64,000 bases of DNA, taken from contig JBHGNT010000008.1 in assembly GCA_043228905.1 (NCBI GenBank), positions 7,130,001-7,194,000 on the forward strand. The letters run 5' to 3'. This stretch comes from Azolla caroliniana (lineage: Eukaryota > Plantae > Polypodiophyta). Made by a program: the position numbers and the translations under genes. Of this stretch, positions 1 to 64,000 are shown in pieces (position 1 is the stretch's first letter; every line of letters begins with the position of its first letter). The notes beneath the pieces are model-generated. The model saw only the letters and a list, made by a program, of their open reading frames with translations. It was not told the origin of the DNA and did not search any database.

Positions 1-190
1 AGAAGAGCCTAAACCAGAAGAAACTCAAAACCCTAAAGCCCTTCCCCCCCCCAAACCCTAAATCCTTAACCCCAAAACTCGAAATCCATTTATCCCCCAA
101 TTCCCAAACCTACAAAACTCTAAGCCCAAAACGTCCAAACCCGAAAATCTAAACCTTACAAACCCCCAGAGATTCTAAATCCTAGAATAA
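1..190. repeat. Degenerate telomere-like (AAACCCTA) short repeats upstream of SS1
   Basis: Several AAACCCTAAA/AAACCT/AAAACTC variants; not a pure TTTAGGG array. Confidence 0.5.
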
Positions 191-232
191 AAAAAGAACT
201 CAACACAATCTATCTTCTTTCTCTGCTGTAAA

Positions 233-3200
233 ATGATAACTGCATTCAAATCCTGGCTAGTCATGCATCCAACATGCTCTTTTCCCTCGGATTTGAACTG
301 CTCTGTTTTCCAACCAGATGTTACCAGCTTTTTGTGCTCATCCAAGAACCTTCTCTATCATAATTATAACCTTAATAGAATTCAGTATCATAATCATAAG
401 GAGAAGAAGAAGCTTTGTAATTGTTATACACTTGCCCGCCTTACCACAAGCTCAACTTCAGGCGGCGAGAAGAAAAGAACAAGCAAAGATGCATCCTTTC
501 AATCTACAGATGTTGTTAGTTCTGTCACTAAATTATCTTCACCTTCAAGTATAGGGAAAGAACAAGCCCTCCTCTCAGAGCAAGGTAAACATTCTAACAG
601 TTAATCTCCATCTCAAATATTCTCTTTCCCCAATATTCTTTCCTGCCTGATTTTTTTGATATTTTGCACACTATGGAGATGTCTTAAGTTTCTTTTATGT
701 GTATAAAGGACATGCTATTCTGAGGATTTCTAAAGTCATTTACATGATGTATAAAGAGAAATGTTATTTCAGTCACATCCAAGGCCTCTTATCCGATGTA
801 TAAATGCAATGCTATTCAATCTGGTCACATAGAAGGCCTTTTATGTGATGTATAAACGCAATGCCACCCATTCCGAGCACTATCAGGATTTGAACGTAAC
901 ATTAGGAGCCTTTGTACCTGATGCAGAGCATATGATTGAGCCTACCTAGGTATGTGCTGAACCGTTTGCTGTAGTAGAAACTCATAAGGTTGAACATTGT
1001 GGTGAGAAACTTAGGTGCAAAGTGGGCTTGTTTGAATAATCATAGAGAAGCATGAGGGGTATGAGATCTGACTGCCCACATGGGAAAATGCTGTCTACAG
1101 AAGTACATGATGAGGGGAATGTTGTAGGCATAGTTGTAAAATACTTAGCATACAATACGTGCACTAAGTATTCTTCCTTTTCTTAATACTTAGCATACGT
1201 ATTCTAAAGGTAAAATATGTAGAATACCTTAGCTACCTAGAATACGCCCAATTAATTTCTCACATGGGAAAATTTGTCTGCATAAGTTCACAATGTCGAA
1301 CATTTTTGGAGAGGGAAAGTGTATAGTTCTATCTTTGCAGCCCCATCGTCCCCCTTGGAACTAGCTAAGTATGCTGTGGTTCCCCTCTGTAAGCGCATTA
1401 ACCACGAAAAATGAGTAAATATGTGATCTTTCCCATATGCGGAGCTTTCTAAAACGTCTTGCGCATGCTCTTTTCTCCCCTCGGAGGCTCTGTTGTATAT
1501 CATATCCTGATCTGATAAGTAGCATAATTATTGACAGTTAACTTAGTTATATGAGAGACTAGAAACAATACTGTGATCCATGGTGTCAGATTATGCACAA
1601 GATACAGCCATCCGTAGACAACATGTAGAAATGTATCCATGTCTCATTACCTTCAGTGCATGGGAGATGGAACATGTGGAAGAGGGAAGCCTGTAAGCAT
1701 GGAAGTACAACCTGTTCGTTGCAAAGCAGGTTTGATTCGGAAGTATTTTTGGACCATAGTGTCAAATATCAATTTCCTGGGTGTTAAAGCTATCCAGACT
1801 ATATGCTCATGGGGTTTCCTTGGGGCATAGCCATCCATTTCCGTCATGTACATTATCGATCCATGCCGCATTGGCTTGAGTTTCAAGAGCATGGAATGAT
1901 GAACTTGTGCAAGATGGATGCCATCCCATCATATATATGATCTATAGATCAGCTAAAATCACAATTATTCACGCTTTATTCTAATTGAGCTTATTTTACC
2001 TGTAATTTGACTCACAGCACAAAACTAATGTGGTGTCTGGCTTCAGGGCAACCGATCTCTCGTAAAGCTACTGAACACAGCAGCCTTCATAGTGCTGAGC
2101 TTGCTCGTGGTGATCTCAAAGAAAGTGGCAAGCTTACAAAGCATCCTTTCAACATTGTATTTGTATCAGCAGAAGTGGCACCTTACTCTAAAACAGGGGG
2201 ACTTGGCGATGTTTGTGGGTCATTACCCATTGCCCTTGCCGCAAGAGGTAACAGAGTAATGGTAATCTCTCCTCGTTACATGAATGGAGTTGATGATTCT
2301 AATTTTTCTGGAGCTTTCGATGCACAATGTCGCATCAAGATTGGTTGCTTTGATGGCGAACATGAGATTGCATTCTTCCATGAGTTTCGAGCTGGTGTTG
2401 ATTGGGTATGTCTACAACCTTTGTCTTTTTTGTTTGCTACCATAAAGAATATATGGTAGTGCAGGACAGTTTTCTGCATACAATCCTTAAGTTCTATATA
2501 GAAAAGTCTGCTTTGACACTGGAAAATCTTGCTATATATATATATATATTTCATGTATGCCAAGGTTCTTGGTATAAAATAGGTCAGTAAGATCTTTAAA
2601 ACATCTCGTGACAGGTGTTTGTTGATCATTCTTCTTACCATAGACCAGGAACCCCATATGGTGACACGAGAGGTGCTTTTGGTGACAATCAGGTATATTT
2701 CTTGTAGTTTCCTAAGCCGTTCTATCATAAAATCATGTCACATGTATGATGATCTTTTTTTGTGGTATAATTTCAGTTCCGATTCACCTTACTGTGCCAT
2801 GCAGCATGTGAAGCACCTTTGGTTTTGCCACTAGGAGGTTATACATATGGCGAAAAATGTATATTCATTGCTAATGATTGGCATGCCAGTCTTGTACCAG
2901 TGTTAGCAGCCTATGCTCTAGCATCTAAACTCTATATATAATTGCTGATAAAAAAATTGATGTCCACTTCTAAAGCATGAACAATATTTCCGTTTAGATT
3001 GTTGGCATCGAAATACCGAGCATATGGAGTTTATAAGGATGCAAGGTCTATACTAGCTATACACAACCTTGCACACCAGGTATTGTATGAGCCTGGTGCC
3101 GCCATTGTTTTGTAACTGTGTTGTTCATATTATTTTGTAAGTGACTGCTTTGGACTCATTTTTTGTAGGGTGTGGAGGCTGCAACAACCTATAGCAAGCT

Positions 3201-6200
3201 AGGGTTACCTGGGGATTGGTATGGTGCCCTTGAATGGGTATTTCCTACCTGGGCGAGGAAACATGCGCTTGATAAGGGTGAAGCCGTGAATCATTTAAAG
3301 GGTGCTATTGTCACTGCGGACCGAATAATTACCGTAAGCCAGGTATTAGATAATTGGATGTGATTTTGTGTTTTGAATAGACTGATTGATTATGTATAAT
3401 TCTCTTGATGGTCATCTTCGGCTATCATAAACTTTAATATGCAATGAATAGATTTCCAAATGGGTTTCTTATATCTAATTCCATATGTATCCTAATGAAG
3501 ATTCAAAGCTAAACTAATGGCATTCAGTCTCGTCAGATCTTGATTCTTGTCATACAAAATGTTGTTGGAGACCTCTTTATATATGATAATTAACTGGACC
3601 TTATAGCTCTTATATAGAACTCTTTGTTGTTACAGAGTGGTCATGTAGAACAAACATCTTTAGTATTCATATAGAAATAATAATTTATCTGTGAATACGA
3701 ATTACGTAATGTGACTTTGTTGTGTGTACAGGGATATGCATGGGAGATAACGACGATAGAAGGAGGCTGGGGTTTAGATGGTCTCCTTAGGTCCAGAAAT
3801 TCAGTGATCAATGGTATGGTTTAGATGGTCTTCTTAGGTTCAGAAATTCAGTGATGAATGGTAAACTATCATTTTAATCCAAACAGTTTTGTGCTGAATA
3901 TTAATTACAAATAGCATTCTATTCCAAATAGTTTTGTGGTCAATAATAATACAAATGGTATACTGGCATTTAGGTTCAGTTTGAAAGAGTGTTATATCAA
4001 ATGTTTTCGGATTATGTTTGCTAGGCATCACCAATGGTATTGATGTGGATGACTGGAACCCATCCACAGATAAACATGTTGCTTCTCCATATTCTTTAGA
4101 TGATACATCAGGAAAGGTATTATTAATTTTCTATAATTTAGAGATTGTCCTTGTCATGCTAAACTTCTGAGTTTTTATTTTTGAAAGTGAAAATGCTGAG
4201 TGTATAGGCAGAATGCAAAGCTGCTTTGCAGAAGGAGCTAGGGCTAGCTATTCGGTCAGATGTCCCATTGGTGAGAATGATATCTCAGGGTTTTTAAACT
4301 TTATATGATTATACAACTGTATTTGCTCTTTCTTTTCAACCCTTCACGTGGGTGCTTTTAAATTACTAAATATATGTGTAAATATTATTTTTTTAATGCG
4401 GAGTTTTATTGCAGATTGGATTTATTGGACGTTTGGATTATCAAAAAGGGCCCGACATCATACAGGCTGCTTTACCAGAACTAATGGATGACGATGTACA
4501 AATGGTAAATTCTAAGTTCAAGCTGGAAAAAAGATCAGGAATACCTTGCAAAAAGGACTAAAAGCAACATATACGAGATAGAAATAATATGTTGCTGTCT
4601 CATTGTAGAACAAGAAGTCAGAAATAATCTTACCAGAACTGCAAGCACCAAACACCTTTATCATCAATCTAGATGGTTGATTGTTGTAAATCCATCTTAT
4701 AGACCATTTTATATCCCCTTCAGTTCAGGATGGAGGTGTTTCGGAAGAGATCATGGTATTGGAACTGAAAGAGATTTTGTGAAGATGATTGGAGGAAATA
4801 TCTTCTAGTTGAAGAATCATGTCAATGGATCATGACAAGCTGTGCCAGAAAATTTTAGCTCATCTCATGGACATCTGTTCATATGATGATGACACTAGAA
4901 TGCGAATAATCTGAGCAGTCATTGTGATTCAAGTTCTTATCATCCAACTTGATGATATCTTTGAAGTCACACTCACACAAGTTTTGAGGTTATCAATTAG
5001 TCCTCTTTTTGAGAGAATCAATGTTAGTAATACGTGAATCTTAACAAATTGGGTGAGAAGTTGTAGAGACAAGCAATCAAAGGTGTATACGCATTGATGT
5101 AGTGAAAATAAGGTACAACACTTCCTACGAGATAAAATGTTGGAGCAGCTCATAGTACTAGGCACAGGTGGATTTGCATTATTATGTGTATTAAGATGGT
5201 AGAAAACATGTAACAACTCTTCATTACCAAGTAAGAAATTTTGAGCAGTTTGTAAATGAGATAGAATTGGGTGGCTTAGCTATAACAGAAGAGAAATAAT
5301 GGGCATGGTTGCTAGAACACGTTAGCTAGTTGTGCCAAGTCACCTGGCCTGTTTCGGACATAATCTTTGTGTGAAACTCACTCATTATCAAGGATGATAC
5401 AATTGTACAAGTTGAAGTGAGTTAGTTGGGCTGAGGAGTTATGAGGATTTGTAAAAGGAAGGATTCATCCCCTAAGCAAATGTGGTTTATATATATCTTT
5501 CTTTCTTTGATGCTCTTTGAATTTTGTTTTTTCTCTCTTCTATGCTTTTTGCAAATCCATCAAAAGAGTGATACTAACCTCATATGTATGTCAGTCTTTA
5601 ATTTTGCTTTTCCATTTGTAGGTTATGCTCGGTTCTGGAGATGGATCAATCGAGGCATGGATGAAGTGGGCAGAAACAACTTATCAAGACAAGTTTCGAG
5701 GATGGGTTGGATTTAGTGTCCCTGTTGCTCACCGCATAACGGCTGGGTAAACTTTTTAATATATTCAATACTAGTAAATAGTCTTGTTTTTTCCCTTTGA
5801 TTGTAACTATTATTATCATTACTGTTTTATACTTTCATCCACCAGGTGCGACATACTGTTGATGCCCTCAAGGTTTGAGCCATGTGGTCTTAATCAATTA
5901 TATGCAATGCGATATGGTACAGTACCAGTTGTTCATTGTACCGGTGGACTAAGGGTATGGTTTTATATTGACAGATCTGAGGAATTTACCGATAGATTTC
6001 CTCCTTTTTTCTTTGATTCCCCTAATTATCCCTCACATTTTTGTCTCTATAAATTCTCTCTCTCTCTCTCTCTCTCTCTTTGTGTCTGTACAATTTGCTC
6101 AGTTCAAGAGATAAATTGGGGAGACAGAGAGAAGAGATCAAAACTGTAGAGAAAGAGGAGAGCTAACATTATATAATTTATAGATAAAGCAAGAACGTGT

Positions 6201-7539
6201 AACTACGAGGGGGTAATCTCTGGATTTCTTTAAAAATGAGTGCTATTTTTTGTGGAATTCTCTAAAAGATTAGCTTTAGCTTTAGAAAAATTAATTGCAG
6301 CTTTATTACGTTGTGTTGATATAGATAAATGCTGAGTTTTGGTCCAGGACACTGTTGAGAATTTTAATAGGTAAAGATTTGCTTATAATAAATGCCGAAT
6401 TTTGGTCCAGGACACTGTTGAGGATTTTAATCCATTTGCAAATTCTGGAAAAGGAGCTGGGACAGGGTATGTCTTAACGTAAAGTTGTAGTTAAAAGTGC
6501 ATTTGAAATTCTGCTCTTATGATTTGCACACATAAAATAACATGGTGAAACTCTTAAAAATTATCCCTCTTATGATTTTTCAGTTTATTTCCCCAAAATG
6601 CATCAATGTTTTTTTATTTCTCAAAATGTTCCTTAAGCTTTTCTAAAAACCCTGCTATGTCAAATAGTCAGTTACTTTCGATGCCCAAAGTGATCAGTCC
6701 ATCTACATGACACGTGTTTTTCCCTTTCAATGCTCAAACTGATCAGTCCATCGACATGGCACATGCTTTTCCAAACGTCTATAGGTTGATTTTCAGCATT
6801 CCTTGACCTGACATTCTTCTTTTTGTAGAGTCTCTTGCAAGTCATTTAGCTGTAAAATTTTCTCCCTAGTTCCACAATTATTCTCATAAAGTTGTTTGCA
6901 TATTTCGTGAAAAATGAGGGGAGTGTTTGGGTACACTTCCCTTCAATTGATCTAGTTGGGGTTTTTGGATCTTTGGTACATTAGTAGTGTCATAGATATA
7001 ATAGGCTCTACAAACCACATTACACTGCATGGAGAAAGTTGTCACTGCAATTGCTGATGGGCAATAGTTCTGTTTTGTTTCAATATTATGTTTTATTACA
7101 AGTGATTGCTAACAAGATATAACTTTTGTGTCAGCGTAAAAATTGCATATGCCTGCTACTTCTGAGTAAGACTATATTGAAAATCAATTATAACTGGTTT
7201 TAAATAATTTATTGCAGATGGACTTTCTCTCCCCTCACCAAGGATGCCATGCTAGGGGTAAAATTGAATAAAGCTTTGTGTTGATTTCTTCATATACATA
7301 TACAAAGATTACTACATAATACCATAGTTGTAACTCTATAATACAAATTTTGATTGTCAATGAGTGCATATTTGTGCATTTAGGTGTTGAGGACATCTAT
7401 CGAGACCTTCCGAGAACACAAAGAATCATGGGAAGGTATAATGCGTCGAGGCATGGAACAAGATATCTCGTGGGACCATGCAGCCTTACAATATGAGCAT
7501 GTTTTTGAATGGGCAATGATAGATCCTCCGTATGCATAA
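233..7539 (+). CDS. SS1: Soluble starch synthase I (GT5), plastid-targeted, 15 exons, ~660 aa
   Basis: GT-AG exons in consistent phase: 233-584, 2047-2405, 2615-2692, 2777-2901, 2998-3079, 3169-3342, 3732-3813, 4025-4116, 4208-4270, 4415-4504, 5622-5746, 5846-5954, 6411-6466, 7218-7257, 7384-7539 (1983 nt). Motifs [63 protein letters not shown]-terminal DPPYA. Ser-rich N-terminus resembles a transit peptide. Confidence 0.95.
746..875. repeat. ~50-bp degenerate tandem triplication in SS1 intron 1
   Basis: Three GATGTATAAA-initiated units sharing GTCACAT..AAGGCCT. Confidence 0.5.
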
Positions 7540-9055
7540 GCGTCAAATTTTGCTGGTCTAGGTTGGATGTTAGACTTACTTTCTGATGTGGTGTTATGTG
7601 TAGGATTGAGTTTTCTGTATTGATTCATTCTTAAATATATTTGTATATGGAATAATAATTGTGGATATACTCTTGTCAATTTATGATACCAATAATCTTT
7701 TTGTTTCCATTTTATTTTACTTGCATGTTTACTCCAGTTACTTGGATATTTCGTAGATGATTCTGGCCTAAGATAAGCTTTTGTTAGTAGACGAACATTG
7801 TTTCGCCTAAACTATATGCAGAAATTAGACATGCAGGATGCATTAGCTTCCAGATATGGTGTCGAAAGTATTGAGACTTTCTGTGATGAAATGTAAATGT
7901 AAGGGGTTGCAATGGCCATGGAGACGAAATCAGAATGTTTCTGCTAGCACAACTTTTCTTACGAGTAATATTGCTGGAAGCTCAAGTCTTTTTACTAGAT
8001 CTTTTTAAGTACAGAAATGGATTATGCAAACACTTTTGTGCGCAGAAAACTAGAAGTAACATTATCATGACTCACCATGGAACATATTTCGTAAGAAAAT
8101 TTGATGTAACTACCTCCTTGTCAAGATCGTGTTGTGAGTTAGAATGGTCACCTTGGTCTCACCTCATGCATTGAGATACCTTAACATTTGGGAGTATTGT
8201 TTCTTATTTACATTATTGGAAATGATGTTGTGTCTAATTCAATTGCAATGGTGTCTTCTGTATGAAATATACTAGAATATATTATTGACTATTCACCTTT
8301 GATTGGAAAAAGAAAAGCTCTGCATGTTGTGGCATGTGTAGTTATTTGTAACATGTTTGTGTTCAACATAAGATTTTAACTTTGAGAAAGAAAATAATGG
8401 TCACTAGGTTCTTTGTTAGAAAAAGAGGGGTGACATGAATGTTCATAAGGGATGCCATAGATAGCTTGTAGTCTCACTTGGACACCCTCTTGTATAGGTT
8501 CTTTGTTACTTCTTGAGTAGGACTACACATTTTTACATGGGTGATTTGGAAGAAGCAATTTGTATGGGGCAATCCAAAATTATGAAAAACTATACAACCC
8601 CTAATTATGTGTGAAAACTTAACAAACCCTTATATGGCCCAAAAAAATCCTTGAAGATAGTGATATGCCAAGATTCACAACTTCCTTTTATGAGCCAACT
8701 TTTAACAACTTCAATCGGAACCTAATCTATATGTGAGGGAAACAGAGATAAAGTTCCTACTCTTAGGAGTATATGTTAGTGCTCCATATCGTTAGGACAT
8801 TTGAAGCGGAAGTCATCAAATTTATTTTAGTATTACGACAAGAACTCCCTGTTAAGTCAAGCCACTAGAACATTGTCTTGGAGTTCATGTGAAAAGGAAT
8901 CCAACTTCTAGGAACACTCTCTCTCATAGCAAAGTTTTGTTGACAATATACTAACCAAGTTTGATATGATTGAGTGTTCTCCAATCTCGACAAGTGTTGG
9001 GGAGTATTTAGTGCCTCATCAACTACACTCAACTTGACCTATCTGCTGCCACTAG

Positions 9056-10178
9056 TAACAATCGGCAACGGTTCGGTTTGAACCTAAATGAACCGTGAAA
9101 CCGCGACTTAACGATTTAAACGGTTTGGTTTGGTTTAGTTTAGGTTCAAGTTTTTTTAACGACTTGGTTTCGGTTCGGTTTTAATGATTTGAAACCATGG
9201 TTTAAATGGTTTGATGGTTTTTAAATATATTTTTTAAACAACCTTTTCAGTTTTAAGCCTAATTCTCACTCTCTTTTTTTTTCCCCAAAAAAACTTCTTC
9301 CATAAGTTATAAAATTTTACAAATGAGACGATTATGTACAAATCCCTGTAGGGACGCGATAGTTCCATCTTATGTGGATGCCCACTGACTCAAGAAAGGG
9401 AGAGGATGGCCATTGTTGGATGAAGGCTATTCGTTGTCTTTCCACTCCATCGGAGCCGCCCTAGAGGCCATCATATTGGCTCTTTAGAGTGGCTACAATT
9501 TCACTCCATATCTCTTGCAGTAGCCTTGTTGGATGCACGGTTTGGTTGGAGAAGACCCGTCTACACCGTTGTTTCCATAGAATCCAAAGAGTTATTGGGC
9601 TGACCAATTCCAACACAGCTTGGGCTTTGTCATTAAGAGGAGTTGAGTGGACATTGCCGCTGGTGGAGAAAGAAACCTTTTGTGCTTTTATCACCAAAGT
9701 TATCCCCTCCTCCTGATGCTCGTATCTGCCAACTGGGGTTTGCCATGATAGCCAACATATATTTCCCCACTTGATGGAGCCTTGCACTTGGCATAATTGC
9801 AACAAGCGGCCAACCCCCCGCCATATTTGATGGGACGTCGGGCAGTCCCACAGAGCATGTTGTATTGATTCTACTGCATGTGGGCACTCTACTCAATTAG
9901 GCCTAATTCTCACATTTTAGGAAAAATCTTTAAATTTTGAAATAATGAAAATTTTCAAAATGTAAAATTGAAAATTTGAATTTTGATCTAAGTTGAAAAC
10001 CGAAACCAAACCACAAAATTGCGGTTTTAATAGTTTAATGGTTTAATATTTTGGATTGTTTCCTAATGGTTCAGTTTGGTTTAAATGGTTTTGGTCTCAT
10101 GGTTCAGTTCAAGATTCAAAATTTTAAATTGTTTGGTTTTGACACTCTTGAACCGAACCGGACTGTCGTCGATTGTTA
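9056..10178. mobile_element. hAT-type non-autonomous DNA transposon (MITE)
   Basis: Termini TAACAATCG...CGATTGTTA, AACCG/CGGTT-rich subterminal regions, 8-bp TSD GCCACTAG (9048-9055) / GCAACTAG (10179-10186). Confidence 0.8.
9270..9900 (-). mobile_element. 5'-truncated L1-type LINE
   Basis: 13-bp TSD GCCTAATTCTCAC (9257-9269, 9901-9913); T-rich left end equals the A-tail; ORF 9461-9805 has the LINE ORF2 C-terminal motif LWILWKQRCRRVF. Confidence 0.8.
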
Positions 10179-10739
10179 GCAACTAGATTTCTATCAAGGA
10201 TACCTCTCAATCCACGTTTGGCTATGTATTTCTATTTGTAGGTGATGTCACTTCATGGCGAACTCAGAAACAAGCTGTAAATTATGACTCTCTTTTCTAC
10301 TAAAGCAGACTACACAACATCTAGTGTCACCACCAATGAAGGATTATTGTTGAAGTCTATCATTGATGAACTAGCCATCCTCAAAATCTTTGAATTTAAG
10401 TTAAGGTGTGACAACCAATGTTGCATCAAAATTATTAAGGACCCCATGATCTCAAGAAGAACAAGGAGATATGAGCATGCCATCTCTTCATTTTAGAACT
10501 TCTTGAAGAATATAACCTCACGATTGGACATGCTTCAACACAATCCATGTGGTATATATATATATATATAATAGAGTATTTTTACATTAAGTTGTTACAT
10601 TGAGTTCTCACTATAATAGAGTCTTCTTAATAAAAAAGTTCCCTCCTTTCTATTCCAACTCTTCTTTTACTTTGCTCCAGTCTTTCTTACAACCTACAAG
10701 TGTCTCATTCTTTATAATGTAAAAGTGGAGTATGGAAGA

Positions 10740-11600
10740 ACATGAAATAGGACGTGTCGTGGAAACTAGAATGTTGATTGAGGGTAGCCGACATAGGTAG
10801 GATTTGTCAAAGCTAGAACTCTATTGCAACTACCACAAAGAATCTGGTGTTCCATGGGCAAATCAAGCACATAGAGATCCAATACCACTTCATATGAGAG
10901 TTCATTTCGAATGAGAAGAAAACCAGGGTATTATCACATAGAGCACAATAGTGTGGGGTCTCTTTATGAAGTTCCTAGGAATTGGGAGTGAATTAAGATG
11001 TTGCAAATTGTTAAGTTGGAGAGAAGATCATTTTCAAATGATGCACGAGTGCAAGCAATCAAATGATTTAGAATGCCAAAGATCAAATGATGTGACGGTA
11101 CATTATGTATTTGAATGAAAAAGAGAATAATTCCGAATCCAATTAAATGATGTGTTTGTATAGGTTAAATGGCACTTGAGCAGTGTTATGTGCGAACAAG
11201 CACCAAGGGACCCTAACACATGCAATCAATGGAACACGAATGGCTTTGAATAGTAGACAAGTTAGTCACTTGGACTAACAACCTATTGTACAAAGGGAAC
11301 CTTAGAATGTAATGTAGGGTTAACCATTCACTTCACTTCCTATGCTGTATCATTAGTTGCTCGTATTTAGAAGCACATGATCTACATATACCTCCCATCT
11401 TATCAAATTGTATTGTAATAATCGTTCTTTTACACTCTACTTAGTGCGAATATACGTCTTGTAATTTCCTATACCTTATGTATTAGTTTTGTGATTATCT
11501 TGTGATTCCTCCATTATTTTCGCAAGTTATCAAGACATTCTTTTGGACAGTCTTGCAAATATTTTTGGAATTCCGAATGCGACCACTTGGTATGATCCAA
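10740..11600 (+). mobile_element. Second copia RNase H 3' remnant with probable decayed LTR
   Basis: KHIEIQYHFI motif at ~10865-10895; PBS-like TGGTATGA at ~11588. Confidence 0.45.
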
Positions 11601-12496
11601 TGCATCACGAGTACATGATTTCAACCAACAACATAATTTCAATGTAAACTTCTCCAATACGTGTTTCTTTTTACATGTATATTATTAATTTGAAACTAGA
11701 CATTAAATGAAAGGAGATCATAAGTTCAATGCATATATGTATAGTGAATCCCATGAGATTTTCCATTGGTTTGATTCATTGACATATATTTTGGACACCC
11801 GAGTTCATCAACAGACCATCCAAATAGAGACTATTATGTAGTCGATGTAGGATTTTAGTCGACTTAGGATTGAGATTACCCGGGAGATTGTGGAAATCTA
11901 ATTAATGGTGTTAGGCAAGTTTAAGATTCTAATTAAATACAATATACACTAATTACTAGGAGCATTATTGTGAGTTTCCCTTAATTAAACTATTAATATG
12001 GATACCTATGTCAAAGTTACTACTAGTACTTTAAAATGCAAATCACATTAGAATTTTCTGAATGATAATATTATTTCTAATTACCTTCTAATTATGTTAA
12101 GAAACATGGCAATTTTTGGGGGTCATCATCTCCACTAATTATTGTATTCTACTGAGTTCCCTCATGATTTGGAGGATATATATCAATATGCGTGTAAATT
12201 GTTGGCTTAACTCTAAAGCCTAAAGCCTAAAGCCTAACCCTAAACCGGTAGGTAGGTAGCAAGCTAGCTGGGTGGATTCGAACCATGGACCTCATGCTCT
12301 GGATTATTCATCAAGGATAATGACACATTCACCGGATTATCTAATGCTGCAGATTGATCATCATCACCTACAAAATACAACAAAAACCAAACTTAAATTC
12401 ACATTTTAATGGAACATACCAAAAAAAAAACTCTGTCTCTATCTCTACATGTCTCTCTCTTTGTGTATTTATTATATGCATAATTATGTTATATAC

Positions 12497-15400
12497 TTAA
12501 CAGTTCGTGGTGTTATTTTGTTCTGCTTGCCAATTCCTCTTGCGTTGATTTATGAACCAATTGTTGATCTGCTTCAATTCAAGCCCACTCTCTTCTGCTA
12601 ATTTAATCTTATCCTCCTCCTGCACTCCACAATTATGGAGATGATATATAAATAATCAATGACATTTAATCACCCAACAAAACACTAAAAACTTATATTA
12701 ACATAATTAATGAAATGAACCCCAAATCCTCGAACAAAACCTAAAATCTTATACTACCATAATTAATGAATGAAGTCCAAATCCTTGAACAAAACCCTAA
12801 AAACTCATACTAACATACTTAATGAAATGAAACCCACATCCTTGAACAAAACCCTAAAAACTTATACTTAACATAATTAATGAATGAACCCCAAATCCTC
12901 AAACAAAACCTAAAAACGTATACTAGCATAATTAATGAAATGAACCCCAAATCCTCAAACAAAACCCTAAAAACTCATACTAACATAATTAATGAAATGA
13001 AACCCACATCCTCGAACAAAACCCTAAAAACTTATACTTAACATAATTAATGAATGCACCATGCATATCAGCAAAAACCTAAGAAAGCAAGAATTCATGG
13101 TGCACTAGTAGCTCTAGCTCCATGAAAACAACTTGTGTGATTATGTATTGCAGGTAATTATACCGTGGGATATGGCCACTTTGCGTGCGCATTCCACCAG
13201 TCTTTGAGCACGTGGGTCGTCTCTCCGGGTAATTTCCCAGCACGCCGCTTCCTCATTATCTCGTCTCGAACATCCCTCAGTTTGGACCTATAATCCTATA
13301 TAATATCATACACAACATAATCATCTACGTTATTGCTCTTTTAATCAGTTAATAGGGTTTATGGTTTAGGTTTCATATACTAGAATTGTATGCTTTAATT
13401 TCCATGACACCCATATGGTCAAGCAATACATCCAGCAAATTTATATATATTAATTGAATGCTTGTAAGATTGAGTCCTTATGTTTGTGCCTAGACACTTA
13501 GCATTAGATAATTTATCAAAGCAATTGAATTTATTTTAACTAGGCCTGCATGTTTAAAATAATAGCAGTGGATCTTAAATGGAGTCACATTTTCATCAAA
13601 CAAGGTAATGGATGCTTATACCTTGTCATTGAATCAAAGAATGCAGGATGGGAATCAAATTAGGACATTAGGTTTTAAGTGTACACAATATAATCATCTG
13701 TACACTATTGCCCTTTTAGGGTTATATGCTATAATTTCCATGACACCCATATTGTCAAGCAATACATACAGCAAATTTATATATATACTAATTGAATGAT
13801 TGAAAGATTGGGTTGGTTCTTATGTTTGAGCCTTAGAATTTTTTGTAAATTAGATAATCAATCAAGCGATTGCATTTATTTTAACTAGGCCTGCATATTA
13901 TTGAAAACATGGCAATAAATCATCTACATATTAGCAATTGAATTTAGTTCAACTAGGCCTGCATATTTGAAAATATAACATTGTATTCATAAAAAAAAAC
14001 CCACCTCTTTGAGCTCCTTCTTCAGCTCTTGTCGAACATTGTCTATGAGGGCGCGATCGATATCATGAGCAGAGAAGGCATCGAGCGCATATGTGTACAC
14101 ATTATCTTGGCCAAAATTATACATATTGTTGATCTCTGCATCGGTATGATGCTTCTCGTCTTCTTCGGGCATTAAGGAGCCATTCCCAGGCCCAACACAC
14201 ACACCTGCAGAGTAATCATTACACTGTGTTTATCAGCATTAAATCATTGTATGAAAAGTTAAATTTAAGCAATATAAGATGTATACTACCCTAATCTGTG
14301 TGTATGTGTATGTGCTTGTGTGTGTCCATGCATGCTTAATCCTATGTAACTAAAATGTTATTGCATTATGAAGACAATTAATTACGCGTTGAAATCAATC
14401 CTGGATGATTATATGGGGAATTCAGAGGGGAAGGATTAATCTCTCTCGCAATTATCCACTTACCAGTAAAAGATTGTAGAGCGAGCTTTCGATCTCCAAT
14501 TAATTAAAATGTTATTGCATTATAAAGACAATTAATTACGCGCTGAAATAAATCCTGGATGATTATATGGTGAATTCAGAGGGGAAGGATTAATCTCTCT
14601 GGCAATTATGCACTAACCCGTAAGATCGTAGAGCGAACGTTCGATCTCTAAGCATGCCGTTAAGGCCTCGGCTGTTTGGGTATTCAGATGATCTTCTAAT
14701 TGCTGCTTGAATGACTCCAGCAATAATATGTAGCTTACCTGATAATCATCCTCATCCCACAGTACACAAATTTTGCTAATTATTAACAATCAACAGTTAT
14801 CAAATTGGAATAAAATTTCAAATTAGCTCTGTACGTGATCAATAACATAACTGATCAGCTAATTAATTCCGGTACCAATTAATGAAGAGTGTCACATGAG
14901 CAGCAGCCCCTCCTATTCATTATTACTACATGCAGCTAAGCTAGTTCATGGATTTATGTGTGATAATTAGGTCTACCATAAGCTCACAAATCTCTCTCAA
15001 ATAAATACGGTCGAGGCTAATGATAATTAAAATGCATATATATATACATCGTTAGCAATACAATTGGCAATAATAATATTTGCAACCTAGCGGATTAACT
15101 AACTACAGTTAACTATATGGGATGATCGATCGAAGCTCAGGACAACCTGTTGAATTAACTGTGAATTTCTGGCATAATCTAATCATGTAATACTATTGAA
15201 TCATGTAATACCACCAGTCACTCAGATGCGGTGGATTGATGTGGAGAGAGGGTTAGAACAGCATCATGGAAATAATCTATAGCAGCTACTAATTGCATAT
15301 TAAAAGATTTCGTTAATGGACCTTATAGGATTTTTCTAAAAAAATTTATTACCATGAATTGGTTGAGCTCGTCCTTGTCGAAATGGGTGGAGGTGGATGT

Positions 15401-15979
15401 ATTAATATTAATAGTATTATTATGATGATTATTATTATTATTAATGAGATTGGAGGAGGAGGAGGAGGAGGATTGGTTGAGGTAGTTGGAGGCGAGGAGC
15501 GGCAGTTGGTCGTTATTGTTGTTGTTGTTGTTGTTGTGGAGGAGGAGGAGGAGGAGGCGATCAGTTGGTCTGCTGTTGTTGCTGCTGCTGCTGCTGAAGG
15601 GCCGCGCCGCCACCTGGAGGCACGTCACGTGAGCCGCCAGGAGCTGCTTGAACAGGGGATGGGACACCACGTGGGCCTTCAGATCCGCCACGGCGGCGGC
15701 GGCGGCGGAATCTCCGTACAACCCGCCGCCGCCGCCGCCTCCGGAGGCGGCGGCGGTGGCGGCAGACATGGCGTTGAGGCTGCCACGATGATGATAATGA
15801 TGATGATGATCTCCGCTCTTCGGATGATTACTGCTACTGTAGCGGTTAATATGGATTAAATCATTCGGATTCTCTGCATCATCATCATCATCATTAGAAT
15901 GATGATGATGATGATTAGGAGGAGGAGGATTGCTCTGCTGTTGCTGCTGCTGCTGCCAATGATTGTTGTTCTGCTGCAT
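12497..15979 (-). CDS. KNOX2: Class II KNOX (KNAT3/4/5/7-like) TALE homeodomain protein, ~400 aa; possible sixth exon 12264-12367
   Basis: Exons 15979-15353, 14738-14618, 14204-14005, 13295-13164, 12619-12497, in phase. KNOX1 ([21 protein letters not shown]), KNOX2 ([21 protein letters not shown]), ELK ([11 protein letters not shown]), homeodomain [41 protein letters not shown]. The KRRAGKLPG and RNW motifs indicate class II. Confidence 0.93.
12676..13060. repeat. ~57-bp minisatellite, 7 copies, in KNOX intron 4
   Basis: Unit AACAAAACCCTAAAAACTYATACTAACATAATTAATGAAATGAACCCCAAATCCTYG. Confidence 0.9.
13390..13975. repeat. Diverged ~170-bp direct duplication plus a partial third copy in KNOX intron 3
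   Basis: AATTTCCATGACACCCATAT.GTCAAGCAATACAT at ~13397 and ~13732; AACTAGGCCTGCAT occurs three times. Confidence 0.75.
14351..14648. repeat. 154-bp-period tandem duplication spanning the KNOX exon 2 donor
   Basis: Copies start TAAAATGTTATTGCATTAT at 14351 and 14505. Confidence 0.85.
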
Positions 15980-15999
15980 AGCCGAATGAGGAGGAGCTT

Positions 16000-16425
16000 A
16001 GAAAGAAGAAGTGCTGAAGAACTGTGTGTGTGTGGCGATGGCGATGGCGATGGCGGCGAGTTAGGAAGAAATGTTACATAGAGAAGAAATATGAGCACAG
16101 AGACAGAGAGACAGAGACAGAGAGAGAGGGGTCATTAAGGAGCAATGGGGGATCATTAAGTGCTAGTAATGGAGGTGATTAAGGATTAATTAGGGGGGGG
16201 GTGGGGGCTAGTAATTGAGTCATTAAGCATTAATCAAGCGCTAATAATGCACACTCACAGCGGAAAAACAAAAAAGGAGCAGAAGCAATGATTACCGCGG
16301 CCCCACCAAAAAGAAAAAACAATTAAAAAGAGCCCTCGGGAATATTATATATATATATATATATCATATATTATATTTATTTGTTTTTTTATATATAATA
16401 TATTTATATATATATATGTATATAC
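16000..16425 (-). promoter_or_regulatory. KNOX 5' UTR/core promoter: CT-rich microsatellite and TA-rich tract
   Basis: (AGAGAC)n at ~16098-16127 and (TA)n at ~16342-16423, directly upstream of the ATG. Position only; the TSS is unknown. Confidence 0.4.
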
Positions 16426-19400
16426 AGTACTCAATCATTTAAATAAATAAAATAAAGAAAGAAAGGGATTTAAATAAATAATAAAAACAGGAACAACGAC
16501 GCACGTGCACAATAGAAATTGAAATGATATCTAAGTATGTACTAATAATCACGAATTAATCAGGCCTTTCAGTATGTATGTATTATACTTTTTAAAAATC
16601 ATGAATTAATATGAGCCCCATGGGAGTATTGTAACTCACTAATTAATCAATGGGCTATGTATGTATGTAATAATAATGTATGTATGTGATTGATTATTGG
16701 GTTTTAAGAAGTTACATACATAGAGAGAAAGCGGGTTTACTACATACTCAAATCAAATAAATGTGTGGATGGATAGCTTTCTTCTTCTTATTATTATTAT
16801 AAAATAGGTCGCCATTTTATAGTGTGAGATTGTACTCGAGTGAACGTGTGTGCTTTGTTTGTTGCCTCTACTTTCTACCCTCTCCTATTGTTTTTGGTTA
16901 TTTACAGATTTAGCCCAAATAGCTCATATGTATACATGTACATACAGAAAAGAAAAAAAGTCCCACACACTCCTCCTAGTGGGCCATTTGGTTATGTCCA
17001 CCTAACCCCTCCCCCTCATCACACCCACCCGCTTTTGGCCTATTGGTCCCTCGCTCCTAAACACTTGTGTACCTCGCTTTACTCCTCTTCTTCTTCTGGA
17101 CATTGTGCCCCTCGTATACCCCCCCCCCCTCCCTCTGAGCTTGCTTTGCCACTTTCTTAACACACCCACGAGCTTTTTGGGATCTCGATCTTGATGCATG
17201 ACAACTTGTGTCTGCACGATTTGTTCTCTCTCTTTAAATTTCTTCCTTGTTTTTCTTTTTTTTACTACTCCAGCTCTCCTTTTGTCACATTACGTGTAAA
17301 TAGAGTTACCACCCCAACTCTGAACCCCTCGTTCGTTTCTTTGCGTCCCCCACCTTGTGATGCTCCAACATTGGTTTATCATCTGGATCCCCCCCCCCCC
17401 CATTGGAGATAGATAGGTTTGATGATTCATCAACTTCATCTACGCAACTTTGATGTTTTCGTCAATCGTGAAATATATCGTCCTGCCCCAAAATATTTAG
17501 AGCGAGGTTTTATTACCTCCTCCTAAATACATTTTCAATGAAAGAAGAGGTCAGAGCACCAGAGTTGAAAAAGTTGAACCGATACTCCCAAGCCGCATGA
17601 CCTTCATCGAGCTCGACTCTTAGAATGCAATTCTTGTTAATATGTGATGTGTTCCTGACATGCCACACGTGCTGCTGCGCATTTAGCATTTTGAATATTA
17701 CAAATGTCTCCATGTGTATGTATAGGTAACCAAAGATAGGCGAATTTTGTTGGAAATAACAGGAAGAGCTACTCTACTTGATGTACAGTGAGTGAAATTG
17801 AGACTAGGTAAGCCAGATCATCGACAAAGGGAGAAGATGTGCCATTGAAGTCACAAAAAAAGAAAAGGTGTGAAAGGGATGTGGGGAGCCTTTTCTACAT
17901 CTCTAGAGAGTACAAAGACAATGGGGAGGGATCTATCTCTCAATGACTTTACTCTCCCAAACAGTTTGAAGGCAAAAATAAATTTATTTCACATCAATCT
18001 TAGGATTGGATGGCCTTTCGATTACCATATAGCCCATAGATTGTTAGGCAAAGGAAAATTATAATGTTTCAATATTTCAATGTACGGAAAGCAAACAAAG
18101 CGTCAGGGATATAATCTATTCTATAATTGGCATTAATATTATGCAATCAGAGGCTAAAGTTCAAGTTTAACATATACTCGAGGTCAAAGTGTTAACAAAT
18201 TTTAACATAACATGATACATGTAAATTATACACTCTGTCATGAATCACGAATAATTTAATTCCTTTTGAAAACTTTGAATTGATATAATAACATTGATTT
18301 TGTGTTAATAAATTTGTGCATGGGGTGATCCAAATATTTAATTTATGAATCAAATTTATGATTCGAATTGCAACGTTGAATCTAGGATTGAGATTTGGAA
18401 TTAGAATTGAACCATATTGAGACAATGTCTGAGGTCTGAAAGCATTACAAACTATAGTGAGATCTACAATATGAAAGTTTAGGTGGTATGAAATTCTCGA
18501 TGATGTTCAGTTCAACGTGGCCAAAAAACATTCTTTAAACATATTATAATAAGTTGATGGCATTGATTTATAATAATGAGCTCATTTTACTTCTCATGAT
18601 TCCGTGCACTAATTGGTAAAACTTGATACGTACTTGATTGCGATTGCACTAGCTAGTCAAGAAACGACATATGATGCCAATAGGATATAAAGGAGAAGAA
18701 AAGAAAAAACACAGATGTGCCCAAGAAATTTCGAGAGTGTGCATGTCAAATCAGTGCAAACATTGGGTGTCAATTATATTGTGTAGGTATAAAACAACAA
18801 AAGATAAAAGTGATCAGAGAAGAAGAGAACATGGGGCACTAGCTACAAGTGTGCTTAAAAAGTTACCAATGCATGATGTGACCAAGTAATGTAATGTGTG
18901 TACGGACGGGATGAGCATTTCACAAACCTTCAAGTAAAAACATCTGACATACCCTTCGTTGAGAAGGTTGGATAAATTTAGGTCGACACTCAAATATTAT
19001 AATACTTTTCACTCGATCTCGAATCCCAATGTTGGCATATACTTGAAATGGGATGAATTGATCATGTCCTTTTCTTTCGTATACATTAAAATATAGATCA
19101 ATTTTGTGATGAAGATGGTCAAATGGTTATCCAAACTTGGTAGGACTTTCTAATGAACACGGAAGCCATGTGTATATATATACACATTATATGTATCTTT
19201 TTAGCCTCACTAGATTTTCCCTTTAATACATTCATTTAATACTTCATTTTTTGTCGCTTTCATTATTCTCAATGTTGGGAGGTACTTGCTAATATGGAAG
19301 TACACGCAGGCATGCACACATGCACATACATTCATCTCTAACGTTGATTTCCTCTATAAAGATAGTGTTGGTTCACGATTTGGCATTACCAGCTAGCTAT

Positions 19401-21499
19401 GCAGCTATATACTACCACGCTCTTCAGTCAAATTCGTCATTACTAGTTGTGCAGACATACTAGCACACTCTTCAAACAGATGGGTCTAGTACCAAAACAT
19501 TACACTTTTTGTTTCTTGCTATTGAGTTCGGTTGACAAGTACTTGGAATTCACTTGGCCAGTCACATTGCGTGAAATTATTTATCTTAATTTTGTCATGT
19601 TGGAGAGGTTAAATTTGTGCAAGGGCAACCATATACTTTCGAAGGTTGAAAGTTCTAAAGTACTCTGCTATTATGGTTATAGATCACTCTTTATTGTATC
19701 CAGGGTCTATGTAATAGCTAGACTACTATTCATACTATATTCTCTTGATTTGAACATCTCTAGTTAGTACACCACCATGCTTTTGTTTTTCTAACATAGG
19801 TTAAGTTCTTGAAATACTCACACTATTATGATTTATGAGCATAGACTTCCAATGAAATAGTCATGATCAATGAACCAATTTATCACCTAAAAACAAAGCA
19901 AGCAAGTGAAAGGCCTATGTTGTATCAGTATGTATGCCTAACCTTTGATCTACTTCCTTAGTCCGCATCTCACAAATGCAAACTCCCAATTCATGAGCTA
20001 GTACTTCAGACAAATGACTCATATATAAAGATTGCTTTTTAGGGAAGCTCAACATGTGAAATCAATTCCAAATATCGGCACCACAACAATACTAAGTGTT
20101 TATGGGGCATCTCGCATTACATCATTATCAGTCATCGTTCTTTTGTGAGTATTGCTCTAAATATTCAATATCCCCCAACCAATAATACTAATTAAAAGTT
20201 GCTTATTTACCTATCTCATACCAAACACAGGCATATGGAACCCTAATACTAACCTTTAAGAAGCCTCAAAGCATGAAAACTAGATTTTCACATTTGCTTG
20301 TCAACCATCTATACTTAAACTTCACATGCATGCATAATATTGGATGAGGTCGTGTATGACATAGTTCAAACTTGTGATAATTTTCCATTAATATCACGGA
20401 ATCTTAATATTTGTTCTCAAGTAGATCATGATATTGCAACATCAATGCGACATGTGCATTAGGTCTTGTGCTTGTCTTGTGTAGGGGACAATATAAACAT
20501 AATTTTTGCCCATAGATAACTTTTGTGGCGAGAACCTTTGTGTTGTTTTTGCTATGCAATTTTGCAAAGATTTGAAGTTAGTTTGCAAGAAATAATAGAG
20601 TCTTGTTGTACCAAGGAGATAAACAATAGAAAGTTATGGACTTCAAATATGTGTTTAAATGGATACCATATTCAACGAATCAAAGCGTGTTGATTATCAA
20701 TTTTGTTTATGTGCTATAATGTCATATTATAAAATACTTACATAAGTATACAATCATCAGAAACACATAAAGTACATAGGTTATAATGATCACATACATA
20801 CATGTATTATGAATATTGTTATGTGTTTTTCATCTCATTGTTCACATGCACCCTTACTAGGTTGTAAAGTTGAAAAGAAAGATTATAAGTGAAGGACGAT
20901 GAATCTATTGATAGGATCTACAAGTGAAGAATGTCAAGTGACAAGTACTTGTGTAAGCACAAGTAATGATAAAGTGATATGATGGATGTCCCATATCTAA
21001 AGGCAAGACTTCATGAGTAATGTGTACCACATGACCAAATATAGTCGATCAATATGTACACATGAGGTTTGCGTAATGTTGATAGATAATCTTTAATATT
21101 GCTAGAGGCATGGAACAAGCATTATAAGCATATTATGTTTCCTAAGTTGAGAAGAAAATTTAGATTGATAAGATAGTAGGGCCGAAAGTAATTTGAATCT
21201 TCGTAATATTTCATATGAGATATCATATGTCACTAGTAAAGACCTTGAGAATGGGTGCAACCGTGATCACCCTATGGTTAATTTCGACTTTTACCGGTAA
21301 ATTTTCTATTTTACTTTGAATCTTTTGTAAGAATATTGGAAAAGTCAGTGAGCTAATTAATCATTTCGATTATACGTTAATGATTGTTAATAATACTTGT
21401 TGGACCATTGATATTAGTCTTACTTTGGTTATGGTGTGTCCAATCATGTTTGAAAGTTTCTAAGATTAAACGAATTTATTATGATGTACAATAGGTCAC

Positions 21500-23497
21500 A
21501 CAATCGTAATCAAATGACTTTTTAGATCAAAAGGATGTAACAAGATGTATGGAAGACCATGCACTATATACAAATGACAACCTATACTTTTTGAGTACAA
21601 GCTAGTGAATGAAAACTATGGTCGCCCATGCCAACCTACTCAACTAGGTGGGACTAACTCATATACATCGGATTAGCGTCCTAGTTGGTGCCAATGAAAA
21701 AGTTTGATGACTATGTCGTCAATTCACCATGGAATGATTTTCGATCCTAGAAAGATTTGGTAGCTCATCTAGGAAATTAAGAAAGTCACGAATCATGATT
21801 CAATTATAAAAGAAACTAAAGCCTAAAAACATTATGCTTTCTAGGATATTTTGTTTGCGCGACTCTATCCCAAAAAGATTTGGTACCTTATTGAGCAATC
21901 TTATATACCATGAATTCGAACTTAGGGACTTGTAGTTCACAAATATTAGTACAATATATAATAAATAATGTGTATTCAAGAGAGTAGCCTCTAGGATAGA
22001 CATGACTTTGGTCATGTCATTACGTGTGGACAAAGAATTGGTAATTTTGGGGAATGCAATTAAAGGGTACTATCATTCTGGTAAAGGATTAAAGAGAAGA
22101 AAAAACAACATGTTGTAAACTTGTATATAGGTGATAGAAACTTACTATAAGTTACCACATACCTTGGATCTTTTACCTCAATATAATTTGTTCCTAATAA
22201 GTGTTTGTACCCAATCATAATCAACATTATCAAGGTATTTTGGAGGTTATGACTATCACATCTGTCATTGCCTTGAATGATATTCACTAAATTAGTTCCA
22301 ACAATCTCCCCACGATGGAAAACTACCTTGCATGCAAATATATATCGACAATATTTTAAATCTAAATTATCATGCATCAACCCAACTAAATTTGATACGA
22401 AGGTAAGATAAACCAATGCACACATACAAACACATACATCTCTCTTTCCGTTTCTACATGATCATATGGTCACTATTTTGGGTTGAGGTTTCCCCAATGT
22501 TGTTTTCCTCATGTTTCATGTGGGGCTACGTTCATTTGTACATCAACAGGAACAATATAATTAAAAATTTCATCAAGCGATTTGGATATACTGGTCAAGA
22601 AGAATTATCATTTTAGTCGGTTGCCATGAACATCAATAACATACCGATATAGCTTGCAACTTATCAATGACCATGATTTGGTTTAAACATTGTCGATGAT
22701 TATACCATCTAATTAAAGGAGATTGGCCACAAATCACCTTTTTATGTTTGATCTCAATACCTTTGAGTTTTGGTTTTTCACTACAAACAAATTATGCTAA
22801 TGCCATGTTGGTGTATATATACCATCACACCTATCTCATGTTTAGCTCCACATACGAAGTTTGTCTATGTTTGTATGATTGTGTCCAATTGTGTGTTAAT
22901 ATAATTGATAAATAAACCTATCCCAAGCTATTGGTATGGTTGGTTTGAGCCTCATAGACCATGTTTTGAAAGGCAAATTTGTAACAATACCTGTTATATT
23001 TTATTAGCTCGAACATACTTGGAGAAAATTAGTGTCAATACCGATAGACTAATTGCCTTAATGCATTTGAGCACCAAATGTAAGTCATTGATTATTATGT
23101 AGGCACTTTTTGTTGTTCCATTGGTGCCACAATCACCTTTTTTAGAGATGTCTTTATAATGTAGTTTCCCACTACCATTTGCTGCATAGATTTACACTAG
23201 TCTCACATGGATGTTGAAAAGATATATATCTATCTACAACTACCAATAAGAACATGATAGCCATATAGCATAATATTAAATATAATCCACAATATTGGTT
23301 GGGTTGGATCATAATCATTAGGAATGATAATTCATCATCTTGCCTTAGTGATTTTAGTTTATGCCTAGACTAAAGACTACCTTGTTGTGTGATGCCCTCA
23401 AACTCTTATAACCCTATTATCCACTATACTATCATTACTACATTTTTGTGGCAACAATACCGCACTCGTACATCCACACAATACAACCACCAATGGG

Positions 23498-23537
<40 letters not shown>

Positions 23538-25100
23538 CTACATATGATTACCTTGGGATTGTAAATTTTCCATCTTCGTACATATGACTAGGTTTACTAA
23601 TACACCTATACACACATAATAGTCCAATGTGGTGTTAAAGGTCATCCATCATTATTTGGGTTTGAGCTTCAAAAATGCTTCGTCAAATTTACCAATCTTA
23701 ATTTACCAGTCTACTATTTTTGACCCTGTGGGAATTCATATTGTGACTGGAACAATGTAGTTCTCTTTCGTACTTCCCTTTGTTTTGATATGGTTGGCTT
23801 CAACCGTACACCACGAGGAACAACATTTTCCAACATAATATTAAGAATGACTTAGGCCGTTGTTCCTTGCATTTAGTTGTCATAAAGCACCATCCTAGTA
23901 TCTTTGACCTCAATAATGTGGAAAGTGTGAGTTCTCTCTAAACAATGTTATTCATCTGTAGATTTTGGCACAAAGAAAGATTACCTTCCAATTTCCGTTG
24001 CTAAATTGATCAAAACTTTCCTTTTTTTGCTCAAAGATAATCTGAGCAAAACATTATATGATTTTGCCACTCCAACACTAAATCATTGGAACGCCCTAAA
24101 TTACCAAAATTAATCTTTCTCTATCCAAGATATATATAGATATAGACAAGGGATCAACAAACATACCACAATGCAATGTGCTAGATCTTTTATGAGAGAA
24201 TTATTGAACTATGAATTGTTGCAAATATAGAGCACTAGAAGAGATATCGTAGAGCCTAACTAGGTGATGAGAGATCAACAAGAGATATCCACTTCATTAT
24301 AAATATATACAAATACATTGTTTGTTTTGAATTCATTGGATACCATATGATATTAACTCATTCGTCCATCATGAATATGTGGTTTATGAAATGTTTGGGA
24401 GTACATAGAGAATATTCTATATGAAATCTTTGGGAGTTTATAAAGTAGGAAAGGATGGAAGAAGTCACCATTGGGAATGTAATTATCATGCTTTTGTTAT
24501 ACGTAGAGGACATGCATTCTGTAAATGCTTTAGATGATGATGATGGCTAAAAGCTTATGAATGTATATATAAAACTTTTGTATATAAGTAACCTAAGTGT
24601 TAATAGGTTCAAAATGAAGGTTATTGTTACGAAAACTCAAAATATGGACAAACCATGCACTATGCACATTTTTTCATAACAAAATATGCTTCATTAGTCA
24701 AATTTTGCATACATGATGACCTGAATAGGCTAACAACATTACAATGGCTGTAGCCATGACAACCTATGAAAACCATGCACTATGCACATTATGAACTACT
24801 TGAAAATGTGTCTTTCTCATCAATTGAAACAATGAATTCATGTTAATGTTTTTCCCATCAATGAGCTTCAATGTATAAGGGCTATTTCAATACATGATGA
24901 ATCCAATCATTTCCTTTTATTGCTCGAAATTTGTGGCATCAATGCATGATTACTAGCAACGTTATCACTTACTAATGCATCCAACAATTCATTCATTACA
25001 TTGTCTTGTTTACTTTGCATATTAACATCATGATCATCCACCCTATTATGTCCCCTAGCAACATGTGCATGAACACTCACTGCATTGTCATCAAAACTCA
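21500..25100 (-). mobile_element. Highly decayed gypsy-like pol remnant
   Basis: Faint integrase-like peptides (KDPRYVVTYSKFL, CRYIFACKVVFHRG) in the 22060-22425 ORF; boundaries are uncertain. Confidence 0.3.
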
Positions 25101-25380
25101 TGAATCTGGATCATTGTGTGGATGGATGGAACCACATGGCTTCTTGACTTAGAGATGGGGTAGAATTATAACAGTTGAATTTGAGTTCGAACAAGATTTG
25201 AATGTGAGTGAAGACATAAGATAGTATTCAATGAGAAATTAGTAGATAACGTATCTTTTAAAGAAAATCAAGATTAATATTTCTACTAAAATGACTTAGA
25301 TTTATCGCCAAATGGTTCGTCGTAAAATTAGACGGAAAAATAACCCCCTCACAAATTCCATGTGATCTTTATTTATCCCC

Positions 25381-25812
25381 TGAAAAGAGTTACGCGCGGA
25401 AGCTTACACAAGCAGTCGGCTCAGCCGGAAGACTATAGATAGTTAGGAATACATAGAGAATGTGGGTAGAAGGCAAGTACACAATAAGAGAGAGAGACTG
25501 AGTGAGCACACAAAACAACTTCAATTCAACACAATGATTCTCAGTACATACAATGTGCTCACAAAGCACTTTATATACAAGACCTTGATAGTGGGATGAC
25601 ACAAGTACTGACTAGTTAGTACTTTAATGCTCACTTATGAGCTCTGACACTAAATAGCCTATAATATTGTGGTGTTCCTTTCGTGCAAGCGCATGCCTTT
25701 TAACACACCACCCTTTCAGCACACCACCCCTTTTAGCGCACCCTTTTAGTACATCCTTTTGGAACGCATGTAGCTAGGCCAACCCAAAATGGGCACCTTT
25801 GTATCTTCAATA
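25381..25812 (-). mobile_element. Copia-type LTR remnant, same family as 35890-36312 and 50183-50606
   Basis: Shared blocks (CACTTT.TATACAAG, TACTTYAATGCTCA, TGACACTAA); no clear TSD. Confidence 0.6.
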
Positions 25813-25999
25813 AATTGAACGATAAGTAAGAAGCTAAGCAAGCTGGTTTGGCTTCTTTTTATGTGCATTTCACATAATTGGTGGAGAAGAGGAGTAAATT
25901 TGAGCCACTACCACCTCGTTCATGGCATCTCGATTCCCTCCTGTCGCCTCCGACGCCGATACCCCTATGCAGCTTGAGTTCCCGCAACCTCATGAACGA

Positions 26000-27353
26000 C
26001 CACCCCCTTTCCAAATGGAGTAACTCCTGCAAGTCCTCTCCAACGCCATGCTTAAAATTAGCCATACAAATGAAGCTATGCTCTCCTTCCTCTCCTCTAA
26101 CAATGACCGCGCTCAAGATCGGCCAGATTGCAAGGTCCGCCCGAAGTCCTTCTCCGGCTTGCCTTCTAAGGATGTCGTAGCTTGGCTGAACCACTTCGAG
26201 ATGATCTCTAGTTACGATCGATGGTCTGACGAGCGCAAAGCTTTGGAAGTTTCTACCCTACTCGAAAATTTCGCCGCCACCTAGTATGTACAACAATCAA
26301 GCGAAGTGATAGAGAACTCAGTGATCCTCTGGGATCTCCACATGCAAAACTTTGCCCATCAAAATTCAGCCCAAACGGCGTTGCAACAACTCGAAACGTT
26401 GTAGCAACAAGCACATGAAGCCATGGGCCAATTTGATGTTCGCCTCAATCAACTCTTCGTTCACGCTGACCCTACCATGCCCGAGCATGTGAAGCTTTTC
26501 TTCTTATGGCCATGTTTGCGCCATGACATCACTCGCCGTGCTCGAGACCAAGGTCCCAAGACATTCAACGACGCCATCCTCATTGCCCAACGCATTGAAG
26601 ATTGTACATTATCCGGCTCCCAACCACGTTGGCCCCATCCATCATCGACTGACCTATGAGCCCAGTACCATGGAGCAGCCCCCATGAACGTTGATGTCCA
26701 AAACGTGTAGCTGCAGGCTCGCTGCAACCTTCTCAATCGCGATGGCCAAGGGTGCTTGAAGTGTTTCTACTAGCACTATTATGGACATGTCCGACGTCAT
26801 TGCCGGAAATTGCAACAACAATCTCACAAGAAACAAGTCTAGATAACCATGGCTGACACGACATTGTTGGCTGAGCTTCCAAGAAACTGACTTCTGGGGT
26901 GTTGATGGAAGAGCCATCCCGCCACATCTAAGCGTCCGCCTCTTCCAGTTCACAGGTATGCAGTGCTCTCGCCACCATCAATCACTCCACCCACATCATC
27001 TTATTAGAATCTGGTAGTAGTATCTCCTCCATTAGCACCGCCTTAGTTCACCAGTTAGGCCTACACACATTCACCGCTCCTTCCATCCAAGTCCTTTTTG
27101 GCAATCACCAACATCTATACCACTCTTGCACGCAAGCCCACTACACCTTCACCTTAGGCACTCTCATCTTCTCACACCACTTTTATGTCTTGCCCCACCA
27201 ACTCTTCCCCCTCTCCTTAGGTTGCGATTGGTTCCTCACACTTCGTGCTATGATTGATTTCAATGTCCACGAACTTCTTATCCCACATGCTCCCCCTATC
27301 CCCGTCCTACACGATAGCTCCCCTGTCCCCCACCTTAGCCAAGTCCAGATTAC
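26000..27353 (+). mobile_element. Degenerate Ty3/gypsy gag-protease remnant (different family)
   Basis: PKSFSG..DVVAWLNHFE, TFNDAILIAQRIE, PMNVD, decayed CCHC knuckle (GHVRRHC), protease-like LLESGSS and LGCDWFL. Confidence 0.7.
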
Positions 27354-27960
27354 TGTCACGAACACACCAAGTGCGGACTAGGACAGAGCACAAATGATGG
27401 GGCTACGAATGACGGATGAACTTGGAGCTAGATGTGACGAGGCTAGGAACTCTAGATGTTGTGAGCGACATGAGGGCATGAAGACAGAAATAGAGATCAA
27501 GGAGACAAAGATGAGGTGAAACAAGAATACTAGATTGATGTGTCAATGACTAATGTTGAATCCCTTGAAAGGGACCAAGGATGTTCGAAGTATTTATATA
27601 AATTCCAAGATTGAATATCTCTAGAATATACTCGAGAAATATCTCGAGAATATATCCGTTTAGAATATACCATAGAATAATTCTAGAATATACTAACGAT
27701 TAGAATATTCTCGAATGTACTACACACTAGACTCTATAATATATACAAGTTCACAATCGAATATGGACAGTTCACAAGCGTTTCCATATGGTTAACAAAA
27801 CACAATGTACGGTGTGTGTTAAAAGTCAAAGGTTTGAGTCTAGAATGTGAAATTATCCCCCCTCTTACGCCATCTTCTCAAACCGGTCGTTGGCTTAAGG
27901 GGATATTGTTGATGAAAATCTTAGACCACCTCCAAGTATTTTGTAAATCCTAGACAAGGA
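27354..27960 (-). mobile_element. 3' LTR (27354-27852), PPT and chromodomain-like tail of a chromovirus remnant
   Basis: TGTCAC...TGTGAAA termini; polypurine tract AGAGGGGGGATAA on the minus strand; peptide LEVV*DFHQQYPLKP. Confidence 0.5.
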
Positions 27961-27987
27961 GTAACCCTTCCAGAAGACGAGGTATTG

Positions 27988-28340
27988 AACACCAATGGGC
28001 ATGAGCGACCATGTGCGGTCCTCATGGGCAACACGAACACCAGCAGGCATGAGTGACCATGTCGCTCCTCGCCGAGAGTTGGAACATGACCACTAACGGG
28101 CGTGAGCGACCTTGTGTGGTCCTCACCGGGAACTGGAACATGAACAACAACATGCATGAGCGACGATGTCGGTCCTCGCCGGGATTTGGAACACGAAAAT
28201 AGCTGGAGTGAGTGACCATGTTCGATCCTCACCGGAGACTGGAACACGAATACCAACGGGCGTGTCTGACCATGTGTGGTCCTCACAGGGAATAAGAACA
28301 CCAACAGGCATGAGAGACCATGTCGGTTCTCGCAAGTCGG
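27988..28340. repeat. 48-54-bp tandem repeat, 7 copies
   Basis: Unit AACACCAACGGGCRTGAGYGACCATGT..GTCCTCRCCGG..ACTGGAACAYG. Confidence 0.85.
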
Positions 28341-30298
28341 AAAAGGGAAGCTATGCATGAACAAGGCATTCAAAGCAGAACAAAGAGTCCAAGCAATGAC
28401 AAGATGGGAGGACCCTGTGGAAGAGAAGTCTAGCTTCGTCGAGGCCATGTGTCAAAACTACAACGTCCTAATTGAAGAGACATGAAAAAGACTAGATGAC
28501 CAATTAGGCTTTTCAAAGAAACATGACACACGAGAAGCTGTTTGAAGAAGGGAGGAATCATCACCGCCCCAAACGATAACCGAAAGAGGGAAGGAAAGAA
28601 TCGGACCAACGTTCAAACTATGCTCGGAGATAGAGCAATACACTGACCTTAAGCGTGTGATGGAAGAAAGGATCCTGGATAGCCGAATTGAGTTCACACT
28701 ACGGGAGATCTTAGGAATTGCAAAGAAAGAATTTCATGATGTCATCATTGACTTAATAAGAAGGAAGAGACTGACGCCAACTGAAGAAGGAACCAGACTG
28801 GAAAATGTCTCGACAAGCACTATAACAATGGAAGGTCTCGAAATTGAACAAAAATTTGTGGGTAGCCATTTCGCTAGGCCACATTGGGCTAGGGCCACTA
28901 CCGAGACACCGGTGTGGATGGGAGACTTGAAAGATCCGGTGGTGGCGCTCATTGATAATAGCTTGGAGATCAACCTCATGTCTCTTGACTTCTATCGGAA
29001 AGGTCGCTAGCCCATTAATACTAGACATGGGTGGAAGATTTGAGCGGCAACCAGGGCGATTGAAGAGCTTCATGGGGCCTGCCCTAACGTTAAGGTAACT
29101 ATTGGTGACATTGAGCATGATCAACACTTTTTTGTGTAGGAATCGGCGTCACATCTTATCATCCTTGGCGAGCCTTACATTATAGCATCCTGGATGGAGA
29201 CAAAGGTACTTGATAATGGTTCAACATATGAGCGGATACAAAGTCAAGATGGGACAAGCTCGGTTAAATTCCTCACCGTACGACCGAACCATGAAAGAAA
29301 TAGGCATAACTTAGGGCAAGAATCTAGGGAGGATTTTTAATTCGGCCTATTAGGGAGAGGGACAACAATAGTCGGGGACATCTAACTATGTCCCCAATTC
29401 AGTGTAATAAAAGTTGTCACCCCATTAATGAAAATGAAGTCTTGTTTTTCGATTTGTATAGGGATATACCCTGACAGAAATAAAGGGGCCAAAAATTTAT
29501 AGCGTGTGACCTACTTGCCCGACATATACATGCATTGAAAATGAGGCTCTTTACCAATCACTCTGTGCCGCATCTTGCACAGAAGAATTTTAGATCTAAG
29601 CTAATTGTACATGACTATACATATTATGGAACAACAAGCGATGTGAAAGAAGTAGATGTAAAATTGTGTTTGGTTCTCATATTCTCTGTTGTCTGTGGGC
29701 CAAAATAGTATCATATGTGAAACGTAATAGGTATTAGGCAACAATAGGTAAAACAACCGAAAGCAATTAGAAGTAGCCAAAAAAAACACAGTCGTAAACG
29801 TGAAAGGAGAAGGAGCGTGCCAAGGAACATATATATAAGGAGCAACAGACTGAAGAAAAAGAGAGAGAGATATAGGAGAGAAGTCTGAGGTTATTACATA
29901 AAATATCATACTACAGTGTATCTATTACATTCCGGCAGATAGCCGCGTAACTGTAACCATTTCCCATTCTGTAATCTAAATAGTGTTGGCTCTATGTAAT
30001 GTCACTGTTAGCTTTTAATAATTGTTAAATAATTTAACTCTCCCTATTGTGTATACACAAACTGAGGCTTTCTCTTATGTAATCTGTAGGGTGTCATCTC
30101 GTTTCTTAAAAGCGATTTTGACCACCATGTACCACAGTCCTTTGGTTCGATTCCGGTTAGGAATCGAAGTTGTAGCCTCCGGAGAGAAGGCAACATTCTC
30201 AAAATCATATGGTTTTATGGTTGGGTACATAGCCTAATGTAAGATGTGCGAGCCTTCATAAATTTCCCAATTCGTATGATATTGGAATTATGAAAAGA

Positions 30299-30683
30299 GT
30301 CTGCATTAATTTCAAGGTATATCCAACAAGGGCAAGATCTTGAATAGCTGAAGTGTTACGAATGTATGCAAAGTGAGGGGCTTTCTCGTGATGTGATCTC
30401 ATTCTTTTTGCATTTGAAAGGCTTATGGAAACATAGCAGCTCTATACAAGGGTAAAAAATGCATGATATGATTCTCAACTCAAGGTTGCTGAAAAATAAT
30501 TTTATGCATGGAAATACCTTAGTGAATATGTATGCCAAATGTGGAGAGTTTGTAAAATCTCAAAAAGTGCTTCAAGAGCTTCCTATTCGAGATATAGTCT
30601 CTTGTAATGAATGCACTTATTGGTGGGTATGCTAAACAGGGTCAAGGCTGCAAAGTGTTGGATTGTTTAAAACAGATTCAGTC
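30299..30683 (+). pseudogene. PLS-class pentatricopeptide repeat (PPR) gene fragment
   Basis: ALISRYIQQGQ..CYECMQSEGLSRDVISF, GNTLVNMYAKCG, KVLQELPIRDIVS, ALIGGYAKQGQG, with stops and frameshifts. Confidence 0.85.
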
Positions 30684-33026
30684 AACAGAATGATTCCAAT
30701 AAAATCTGTCGCCTTATACACCGCCATCGAAGAATATGAACAAGGTGTCGCGACGGATGAAGTCGAAGTTAATACCAAATACAAGACTGTGGATAAGAAG
30801 GTCAAACCTGTGGCTGCTCCCTTGCTTGAAGATAGTTGGCAGCGAATAAAGGAGGTAGCGAGAGATCTGTGCCTTAGAAACCAGAAAGGAGTAGGGCATG
30901 TCATCGATGAAACTCGGAGGAAGCTCAAAATTGGTGGGGGTGAGTTTTTGCTTCCCAAAGAAGAGTCCAAGTTCCGGGAAATGTTGGAGCAACACGGGAA
31001 AGCATTTGCCTTTTGCCCACAAGAGATCGGATGTGTTGACCCAATGCTTGTGGAACCAATGGTTATCTTTACAATAACCCATGTGCCATGGAACTTGAAG
31101 CCAATTCCCATTCCAAGAGCTCAAACTCCAAGATTGCTAGAGCTGTTAAAAGAAAAGATTAGAATGGAAATCCTTGAGCCATCTAATGCGCCTTATTCAA
31201 ATAGGTGGTTCACAGTGCCGAAGAAGAATGGAGCGCTTCGATTTATCCAAGATTTGCAACTGGTAAACAAGGTCACCATTCGTAATGTTGGTATTGGACC
31301 TAGTGTTGATGAGTTTGCTGAAGCTTTTGTAGGAAGGTCGATTTACTCAATTGGAGACTTGTATTCTGGATACGACCAATTTCAATTATCTTTGGACAGT
31401 CGAGACATCACAACGATGCGGACTCCCATCGGGCTAGTAAGGATGTGCACATTACTGCAAGGGGCAACTAACTCAGTGGCCCACATGATGAATGCCATGA
31501 ACAAAGTACTAAGAGACTGCATCCCAAATATTACGATGCCTTTCCTCGATGATGTCCCTAAAAAGGGGTGCCTTGAATCAGAGAAGGATGAGTCTTTAGA
31601 TCAAGATGGATGTTGAAGATTTGTTTCAAACCATACTGAAGACTGTGGAAGAGTGCTAAAAAGACTAGAAGGTGCACGACTCACATTCTTCGGAGAAAAA
31701 TCAGCATTTGGCCAACGCGAGATCCTAGTAGTGGGACATCTTTGTGGACCATATGAACGGAAACCCTCTCCTGAGAAGGTGAATGCTATTCAAGAGATGC
31801 GAGAGGAATGTGGAACATAGACAAAGGTCTGAAGATTCTTAGGAGCATGTGTGTTCTACCACATTTGGATTCCACACTATGCTCATGTGGCTGAAACCTT
31901 GTATAGGTTACTAAAAAAAGGGAGAAAATTCAAATGGGAATCAGTACACACAAAGGTGATGAAGAGGTTAAAAGGGCTACTAATGGCAACACCAGCTTTA
32001 AGGAAAGCCATCTACAAAGAAGGGATGCCCATCTATATCACGGTAGATACGAGTCCAACGGGAATTGGATGGGTCATCAACCAAGAAGGAGAAGATAGCA
32101 CACGGTACGCCATCCGGTTCGGAGCAAAGGTCCTTTGCGAACAACAATGATGATACGCCCAAGTAAAGTGGAAACTCTGGGGTATAGTGTCTGCAGTGAA
32201 GGTAGACAAGCACGGGTCGGAGGTGGTAATTGAAATGGATTGCCTCCCAATCCTTGGGATGATCTCCAGATGTGCGACACTAGATCTGGCTATGCTAAGG
32301 TGGATCGCTTATATCAAGTCTTTGAACCCAGAGATCCGCCACATTGCTGGGAAGAACAACGTCATGGACGACATGCTGTCAAGAGCACGATTCGAGGATG
32401 AAAGTGCCATAGTTTCGGAAGATGAAGATGTCACCCTCGACTTCTTCAAGGAAACCCGACTGTCGTCAGAAGACAGAGGCATGCCAACCCTCCACGCTCT
32501 CAATGAGAATGAGTATGAAGGGGAGTGGTTGCTAATCAGGAGATTCTTGAGAACAATGATGGCGGATGCTTCATGGACGAAGGAGGAGGCTCTACAAGTA
32601 CGGAAGAAAGCTTACCAATACTTTCTGAAGGGAGGATTCCTTTGGTGGCATCCAAAGAGAAGGATAGGGATGCCAGGATAAGTAGTGGTGAAGAAAGAGG
32701 ACCAAACAACGTTGATGTCTGAATTCCACGAGAGTCCATGGGCAGGTCATAGAGGAACTGTGCAACGTTTGAAAAGCTAAAGGAGAAGTATTGGTGGCCG
32801 AGCATGTACAAAGATGTACTACATTTCATGTCCACATGCGAAAACTGCCAAGTACATTCGAACATACGTCACCGTGATGAGTGGTGACTAACATACCCAC
32901 TCACCATACACTTTAAATGGATGGTGGATCTGGTCTCGATGCCAATGGGAGTGGGACAGATGAAGTACTTGGTACTAGCGAGGGAAGACCTGAAAAACCT
33001 GGTAGAAGGACGAGGCTTAGCAAATA

Positions 33027-33690
33027 AGACGACAACATCCATATGCAAATTTTTGCTCGAAGAGGTCGTCTGCCAATATAGATGTGTGTGGGAAAGATAG
33101 TGGCCGATTGAGGGGAGTTAGATGCGCACGAAGCAATGGAGCTCTTCGAGCGACTAGGCCTAAAGCTCTCCCTCACAATTGCCTATAATCCGGAAGCAAA
33201 TGGGAAGATCGAGCGAGGGCATGGGCCGATAGTCAAACGTACGAGCATGCGATGGTCGAGTTGGGAATTGGCCGCGATTATTGCCCTATGCATTGTGGGC
33301 CGATAGAACTACGCACAGTTTTGTGACAGCTATATGCCAGCAGAGCTCATGTATGGATAGACGACGACATCCATATGCAAATTTCTGCTTGAAGAGGTCG
33401 TTTGCTGATACAGATGTGTGGGAAAGATAGTGGCCGACTGAGGGGAGTTAGATGCACACGAAGCAATGGAGCTCTTCGAGCAACTAGGCGTAAAGCTCTC
33501 CTTCACAGTTGCCTATAATCCAGAAGCAAATGGGAAGATCAAGCGAGGGCATGGGCCGATAGTCAAACGTACGAGCATGCGATGGTGGAGTTAGGAATTG
33601 GCCGCGATTATTGCCCTATGCATTGTGGGCCGATAGAGCTACGCACAGTTTTGTGACAGGCTATATACCAACAGAGCTCATGTATGGACA
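33027..33690 (+). repeat. 332-bp tandem duplication of the integrase core
   Basis: AGACGAC.ACATCCATATGCAAATTT at 33027 and 33359; near-identical continuation. Confidence 0.9.
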
Positions 33691-34998
33691 GAAACTAGTA
33701 ATGCCCATCGAGAGGACGATCGCCTCATGGGTAGCAATACCATGGGGGAATGAGATGAGCCGTGAAGAATTATTGGCGGCACGGATAAGGCAGCTTGAAA
33801 GAAGACCCGAAGATCTAGAGAACGCGCGAAAGATAATGGAGACAACCCGAGTGAAGAATAAGATTCGGTTCGATAAGACACACCGACTGCGTCCGAAGAA
33901 GATCGAAGAAGGAGATTGGGTATTGGTCTACGAAAACAACCTTGACAACCAACACAAGACGACAAGGAAGTTCGCAAGAAGGTGGTTCAGACCGTATGTG
34001 GTGATGAGTGCCAACGACAACGCCACCTACCACCTCGCAGAGCTAGACGGATCAAGGTTGGCCATACCCATTGCGGGGCAAAGAGTAAAGATATTCAAGA
34101 AAAGACAAGATGAGGGTCCTAACCTCGATGACCTCAACAATGAAGATAGTACGGCGGGAACCACAAACGTGAGCGAGGTCAATGAGGACGTGGAGGAAAT
34201 TGATTAATCACTGTAGCCGAAATCTCACACTCCTTGGCACATACCGGAAGACGTGTGGTTTGGTGGGGTTGGATGTCGTGAAGATTTTTGACAACAGTGT
34301 GAAAATCGCGTGGAACAAAGAAAATCAAGAAGGTGCAATGTGCACACGTTCATTGTACTTTTCACATGTAACTACTCGTACATGAGAGCTTGAATGAGGG
34401 ACATGGTCATCATGCATCACATGTGATGCATGAGCGCCAAATGGCAATCATGCATCACATGCATTTCATGCATTGCATGTGCCATGTCTTACACCCTCAC
34501 ATGCATCATATGTATGGGGGCATCTATATAAGAAGGAAAGGAAGGGAAAGTAAATCAAGTGATGTATGGAATTAATAAAATAATAATAAAAGCTTAGTTG
34601 TCTCATTGGCAATGTATCTCTTCTTTCAATTTTGAGGTCAAAGGTTCAAACCCGGAATTGGATTTCCCCCTCGTATCTGTCTATCTACCTTTAATACTTT
34701 CTCGCTTGCGCTAGTCCTTCCGGTCCAGAACACTGACGGTCCCACTTCATTCTCTTGTACGATCCTTTCAATCCACCATCAACATTTGTGGATAGAGGTC
34801 GGTGCTTGTCTGTGCACATCGCGACGTTTGGCACATTTGTCACGTGCTTCGCAACATCTTTGTGGTGCGGTAAATATTCTCTCTCTCTCTCTCTCTCCCT
34901 CTTTTCTCTCAGTCAACCCACACAAGTGTCTACAACAACAAGAACGAACCGATTGTAAACCTAAACGACTGATTCCTTACAACCACAAGTCACCCGAT

Positions 34999-36312
34999 TC
35001 ATCCTCCTTGGTCAAAGACCCCAGTGGTCCCGTTCAACCGACCCGTAGGTGCGGATTTCCACGACAACGCGCTTCTTCCAGCACTCGCTCTCCCGGTGGC
35101 CTTTCTTGCCACAATACTAGCATTCCGCGTCGGCTTTCGATTGCCTCGACTCCCCCTGCTTGTGGAGAGTCTGGAACTGCTGTCGGCACTATCTCTGTGC
35201 CCCCGATTCTGCTCTTGCCGTCCGCCGCTATTGCGTGCCGACCCACCTCGTCCTCCACATTCACGGGGCCAATCCGCCTCTGTGTATAACATCCGACTGT
35301 CCGATTGAGTGGTCCTTGACCCACTCGCGTGGTTTTCTTCGACCATCAACATCGATTGCAGGTCGAAGAAGGACAATGGTTTCACCGGAGTGCAAATTGC
35401 TGTCCGGATTGGCTTGTACCGTTGTGCTAGACCATGGAGCCAGATCTGGACCATCTCGTCTTCGTCCACTGTCACATTGATGGAACCGAGCATTTCACAG
35501 ATCTCCTTTATCCTGGTGGTATAGTCGGTGACCGACATGTCCCATTGTTGTATACTGTTGAGCTCTTGTTGAAGATGCAACTTCCAACGTGGTACTTGCA
35601 ACGAAAATCTTTTGGAGATTTTCCCAGGCCTCTTTCGGCGTTTTTGCATCCCTGATGTAGCCGAGCATCTAGTCGTGCACACAGGACGTGAGGCAGTACA
35701 ACACTCTGCTCGCTCCTTGCTCCCATGCCGAGAAGTCCTCATGTAGCTCCAGTATCCGTGCCCTAGCAGGTACTGGTGCATTTTATACGACTAGGACCCA
35801 TAGTTGCTCCGGTTGACCAGTGATTAGGGTTTGTCTGTTTCAAGAAGTTGTCGGCAGTAGAGGTTCTCAACCCTCACTCTCTGATACCATGTAAAAGTTA
35901 ATATGCAGAAGCTTAGAAAAACCAGCTCAATTGGTTAACAATAGTAAAACAAAAATGAAGGTTTAATGGAAGCTTAAGAATACACAGTACACGGGAGAGA
36001 CAGAGAGAGCAGAATAACATAAACTCAATTCAAAATAATCCCAGTCTATGTATACAAATGTCCTATAGAACACTTTTTATACAAGTCCTTAAAAGGACTA
36101 ACAAAAGTACTAACAAATACTTCAATGCTCATACGAGCGATTGACACTAACTCCAAGGAATTTGCCTACGTACTAGGCTAAGATTGTAGACTTCTAAAGG
36201 CCTATCGGTTACAATCCGATCCGTCTTTCTGATGCGGTTCTCCGTTCCGGATGCTGTTCTGGTTTCGGCTTATTCAGTGGACTCGGATCCGGTTGACCTT
36301 GTCCGCTCAACA
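34999..36312 (-). mobile_element. Truncated copia: 5' LTR 35890-36312, tRNA-iMet PBS, decayed gag
   Basis: TGTTGAG...TTTTACA LTR, PBS TGGTATCAGAG (35879-35889), gag (YLLGHGYW, DEDEMVQI, knuckle C*YCGKKGHRESEC). Confidence 0.85.
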
Positions 36313-36719
36313 CACACAAAGGGAGAAAGAGAGCAACAACGAACCATCTAACAGTAACCTAGTACCCTAGAGGATAAAGACAAAATCAGAGTGTGAAGAA
36401 AACTAGAAGAAGAAGAAGAAATTGAAACATATAGATGGAAAGGAGGGGAAAAACAACAGAAGCCAAAAAATAAAAGAAATAAAGAAATATAACAGAAAAA
36501 AAGAAATAATAATAATAATAATAAAGAGAGACAAGGGCATTTGAGAAAAAATCATAAACATGGGGGCACCGACTTAATTTTAAAAACTCATAAACGTGGA
36601 GAAAATAGACGAGATTGATTCACAATAACTTACAAAATATAAGGAAGAATACACATACACACAACGTTTTTTGAAGACCCGAAGGATGATAACAAAGTTC
36701 GTGAGGTGACAGAATGGGA

Positions 36720-38280
36720 ATGTTCGTGTTGTTGAATATTTGCTGACCGAATGGGATGTTCGAGTCAAGCGTTATGATCAAGGGAGTTGATCAATGAGAA
36801 GGCCGATGAAGTTTCCGGTCGATTAGAGATTATCTTTCTTCCTCTATTTCTTGCTTTTCATATTTGTCCAAATCCCCTTAGCCATTCACATTAATCACTC
36901 ACTCACACCTCTTCTTATTTGTCCACATGCACACATGTGTGCATATGTTCACATATGTATCTATTCACACCCACAATTACACTTATGCACATTTATACAT
37001 ACACAACAACAACATTAAGTCTTTCACCCTCACTCGTCATACTTATAAATCTCCCGTACATCCCATACGGTAACACATTATGGCACGCTCGTGGGACAAT
37101 GCCTTGCACGGGTGAACCCACATGCCTTCAATAAACACGAATATCGGTCCTTGGACCAGAACTCCCTTGGTCTTCTTCTATCGCGTTGGTCGGAACTCCA
37201 TCGACCGGAACACGCGTAACACGAACACAAACTCAACGACACAAACCTCTCGCTCGGTCAGAACATCCTCGAGCATAGAAACTTCGGTACTCTTTTTCTA
37301 GTCTTACAATGATGCTGTGTGTATGTATGTGTATGTGTTTTTATTTTATGTGAGTTTACAAATTTTTTGTATTTGCCCTCATATTTTTGAGATTCTAGAT
37401 AATGCCCTTCAAGTTTTTGAAATTTGTGGGTGTGCCCTCTCTCTCTCTTTCTTTCATTATTTACCTTTGCTTTCTGTCTTCCTGTCTCCTTCATGACCCT
37501 GCCTCTGCTCCCAGTTCTGCTTCACTCCGTCTCCTCCTGCGATTTCTTCTGCAACCAACAAAATCTCATCTCCTCTTCTTTCTCTGTCTTTTTGTTTCAT
37601 TCCTTTTCCCTTCTTCCCCATTCCAATTTCTCTCCTTCTATTCGGTCCTCTCTGGTGCTCTTCTGTCTTCTTCTTCTGGTCCGCTTCATCGTCTTCACAG
37701 TCTTGTTTGTCTCTGTCTGGCTGTCTGTTGGTTTGCACTGATCTTCGTCGGCTGTCCAGCCATTGCCGTTTCCGGCCACTATCTGGCCAATCGCTGCCGC
37801 CACTCGGCCACTATTAGACCATTGTCCGGCGGCTATCCGGCCACCACTCGACCGCTGTTCGGCTACTATCCGGCCAATTGCCACCACTCGGCCGTTATTC
37901 GTCCGCTGTTCGGACACCACTTGGCCGTTGTTCAGCCGCCACTCTGGCCGCTGTCAGGCCAATTGCCGTCGCCACTAGGCCGCTGTTCGGCTGCTGTCAG
38001 CCGCTATCCGGTCGCCACTCGACCACTATTCGGCCAATCATCGTTCGGCCACTTTCCGACCGCTATTCGACCATTTGCCGTTGTTTGGCCATTACCTGGC
38101 CACTGCTGGCCACTGTCTGACCAATCACCACCAGCACTCGGCCGTTGTTCGTCCACCACTTGGCCTCTGTCGACCATTGTCCGGCCAATCGCCGCAGCTG
38201 TCGGCCACTCCTCGGCCAATTGCCGCTGTCCAGCCATTGGCTGCTACTATCTGGCCTCCGGTCGGTCACAATTCGATCGT
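36720..38280 (+). mobile_element. Probable Tat/Ogre-like 5' region: PBS-like TGGCACGC..GTGGGAC and GC-rich CGGCCA repeat leader
   Basis: PBS-like motif at 37081-37097; dense degenerate TCGGCCAC/TCGGCCGTTG repeats at 37750-38270; no coding motif. Confidence 0.35.
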
Positions 38281-38626
38281 TGTTCGTGTTAGAAGTTATA
38301 ATTAACTAATTGGCTGTTGATGAGCAACTACTTAGTTAATTACTAAATAAAACCCCACACCCCAAGTTATTATTAGTAAAAGAAAACAGTTTTTCATATT
38401 AGTTGTATTTAAAAGCTTACCTCATTTTTCCCTCCACTTCCGAAGTTGGGGAACCTATTGTGTGTGCTCTCTGCATCCTAGCATCTTTTATTCATCACTC
38501 TTAGTTGTTGTATTTACTAACTTGTTTTGTTAATCAAAATTCTTATTGCTTTTCAAGTTATTCCATAATTCCTGTTTGCCATAATCTTGTATCTTGTGTC
38601 AAAATCTCTACATGGTATGAGAGCGT

Positions 38627-40382
38627 TGTCGCGAAGTTTCGCGCGCGTGTGTTACTTGGGCGGGACCACGGGGGTCTCGGACTAGGGAGTACTCAAGGGA
38701 TAGAGAAGACCCGAGGTTTGCTTTATGACAATACTACTTCCCCACCCCTTCCCGAGCAAGGTCTCGTTCCCCTTTTGTTTTGTGAGGCCGGTGACTCTCG
38801 TTGATCACGACTCGTCGACCTTCCGAGATCACCGTACGAGCCAAGTGACCAAACGAGTACAAGCAAGATGAGCACTCAACATGAACGCGCAAGGGGACGA
38901 TAACACAAACACGAATGTCCGTATGGCTTTATGAGGAGGAGAGGTGCATGGGCGCGCCTGAACGCTCCCTCGTGACAAGACGTCGAACGTACGAGGAAGA
39001 CACAAAACACACGCACAAAATGCTCGTATGCCTTTATGAGGAGGAGAGGTGCATGGGCAAGCCCGAACGGTCCCGTCGTCACAAGACGGCCAAACGTACA
39101 AGGAAGACACAAACACACGCACAAATGCTCGTACGTCTTTATGAGGAGGAGAGGTGCATGGGCAAGCCCGAACGGTCCCCTCGTCACAAGACGGCCAAAC
39201 GTACAAGGAAGACACAAACACACGCACAAATGCTCGTACGCCTTTATGAGGAGGAGAGGTGCATGGGCAAGCCCGAACGGTCCCCTCGTCACAAGACGGT
39301 CGAACGTACAAGGAGGACATAAACACACGCACAAAATGCTCGTACGCCTTTTTGAGGAGGAGAGGTGCATGGGCAAGCCCAAACGGTCCCCTCGTCACAA
39401 GACGGCCGAACGTACAAGGAGGACACAAACACACATACAAATGCTCGTACGCCTTTATGAGGAGGAGAGGTGCATGGGCAAGCCCGAACGGTCCCCTCGT
39501 CACAAGACGGCCGAACGTACAAGAAAGACACGAATAAAGAAAGAAGGAGAGAAAGAAACACGAACAATAATGACCAAAGAGTTAAATACGTGTTTGATTC
39601 TAATGCAAGAGGACCCTTTATAAAATAGGGTTTTTATTTTATTTTTTTACAATGGCAACTTATAGTTAACCACAAGCTCAATCAAAACATAAATATTAAA
39701 TGCCCTTAGAGACAAGGCAAAACCGAACACGGCGAAGACGAACACACGAGCACCACCAAAATGCCAATCCCAACGAACCACGACCACCCGAACGGCAAGC
39801 ACACGGGCTCGCAACGACGAACGGGGCGGAGCAACGTCGAGCCAACGAAGCTTGGGCTCATGGCGATGGGGGGATGAAGGGGTATGAGATGAAGAAACGT
39901 GGTGAATAAGGAGATGAAGAGCTTCGAAGGAAAATTGGCGATAGTCTCCTCCTCCCAAAACGTCCCTCCAAATGAGCCCCCCTCGACCTCCTTTTATAGG
40001 AAAAAAAGAAGGGGGGGGTCGCCAAATTTGTCTTCAATGAAAAGGAATAAAATTCCTTAAATCACGCTACATTGTAAGACTAGATTCAAACCGTGCACCT
40101 CTAGGTAGTAGTCAATGTGACTATTCACTAACCCACTAACTCTTTCTTATATAATATGTAAGTCTATTTCTATAAATTTATAGCCTGTCTCCCCTCTACC
40201 CTTTATCTCACCTCTCTCTTACTTTTTGCACGAGCTTCTATACCTCCCTTTTACCCTTTCTTTTCCTTTTTATTTTGCATATGCACAATTAATTGCTTTT
40301 GTGTGCACACACATTGCACATGCACATTTTTGACCCCCTTTTCGCCGGTTTTTCCCACCCTCGAGCACGCCACATCATGACA
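38627..40382 (-). mobile_element. Long solo LTR (1756 bp), family X-related
   Basis: TG...CA ends, 4-bp TSD GCGT, U5 motif GAGACCCCCGTGGTCCC on the minus strand, TATA near 39995. Confidence 0.8.
38920..39530. repeat. ~105-bp tandem repeat, 6 copies, inside the solo LTR
   Basis: (A/T)TGAGGAGGAGAGGTGCATGGGC at 38931, 39036, 39141, 39246, ~39352, ~39457. Confidence 0.92.
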
Positions 40383-40821
40383 GCGTCAGTAGTACGAAGC
40401 CTAGAAATATATCACCCACTCCATACTCTACTTTTGTTGTTCAAATATATATATACATAGCAAAAAGACAACCACCTCAGCATTATGGCAAGCTCCACTC
40501 AAACAAGGAAATACTCGATAGATAAACTTACTACAAAGAACTACAGAATTTGGAAACCAAGGATGGAGCTACTACTTGATCTAGAGGAGCTACTTGAAGT
40601 CACCACTGGAACTTGTCAAGCACCGAAAAATACACAATCAGAAGCATGGAAATATTGGAAAAACAAAGACAAAAGGGCAAAACTTGAAATATTGCTACAT
40701 GTAGAAGACAAGCAAGCTGATGCCATTCAAAAACTCACAACTGTAGCAGAAATGTGGTCCAAACTAAAACAAATGCTTGAACCACAAGATGATGTACTAC
40801 TACTAGCATCTATACTCTTGT

Positions 40822-41255
40822 TGTCATGATATGGCAAGAGTCGAACCCATGACCTTATGTTATATGGGTCGAGCTCTTGACCATTATACCATCTATTGTA
40901 ATACGTAAGATATTATTTTCATTTAAATTTTATTATAGGAAATTAATGTATATTCCAGATTTCTCTAGAACATTCTAGAAGCTTCAGGATTACTCCTAAG
41001 AACACTATAAAAGAAGGCACTAGGCATTATTTTGAACCAAATTGGTTAAATGCTAGTCTTAAGCCTCATAGCCATCTTGTACTTACTCTTCCTATAATAT
41101 ATCATCTGTTATCATCATCATCATCTCTCTCTCTCTCTCTCTTCTCTTCTCTTTCCTCCCTCTCGGGAGTCTTACGCAATCCCATCCTCTTAGTACTAAT
41201 AGTACTTCCCTTCTCTAGTACTAATTCTCTCTCTGTTTTAGTACTATTCCTGACA
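40822..41255 (+). mobile_element. Solo LTR (434 bp)
   Basis: TGTCATGA...TCCTGACA; 5-bp TSD CTTGT/CTTGC; excision restores the copia gag. Confidence 0.8.
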
Positions 41256-41331
41256 CTTGCTACCCTGTTTCACATGTGTGTTTTGCAGGAAGAAGAAGAT
41301 GTTCTTACCTTCGTGGATACCTAGGAGACGT

Positions 41332-42121
41332 TGTCGTGCCTTTCTGCGTCGAATTGTTATGTGAGTCGGGTGGGAACCGCTGGGGTTTTGGACTAGGAGA
41401 AAGAAGAATATGAGATAAGGCTCCTTATGAATGGATTCCAAGAAAGAGATATATTTGAAGGAAGATATGAAACTCGTGAATCCCACGAGTATAGTGTGTT
41501 AATTGATACTTAGAATGTAAGAGAGAAATAGATGGCAAAATTGTGAATCCCACGAATAGTTTTATCTTATTCAAACCTTATACAAATCAACCCCCCTATA
41601 CATCTTTCTCTCTTCCTTATATAGTGTTGGAAGAGTCTAAGTTTATCACATGCCAGTATCATGCTTTTTCTAACTTTAGTTTTCATGCACACTGCATGTG
41701 CATGTCTATCCCATCTTTTCTTTTAACTCGAGTGTGCATGAATAACTTTTTGTACTATGCATATCTAGAATATTTACATGGGATAAAATTTAGTATAACT
41801 TTAAAATTCATAATATGCTAGTATAGTGGTAAGGCTTAAAAATCGTTAACATGGAGGTACAGGGTTCGAATCCTGCCCTATGCATGTAACAATCTTTTCT
41901 TCTATTTACAAATTTGTCTCTTCATCCGGTGAGAGACTCTCACCGGTCTTCTTTATCCGGCTCTTGTCGGTTTTGCTTGATCCGGTTCTTACTGGGTCTC
42001 CTTATCGGTTCCTCCTTGCTGATTCCATCCTTCATCCGGTTCTCATCGGTTCCTCCTTGCCGATTCCATCCGGAGGGACAAAAATGTGATTTTCACGTAG
42101 TGTGTGAATTACACTACGACA
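41332..42121 (-). mobile_element. Solo LTR (790 bp), same subfamily as 53565-54287
   Basis: TGTCGT...ACGACA; perfect 4-bp TSD ACGT. Confidence 0.85.
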
Positions 42122-42588
42122 ACGTAACTCGAAGAAGCCACCACTGCGGGAAACGAAATCTTAGAAGAAATGAAGATTGGGCTGCTATTGAGTAAACTTC
42201 CAAAATCCTGGAGCACATTTGTCACCATGAATAGCCAAGGTAATTCTTTGTCTGATTTGATTACCAAGATCCGCCATGAAAAACTTCGACAACAATTAAA
42301 AGAATCCACTCTGTTTCTGGCAATGACTGCATCATTTAGCAAAACACAAAAATCATCTTATAATAATAGATATAGAGCTAAATCAGATGCTTACAGAAGT
42401 GCAGAAATATCAAGTCCCAACAAGGTAAATGATGCTTGGAAAGCTTCAACAAAACAATCCAATGGTGGTTTCAAATTGATTTGCGGATATTGTAAGAAAG
42501 ATGACATACAGAGAGAGTTTTTCATTTCAAACAAGTTGTGGAAAACAAAAGACAATCACAAGCAAATAATGCAATTGTAAAGAATCAA

Positions 42589-43476
42589 TGTTGATTCTTG
42601 TGTAGCAGAAGATATGTGTGTTATGTGTATGTGTGAGAGGAAAGAGGAGAGGAGAGAAACACAAGATGGATAAGAGACAAAATGAAGCACTCAAGAAGAA
42701 GGAGATGTATATTAATAAGGAGAATATAATAAATCAAAATGTAGCATTAGAAGGAGTCACAACCGACTTAGTATAAAGTAGGAGGGTGCTTTATATAAGG
42801 TCACCCTCTCTCTTCATTAACTTATTATAACTTCCACTCTCTCTCTAGAACCTTAAGGAATGTGAAGACTCATAGTCATTGGGAATATGGAACTCATTAG
42901 TTATGTGTCATAGAATATGATTCTATGACACATAGTTTAATGTGTAGGGAGTGGTATGACTCTTGACCTTTGAGTGCACATAGATTCTCAAAGGTGTGTT
43001 CACACGTTGCACTATGTTGAGCTTGATTCTCAACACGCCCCCTCAAGTTCAACTCGGGTCGGTTCCTTTTGCTTCATGACCGCTTCAGATGGTATCCGGT
43101 TTAGACGATCTTCGTTGTCCGTTTTGGCTCATACCCGATTCGGACGGTATCCGGTTCTCGCTTGTACTCCCCCTCAAGCTTGGCAAGTCAGGGATCGTCA
43201 ATCCAAGATCTGACATGAATTGCCAAAGCTTGTCAGCTCCTAGGGCCTTCGTGAAGATGCCGGCCATTTGAAGATTTGTATTGATGTGTTGAAGGTCTAC
43301 ATCTCCGGCTTGAACACGCTCCCAAATTAAGTGATAGTGCACTTCGATATGCTTCGTGCGTGCGTGGAACACTGGGTTCCGAGCCAGATAAATATTGCTC
43401 ATGTTGTTGCAGTAAAGGAGAGTCGGATCCTTGATGGGAACGCCTAGATCCTTCAAAATCCTCTTGAGCCATATGG
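42589..43476 (-). mobile_element. Copia B 3' end: RNase H, PPT, 3' LTR 42589-43035
   Basis: IWLKRILKDLG, NPVFHARTKHIEVHYH, IFTKAL, LRG; PPT GAGGGGGCG; TGTTGA...TCAACA. Confidence 0.88.
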
Positions 43477-46285
43477 TGTCGTGAAGATTTCCGGCTATAG
43501 TGTGAAACCGGGGTGGAATAGGGCAAGTCGATGGTGTGCAACATGTGCACATGTATAGTAGGAAAACAGTGTATAGAATAAAGGGGGAGTATTTGTCCCA
43601 CATTGTAACGCCCTCCCCTCCTTGGTGTATAAAAGGAAGGGAGGGGTCTCTTGTATGGGGTTGCCCATTTTGAGTCGTAAGGGTATACCATTTTGTGGAG
43701 GGTCTTTCTTTTGTTAAGGGTTCCTAGGGTTAGTAACTTCCTGTTTCTTTTTTTTCTTCTTCTTCTCCTTCTTGAGAAGTCGGGCGCCACAACTATGGTG
43801 GCAAGGCAATTAGGTTGACTTCTTTCTTCGGAGCGTAGCCGGCTCGAAGCAAGGTTCTATCTTTTCCTTGAAATATATATATATAATCATATATGTTTGT
43901 GCATATTGATGTATTCGGTGGTGCCGGGAGCTTAGCCCCTTTGGTTTCCTGTGTATACGAGTCGGTGTCGCACGCATGGTCTCTCCCCCCTTATTCTCTC
44001 TCTCGTGTTTGGCTGCCTCGGGGTCGTGTCCGGAGTTGGTTTTCTTGGCATCCCTTTCTCCCTCGTCCGAGACCCCCGTGGTCCTGCCCCTTCTACACAC
44101 ACACGCGTAATAATGCGACATCTTTGGTGAACCCGACGTGAAGGGCGGCAAGGGAGAATGGAGTTGGAAGAAGACAACTTCACGCAATTGTTTGTCAAAG
44201 CGGTGAGGGAGTTTGGACGAGCAACAACAAGAAGGGAGACGACGCAACAAGCTATTGAGCGAATGGTCGAAAGAGTCGGCCGTTTCAACGGGGACAAAGT
44301 CCCATTCTACTTGGAAGCCTACAACGTGGAAATGGAGGAGCGAGGCGTAGACGAGGCGTTGAGGCTGGGGTTCTTCTATCGGGTCCTCGCCGTCCGCATG
44401 CACATGGAAGTGAAGGAGCTCCGAGAAGCTCATAGTTCGTGGGAGTCCTTTGAAGAGGCGCTCTTGCAAGCATATGGAAGACGATGGAAGAGCCGGGGAC
44501 AACGCGGCTTCAACCAGTGGGTGGCATCGGTGAAGACCCACCGGGGCGCAACGAAGGCGTTCCGAGAGTTCGAGCGATGACTTGCTCGGCTCCTAGAGTG
44601 GGAGCAAGATTTGGTGGGGGCGGACAAAGTCCTGTTGTTTGTTAGGTTAATCGACCGAGCGGAACGGGAGGCCATCAGGATTGAGCTCGAAGACGAGGAC
44701 AGAGTGAATGGCCTAATGGAGGACTGGGCGAAGGTTGGAAGGGTATGCCAACGACTAGATGACAAGCGGGCCGAGAAGGCTAGGAGGAAGGTGCACGACG
44801 GTGCGCCATCACATCGGGAAGAGGTCAAATGACAAAGAGAGTCGGCAAGACTCGGCTTCGGGGCCAAGATTGCGGGGGCGTACGCAGCTCTCGAGGAAAT
44901 GCTCGAGGAAGAGGAAAGATCGAGACTGCAAGCCGACGCAGAGGAGACGGACCTGCCCCATGAGATGGCAGGAGATCGGTATGACGGTACCACGGGAGAG
45001 GGTGCGGAACAAAACTCCCTCTCAGCCTGCAGAGATAGAATGACTGAGGACAAGGCCGAGGTACTGATTGCAGAATCGGAACGTTGGGACCGGTGGTTTT
45101 GGGCGTGTCAGCCCGAAACTCCGGACATTGGAGAAGCAAACCCAGGCGGGTCTTGCGCGATCGGTAGGAAGACGAACACTGACCAGGAGGAGTCGATGGC
45201 TACGGACAAGGGTGCAAATAGGATGGGATATTCTATGCGTCTTCCCACACTTGCTCCCAAGACGATGGCAGTCGGGCCCGAGTGCCCACATGAGTCTCAA
45301 GAGGAGGAGGGCGGCGGCGGGAGACCGAGAATCGCCGGCAAGATGATGCGAGGAAGGAGCGGAAAAAAGCCCTTGGAACCGATTCCGGAGAACTCGACAT
45401 TCGGGTCCTTATGCCCACGTGAGACCGAGGAGATGGATGACGGTGATGAGGAGTCCTGGCACGATGCTAGCAAAGATGGATGGGAAATGGCCCGCGAAAA
45501 GGTCGACGAAGGAACCATGAAACGACCCGACCGGGGACCGAACCACGCGGCACTCCGATCGTGGATTGTTCGACCGGGGCCAAAATCGGCATGAAAGTGC
45601 CGATACGGAAGAGGGTGCGGGACGAGCCGCCCTCTTTTACATGGGGAGACAGACTGATTGGGCGAAGGTCGAGAATCGGAGGGAGGTGATTAAGGGTTTG
45701 GAATGCGACCGGCAGGATCGGCATCGGAGCCGAAACTCCGGACATTGGAGAATCAAGCCCAGGCGGGGCTTGGTTCATCACAGACCGGATGCTATCCACC
45801 GACACCATTAAAAGGGTCGATGGCCCGGGACGAGTCGCTGAAAGACGTTACAAAATCGGTTACCCCATATCTTGATCGAAGACTTCGGCAGTTCAAGCCA
45901 ACGAGGCAATGTGAGTCCGAAAGAGAAGGGAGATGGAAGGGAAGCACAAGGGAGGGATTAACGGCGACGGGGGAGGGGAGAAACAGAAGAGGCGGTTGAC
46001 TGAAGTATGGGTCCTCCACACTCGTTCCCAAGACTTAGGCAGTTGCGTTCGAGGACCGACGGAAGGTGGCAGTGAGGAGGCGGAAGTCACGGCCGATATA
46101 ACCAATCCGGAGCAGAGAATGAAAGGCCAGTCCTATGGGTTACCTCACACTGGGCTAGAGACTTCGGCGGTCGGCATTGGATCTGACGTAAGACCAAGAT
46201 ACTGACGGTGGCGGTAGGGGAATGGGACCCGACAGACCCAGACGAGAACCGGGCGGAGTGGACTTCCGGATAACCAGTCCGGAAG
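43477..46285 (+). mobile_element. Family X-related element: LTR 43477-44120, tRNA-Trp PBS, gag N-terminus, then a divergent repeat-rich ORF; no pol seen
   Basis: PBS TGGTGAACCCGACGTGAA 44125-44142; gag VGRFNGDKVPFYLEAY and KVLLFV; acidic/G-rich ORF 44899-45594. Confidence 0.8.
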
Positions 46286-49200
46286 GAAGAGTGAGATGGA
46301 GACTCTACCGAAAGCACTCGGGCGTTCCGCGGAGCAGAGTCAACCTTCCGAAAACTTGCACAGAGAAAATAAAGAGAAAGACGGAGGAGAAGAGCTCGGT
46401 CCTAGCCTGACAACACTTCATCCTCGGCAAAAAAAGAGATCCCTTTTACGATTCCTCTCCCTCTCTTTTATAGCCCAAGGAGGGAGGCCGTTACAACTTG
46501 TTACATCATCTTTATTCCCTGTCCTTTCAGACAGAGATATGCCTCAATTTCCTACCTATCAAATCCGTGTGACCTAGGATATTCACATCAGCCGACTTGT
46601 ACCTAAATATGTACATTACAACAAAACTTGTGCCCGCGTGTAAGGGCCGGTTCGCGCACATCATTCTCCGATTCCGCCGAGGGACGGTTTTCTCAATGAT
46701 ATCTGCCCCCACCTAACCGCGCATCCACCGATATGCACCAAAATAGACTCTTGCCGGAGAAGACCGGCCCGCGCTTACCCTTCGTCCTCCGGATCGCCAT
46801 TTGCTCCGAACCGGTCGTCCTCGCTATCCAAGTCGTCCGGGTTCGGTTCATCCTCGTGCCGCTTTTTGAACGCTTTGATCCTTTTCCCGGCCACCGGTAT
46901 TGCCATCCTCATCCCGTCAAGCTCCGCGAGATGATAGGTGCCATTGTCATTGGCGCTTGTCACCACGTAAGGCCCGAACCACCTCCTTGCGAACTTCCGC
47001 GTCGCCTTGTGCTGGTTGTCGAGGCTGCTGTCATATACCAGAACCCAATCGCCTTCCTCGATTTTCTTCGGCCTTAGTCGGTGAGTCCGATCAAATCGCC
47101 CCTTGTTCTTTACCCTCGCGGCCCGCAACTTTTTCGTGGCTCATTCCACATCCTCCGGTCTTCGCTCGAGCTGCCGGATCCGCGCCGCTAACAGCTCCTC
47201 CTGGCTCATCTCGCTTCTCTAGTCCACTGTGACCCATGAGGAGATCGTTTGCTCCATTGGCATGACCAGCTTTTGTCCATACATCAGCTCCGCCGGCATG
47301 AACCCAATTACCACACTGTGCGTAGTTCGGTCGGCCCACAACGCATAGGGTAAGAGACGCGGCCAGTTTCCGACTTGGCCTCCACATGCCTGCACTAACG
47401 CTTTGACGATCGTCTCGTGTCCGCGTTCCACCTTCTCGTTCGCCTCCGGATTGTACGCCGTGGTGAGTGAGAGTTTAACCCCTAGCTAGTCAAATAGCTC
47501 TTCAACCTCTTGTGCGTCTAGTTCTCCGCGGTCGGCTACGATCTTTCCTACGCACCCGTACTAGCATACCACTTCTTCGATCAAAAATCGGCACATAACC
47601 GCAGTCGTTTTGTTCGGCAATGCTCGGCCTTCCACTTGGTTTGTTAGGTCCTCTCGAGCTAGCACCAGATATTGCATCTACCCTACCCCCATCGGCATCG
47701 TCACCAGATCCACCATCCACTTGAAGTGGACAGTCAGAGGGTAGGTCGGGTGGAGCTCGTCCCGATGTCGGGCTATGGAGTGCATCTGACAGCTTTCACA
47801 AGCCGTCACGAACTGATGCATGTCCCAGTATAGTCCCAGCCTCCAGTACTTCCCCTTCAGCTTCTCGAATGTGGCCCACGTCCCATGGTGTCCGGCCCAG
47901 GGACTCTCGTGGTACGCCGTCAATAGTTCCACCTGCTCCTCTTTCTTCGCCACAACCCGGAGCGGGATGTTGTTTCTCTTCTTCGGGTGCTTCCATATGC
48001 ACCCATCCAGTAGGAAGAATCGGTACGCTTTCTTCCGAATCCAGTTGGTCTCTTCCTTCGTCCACGCCACATCCGGTGTCATTGTCTTCAGGAACTCGCC
48101 GATCTGGAGCCACTCTCCGTCGTACTAGCTCTCGTCGAACTCGTTAAACGCCGGAGTGCTCCCTTTCCTTGTTGTTACGTAAGCCATCGCAAAGAAGCCC
48201 ACGCCAACTTCTTCGTCCTCCGAAATCATGCCGTCCTCATCATCAAATCTCCCCCTCGAAAGCATGTCGGCCATGGCGTTATCTTTTCCGGAAATGTGTC
48301 GTATCTCCGGATTTAGGGACTTGATGTACGCTATCCACCTGAGCATTGCCAGGTCTGGCGTCGCGCATCCGGAAACCATACCGAGAATCGGCGGGCAGTC
48401 CGTCTCAATTATCGCCTCCGTCCCGATCAAATAGTCTTTTTTGGACTTGACTGCCGAAACGATACCCCAGAGTTCGCGTTTAACCTGTGCGTACCCTTGC
48501 CGTCGTTCACTGAGAACTTTTGCGCCGAACCGGATGGGGAACCTTGTGCCATTCTCATCCTCCTTGTTGATCACCCATCCGATTCCGATCGGACTCATGT
48601 CTACGGTCACGTAAATCAGAATGTCTCTACCGTAGACCGCTTTCCGGAGTGCTGGCGTCGTAGCAAGTGCTCCTTTCATTTTCTGGATCGACTTCGTATG
48701 CTCCTCTCTCCACTTGAATTTACGCCCTTTCTTCAACAATACATAGAGCGGCTCCGCGACGTGGGCGTAATGCGGGATCTAGATATGGTAGAACATGCAT
48801 GCTCCCAAGAATCTCCGGACTTCCGTGACCGCATTGCAGTCGCGCTTCATCGCGGAGATGGCCTCTACCTTGGCCGGCGATGGTTTCCGACCAAATGGCC
48901 CGCATAGGTGTCCGAAGACCATGATCTCCGATTGCCTGAAGGCCGATTTTTCTCCGGAGAAGGTGAGCCTCGCACCCTCTAGTCTTTGCAGCACCTTCTC
49001 GCAGTCATCGACGTGGTCTGCCATGAATTTCCGGTATCCGTCCGGTCCGATTGTCTCGTCCTTATCCTCCACCGGGCATCCTTTGATCGGGATGTCATCT
49101 AAGAATGACATGGTGATGTCCGGGATACAATCCCTTAACACTTTGTTCATTGCATTCACCATGTGGGCTACCGAGTTCGTCCTCCCTTGCGGAAGGGTAC

Positions 49201-50182
49201 ACATCCGTACTAGGCTAAGAGGAGTCCGCATTGTCATAATGTCCCTGCTCTCCACGACTAGCTAAAACTGATCGTATCCCGAGTACAGATCACCGACCGA
49301 GTAAATTGACCTTCTAGCGAAGGCCTCCGTGAGCTCATCTATGGTCGGTCCGATTCCTGCGTTCCGAATGGTCACCTTGTTGACTGGTTGCAGGTCCTGA
49401 ATGAAGCGCATCGTGCCGTTCTTCTTGGGCACGGTGAACCACCGATTAGAATACAGTGCACTCGACAGTTTGAGGATGCCCATATCCACCTCCTGTTTCA
49501 GTAGCTCCATCAACTTCGGGATGTGAGCTCTAGGTACTGGAATCGGTTTGAGATTCCACAGTACATGCGGTACCGTGAAGATCACCATTGGTTCCACAAT
49601 CGTCGGGTCTACGCACCCGATCTCCTCCGGCGAGAATGCGAAGGCCTTCCCGTGCCTCCTGAGCATTCTCCGAAACCGGTCCTCCTCCGCCGGCAGTAGA
49701 AAGCCACCCCCACTGACCTTGAGCTCTCGTAGCGTTACACCGGTGAATCGGTGTCCTATGCCCGCCGGATCTCGTAAACTTGGGTCTGACGCAACCCCTT
49801 TCGTCCGTAACTCGCTGCCCTCCGGCAAGGGTGCCGCGACTGGCCTCACCTTCCGGTCCACAGTCTTGTACTTCGTATCCACTCGGGTCGTCCGATCCGA
49901 CTCGAGTCCTCTACTAAAGTCGGCAAGGACTTCGTACATCTTTCCGAACATACCGGAATTATCCGGTCTTCACTAAGGCCCTCTCCGAACATCTTCCGTA
50001 ACTTCCCCAAGGTGTCGTCAAGAGAGACCGCCTCCACGGCTCCGTTGATTTCCTCTTCGGGGGCGAGGACTCCGCATGCCCTGAGTCGCTCTTCTGCCCG
50101 CTTCTTCTCCCAGACAACGACGCCGACTATTGTACAACCTCCGCTGTCGGAGAACCAAAACTTCCTACCTATGTTACAGGTT

Positions 50183-50606
50183 TGTTGAGTGGCAAGCTCA
50201 ACCGGAGCCGGATCGGCTGAATAAGCTTGAGCTGGTAAGCGAGATGAATCGGTATGCCGGTGAGCAACCGAGCCGGTAAACAGTAAGGACAGGTGAGCTG
50301 GGGAGCCGGTATGCCGGATCCAATCCGTAACCGGAAGCCTAGTATAGGTTAGACTACTAGGCAGTTATAGTCTCGTAGTTAGTGTCAAATGCTCGTGTGA
50401 GCATTGAAGTACACCGTACTTCTAACAGTCCCGTGTGGACTTGTATAAATAGCGCTGATGAGCGCGTTGTAGATACAGAGCACAGAGTATTCATATAATT
50501 TTGGAAAATAGTGTGTCTTGCTCTCTCTCTCTCTCTCTCTCCCACGTACTCTCTCTCTCTCTTTGTGTACTGTTCTTTCTAACGCTTCCGCAAGCAATCT
50601 TTAACA
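50183..50606 (+). mobile_element. Copia-type solo LTR (424 bp)
   Basis: TGTTGAG...TTAACA; perfect 5-bp TSD AGGTT; excision restores the host pol frame. Confidence 0.9.
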
Positions 50607-50956
50607 AGGTTCTTTTGCCTACTGTACATGTGTGGGGTTTTTCCGGAGTGTCCGGAATATCGCGTCCCCACGTCTTGATAGCCCTCTCTAAAAATCCCCT
50701 CGGCTTTCGCCGCCGAGGGTCCCGCGGTTACGCTCGTGGTTCGGTCGTACCGTCAGAAACTGAACGGAGTGACGCCCATCCTGGCTTTTGACTTGGGCAT
50801 ACGCCGAACCGTTGTCCATCACCTTCGTCTCCATGTGCGCCGCTATGATGTACGGTTCTCCAAGTATCACCGGATGTGAGGACGTCTTCTGCACAAAGAA
50901 GTGTTGATTGATCTCGACATTGCCGATTTTCACTCGTACATTCGGGCAAGCTCCGT

Positions 50957-51590
50957 TGTCGTGAAGAAAACCGTCCCTAGGCGGAAACTGGATATAACGT
51001 GCGTAAACCGGCCCTTACACGTGGGCACAAGTTTTGTTGTATAGTACGTAGATAGGTACAAGTTGGCTGAGGTGAAATCCTAGGTAGCACGCATTGATTA
51101 GGGAGAAAATCGAGGCGTATCCATGTTCGAAAGGACAGGGAATAAACATGATGTAACGTGTGGTAACAACCTCCCTCCTTGGGCTATAAAGAGAGGGAGA
51201 GGTATTGTAAAAAGGGGATCGCGTTTTGTGGACGAGGAAGTGTTGCCGGACATAGTCGTTCTCCATAGTCGTTCTATGCAGGTTTTCGGGAGGCTGACTC
51301 TACTCTGCGGAATGCCTGAGTGCTTCTGGAAAAGTCTCCATCTCGCGTTCTGTGCATGTGTGTGCAGGCGTTGGAGCCTATCACTCGCCGGCTTGCTGGT
51401 TGTAACTCCTCGATTTATATATATACATTCGTTCTGTCTCCATCATTCGGAGTTAGTTGCAACTCCTGTGAATCAGTGTTTCTGTGAGTACATCTTTTGT
51501 TTCTTTCCCCTCTTCTCATTCGGTTATTTCTCAGTCCAAGGCCCCCGGGGTCCCGCCTCGTTCTCCGCGCACGTGCGTAACAACGCGACA
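50957..51590 (+). mobile_element. Family X solo LTR (634 bp) in the protease region of copy 2
   Basis: TGTCGTG...CGCGACA; TSD CCGT/CCAT; host reads EELHG|ACPNV. Confidence 0.88.
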
Positions 51591-53564
51591 CCATGTAGCT
51601 CCTCCGTGGCGCGCGTTGCTGCCCGTATCTTCCACGTGTGCTTGGCGTTGATCGGCCAGTTTCCCTTCTTGTAGAAGTCCATGGACATCAAGTTGATCTC
51701 CGAACCGTGGTCTACCAACGTCACCACCGGCTCTTGGGCGTCCCCAATCCGAACAGGGGATTCCGTAGTGGCCCTAGCCCAATGTAGCCTCGAGTAGTGG
51801 CTTTCCGCCAACTCGTCCTCCAGGGCCATGTCTTCTACGTGCGTCGTTCATACCTCCACCGGCTTCTCCGGCTCCGGCTTCGTCAAAAGCCTTTTCCGCT
51901 TCACCAAGTCTACGATGGAGTCGTGGAACTCCTTCTTGGCGAAACAAGCACTACCCTCAGCGAAATCTCCACTTTGTTGTCGAGGATCCATTCCTCTAGG
52001 ACCTTTCGTAGGTTTGTGGTCCTTTCGATCTTTGTGCTCAACCGGTAACCGGCCTTCTTGGCCTTGTTCGGTGCGCCGGATGCACCGCCATCATTCTACC
52101 CCAGCCCCCCCGGTCTTTCCCGCGCGCTTGTCTTCCACCTGAGCTTCGTAGTTCTGGCACGCGGTTTCCAACAAGCCTGTCTTCTCTTCGACCGGGTCAC
52201 TCCACCCGGTTACCTTTCGGACCCGTCTTTCCGCACGGTCCGCTTCCTCTTTCCTTAGTTGTACGCCGGCTAGGCTTTCCAGCATCAATGGCCAGAACCC
52301 GGAGTCCTTCATTTTCTGGACTTCATCACTCTTGACCAGGATTGCCGCCGACGTCAAGTAGTGGATGGTCTCCGCGTGGCGAGCCGCCACCTCCTCCATC
52401 AGCCATTTCATCCGCTCTCGTCCGACGTTCAGATCTAGGGCCCTCCGGGTTTCGCTAGCGTGTACCCGCCTGTTCCACAGGTACACCACGTTGGCCCTTA
52501 TCGCTTCGGCGAAGTCCCCGCAGTCCTTTTGGGTGTGGCCAACTGCATCGCACCACAAGCACCGATGCCCAGCCGGAGGCCTTCGGTCACGGGCTTGTTC
52601 GCAGCCGTCCCTCCGTGCCTGTGCAATCTGGAGGTTCCTCACCATTTGAGTCAGCTCCTCCAGAGCCGCTCCTCCGGACTAGCCTTTGACCATGCTGGTC
52701 GAAGTTGAGCCGGTCTCGAGCAACTCTCGGGTCTCCTCCCTTCGTGCCGGTGGGGGTACCTCGAGCTTCCTTGCCACAATAGAGCCCGCCCTCGACAAGC
52801 CTTTATCAACACACTCACGCCGTTTGTCGAAACGGCCGCAGACTCTCTTCACCACAACCCAGTCGGCCGTTAGCCCGTCATCGGTCTCCAGTAGGAGGCC
52901 CACTTGCTACCGGTCCCTCACGTCCACCGATTTAACAAATAATAGGATACGACTTGTGTCTAGTACGGTCCAGTCCAGCGCCGAAAGACGCGCGAAGCGT
53001 TCGTCAAACTCCCGGAGGAGCACCGACGCGTTTCTCCCCTTTTTGGGGGTCTCCACCAATTCCATGAAGCCCTGCTTCGATAGCCGAAGCGCGTAATCAA
53101 GCCCGTATTTCTCAAGAAGACGACCTTCAAACTCTTCCCAGGTCTGGCTCTCAACCCGTACCTTGAGCACCTCCACGTGGATGCTCGACATTGCCACCCG
53201 AGGGAGTCCGGCCAATAGCCTGTCTTCCGGAATGTCCCTCATCACCATTTTGGCTCGGTAGGCCTCCAAGTAGCTCGTGGCGTCCTTTCCACTGAACCGG
53301 CCTATCGTGCCAACAATTGCTTCAATAGCCCTATCGAGGGCGCCTGTGCCTTCGCGCGCACTCACTAATCGATCTACAGCTGAAGCCATGGCTTTTGCAA
53401 GCTCTATTCCCCTCATCTTTTCTATTCCTTTGCCGCCTGTTCACGTCGGGTTCACCAAATATGTCGCGTTGTTACGTGCGTGCATATAGAACGAGGCGGA
53501 ACCACGGGGGTCTTCGACCAAGGAAAAACCGAACAGGAGTAGGAGCAAGAAAGACAACAGTCGT

Positions 53565-54287
53565 TGTCGTAGTGTATTCCACACACTACGTGAAAACCAT
53601 AAAATAATATATCCGATTTTAGATACATATAGATAAATAAATAATATATCAAAATATTTATCACGTGCATAAGGCAAGATTCAAACCCTATACCTCCACG
53701 TAGCCAAACCTCAACTTTACCATTATGCTACCTTATCTTTAGTGTTCTACAAATAGATTTAATAACTATAAGTGCTTTATTTGTGCCTACCTTTATTAAA
53801 AGGTAAATCATGCATTTTTAGAGTGCGTGAATATTTTATAGAAAAACGCAAGCAACTAAAAAGTGACTCATGCACATCTAGCGTGCGTGAGCACTATATT
53901 TAGCAAATAAAAGCAAGGATTAGAAAAGCATCACATGCACATTTAGTGTGCATGAACATATTAGAAAAAAGCATGTAGCTATGCTTAGTCTCTCCCATCA
54001 CTATATAAGGATGGGGAGCACATTGTAGTTTTTGTTGATTTTTTTTTTCTATAATGATCAATCAATCTAAAATATTCGTGGGATTCACGAATTTGCTAAA
54101 ATAATTCTCTCTTACTACCTAAATATTGACTAAATATACTAAACTCGTGGGATTCACAAGATTCTTATCTTATAGCTCTTTATACCTATTCTTTACTAGC
54201 CTTATTTGTATTTTTCTTCCTCCTAGTCCAAAACCTCGACGGTTCCCACCCGACTCACGCAACGATCCGGAGCCGAAAGGCACGACA
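53565..54287 (+). mobile_element. Solo LTR (723 bp) inside the 5' LTR of copy 2
   Basis: TGTCGT...ACGACA; TSD TCGT/CCGT; reverse-complement homologue of 41332-42121. Confidence 0.85.
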
Positions 54288-54296
54288 CCGTGCTTC

Positions 54297-54328
<32 letters not shown>

Positions 54329-54996
54329 GATACATAGAAACCGCAACCGAATGAAACAACCGAAACGAGACAAATGCGTATATGTATGTATATATTCTGA
54401 TGAAAAATCTTAGGTGAGTGACAAATCTCCTACGCCTACGCACACAGAAGAGTGAGATGGAGACTCTGTCGGAAGCACTTAGGCGTTCCGCGGAGTAGAG
54501 TCAGCCTCCCGAAAACCTGGACAGAGCAAATATAGAAAAAGACGGAGGATAAGAACTCAGTTCCAGTCCGACAACACTTCGTCCTTGGCAAAAAGAAACG
54601 ATCCCTTTTACGATTCCTCTCCCTTTCTTTTCTAGCCCAAGGAGGGAGGACGTTACAACTTGTTACATCATCTTTATTCCTTGTCCTTTTAAACAGAGAT
54701 ATGCCTCGATTTCCTACCTATCAAATCCGTGCGACTTAGGATATTCACATCAACCGACTTGTACCTAAATATGTACATTACGACAAAACTTGTGCCGGCG
54801 TGTAATGGCCGGTTCGCGCACATCATTCTCCGATTCCGCCGAGGGACAGTTTTCTCCACGACAACGCGCTTGGTCTTAGGTCCTCGTGCGGCTATAATGT
54901 ACGCTTCATTTTTCGCCGTAGTGCTTGCGTCGTATTACACCGTAGTGCAAGCTTCGTATTCCCTCGTAGTGCATCCTCCATTTTGCGTCGTAACGC

Positions 54997-57900
54997 TGTC
55001 ATGAAGATTTCGGGCCATAGGTAGAAACAAGGTGAAACGCGCAGGAACACCGGTTTACGCGAGTGCACGCCTCGAGGGAATTAGATAGGACAAATACTAG
55101 GCATGAGTATAAGGAGGGGTACTAGGATGTTAGAGCATAGACATTGCATAAGTAGGGAGAGTTACGAGGAGAGTAAATCAGGGAGAGAATCTAGGACAAA
55201 AATGACGGGTCATGAATGCTTGTAACGGTCGCTCCTTGTGCTATAAAAGGGGCGACCTTTGACTGTCTTCGGGATGCCATCTAGAGGAGAGGATAGACAG
55301 AGAAAGGGGCGACCTTTGACCGCGGAAAAAGGCGCATCCCCTTGCTCACATCAGATGCCTGAGTGCTCCCGACCTGGGGATCGACCTTCTGCGCACCGAC
55401 GTCTCTTTGTACCTGGCTATTTGCCAAACTCTGCGCTCCATCATCGGCTCTGATCCGGCTGTAACCACTCACAGCACCGTGCACCTGTGTTTTAATAGAA
55501 ATCTTTCTACCTATCACACTTTGTTCTCAGTGTCTTTGTCCATGTTCGTGTCTACGCGTGACTCTCTTACTCTCTCTCGTTCGCTAGACTTACCCACTCT
55601 CTTGTGGTCTCAAGACCTACGCGGTCCCCAAACTCCTACCCCCTCGCTTTCTCGATTCCTTGGTTCGAGACCCCCGTGGTCCTGCCCGACTTCTATGCAT
55701 CCGCGAGGATTTCCTCGACATTCTTTGGTGAACCCGACGTGAAGAAGGGTGGCAAAGGAATCTGGAGATGAGAGGAAGCGAACTTGCAGAAGCGATGGCG
55801 GTGGTGGTAGACCGCCTGGTTAGTGCTCACGAGGGCGCGAGTGCCCTCGACCGGGCGATAGAGGCAACAGTCGGCAAGATAGGCCGGTTCGGCGGAAAGG
55901 ACGCCACGAGCTACTTAAAGGCCTACAAATCTGAAATGCAGATGAGGAACATACCCGAAGATAGAGGGCTAGCGTGGTTTCCCCGGGTCGTAACACCACA
56001 CATCCATACAGAGATGGTCGAGATACAAGCGGTCTGTCACGATTGGGCGGAGTTCACAGAGGAAGTTCTCGAGAGGTATAGCTACGATGATTCGTTCCGG
56101 CTATCGAGAAAGGATTTTATGGACTGGGTCAACAGCCCCAACAAGGGTCAGAACGCTTCTGCACTCCTCCAAGAGTTCGAGTCACGGTTCACACGACTCT
56201 CTAGGTTGGACCGAACCGTGCTCGAAATGAGCAAGGTTCTATTATTTTTCACTTCGTTCGACTCACACGTCCGGGAAAGCGTGGGTCTTCTTCTGGAAAC
56301 CAACCAAAGCCTCACGACTGATTGGGCAACCGTCAAGGAAGTATGCAGCAGGATTGACAAATGCCAGTATTGGAAGGAAAGGGGGTCCTCGTCGGTCAGA
56401 CTGGCTGTCGGAATCAGGGCCGAACCAATGCCGACCCGGATGGAAGAAACGAAGAGGTGGCTCGAGCTAGGCCCACCTCTGGCGAACATAGTCGCGGGAC
56501 CTGCAGGTGGCGCCGGACTAGAAGAACTGACAAGGATGGCGCGCGACCTCCAGATTGCCCACGCCCGACGAAGCAACGAAGGTAAGCCGCGTGACCGGCG
56601 ACCATCGGCCAACCAGAGGTGCATATGGTGTGACGCCACCGGACATGCCCGGAGAGAATGCGCTGACTTTGGAGAAGCGCTCAGGAGTAATGTAGTCTAC
56701 CTTTCGAACGACAGGGTTCATGTGAGCGACATGCGAAGATTGCTCGACACGAATTTTGGACAAGGTGGCATGAAGAGGCTAATGGAAGAAGCCGTGGCCT
56801 GGCACGTCGAAGCCGTCCACTATTCAGCTTCAGTCGGCATACGCGTAGGGGAGAAGACAACCAAACCCGATTCCAAATATGGGTTCCAAATACACGTAGG
56901 GGAGAAGACCTTGTCCTGCAGAAGAACGTGCTCGCGGAGTTACCGGGTAGAACGACCCCGTTGAAGAAATCACCGGCTTTGTGGAGGCCGCGTGTAGGAA
57001 CTACGAAGCCTTGATCGACGAACGGTGAGCAGGAAAAACTGGGGGAGCGGGCCCATCGGGGAGGCATGACACACGAAGCGCAACCAAAAAGCACGATGCC
57101 GCTCCGACCGGATCCCAGGAGAAGGAGAAGGGCAGGATTCCGAGCTTCCGCTTAAGCTCGGAGATAGAGAAAACAACGAACCTACAAAAGGTTCTAGAGG
57201 AGCGAGTTCTCGACAGTCGCATAGAACTCATGCTTAGGGAAGTGCTCAGAATAGCAAGAAGGGAGTTCCACAACAACATCGTGGACCTCGTGAAGAGGAA
57301 GCGTCTCGCAATGGAACCAGAGCCCGAGAAGCCGATGGAGGTAAGGGCGGCACTCCTCGATGAGATAGCCGTGGAAGACGAGCTCGTGGAGAGCCACTAC
57401 GCCAAACCGCACTGGGCAAGAGCTACTACAGAAACCCCGGTTCGTATCGGGAATATCAAGGAACCGGTGGTGGCGTTAATCAACCATGGGTCGGATATTA
57501 ACCTGATGTCCATGGACTTCTACAAAAAGGGGAATTGGCCTATCAATACCAAACATGGGTGGAAGATACGCTCGGCTACAAGAGCCACGGAAGAGCTACA
57601 CAGGGCTTGCCTGAACGTCAGGGTGAGCGTTGGGAACGTCGACATAAACCAACACTTTTTCGTGCAAGAGACGTCCTCTCACCCGGTCATCCTTCGGGAA
57701 CCATACATCACGGCGGCTAGAATGGAAACAAAAGTGTTGGACAATGGTAAAAAGTCAGGACAACCATCACTCCGTTCAATTTTTGACCGTTTGGAAGAAC
57801 CACGAACGAAATCGGGACACCCTCGGAAATGATAACAAGCTGGATTTTTAAAAAGGGCTATCAAGGCGTGGGGCCGCGATAGTTCGGATAACCGGAAAGC

Positions 57901-60900
57901 TCCCCACACTTGTAAAATAGGTAGGAAAGTTTTGTTCTCCAACAACAGAGGATGTACCATAGTTAGCATCGGTGGCCGAGAAAGAAAACGGGCTGAGATA
58001 CGCTTGAAGGCGTGCGGAGCCTTGAGCTGCGACGAAGGAATTGGGGAAGCCGTGGAGGCGGTTTCATTCGATGACACCCTGTGTGAAATCGGGAAGGTAA
58101 TCGAAGGAGGTCTAAGCGAAGACCGAGTCATACCGGTCAACTCGATCGACATGTATGAAGTCATTGCGGACTTTGAAAGAGGAACCCGGGCGCATCGGAT
58201 GGCCCGAGTAGACACGAAATACAAGACTGTGGACCGGAAGGTGAAGCCCGTCGCGGCCCCCTTGCCGGAGGGCAGTTGGGAACGAATAAAGGGGGTCGCT
58301 ACCGACCCCAGCTTGCGGGATCCGACCGGCATAGGGCACCCTTTCACCGACAAAACGCTACGAGAGCTGAAGATCGGTGGAGGTGGCTTCCTACTGCCGG
58401 CGGAAGAGGATCGGTTCAGAAGGATGCTCGAAAGGCACGGGAAGGCCTTCGCATTCTCACCAAGAGAGATCGGGTGCGTCGACTCGACCATCGTCGAGCC
58501 AATGCCAATATTTACAGTACCGCACGTACCCTGGAGCCTCAAGCCAATCCAAGTACTGAGGGCTCACATGCCGATGTTGATGGAGCTCCTTAAGCAGAAA
58601 GTAGAGTTGGGCATCCTCGAACCGTCGAGTGCCCCCTATTCTAATCGGTGGTTTACGGTACCGAAGAAGAACGGTACGTTGTGGTTCATCCAGGACTTAC
58701 AACCAGTCAACAAAGTGACCATCCGCAATATGGGAGTTGGACCGTCGATCGATGAGTTCGTGGAAGCCTTCGTTGGAAGGTCCATATACTCGGTCGGAGA
58801 CCTTTACTCAGGATACGACCAAATCCAACTGGTCGTGGAAAGCAGGGACATCACGACTATGCGGACCCCTCTCGGTCTAGTTCGGATGTGCACCTTACCA
58901 CAAGGAGGAACCAACTCGGTTGCACACATGGTGAATGCTATGAACAAAGTTCTGAGGGACTGCATTCCGGACATCACCATGCCTTTCCTGGACGACATCC
59001 TTATCAAGGGGTGTCCGGAGGACACCAAGGATGAGTCGATCGGCGTGGACGGGTGCCGAAGGTTTGTCACGGACCTTCTCGGGAGGCTCAAAGGCATGCG
59101 GCTTACCTTCTCGGGAGAGAAGTCGGCCTTCAAGCAACAAGAGATATATTAGTGGTTGGCCACCTATGTGGGTCGTACGGCCGGAAGCCATCGCAGACCA
59201 AGGTAGAGGCCATCTCGGCAATGAAGGAGGAGTGCGGATCCGTCACAGAGGTCCGACGATTCTTAGGAGCATGTGCCTTCTACCACATATGGATCCCTCA
59301 TTACGTGCACGTCGTTGAACCACTCTATGGCCTGTTGAAGAAGAGCAGAAGATTCACATGGACGAAGGAACATACTGAGGCAGTCTGGAAGCTATAGCGA
59401 GCGCTTACCATAGCACCGGCTTTGCGCAAAGAGGAATAAGCACCGAGTACTCTGGTCTACATCACAGTGAACACCAGCCTGACCGAGATCGGATGGGTCG
59501 TGAATCAAGAGGACGAAGACGGCACGCGCTTCCCTATCCGGTTCGGTGCGAAGGTACTGAGTGAACGACAGCGAGGATACACCCAAGTCAAGCGCGAGCT
59601 GTGGGGTATTGTTTCGGCGGTCAAGGTTGACAAAGACTACTTAATCGGGGCAGAAGTAATTATAGAAACGGACTGCCTGCCGATTCTCGGTATGGTCTCC
59701 GGATGCGCGACTCCCGACCTTGCCATGCTCAGGTGGATTGCGTACATCAAATCCTTGAACCTGGAGATACGACACATCTCGGGTAAAGACAATGGCATGG
59801 CCGAAATGCTTTCCAGAGCAAGATTTGAGGATGAGGACAGCATGGTATCGGAGAACGAAAAAGTCGGCGCAGACGGCTACAACGGGGAGTGGCTCCTAAT
59901 CGGGAGATTTCTAAAGACAATGATGACAGACGCCATGATGGCTAAGGAGGCGTCCAGACAGCTCTAGAAGAGGGCATACCGATATTTCCTACGAAACGGG
60001 AAAATCTGGAGGGTCCCGAAAAGTCGAAACGACGCATCGCTCCGGGTAATAGCGCAGACGAATGACCAACAGAAGCTGATGTCGGAGCTCCATGAGGGCC
60101 CTTGGTCCGGACACCGGGGTACATGGGCTACATTCGAGAAGTTAAAAGAAAAATACTGGTGGCCATGCATGTACAAGAGTGTGCATGACTTCGTGTCTAC
60201 GTGCCAAAGTTGCCAGATGCACTTGGTGGTTCGACACCGCGACGAACTACACCTGACTTATCCTCCGACCGTGCACTTCAAGTGGATGGTTGACTTAGTT
60301 ACAATGCCGATGGGTGAAGGGCAGAAGCGATGTCTAATGCTGGCTAGAGAGGACCTAATCAACCAGGTAGAGGGACGAGCACTAACAAACAGGACCACCG
60401 CGGCAGTATGTAAGTTTTTGATCGAGGATGTCATATGCCGATAGGGTGCGTGGGAAAAATCGTGGCTGACCGAGGAGAGCTAGACGCGGAAGAGGTTGAG
60501 GAACTGTTCAGTCAGTTAGGCGTAAATCTGTCCCTCACAACGTCGTACAACCCGGAGGCAAATGGAAAGATTGAACGGGGCCACGGTCTGATCGTAAAGG
60601 CCATTGTACGCACGTGCGAAGGTCAAGTCGGCAACTGGTCGAGGTAGCTCCCATACGTGTTGTGGGCGGACAGGACCACCCACAGTTCGGTGACAGGGTA
60701 CATGCCAGCGGAACTAATGTACGGCCAGAAACCCATCATGCCGGTAGAGCGGACGATCGCCTCGTGGGCAGCGATCGATTGGGCTAACGAAATGAGCAGA
60801 GAAGAGCTGCTAGCGGCACGAAACCGGCAACTCGAGCAAAGACCGGAAGATGTGGAACGAGCCACGGCAAAGGTGAAAGAAGCGCGGATCCGAAACAAAG

Positions 60901-61999
60901 CCGGGTTCAACCGAACGCACCGACTCCGGCCAAGGAAGATCGAGGAAGGTGATTGGGTGTTAGTCTACGACAATAGCCTCAACAACCAGCATAGGTATAC
61001 ACGCAAGTTTGCGAAGCGTTGGTTCAGACCGTACGTGGTAAATAGCGTCAATGACAACGTCACGTATCATCTCACGGAGCTAGACGGGACACAAATAACG
61101 ACTCCGGTGGCCGGGAAGAGTATAAAAGCCTTCAAGAGACGGAACCAGGAGGAACCGGACCCGGGTGCCGGAAGCGCCACCTCAGGAGGGGAGGATGAGT
61201 AACTGATGGCCCAGAATCCTCCACTAAATTCACTATCCGGCACATACCGGAGGATGTGCGGTTCTGTGGGGGTGGATGTCGTGAAGATTCCGGGCCATAG
61301 GTAGAAACAAGGTGAAACGCGCAGGAACACCGGTTTACGTGAGTGCACACCTCGAGGGAATTAGATAGGACAAATACTAGGCATGAGTATAAGAAGGGGT
61401 ACTAGGATGTTAGAGTATAGACATCGCATAAGTAGGGAGAGTTACGAGGAGAGTAAATCGGGGAGAGAATCTAGGACAAAAGTGACGGGTCATGAATGCT
61501 TGTAACAGTCGCTCCTTGTGCTATAAAAGGGGCGACCTTTGACTGTCTTCAGGATGCCATCTAGAGGAGAGGATACACAGAGAAAGACTGAGGACTGACC
61601 GCGGAAGAAGGCGCTTCCCCTTGCTCGCGTCAGACGTCGGAGTGCTCCCGACCTAGGGATCGACCTTCTGCGCACCGACGTCTGTTTGTACCTGGCTATT
61701 TGCCAAACTCCGCGCTCCATCATCGGCTCTGATCCGGCTGTAACCACTCACAACACCATGCACCTGTGTTTTAATAGAACTATTTCTACCTAACATACTT
61801 TGTTCTCAGTGTCTTTGTCCATGTCTGTGTCTACGCGTGACTCTCTTACTCTCTCTCGTTCGCTAGACTTACCCACTCTCCCGTGGTCTCAAGACCTACG
61901 CAGTCCCCAAACTCCTCCCCCCTCGCTTTCCCGATTCCTTGGTTCGAGACCCCCGTGGTCTTGCCCGACTTCTACGCATCTGCGAGGATTTCCTCAACA
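54997..61999 (+). mobile_element. Gypsy family X copy 3, structurally full-length (~7.0 kb) but with stops and frameshifts
   Basis: LTRs 54997-55720 and 61277-61999 (about 10 differences in the first ~240 bp), PBS 55726-55743, gag from 55768 (CIWCDATGHARREC), protease, stop 57849-57851, pol ~57842-61202 (RT, RH, HHCC, DDE integrase), PPT before 61277. Confidence 0.95.
57842..57907 (+). promoter_or_regulatory. Predicted -1 ribosomal frameshift signal (slippery heptamer plus pseudoknot)
   Basis: G_GAT_TTT then TAA; 6-nt spacer; stems GGGCTATC/GATAGTTC and GTGGGG/CCCCAC; -1 frame open into RT. Confidence 0.7.
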
Positions 62000-62033
62000 G
62001 CGTGTGCTCCTAATTACGCGCTTCTCCCGACGT

Positions 62034-62748
62034 TGTCATGAAGATTTTCGTCCATAGGGGGAAAACCGAGCGGAGTGAGCAAAACCGGGGTGTGCAACGT
62101 TGCACACGCACATGATATTTTTTGTAAATAAGAACAAATGTAAATTGTAAGAAATACACCACAAGATTCCTAAAGTATAAATGTGATGTGCACTTATGTG
62201 CACATCCACATGAGAGAGAGAGAGGTACATAGGAGTACGAGGTGAGTAAGGGGCATAGTAGTATGTGTGAGCAGTGGGAGTTAGGGCCCCATCAATCCCT
62301 CCTCCAAGAATCCAAGAAAATATCCCCATTGAATGAAGGGGATATTTAGTCTCTCCCTTTTGTAACGGCTTCCTCTCCTTATGCTATAAAAGGAGAGGAA
62401 GGGCACCATTGAAAGGGTTGCCTATTTTGCGTATGGGAGGTATACCACTTAGTCTAGAGTTCTCATCGTTTTAGGGTTAGAGTTTCGTTTAGGGTTTCCT
62501 TATTCATCCTCGGTTAGGGTTTTCTCATAGTCGTTTTGGTGCGCCCCATGCGGCCACCATTGTTGTAATCATTCATTTGTTTTAATATAACTTGTTGAGT
62601 ATCTTGCCTCCGCCAATCTCTCCTTCTATGTCATGGTCTTATTCTTTCCTCTTCTCCTCTTGAGCTAAGCCTCCATATCATATCTTTTTCTTTCTCCTCT
62701 ACTCCCTAGTCTGAGACCCTCGTGGTCCCGCCCCTTCTACATGCACGT
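62034..62748 (+). mobile_element. Family X-related LTR interrupted near its 3' end by the next element
   Basis: TGTCATGAAGATT start, TATA at ~62385, U5 motif GAGACCCTCGTGGTCCCG; resembles LTR 43477-44120. Confidence 0.8.
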
Positions 62749-64000
62749 TGTCGTGAAGAAAACTGGGCATAGGTGGAATCGGAGAAAAAGGTGCATGAAC
62801 CGGCTCTTACATGGATGGGCGCATGAATTGATATTTTGATATTTTGTACATGATTCATATATGGATCGGCTGATGTAAATACTAAGTAGTACACATTTAT
62901 TAGGGGATTGTGCGTATCTCTGTCAGAAGGGACAGGGAATTAAGCGATTTGACTAGGGAGAAAGGGCACCCCGTTTTGGGAACTATTTAAGGAGAGGAGA
63001 GAAGGGAGAGAAAATATCGCGCATTGGCGAGGACAAAGTGCTGCTGCAGAACCGAGTGTCAGGCTCTCTCTCTCTCCTCAAATCGTCGTTCTCTGCGGGT
63101 GTCGGGAGTTCGCTGCCTCTGCTTCATGGACAGCCCGTGTGCTTCCAACAGAGTCTCTCTCCTTCCCCTTTCCCCTCTTATTTCTTCGAGTCGTGTAGTT
63201 GTCGTCGGTGTGCGTGAGTAGGACCCCGTGTCGGGTCCATTACCGGGTTGTCGGTTGTAAGCTATTGACTATAGTAATTAGATTCCTGTTTTTCTTGCAC
63301 TTAATCTCTCTGTGTGTACTTGCCTCTCTCTCTCTCTCTCTCTCTCCCTCCCTCTCTCTCTCTCCTTGGCCCGAAACCCCCGTGGTCCCGCCTCTTTCTA
63401 CACGCACGCGCGTAACAACGCGACATATTTGGTGAACCCAACGTGAAAAGGCGGCAAAGGAGTCGAAAGATAAGGGGATCGGAGCTAGCGGAGGCAATGG
63501 TCGTAGCCGTCGACCGGCTGGTAAGCGCTCGTGAGGGGACAGGTACCCTTGACAAAGCCGTTGAATCGATCGTCGGCACTATAGGCCGGTTCGGAGGGAA
63601 AGATGCCACAAGTTATTTGGAGGCTTACTGGGCCGAAATGATCATGAGGGATATCCCGGTGGACATGCGGCTATCCGGATTCCCTCGGGTGGTGACGCCG
63701 AGCATCCACGTGGAGGTGCTCGAGGTGCTGGCCGGATACCAGACTTGGGAGGAGTTCAAGCTGCAGCTCCTCGAGAAGTATGGGTTTAACGACTTGCTTC
63801 AGCTGTCGAGGCGGGACTTCATGGCGTGGGTGGAAAGCCCCGGAAAAGAGAGGAACACGTCAGCGCTCCTCCAGGAGTTCGAAAAATGGTTCGCGCGGCT
63901 ATCGATGCTGGACCGGACCGTGCTCGAAACGAGTCGAGTACTACTGTTTGTCAAGTCGGTGGACGCGCTCGACAGGGAAAAGGTGGGTCCCCTATTGGAA
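62749..64000 (+). mobile_element. Gypsy family X copy 4: 5' LTR 62749-63425, Trp PBS, gag start; runs off the window
   Basis: PBS TGGTGAACCCAACGTGAA 63430-63447; gag RGSELAEAMVVAVDRLVSAREG, GRFGGKDATSYLEAY. Confidence 0.9.

Follow-up and report, generated by a model that had tools for sequence, protein, structure and literature searches.

How the pol gene of certain plant Ty3/gypsy elements is translated is the question raised by the window analysed here, a stretch of 64,000 nucleotides from the fern Azolla caroliniana in which three element copies have gag and protease (PR) closed by a stop codon ahead of reverse transcriptase (RT), RNase H (RH) and integrase (IN). An earlier note on this DNA proposed a -1 frameshift stimulated by a pseudoknot. 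The 10-mer on which that proposal was built, G_GAT_TTT_TA(A/G) or GGATTTTTA(A/G), occurs on both strands of the 64 kb exactly three times (29331+, 50697- and 57842+), at the coordinates given there, versus about 0.43 occurrences expected from base composition. This raw count is modest; all three 10-mers terminate the gag-protease ORF as Asp-Phe-stop. As had also been reported, the -1 frame of copy 3 is open into RT (57836-59152), and the pol frame of copy 2 is restored once a solo LTR is removed, since the LTR of 424 nt plus one target site duplication (TSD) amounts to 429 nt, a multiple of three that preserves the phase (a statement on phase arithmetic only). For copy 1 the 47 open codons described in the -1 frame were found, but its ungapped likeness to the intact relative L067 covers only 117 nt, equivalent to 39 codons, and picks up again near 30669. 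The coordinates of these features are collected in the table.

Table. Features of the three element copies in the window; stems and pseudoknots are predictions.
Feature	Position	Strand	Remarks
Copy 3, 5' LTR	54997..55720	+	94.4% identity to 3' LTR
Copy 3, primer-binding site TGGTGAACCCGACGTGAA	55726..55743	+	motif also upstream in 28 loci
Copy 3, gag + DUF4100 + protease	55768..57851	+	frameshift-broken in this copy
Copy 3, slippery heptamer G_GAT_TTT	57842..57848	+	heptamer of this class ahead of the stop in 63/84 relatives
Copy 3, pol (RT, RNase H, integrase)	57842..61202	+	-1 frame open until 59152, broken beyond
Copy 3, gag-protease stop TAA	57849..57851	+	TAA, TAG or TGA in relatives
Copy 3, stem 1, 5' arm GGGCTATC	57855..57862	+	begins 6 nt past the heptamer
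Copy 3, stem 2, 5' arm GTGGGG	57868..57873	+	within the stem 1 loop
Copy 3, stem 1, 3' arm GATAGTTC	57878..57885	+	
Copy 3, stem 2, 3' arm CCCCAC	57902..57907	+	
Copy 3, 3' LTR	61277..61999	+	
Copy 2, heptamer + TAG stop	50688..50697	-	
Copy 2, pseudoknot	50632..50684	-	one mismatch in stem 1; stem 2 GTGGGG/CCCCAC
Copy 2, unrelated solo LTR inside pol	50183..50606	-	424 nt; TSD AACCT; phase-neutral
Copy 1, heptamer + TAA stop	29331..29340	+	
Copy 1, pseudoknot	29344..29394	+	two mismatches in stem 1; stem 2 GGGACA/TGTCCC competes with a local hairpin

The presence of LTRs, a primer-binding site (PBS) and the order GAG-PR-RT-RH-INT identifies these elements as Ty3/gypsy LTR retrotransposons. 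Their 18-nt PBS, conserved in 28 loci, is presumably a match to tRNA-Trp. The motif NCGN precedes five LTR starts in the window (38627, 50957, 54997, 62034 and 62749), the flanks of copy 3 being ACGC and GCGT, which are not identical, and homologs from Physcomitrium share 61-69% identity in the protease region. A literature search for the PBS motif turned up unrelated papers only. The elements appear to fit the Phygy lineage of REXdb (Neumann et al. 2019, PMC6317226), with which they share a conserved PBS, which may be of the tRNA-Trp type, Physcomitrium homologs, the lack of long extra ORFs and perhaps the 4-bp insertion target NCGN; copy 3 measures about 7.0 kb versus the 7.7-10.0 kb listed there for Phygy.

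Relatives were collected with a protease-only pattern, which retrieved 88 metagenome loci, 84 of them with a visible gag stop, and had no match in the viral contigs or genome contigs. The gag ORF ended at G_GAT_TT(T/C)_stop in 63 of the 84. Among the 65 gag ends reading Asp-Phe-stop, which are kin and hence not independent samples, a G preceded the Asp codon in 64 and this codon was GAT in 64, compared with backgrounds of 28% (1070/3788) for a third-position G and 64% (155/242) for GAT. The codon preceding the slip site encodes 12 different amino acids and is G-final in every case, and therefore the constraint acts on the RNA. An X_XXY_YYZ heptamer is present in the upstream frame, and its variants, G_GAT_TTC, G_GGT_TTT and G_GTT_TTC, are all of X_XXY_YYZ types at which shifting is known.

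Pol is long and open at 32 loci, and its frame there was -1 in 30, +1/-2 in two and that of gag, an arrangement named in the earlier note as a refutation, in none. The domain upstream of the junction has a retropepsin fold and a Pfam scan of two pol ORFs returned no protease, in agreement with the previous placement of RT-RH-IN in the -1 frame and after, not before, the protease. The first Met of the pol frame varies in position from codon 3 to codon 111. Among the 122 distinct homologous proteins of at least 600 aa, 111 end at (D/G)F or 4-6 residues beyond (those ending in VF-D/Y included); proteins from Riccia, Physcomitrium and Adiantum are among the named homologs. Eight of the 122 extend past the site, and several Physcomitrium "predicted proteins" fuse gag-PR to pol at varying joints; both are probably gene-model artefacts. 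P0181, a distant relative, continues for 918 aa beyond the protease without a stop. In a derivative family without pol the site has become A_GAT_TAT, and neither slip site nor knot is left.

Downstream of the heptamer, at a spacer of 5-6 nt that falls in the 5-9 nt range for stimulatory structures, a predicted stem 1 clearly covaries. Pairing was found in 83.8% of 500 cells versus 21.6-41.2% in slid registers, and no shuffle out of 500 reached this value; the whole-set swap and shuffle tests, for stem 1 as for stem 2, ignore the relatedness among loci. Double changes were seen in 8 of 10 pairs. The sister-pair and fixed-register tests drew on 23 of 27 clusters, leaving out the decayed singletons L007, L012, L052 and L075; of 24 base pairs that changed within 11 independent sister pairs, 19 can still form and the double changes are compensatory in 5 of 5, whereas slid registers kept only 6-10 of 24-33. 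The covariation that the earlier note had proposed to look for is present, in a junction region whose coding for protein in the -1 frame is an added constraint on its sequence. In 21 of 50 sequences of the -1 class one pair can be gained, giving a nominal spacer of 5 nt. The view that copy 1 builds stem 1 from a different sequence did not hold: its stem 1 is that of the family, GGACTATT/AATAGTCC, apart from two mismatches, neither of which is present in the intact L067.

For stem 2, 107 of 138 cells were paired at one fixed, unfitted register against 40-90 at other registers, and its Watson-Crick pairs numbered 97 versus 78.6 after permutation, a figure reached by none of 20000 permutations. 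Its sequence differs between deep branches (GTGGGG/CCCCAC, GCGAGA/TCTCGC, ATGAGGGT/ACCCTCAT and CAAGG/CCTTG). When arms were swapped between sister families the cognate arm was better in four of 11 cases, worse in three and equal in four, and per-sequence shuffles gave p >0.05 in 13 of 25 cases; the register varies by as much as 5 nt, and the G-runs pair easily. Support for the predicted stem 2 comes from deep branches, not from sister families, and the conserved core is, as modelled, a two-stem H-type knot. The fold of three helices put forward earlier is retained for these two stems only; a family-wide third helix was rejected, the intervening hairpin being confined to clusters near copies 1-3, where it competes with stem 1 or stem 2. 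The pairing GACAAC/GTTGTC formerly given as stem 2 of copy 1 exists in four of five cluster members, but it overlaps the base of stem 1 and the positional homologue is GGGACA/TGTCCC; the earlier assignment was probably mistaken. Plain minimum free energy folding of the window copies failed to recover the knot, which is no surprise for a pseudoknot, and a search of five loci against Rfam found nothing at E<=1.

From the observed ORF layout, the nucleotide-level conservation of the heptamer and the base-pair covariation, we infer the following course of translation. Gag-PR and RT-RNase H-integrase occupy two frames joined by a conserved slip heptamer and a predicted H-type pseudoknot, at which a minority of ribosomes very probably slip by -1. 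A ribosome holding tRNA-Asp and tRNA-Phe on G_GAU_UUU would meet stem 1 5-6 nt downstream, where the gag stop is often the next codon, and the tRNAs would re-pair on GGA_UUU. The majority would terminate, yielding an excess of Gag-PR, and the shifted fraction would produce Gag-PR-RT-RH-IN, as in Rous sarcoma virus. The recognition of GGAUUUU as a dianthovirus-type slip site and the spacer rule of 5-9 nt are both found in PMC5009743, where slip sites beginning G_GA are recorded as an exception that dianthoviruses and umbraviruses use.

The shift might instead be stimulated by the stem 1 hairpin and the adjacent stop alone, stem 2 being incidental complementarity between a G-run and a C-run. The flat sister-family swap and the shuffle results would suit this explanation, as would the effect of a nearby stop on PEMV shifting at G_GAU_UUU, described in PMC5009743. 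We regard it as unlikely, given that stem 2 recurs on deep branches with varied sequence at one modal register, and that five loci (L013, L018, L021, L073 and L084) have their stop inside stem 1, to which it has moved without any change in the position of the arms.

A spliced or subgenomic RNA yielding pol, as in Ogre, with the structure governing splicing or packaging, would agree with the Physcomitrium gene models that join both ORFs and with the resemblance of GGATTTTTAG to a 3' splice site. However, the stop codons of the 63 loci are divided among TAG (29), TAA (21) and TGA (13), the best-shared AG and GT are found in 13 and 17 of 23 clusters, respectively, with the top ones inside stem 1, and the -1 frame is already open at the heptamer, with about 120-135 weakly conserved codons, which makes this route very improbable. 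Still less credence can be given to transcriptional slippage, by RNA polymerase II or RT, as the source of the added base: most sites do have a run of five T, yet the run is down to 3-4 T in those intact families whose site is G_GAT_TTC or G_GTT_TTC, and the fixed distance to a paired structure suits the geometry of the ribosome.

Within the -1 frameshift reading, a branch formed by L046 and L066 stands apart. It is monophyletic (support 100/99 and 100/100), carries CAG_GUU_UUU as its site and has the core of the stem one base nearer to it. The -1 frame closes within 1-6 codons, and pol is read in the +1/-2 frame; the knot is kept and stem 1 is lengthened to 10-11 bp. In two runs the L046 junction reached summed contig depths of about 10,000 and 2,300 with no indel listed, and one 444-nt contig from a third run bridged it with no difference; the branch is high-copy in at least one family. 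A further run, X17, which may be of RNA, had no contig matching L046, a blank without bearing on expression or splicing. The L066 sequence rests on its own contig and on the 99%-identical protein P0307, its contig mapping being patchy and the junction unspanned among the pieces listed. This branch and the pol-less, knot-less derivative are new relative to the earlier note.

The likeliest route to pol in L046 and L066 would be a -2 slip, which we favour by a small degree. Both combine a G_GUU_UUU site and a long ORF that is open in -2, and the change from GAU to GUU lets tRNA-Phe re-pair in -2, whereas +1 re-pairing in L046 would be on UUG. According to PMC6675879, G_GUU_UUU is the -2/-1 site of PRRSV, and according to PMC5009743 the -2/-1 ratio of the HIV cassette rises with shorter spacers. 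A +1 shift, or reinitiation at an AUG shortly before the gag stop, has a somewhat lower chance of being correct: +1 and -2 shifts end in the identical frame, both loci have a pol-frame AUG 5-9 codons upstream, the spacer differs by a single base, a nominal 5-nt spacer is also within reach of the -1 sequences mentioned above, and just two families are known. Against this stand the differing AUG positions and the retained knot with its longer stem 1. We give about even chances to the wider proposal that one post-protease pseudoknot cassette extends across mosses, liverworts and ferns, one branch having switched from -1 to -2 through GAU to GUU and a knot one base closer. If true, this would be a case from nature of -2 frameshifting driven by RNA structure, with matched sisters that shift by -1. 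The branch itself offers a natural test of whether the direction of a shift depends on spacer length and slip-site sequence.

Plant LTR retrotransposons are described, in PMC5580714 and PMC12786077, as mainly single-ORF or splice-regulated, and a 2003 survey, as cited in PMC5009743, recorded +1 arrangements only in plants. A pseudoknot-type -1 signal present lineage-wide would close the gap left by that survey and would provide a set of about two dozen cassettes, diverged in nature, at which plant ribosomes shift frame. It would also account for gene callers truncating or mis-splicing these elements, and would settle the ORF organisation of Phygy, given as "ND" in REXdb (PMC6317226). A literature search confined to non-subscription journals and judged from its listings returned no published description of this signal.

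Among known systems, Rous sarcoma virus is similar in carrying its protease with Gag and in using a single -1 shift into RT-IN with a pseudoknot stimulator (PMC12789967 and PMC5009743); unlike it, the elements studied here are plant Ty3/gypsy elements with a G_GAU_UUU site and the protease motif DHG, not DSG. With the dianthovirus RCNMV and the umbravirus PEMV RNA2 they share the identical heptamer, a nearby stop and plant ribosomes, but there a bulged stem-loop pairs with a distant 3' element, whereas the prediction for the present elements is an H-type knot, compact and local, that spans about 55 nt. Arterivirus nsp2TF resembles the L046/L066 branch in its G_GUU_UUU site; in arteriviruses a protein complex acts on a C-rich motif 9-10 nt away, whereas the stimulator of this branch would be an RNA knot at 5 nt, and by eye the CCCANCUCC motif was not seen at that distance in the L046 and L066 sequences, where stem 1 sits. 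Ogre and Retand also have the break after the protease, in the form of an intron and an in-frame stop, respectively, neither being listed with overlapping frames; in the REXdb table (PMC6317226) the class GAG-PROT:overlap:RT-RH-INT is absent for every lineage.

Comparative evidence strongly supports a predicted -1 frameshift signal placed after the protease in this Ty3/gypsy family. The three sites that the earlier note had located in the window were placed correctly, and their 10-mer, G_GAT_TTT_TA(A/G), occurs nowhere else in it; at each of them, Asp-Phe-stop terminates the frame of the protease C-terminus. As had also been read, the -1 frame of copy 3 is open into RT; it runs for 438 codons. 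Copy 2 carries a 424-nt solo LTR (target site duplication AACCT) that is phase-neutral across pol. In copy 1, homology with an intact relative stops after 39 codons. Since all three copies are decayed, the test was drawn from relatives.

Fetching by a protease-end pattern in which the slip site is not included gave 88 metagenome loci, with the gag stop visible in 84. G_GAT_TT(T/C)_stop ended gag-protease in 63 of these, and in five others the heptamer was followed by a stop two to six codons further on; the rest comprised five loci with one differing base in the heptamer, two of a +1/-2 branch, four of a pol-less family and five otherwise decayed or deleted. Among the 32 loci with a long open pol (at least 600 codons, or at least 300 up to the contig end), pol lay in the -1 frame in 30 and in +1/-2 in two; none had gag-pol in a single frame, the arrangement that the earlier note held incompatible with a shift. 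In many of these loci gag spans about 700 codons and the open pol about 990. The G preceding GAT was retained whichever of 12 amino acids its codon specified; the stop codon was free to vary (TAA, TAG, TGA). As the 27 cluster representatives were partly picked by motif, the unbiased figure for this G is 64 of 65 Asp-Phe-stop loci. Of the long homologous proteins, 111 of 122 ended at or just past [DG]F; in those of liverwort, fern and Physcomitrium origin, this ending is what suggests the signal.

The gag stop was shifted into stem 1 of the predicted pseudoknot in loci L013, L018, L021, L073 and L084, whose branches carry G_GGU_UUU, G_GAU_UU(U/C) or G_GUU_UUC; L013 and L018 cluster with an Adiantum protein. 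The distant relative P0181 continues for 918 aa after the protease without a stop and is possibly a single-ORF version.

The pol-less family provides a natural control. In L020, L057 and L068 a purine tract and the start of an LTR follow directly on gag-protease and RT motifs are missing; L034 has the same sequence up to its own contig end. This family is non-autonomous, encoding gag-protease only; its site reads A_GAT_TAT, the knot is absent 3' of it, and the slip signal is lost where no pol remains for expression.

The covarying pseudoknot described earlier stood in part. Of the cells of stem 1, aligned without gaps, 83.8% were paired, and slid registers reached no more than 41.2%; double changes occurred at 8 of 10 pairs. 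When relatedness was taken into account, using 11 independent pairs from a tree of upstream protease DNA, the paired state was kept at 19 of 24 changed positions and all five double changes were compensatory. Stem 2 joins the loop G-run to a C-run 10-17 nt 3' of stem 1; unfitted and in one register, 107 of 138 cells paired, exceeding permutation (0 of 20000), and deep branches remade it from other sequences. Because the sister-pair swap test over the 11 independent pairs was flat for it, stem 2 is graded no higher than likely. The proposed third helix is not family-wide: it is confined to the clusters closest to the copies in the window, where its pairing conflicts with that of stem 1 or stem 2, and could be a local alternative fold.

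Between its LTRs, copy 3 has a PBS and a gag that includes DUF4100, followed by RT, RNase H and integrase. The domain directly 5' of the slip site had a weak aspartyl protease score in Pfam and aligned weakly with the Ty3 protease (E 0.15, DHG opposite DSG); its predicted structure (pLDDT 69, best of five models) matched Ddi1 and retroviral proteases, with E down to 4e-6. Together these matches place the protease before, not after, the shift, as the first reading had it. Homologs with a named source belong to Physcomitrium, Riccia, Calypogeia and Adiantum. Judged by its NCGN flanks and PBS, the family would fall in the Phygy lineage of REXdb, for which the ORF organisation is given as 'ND' (PMC6317226).

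Other features were observed in these elements (see table). DHGS replaces the catalytic D(S/T)G in 188 of 211 proteins matching the motif pattern; more distant relatives have DSGS, and the DHGS protease is a putative unusual retropepsin. The spacer between PBS and LTR end varies unusually, from about 1 to 9 nt (window 55721-55743 and 28 loci). As the copy 3 flanks do not match as a duplication, this copy may have arisen by recombination between two insertions. The LTR within the copy 2 protease and the further LTR starts show nested insertion at NCGN sites.

Features of the window and their positions
Feature	Position	Strand	Remark
Starch synthase exon, host gene	1989-2459	+	long low-complexity runs in host exons
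KNOX homeobox exon, host gene	15323-15997	-	long low-complexity runs in host exons
Slip site, copy 1	29331	+	
Further LTR starts	38627, 62034, 62749		
Tandem array	38900-39534		period about 105 nt
Slip site, copy 2	50697	-	
Same-lineage LTR in copy 2 protease	50957-51600		strand opposite to copy 2
Copy 3 flank ACGC	54993-54996		
Copy 3 LTRs	54997-55720 and 61277-61999		94.4% identical to each other
Copy 3 protease motif LINHGS	57473-57490		
Slip site, copy 3	57842	+	
Copy 3 flank GCGT	about 62000-62004		

The +1/-2 branch, L046 and L066, ends gag-protease at CAG GTT TTT (G/T)AC TAG and has about 980 codons open in the +1/-2 frame, with -1 shut within 1-6 codons. The two loci are sisters with full support in both RT and protease trees, their RT tips measuring 0.12-0.13 substitutions per site each, and every other row of the RT tree is a -1 element; as that tree is midpoint-rooted, the direction of change, from -1 to +1/-2, is only inferred. 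An assembly slip in L046 was ruled out by three runs that cover the junction without a listed indel, two of them at high depth. One contig bridges the L046 junction exactly; an X1 contig of depth 53, less than 1% of local depth, omits 93 nt across the site. The gag-protease cluster of the L046 family has 35 members. P0186 of Calypogeia fissa ends in EKVFY, as in this branch, and may, from the protein alone, be a further case.

Both stems are retained in L046 and L066, with the stem core one base nearer the site. G_GUU_UUU is described as an arterivirus -2/-1 site in PMC6675879, and shorter spacers favour -2 in the HIV cassette according to PMC5009743. A natural switch from a -1 to a -2 shift is possible. 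Against the -2 reading, an AUG lies upstream in both families, the arrangement is known from two families only, and the nominal 5-nt spacer could also be formed by many -1 members.

The possible natural switch from -1 to -2 is the most interesting part of the finding. Pseudoknot-driven -1 frameshifting is itself a known mechanism. The portions available of PMC5009743, PMC5580714, PMC12786077, PMC12789967, PMC11963269, PMC7466625, PMC6675879 and PMC6317226 describe no plant LTR lineage that uses it, and the accessible REXdb table (PMC6317226) lacks an overlapping GAG-PROT / RT-RH-INT class. The elements share the layout of Rous sarcoma virus, and their slip site resembles that of dianthovirus and umbravirus signals.
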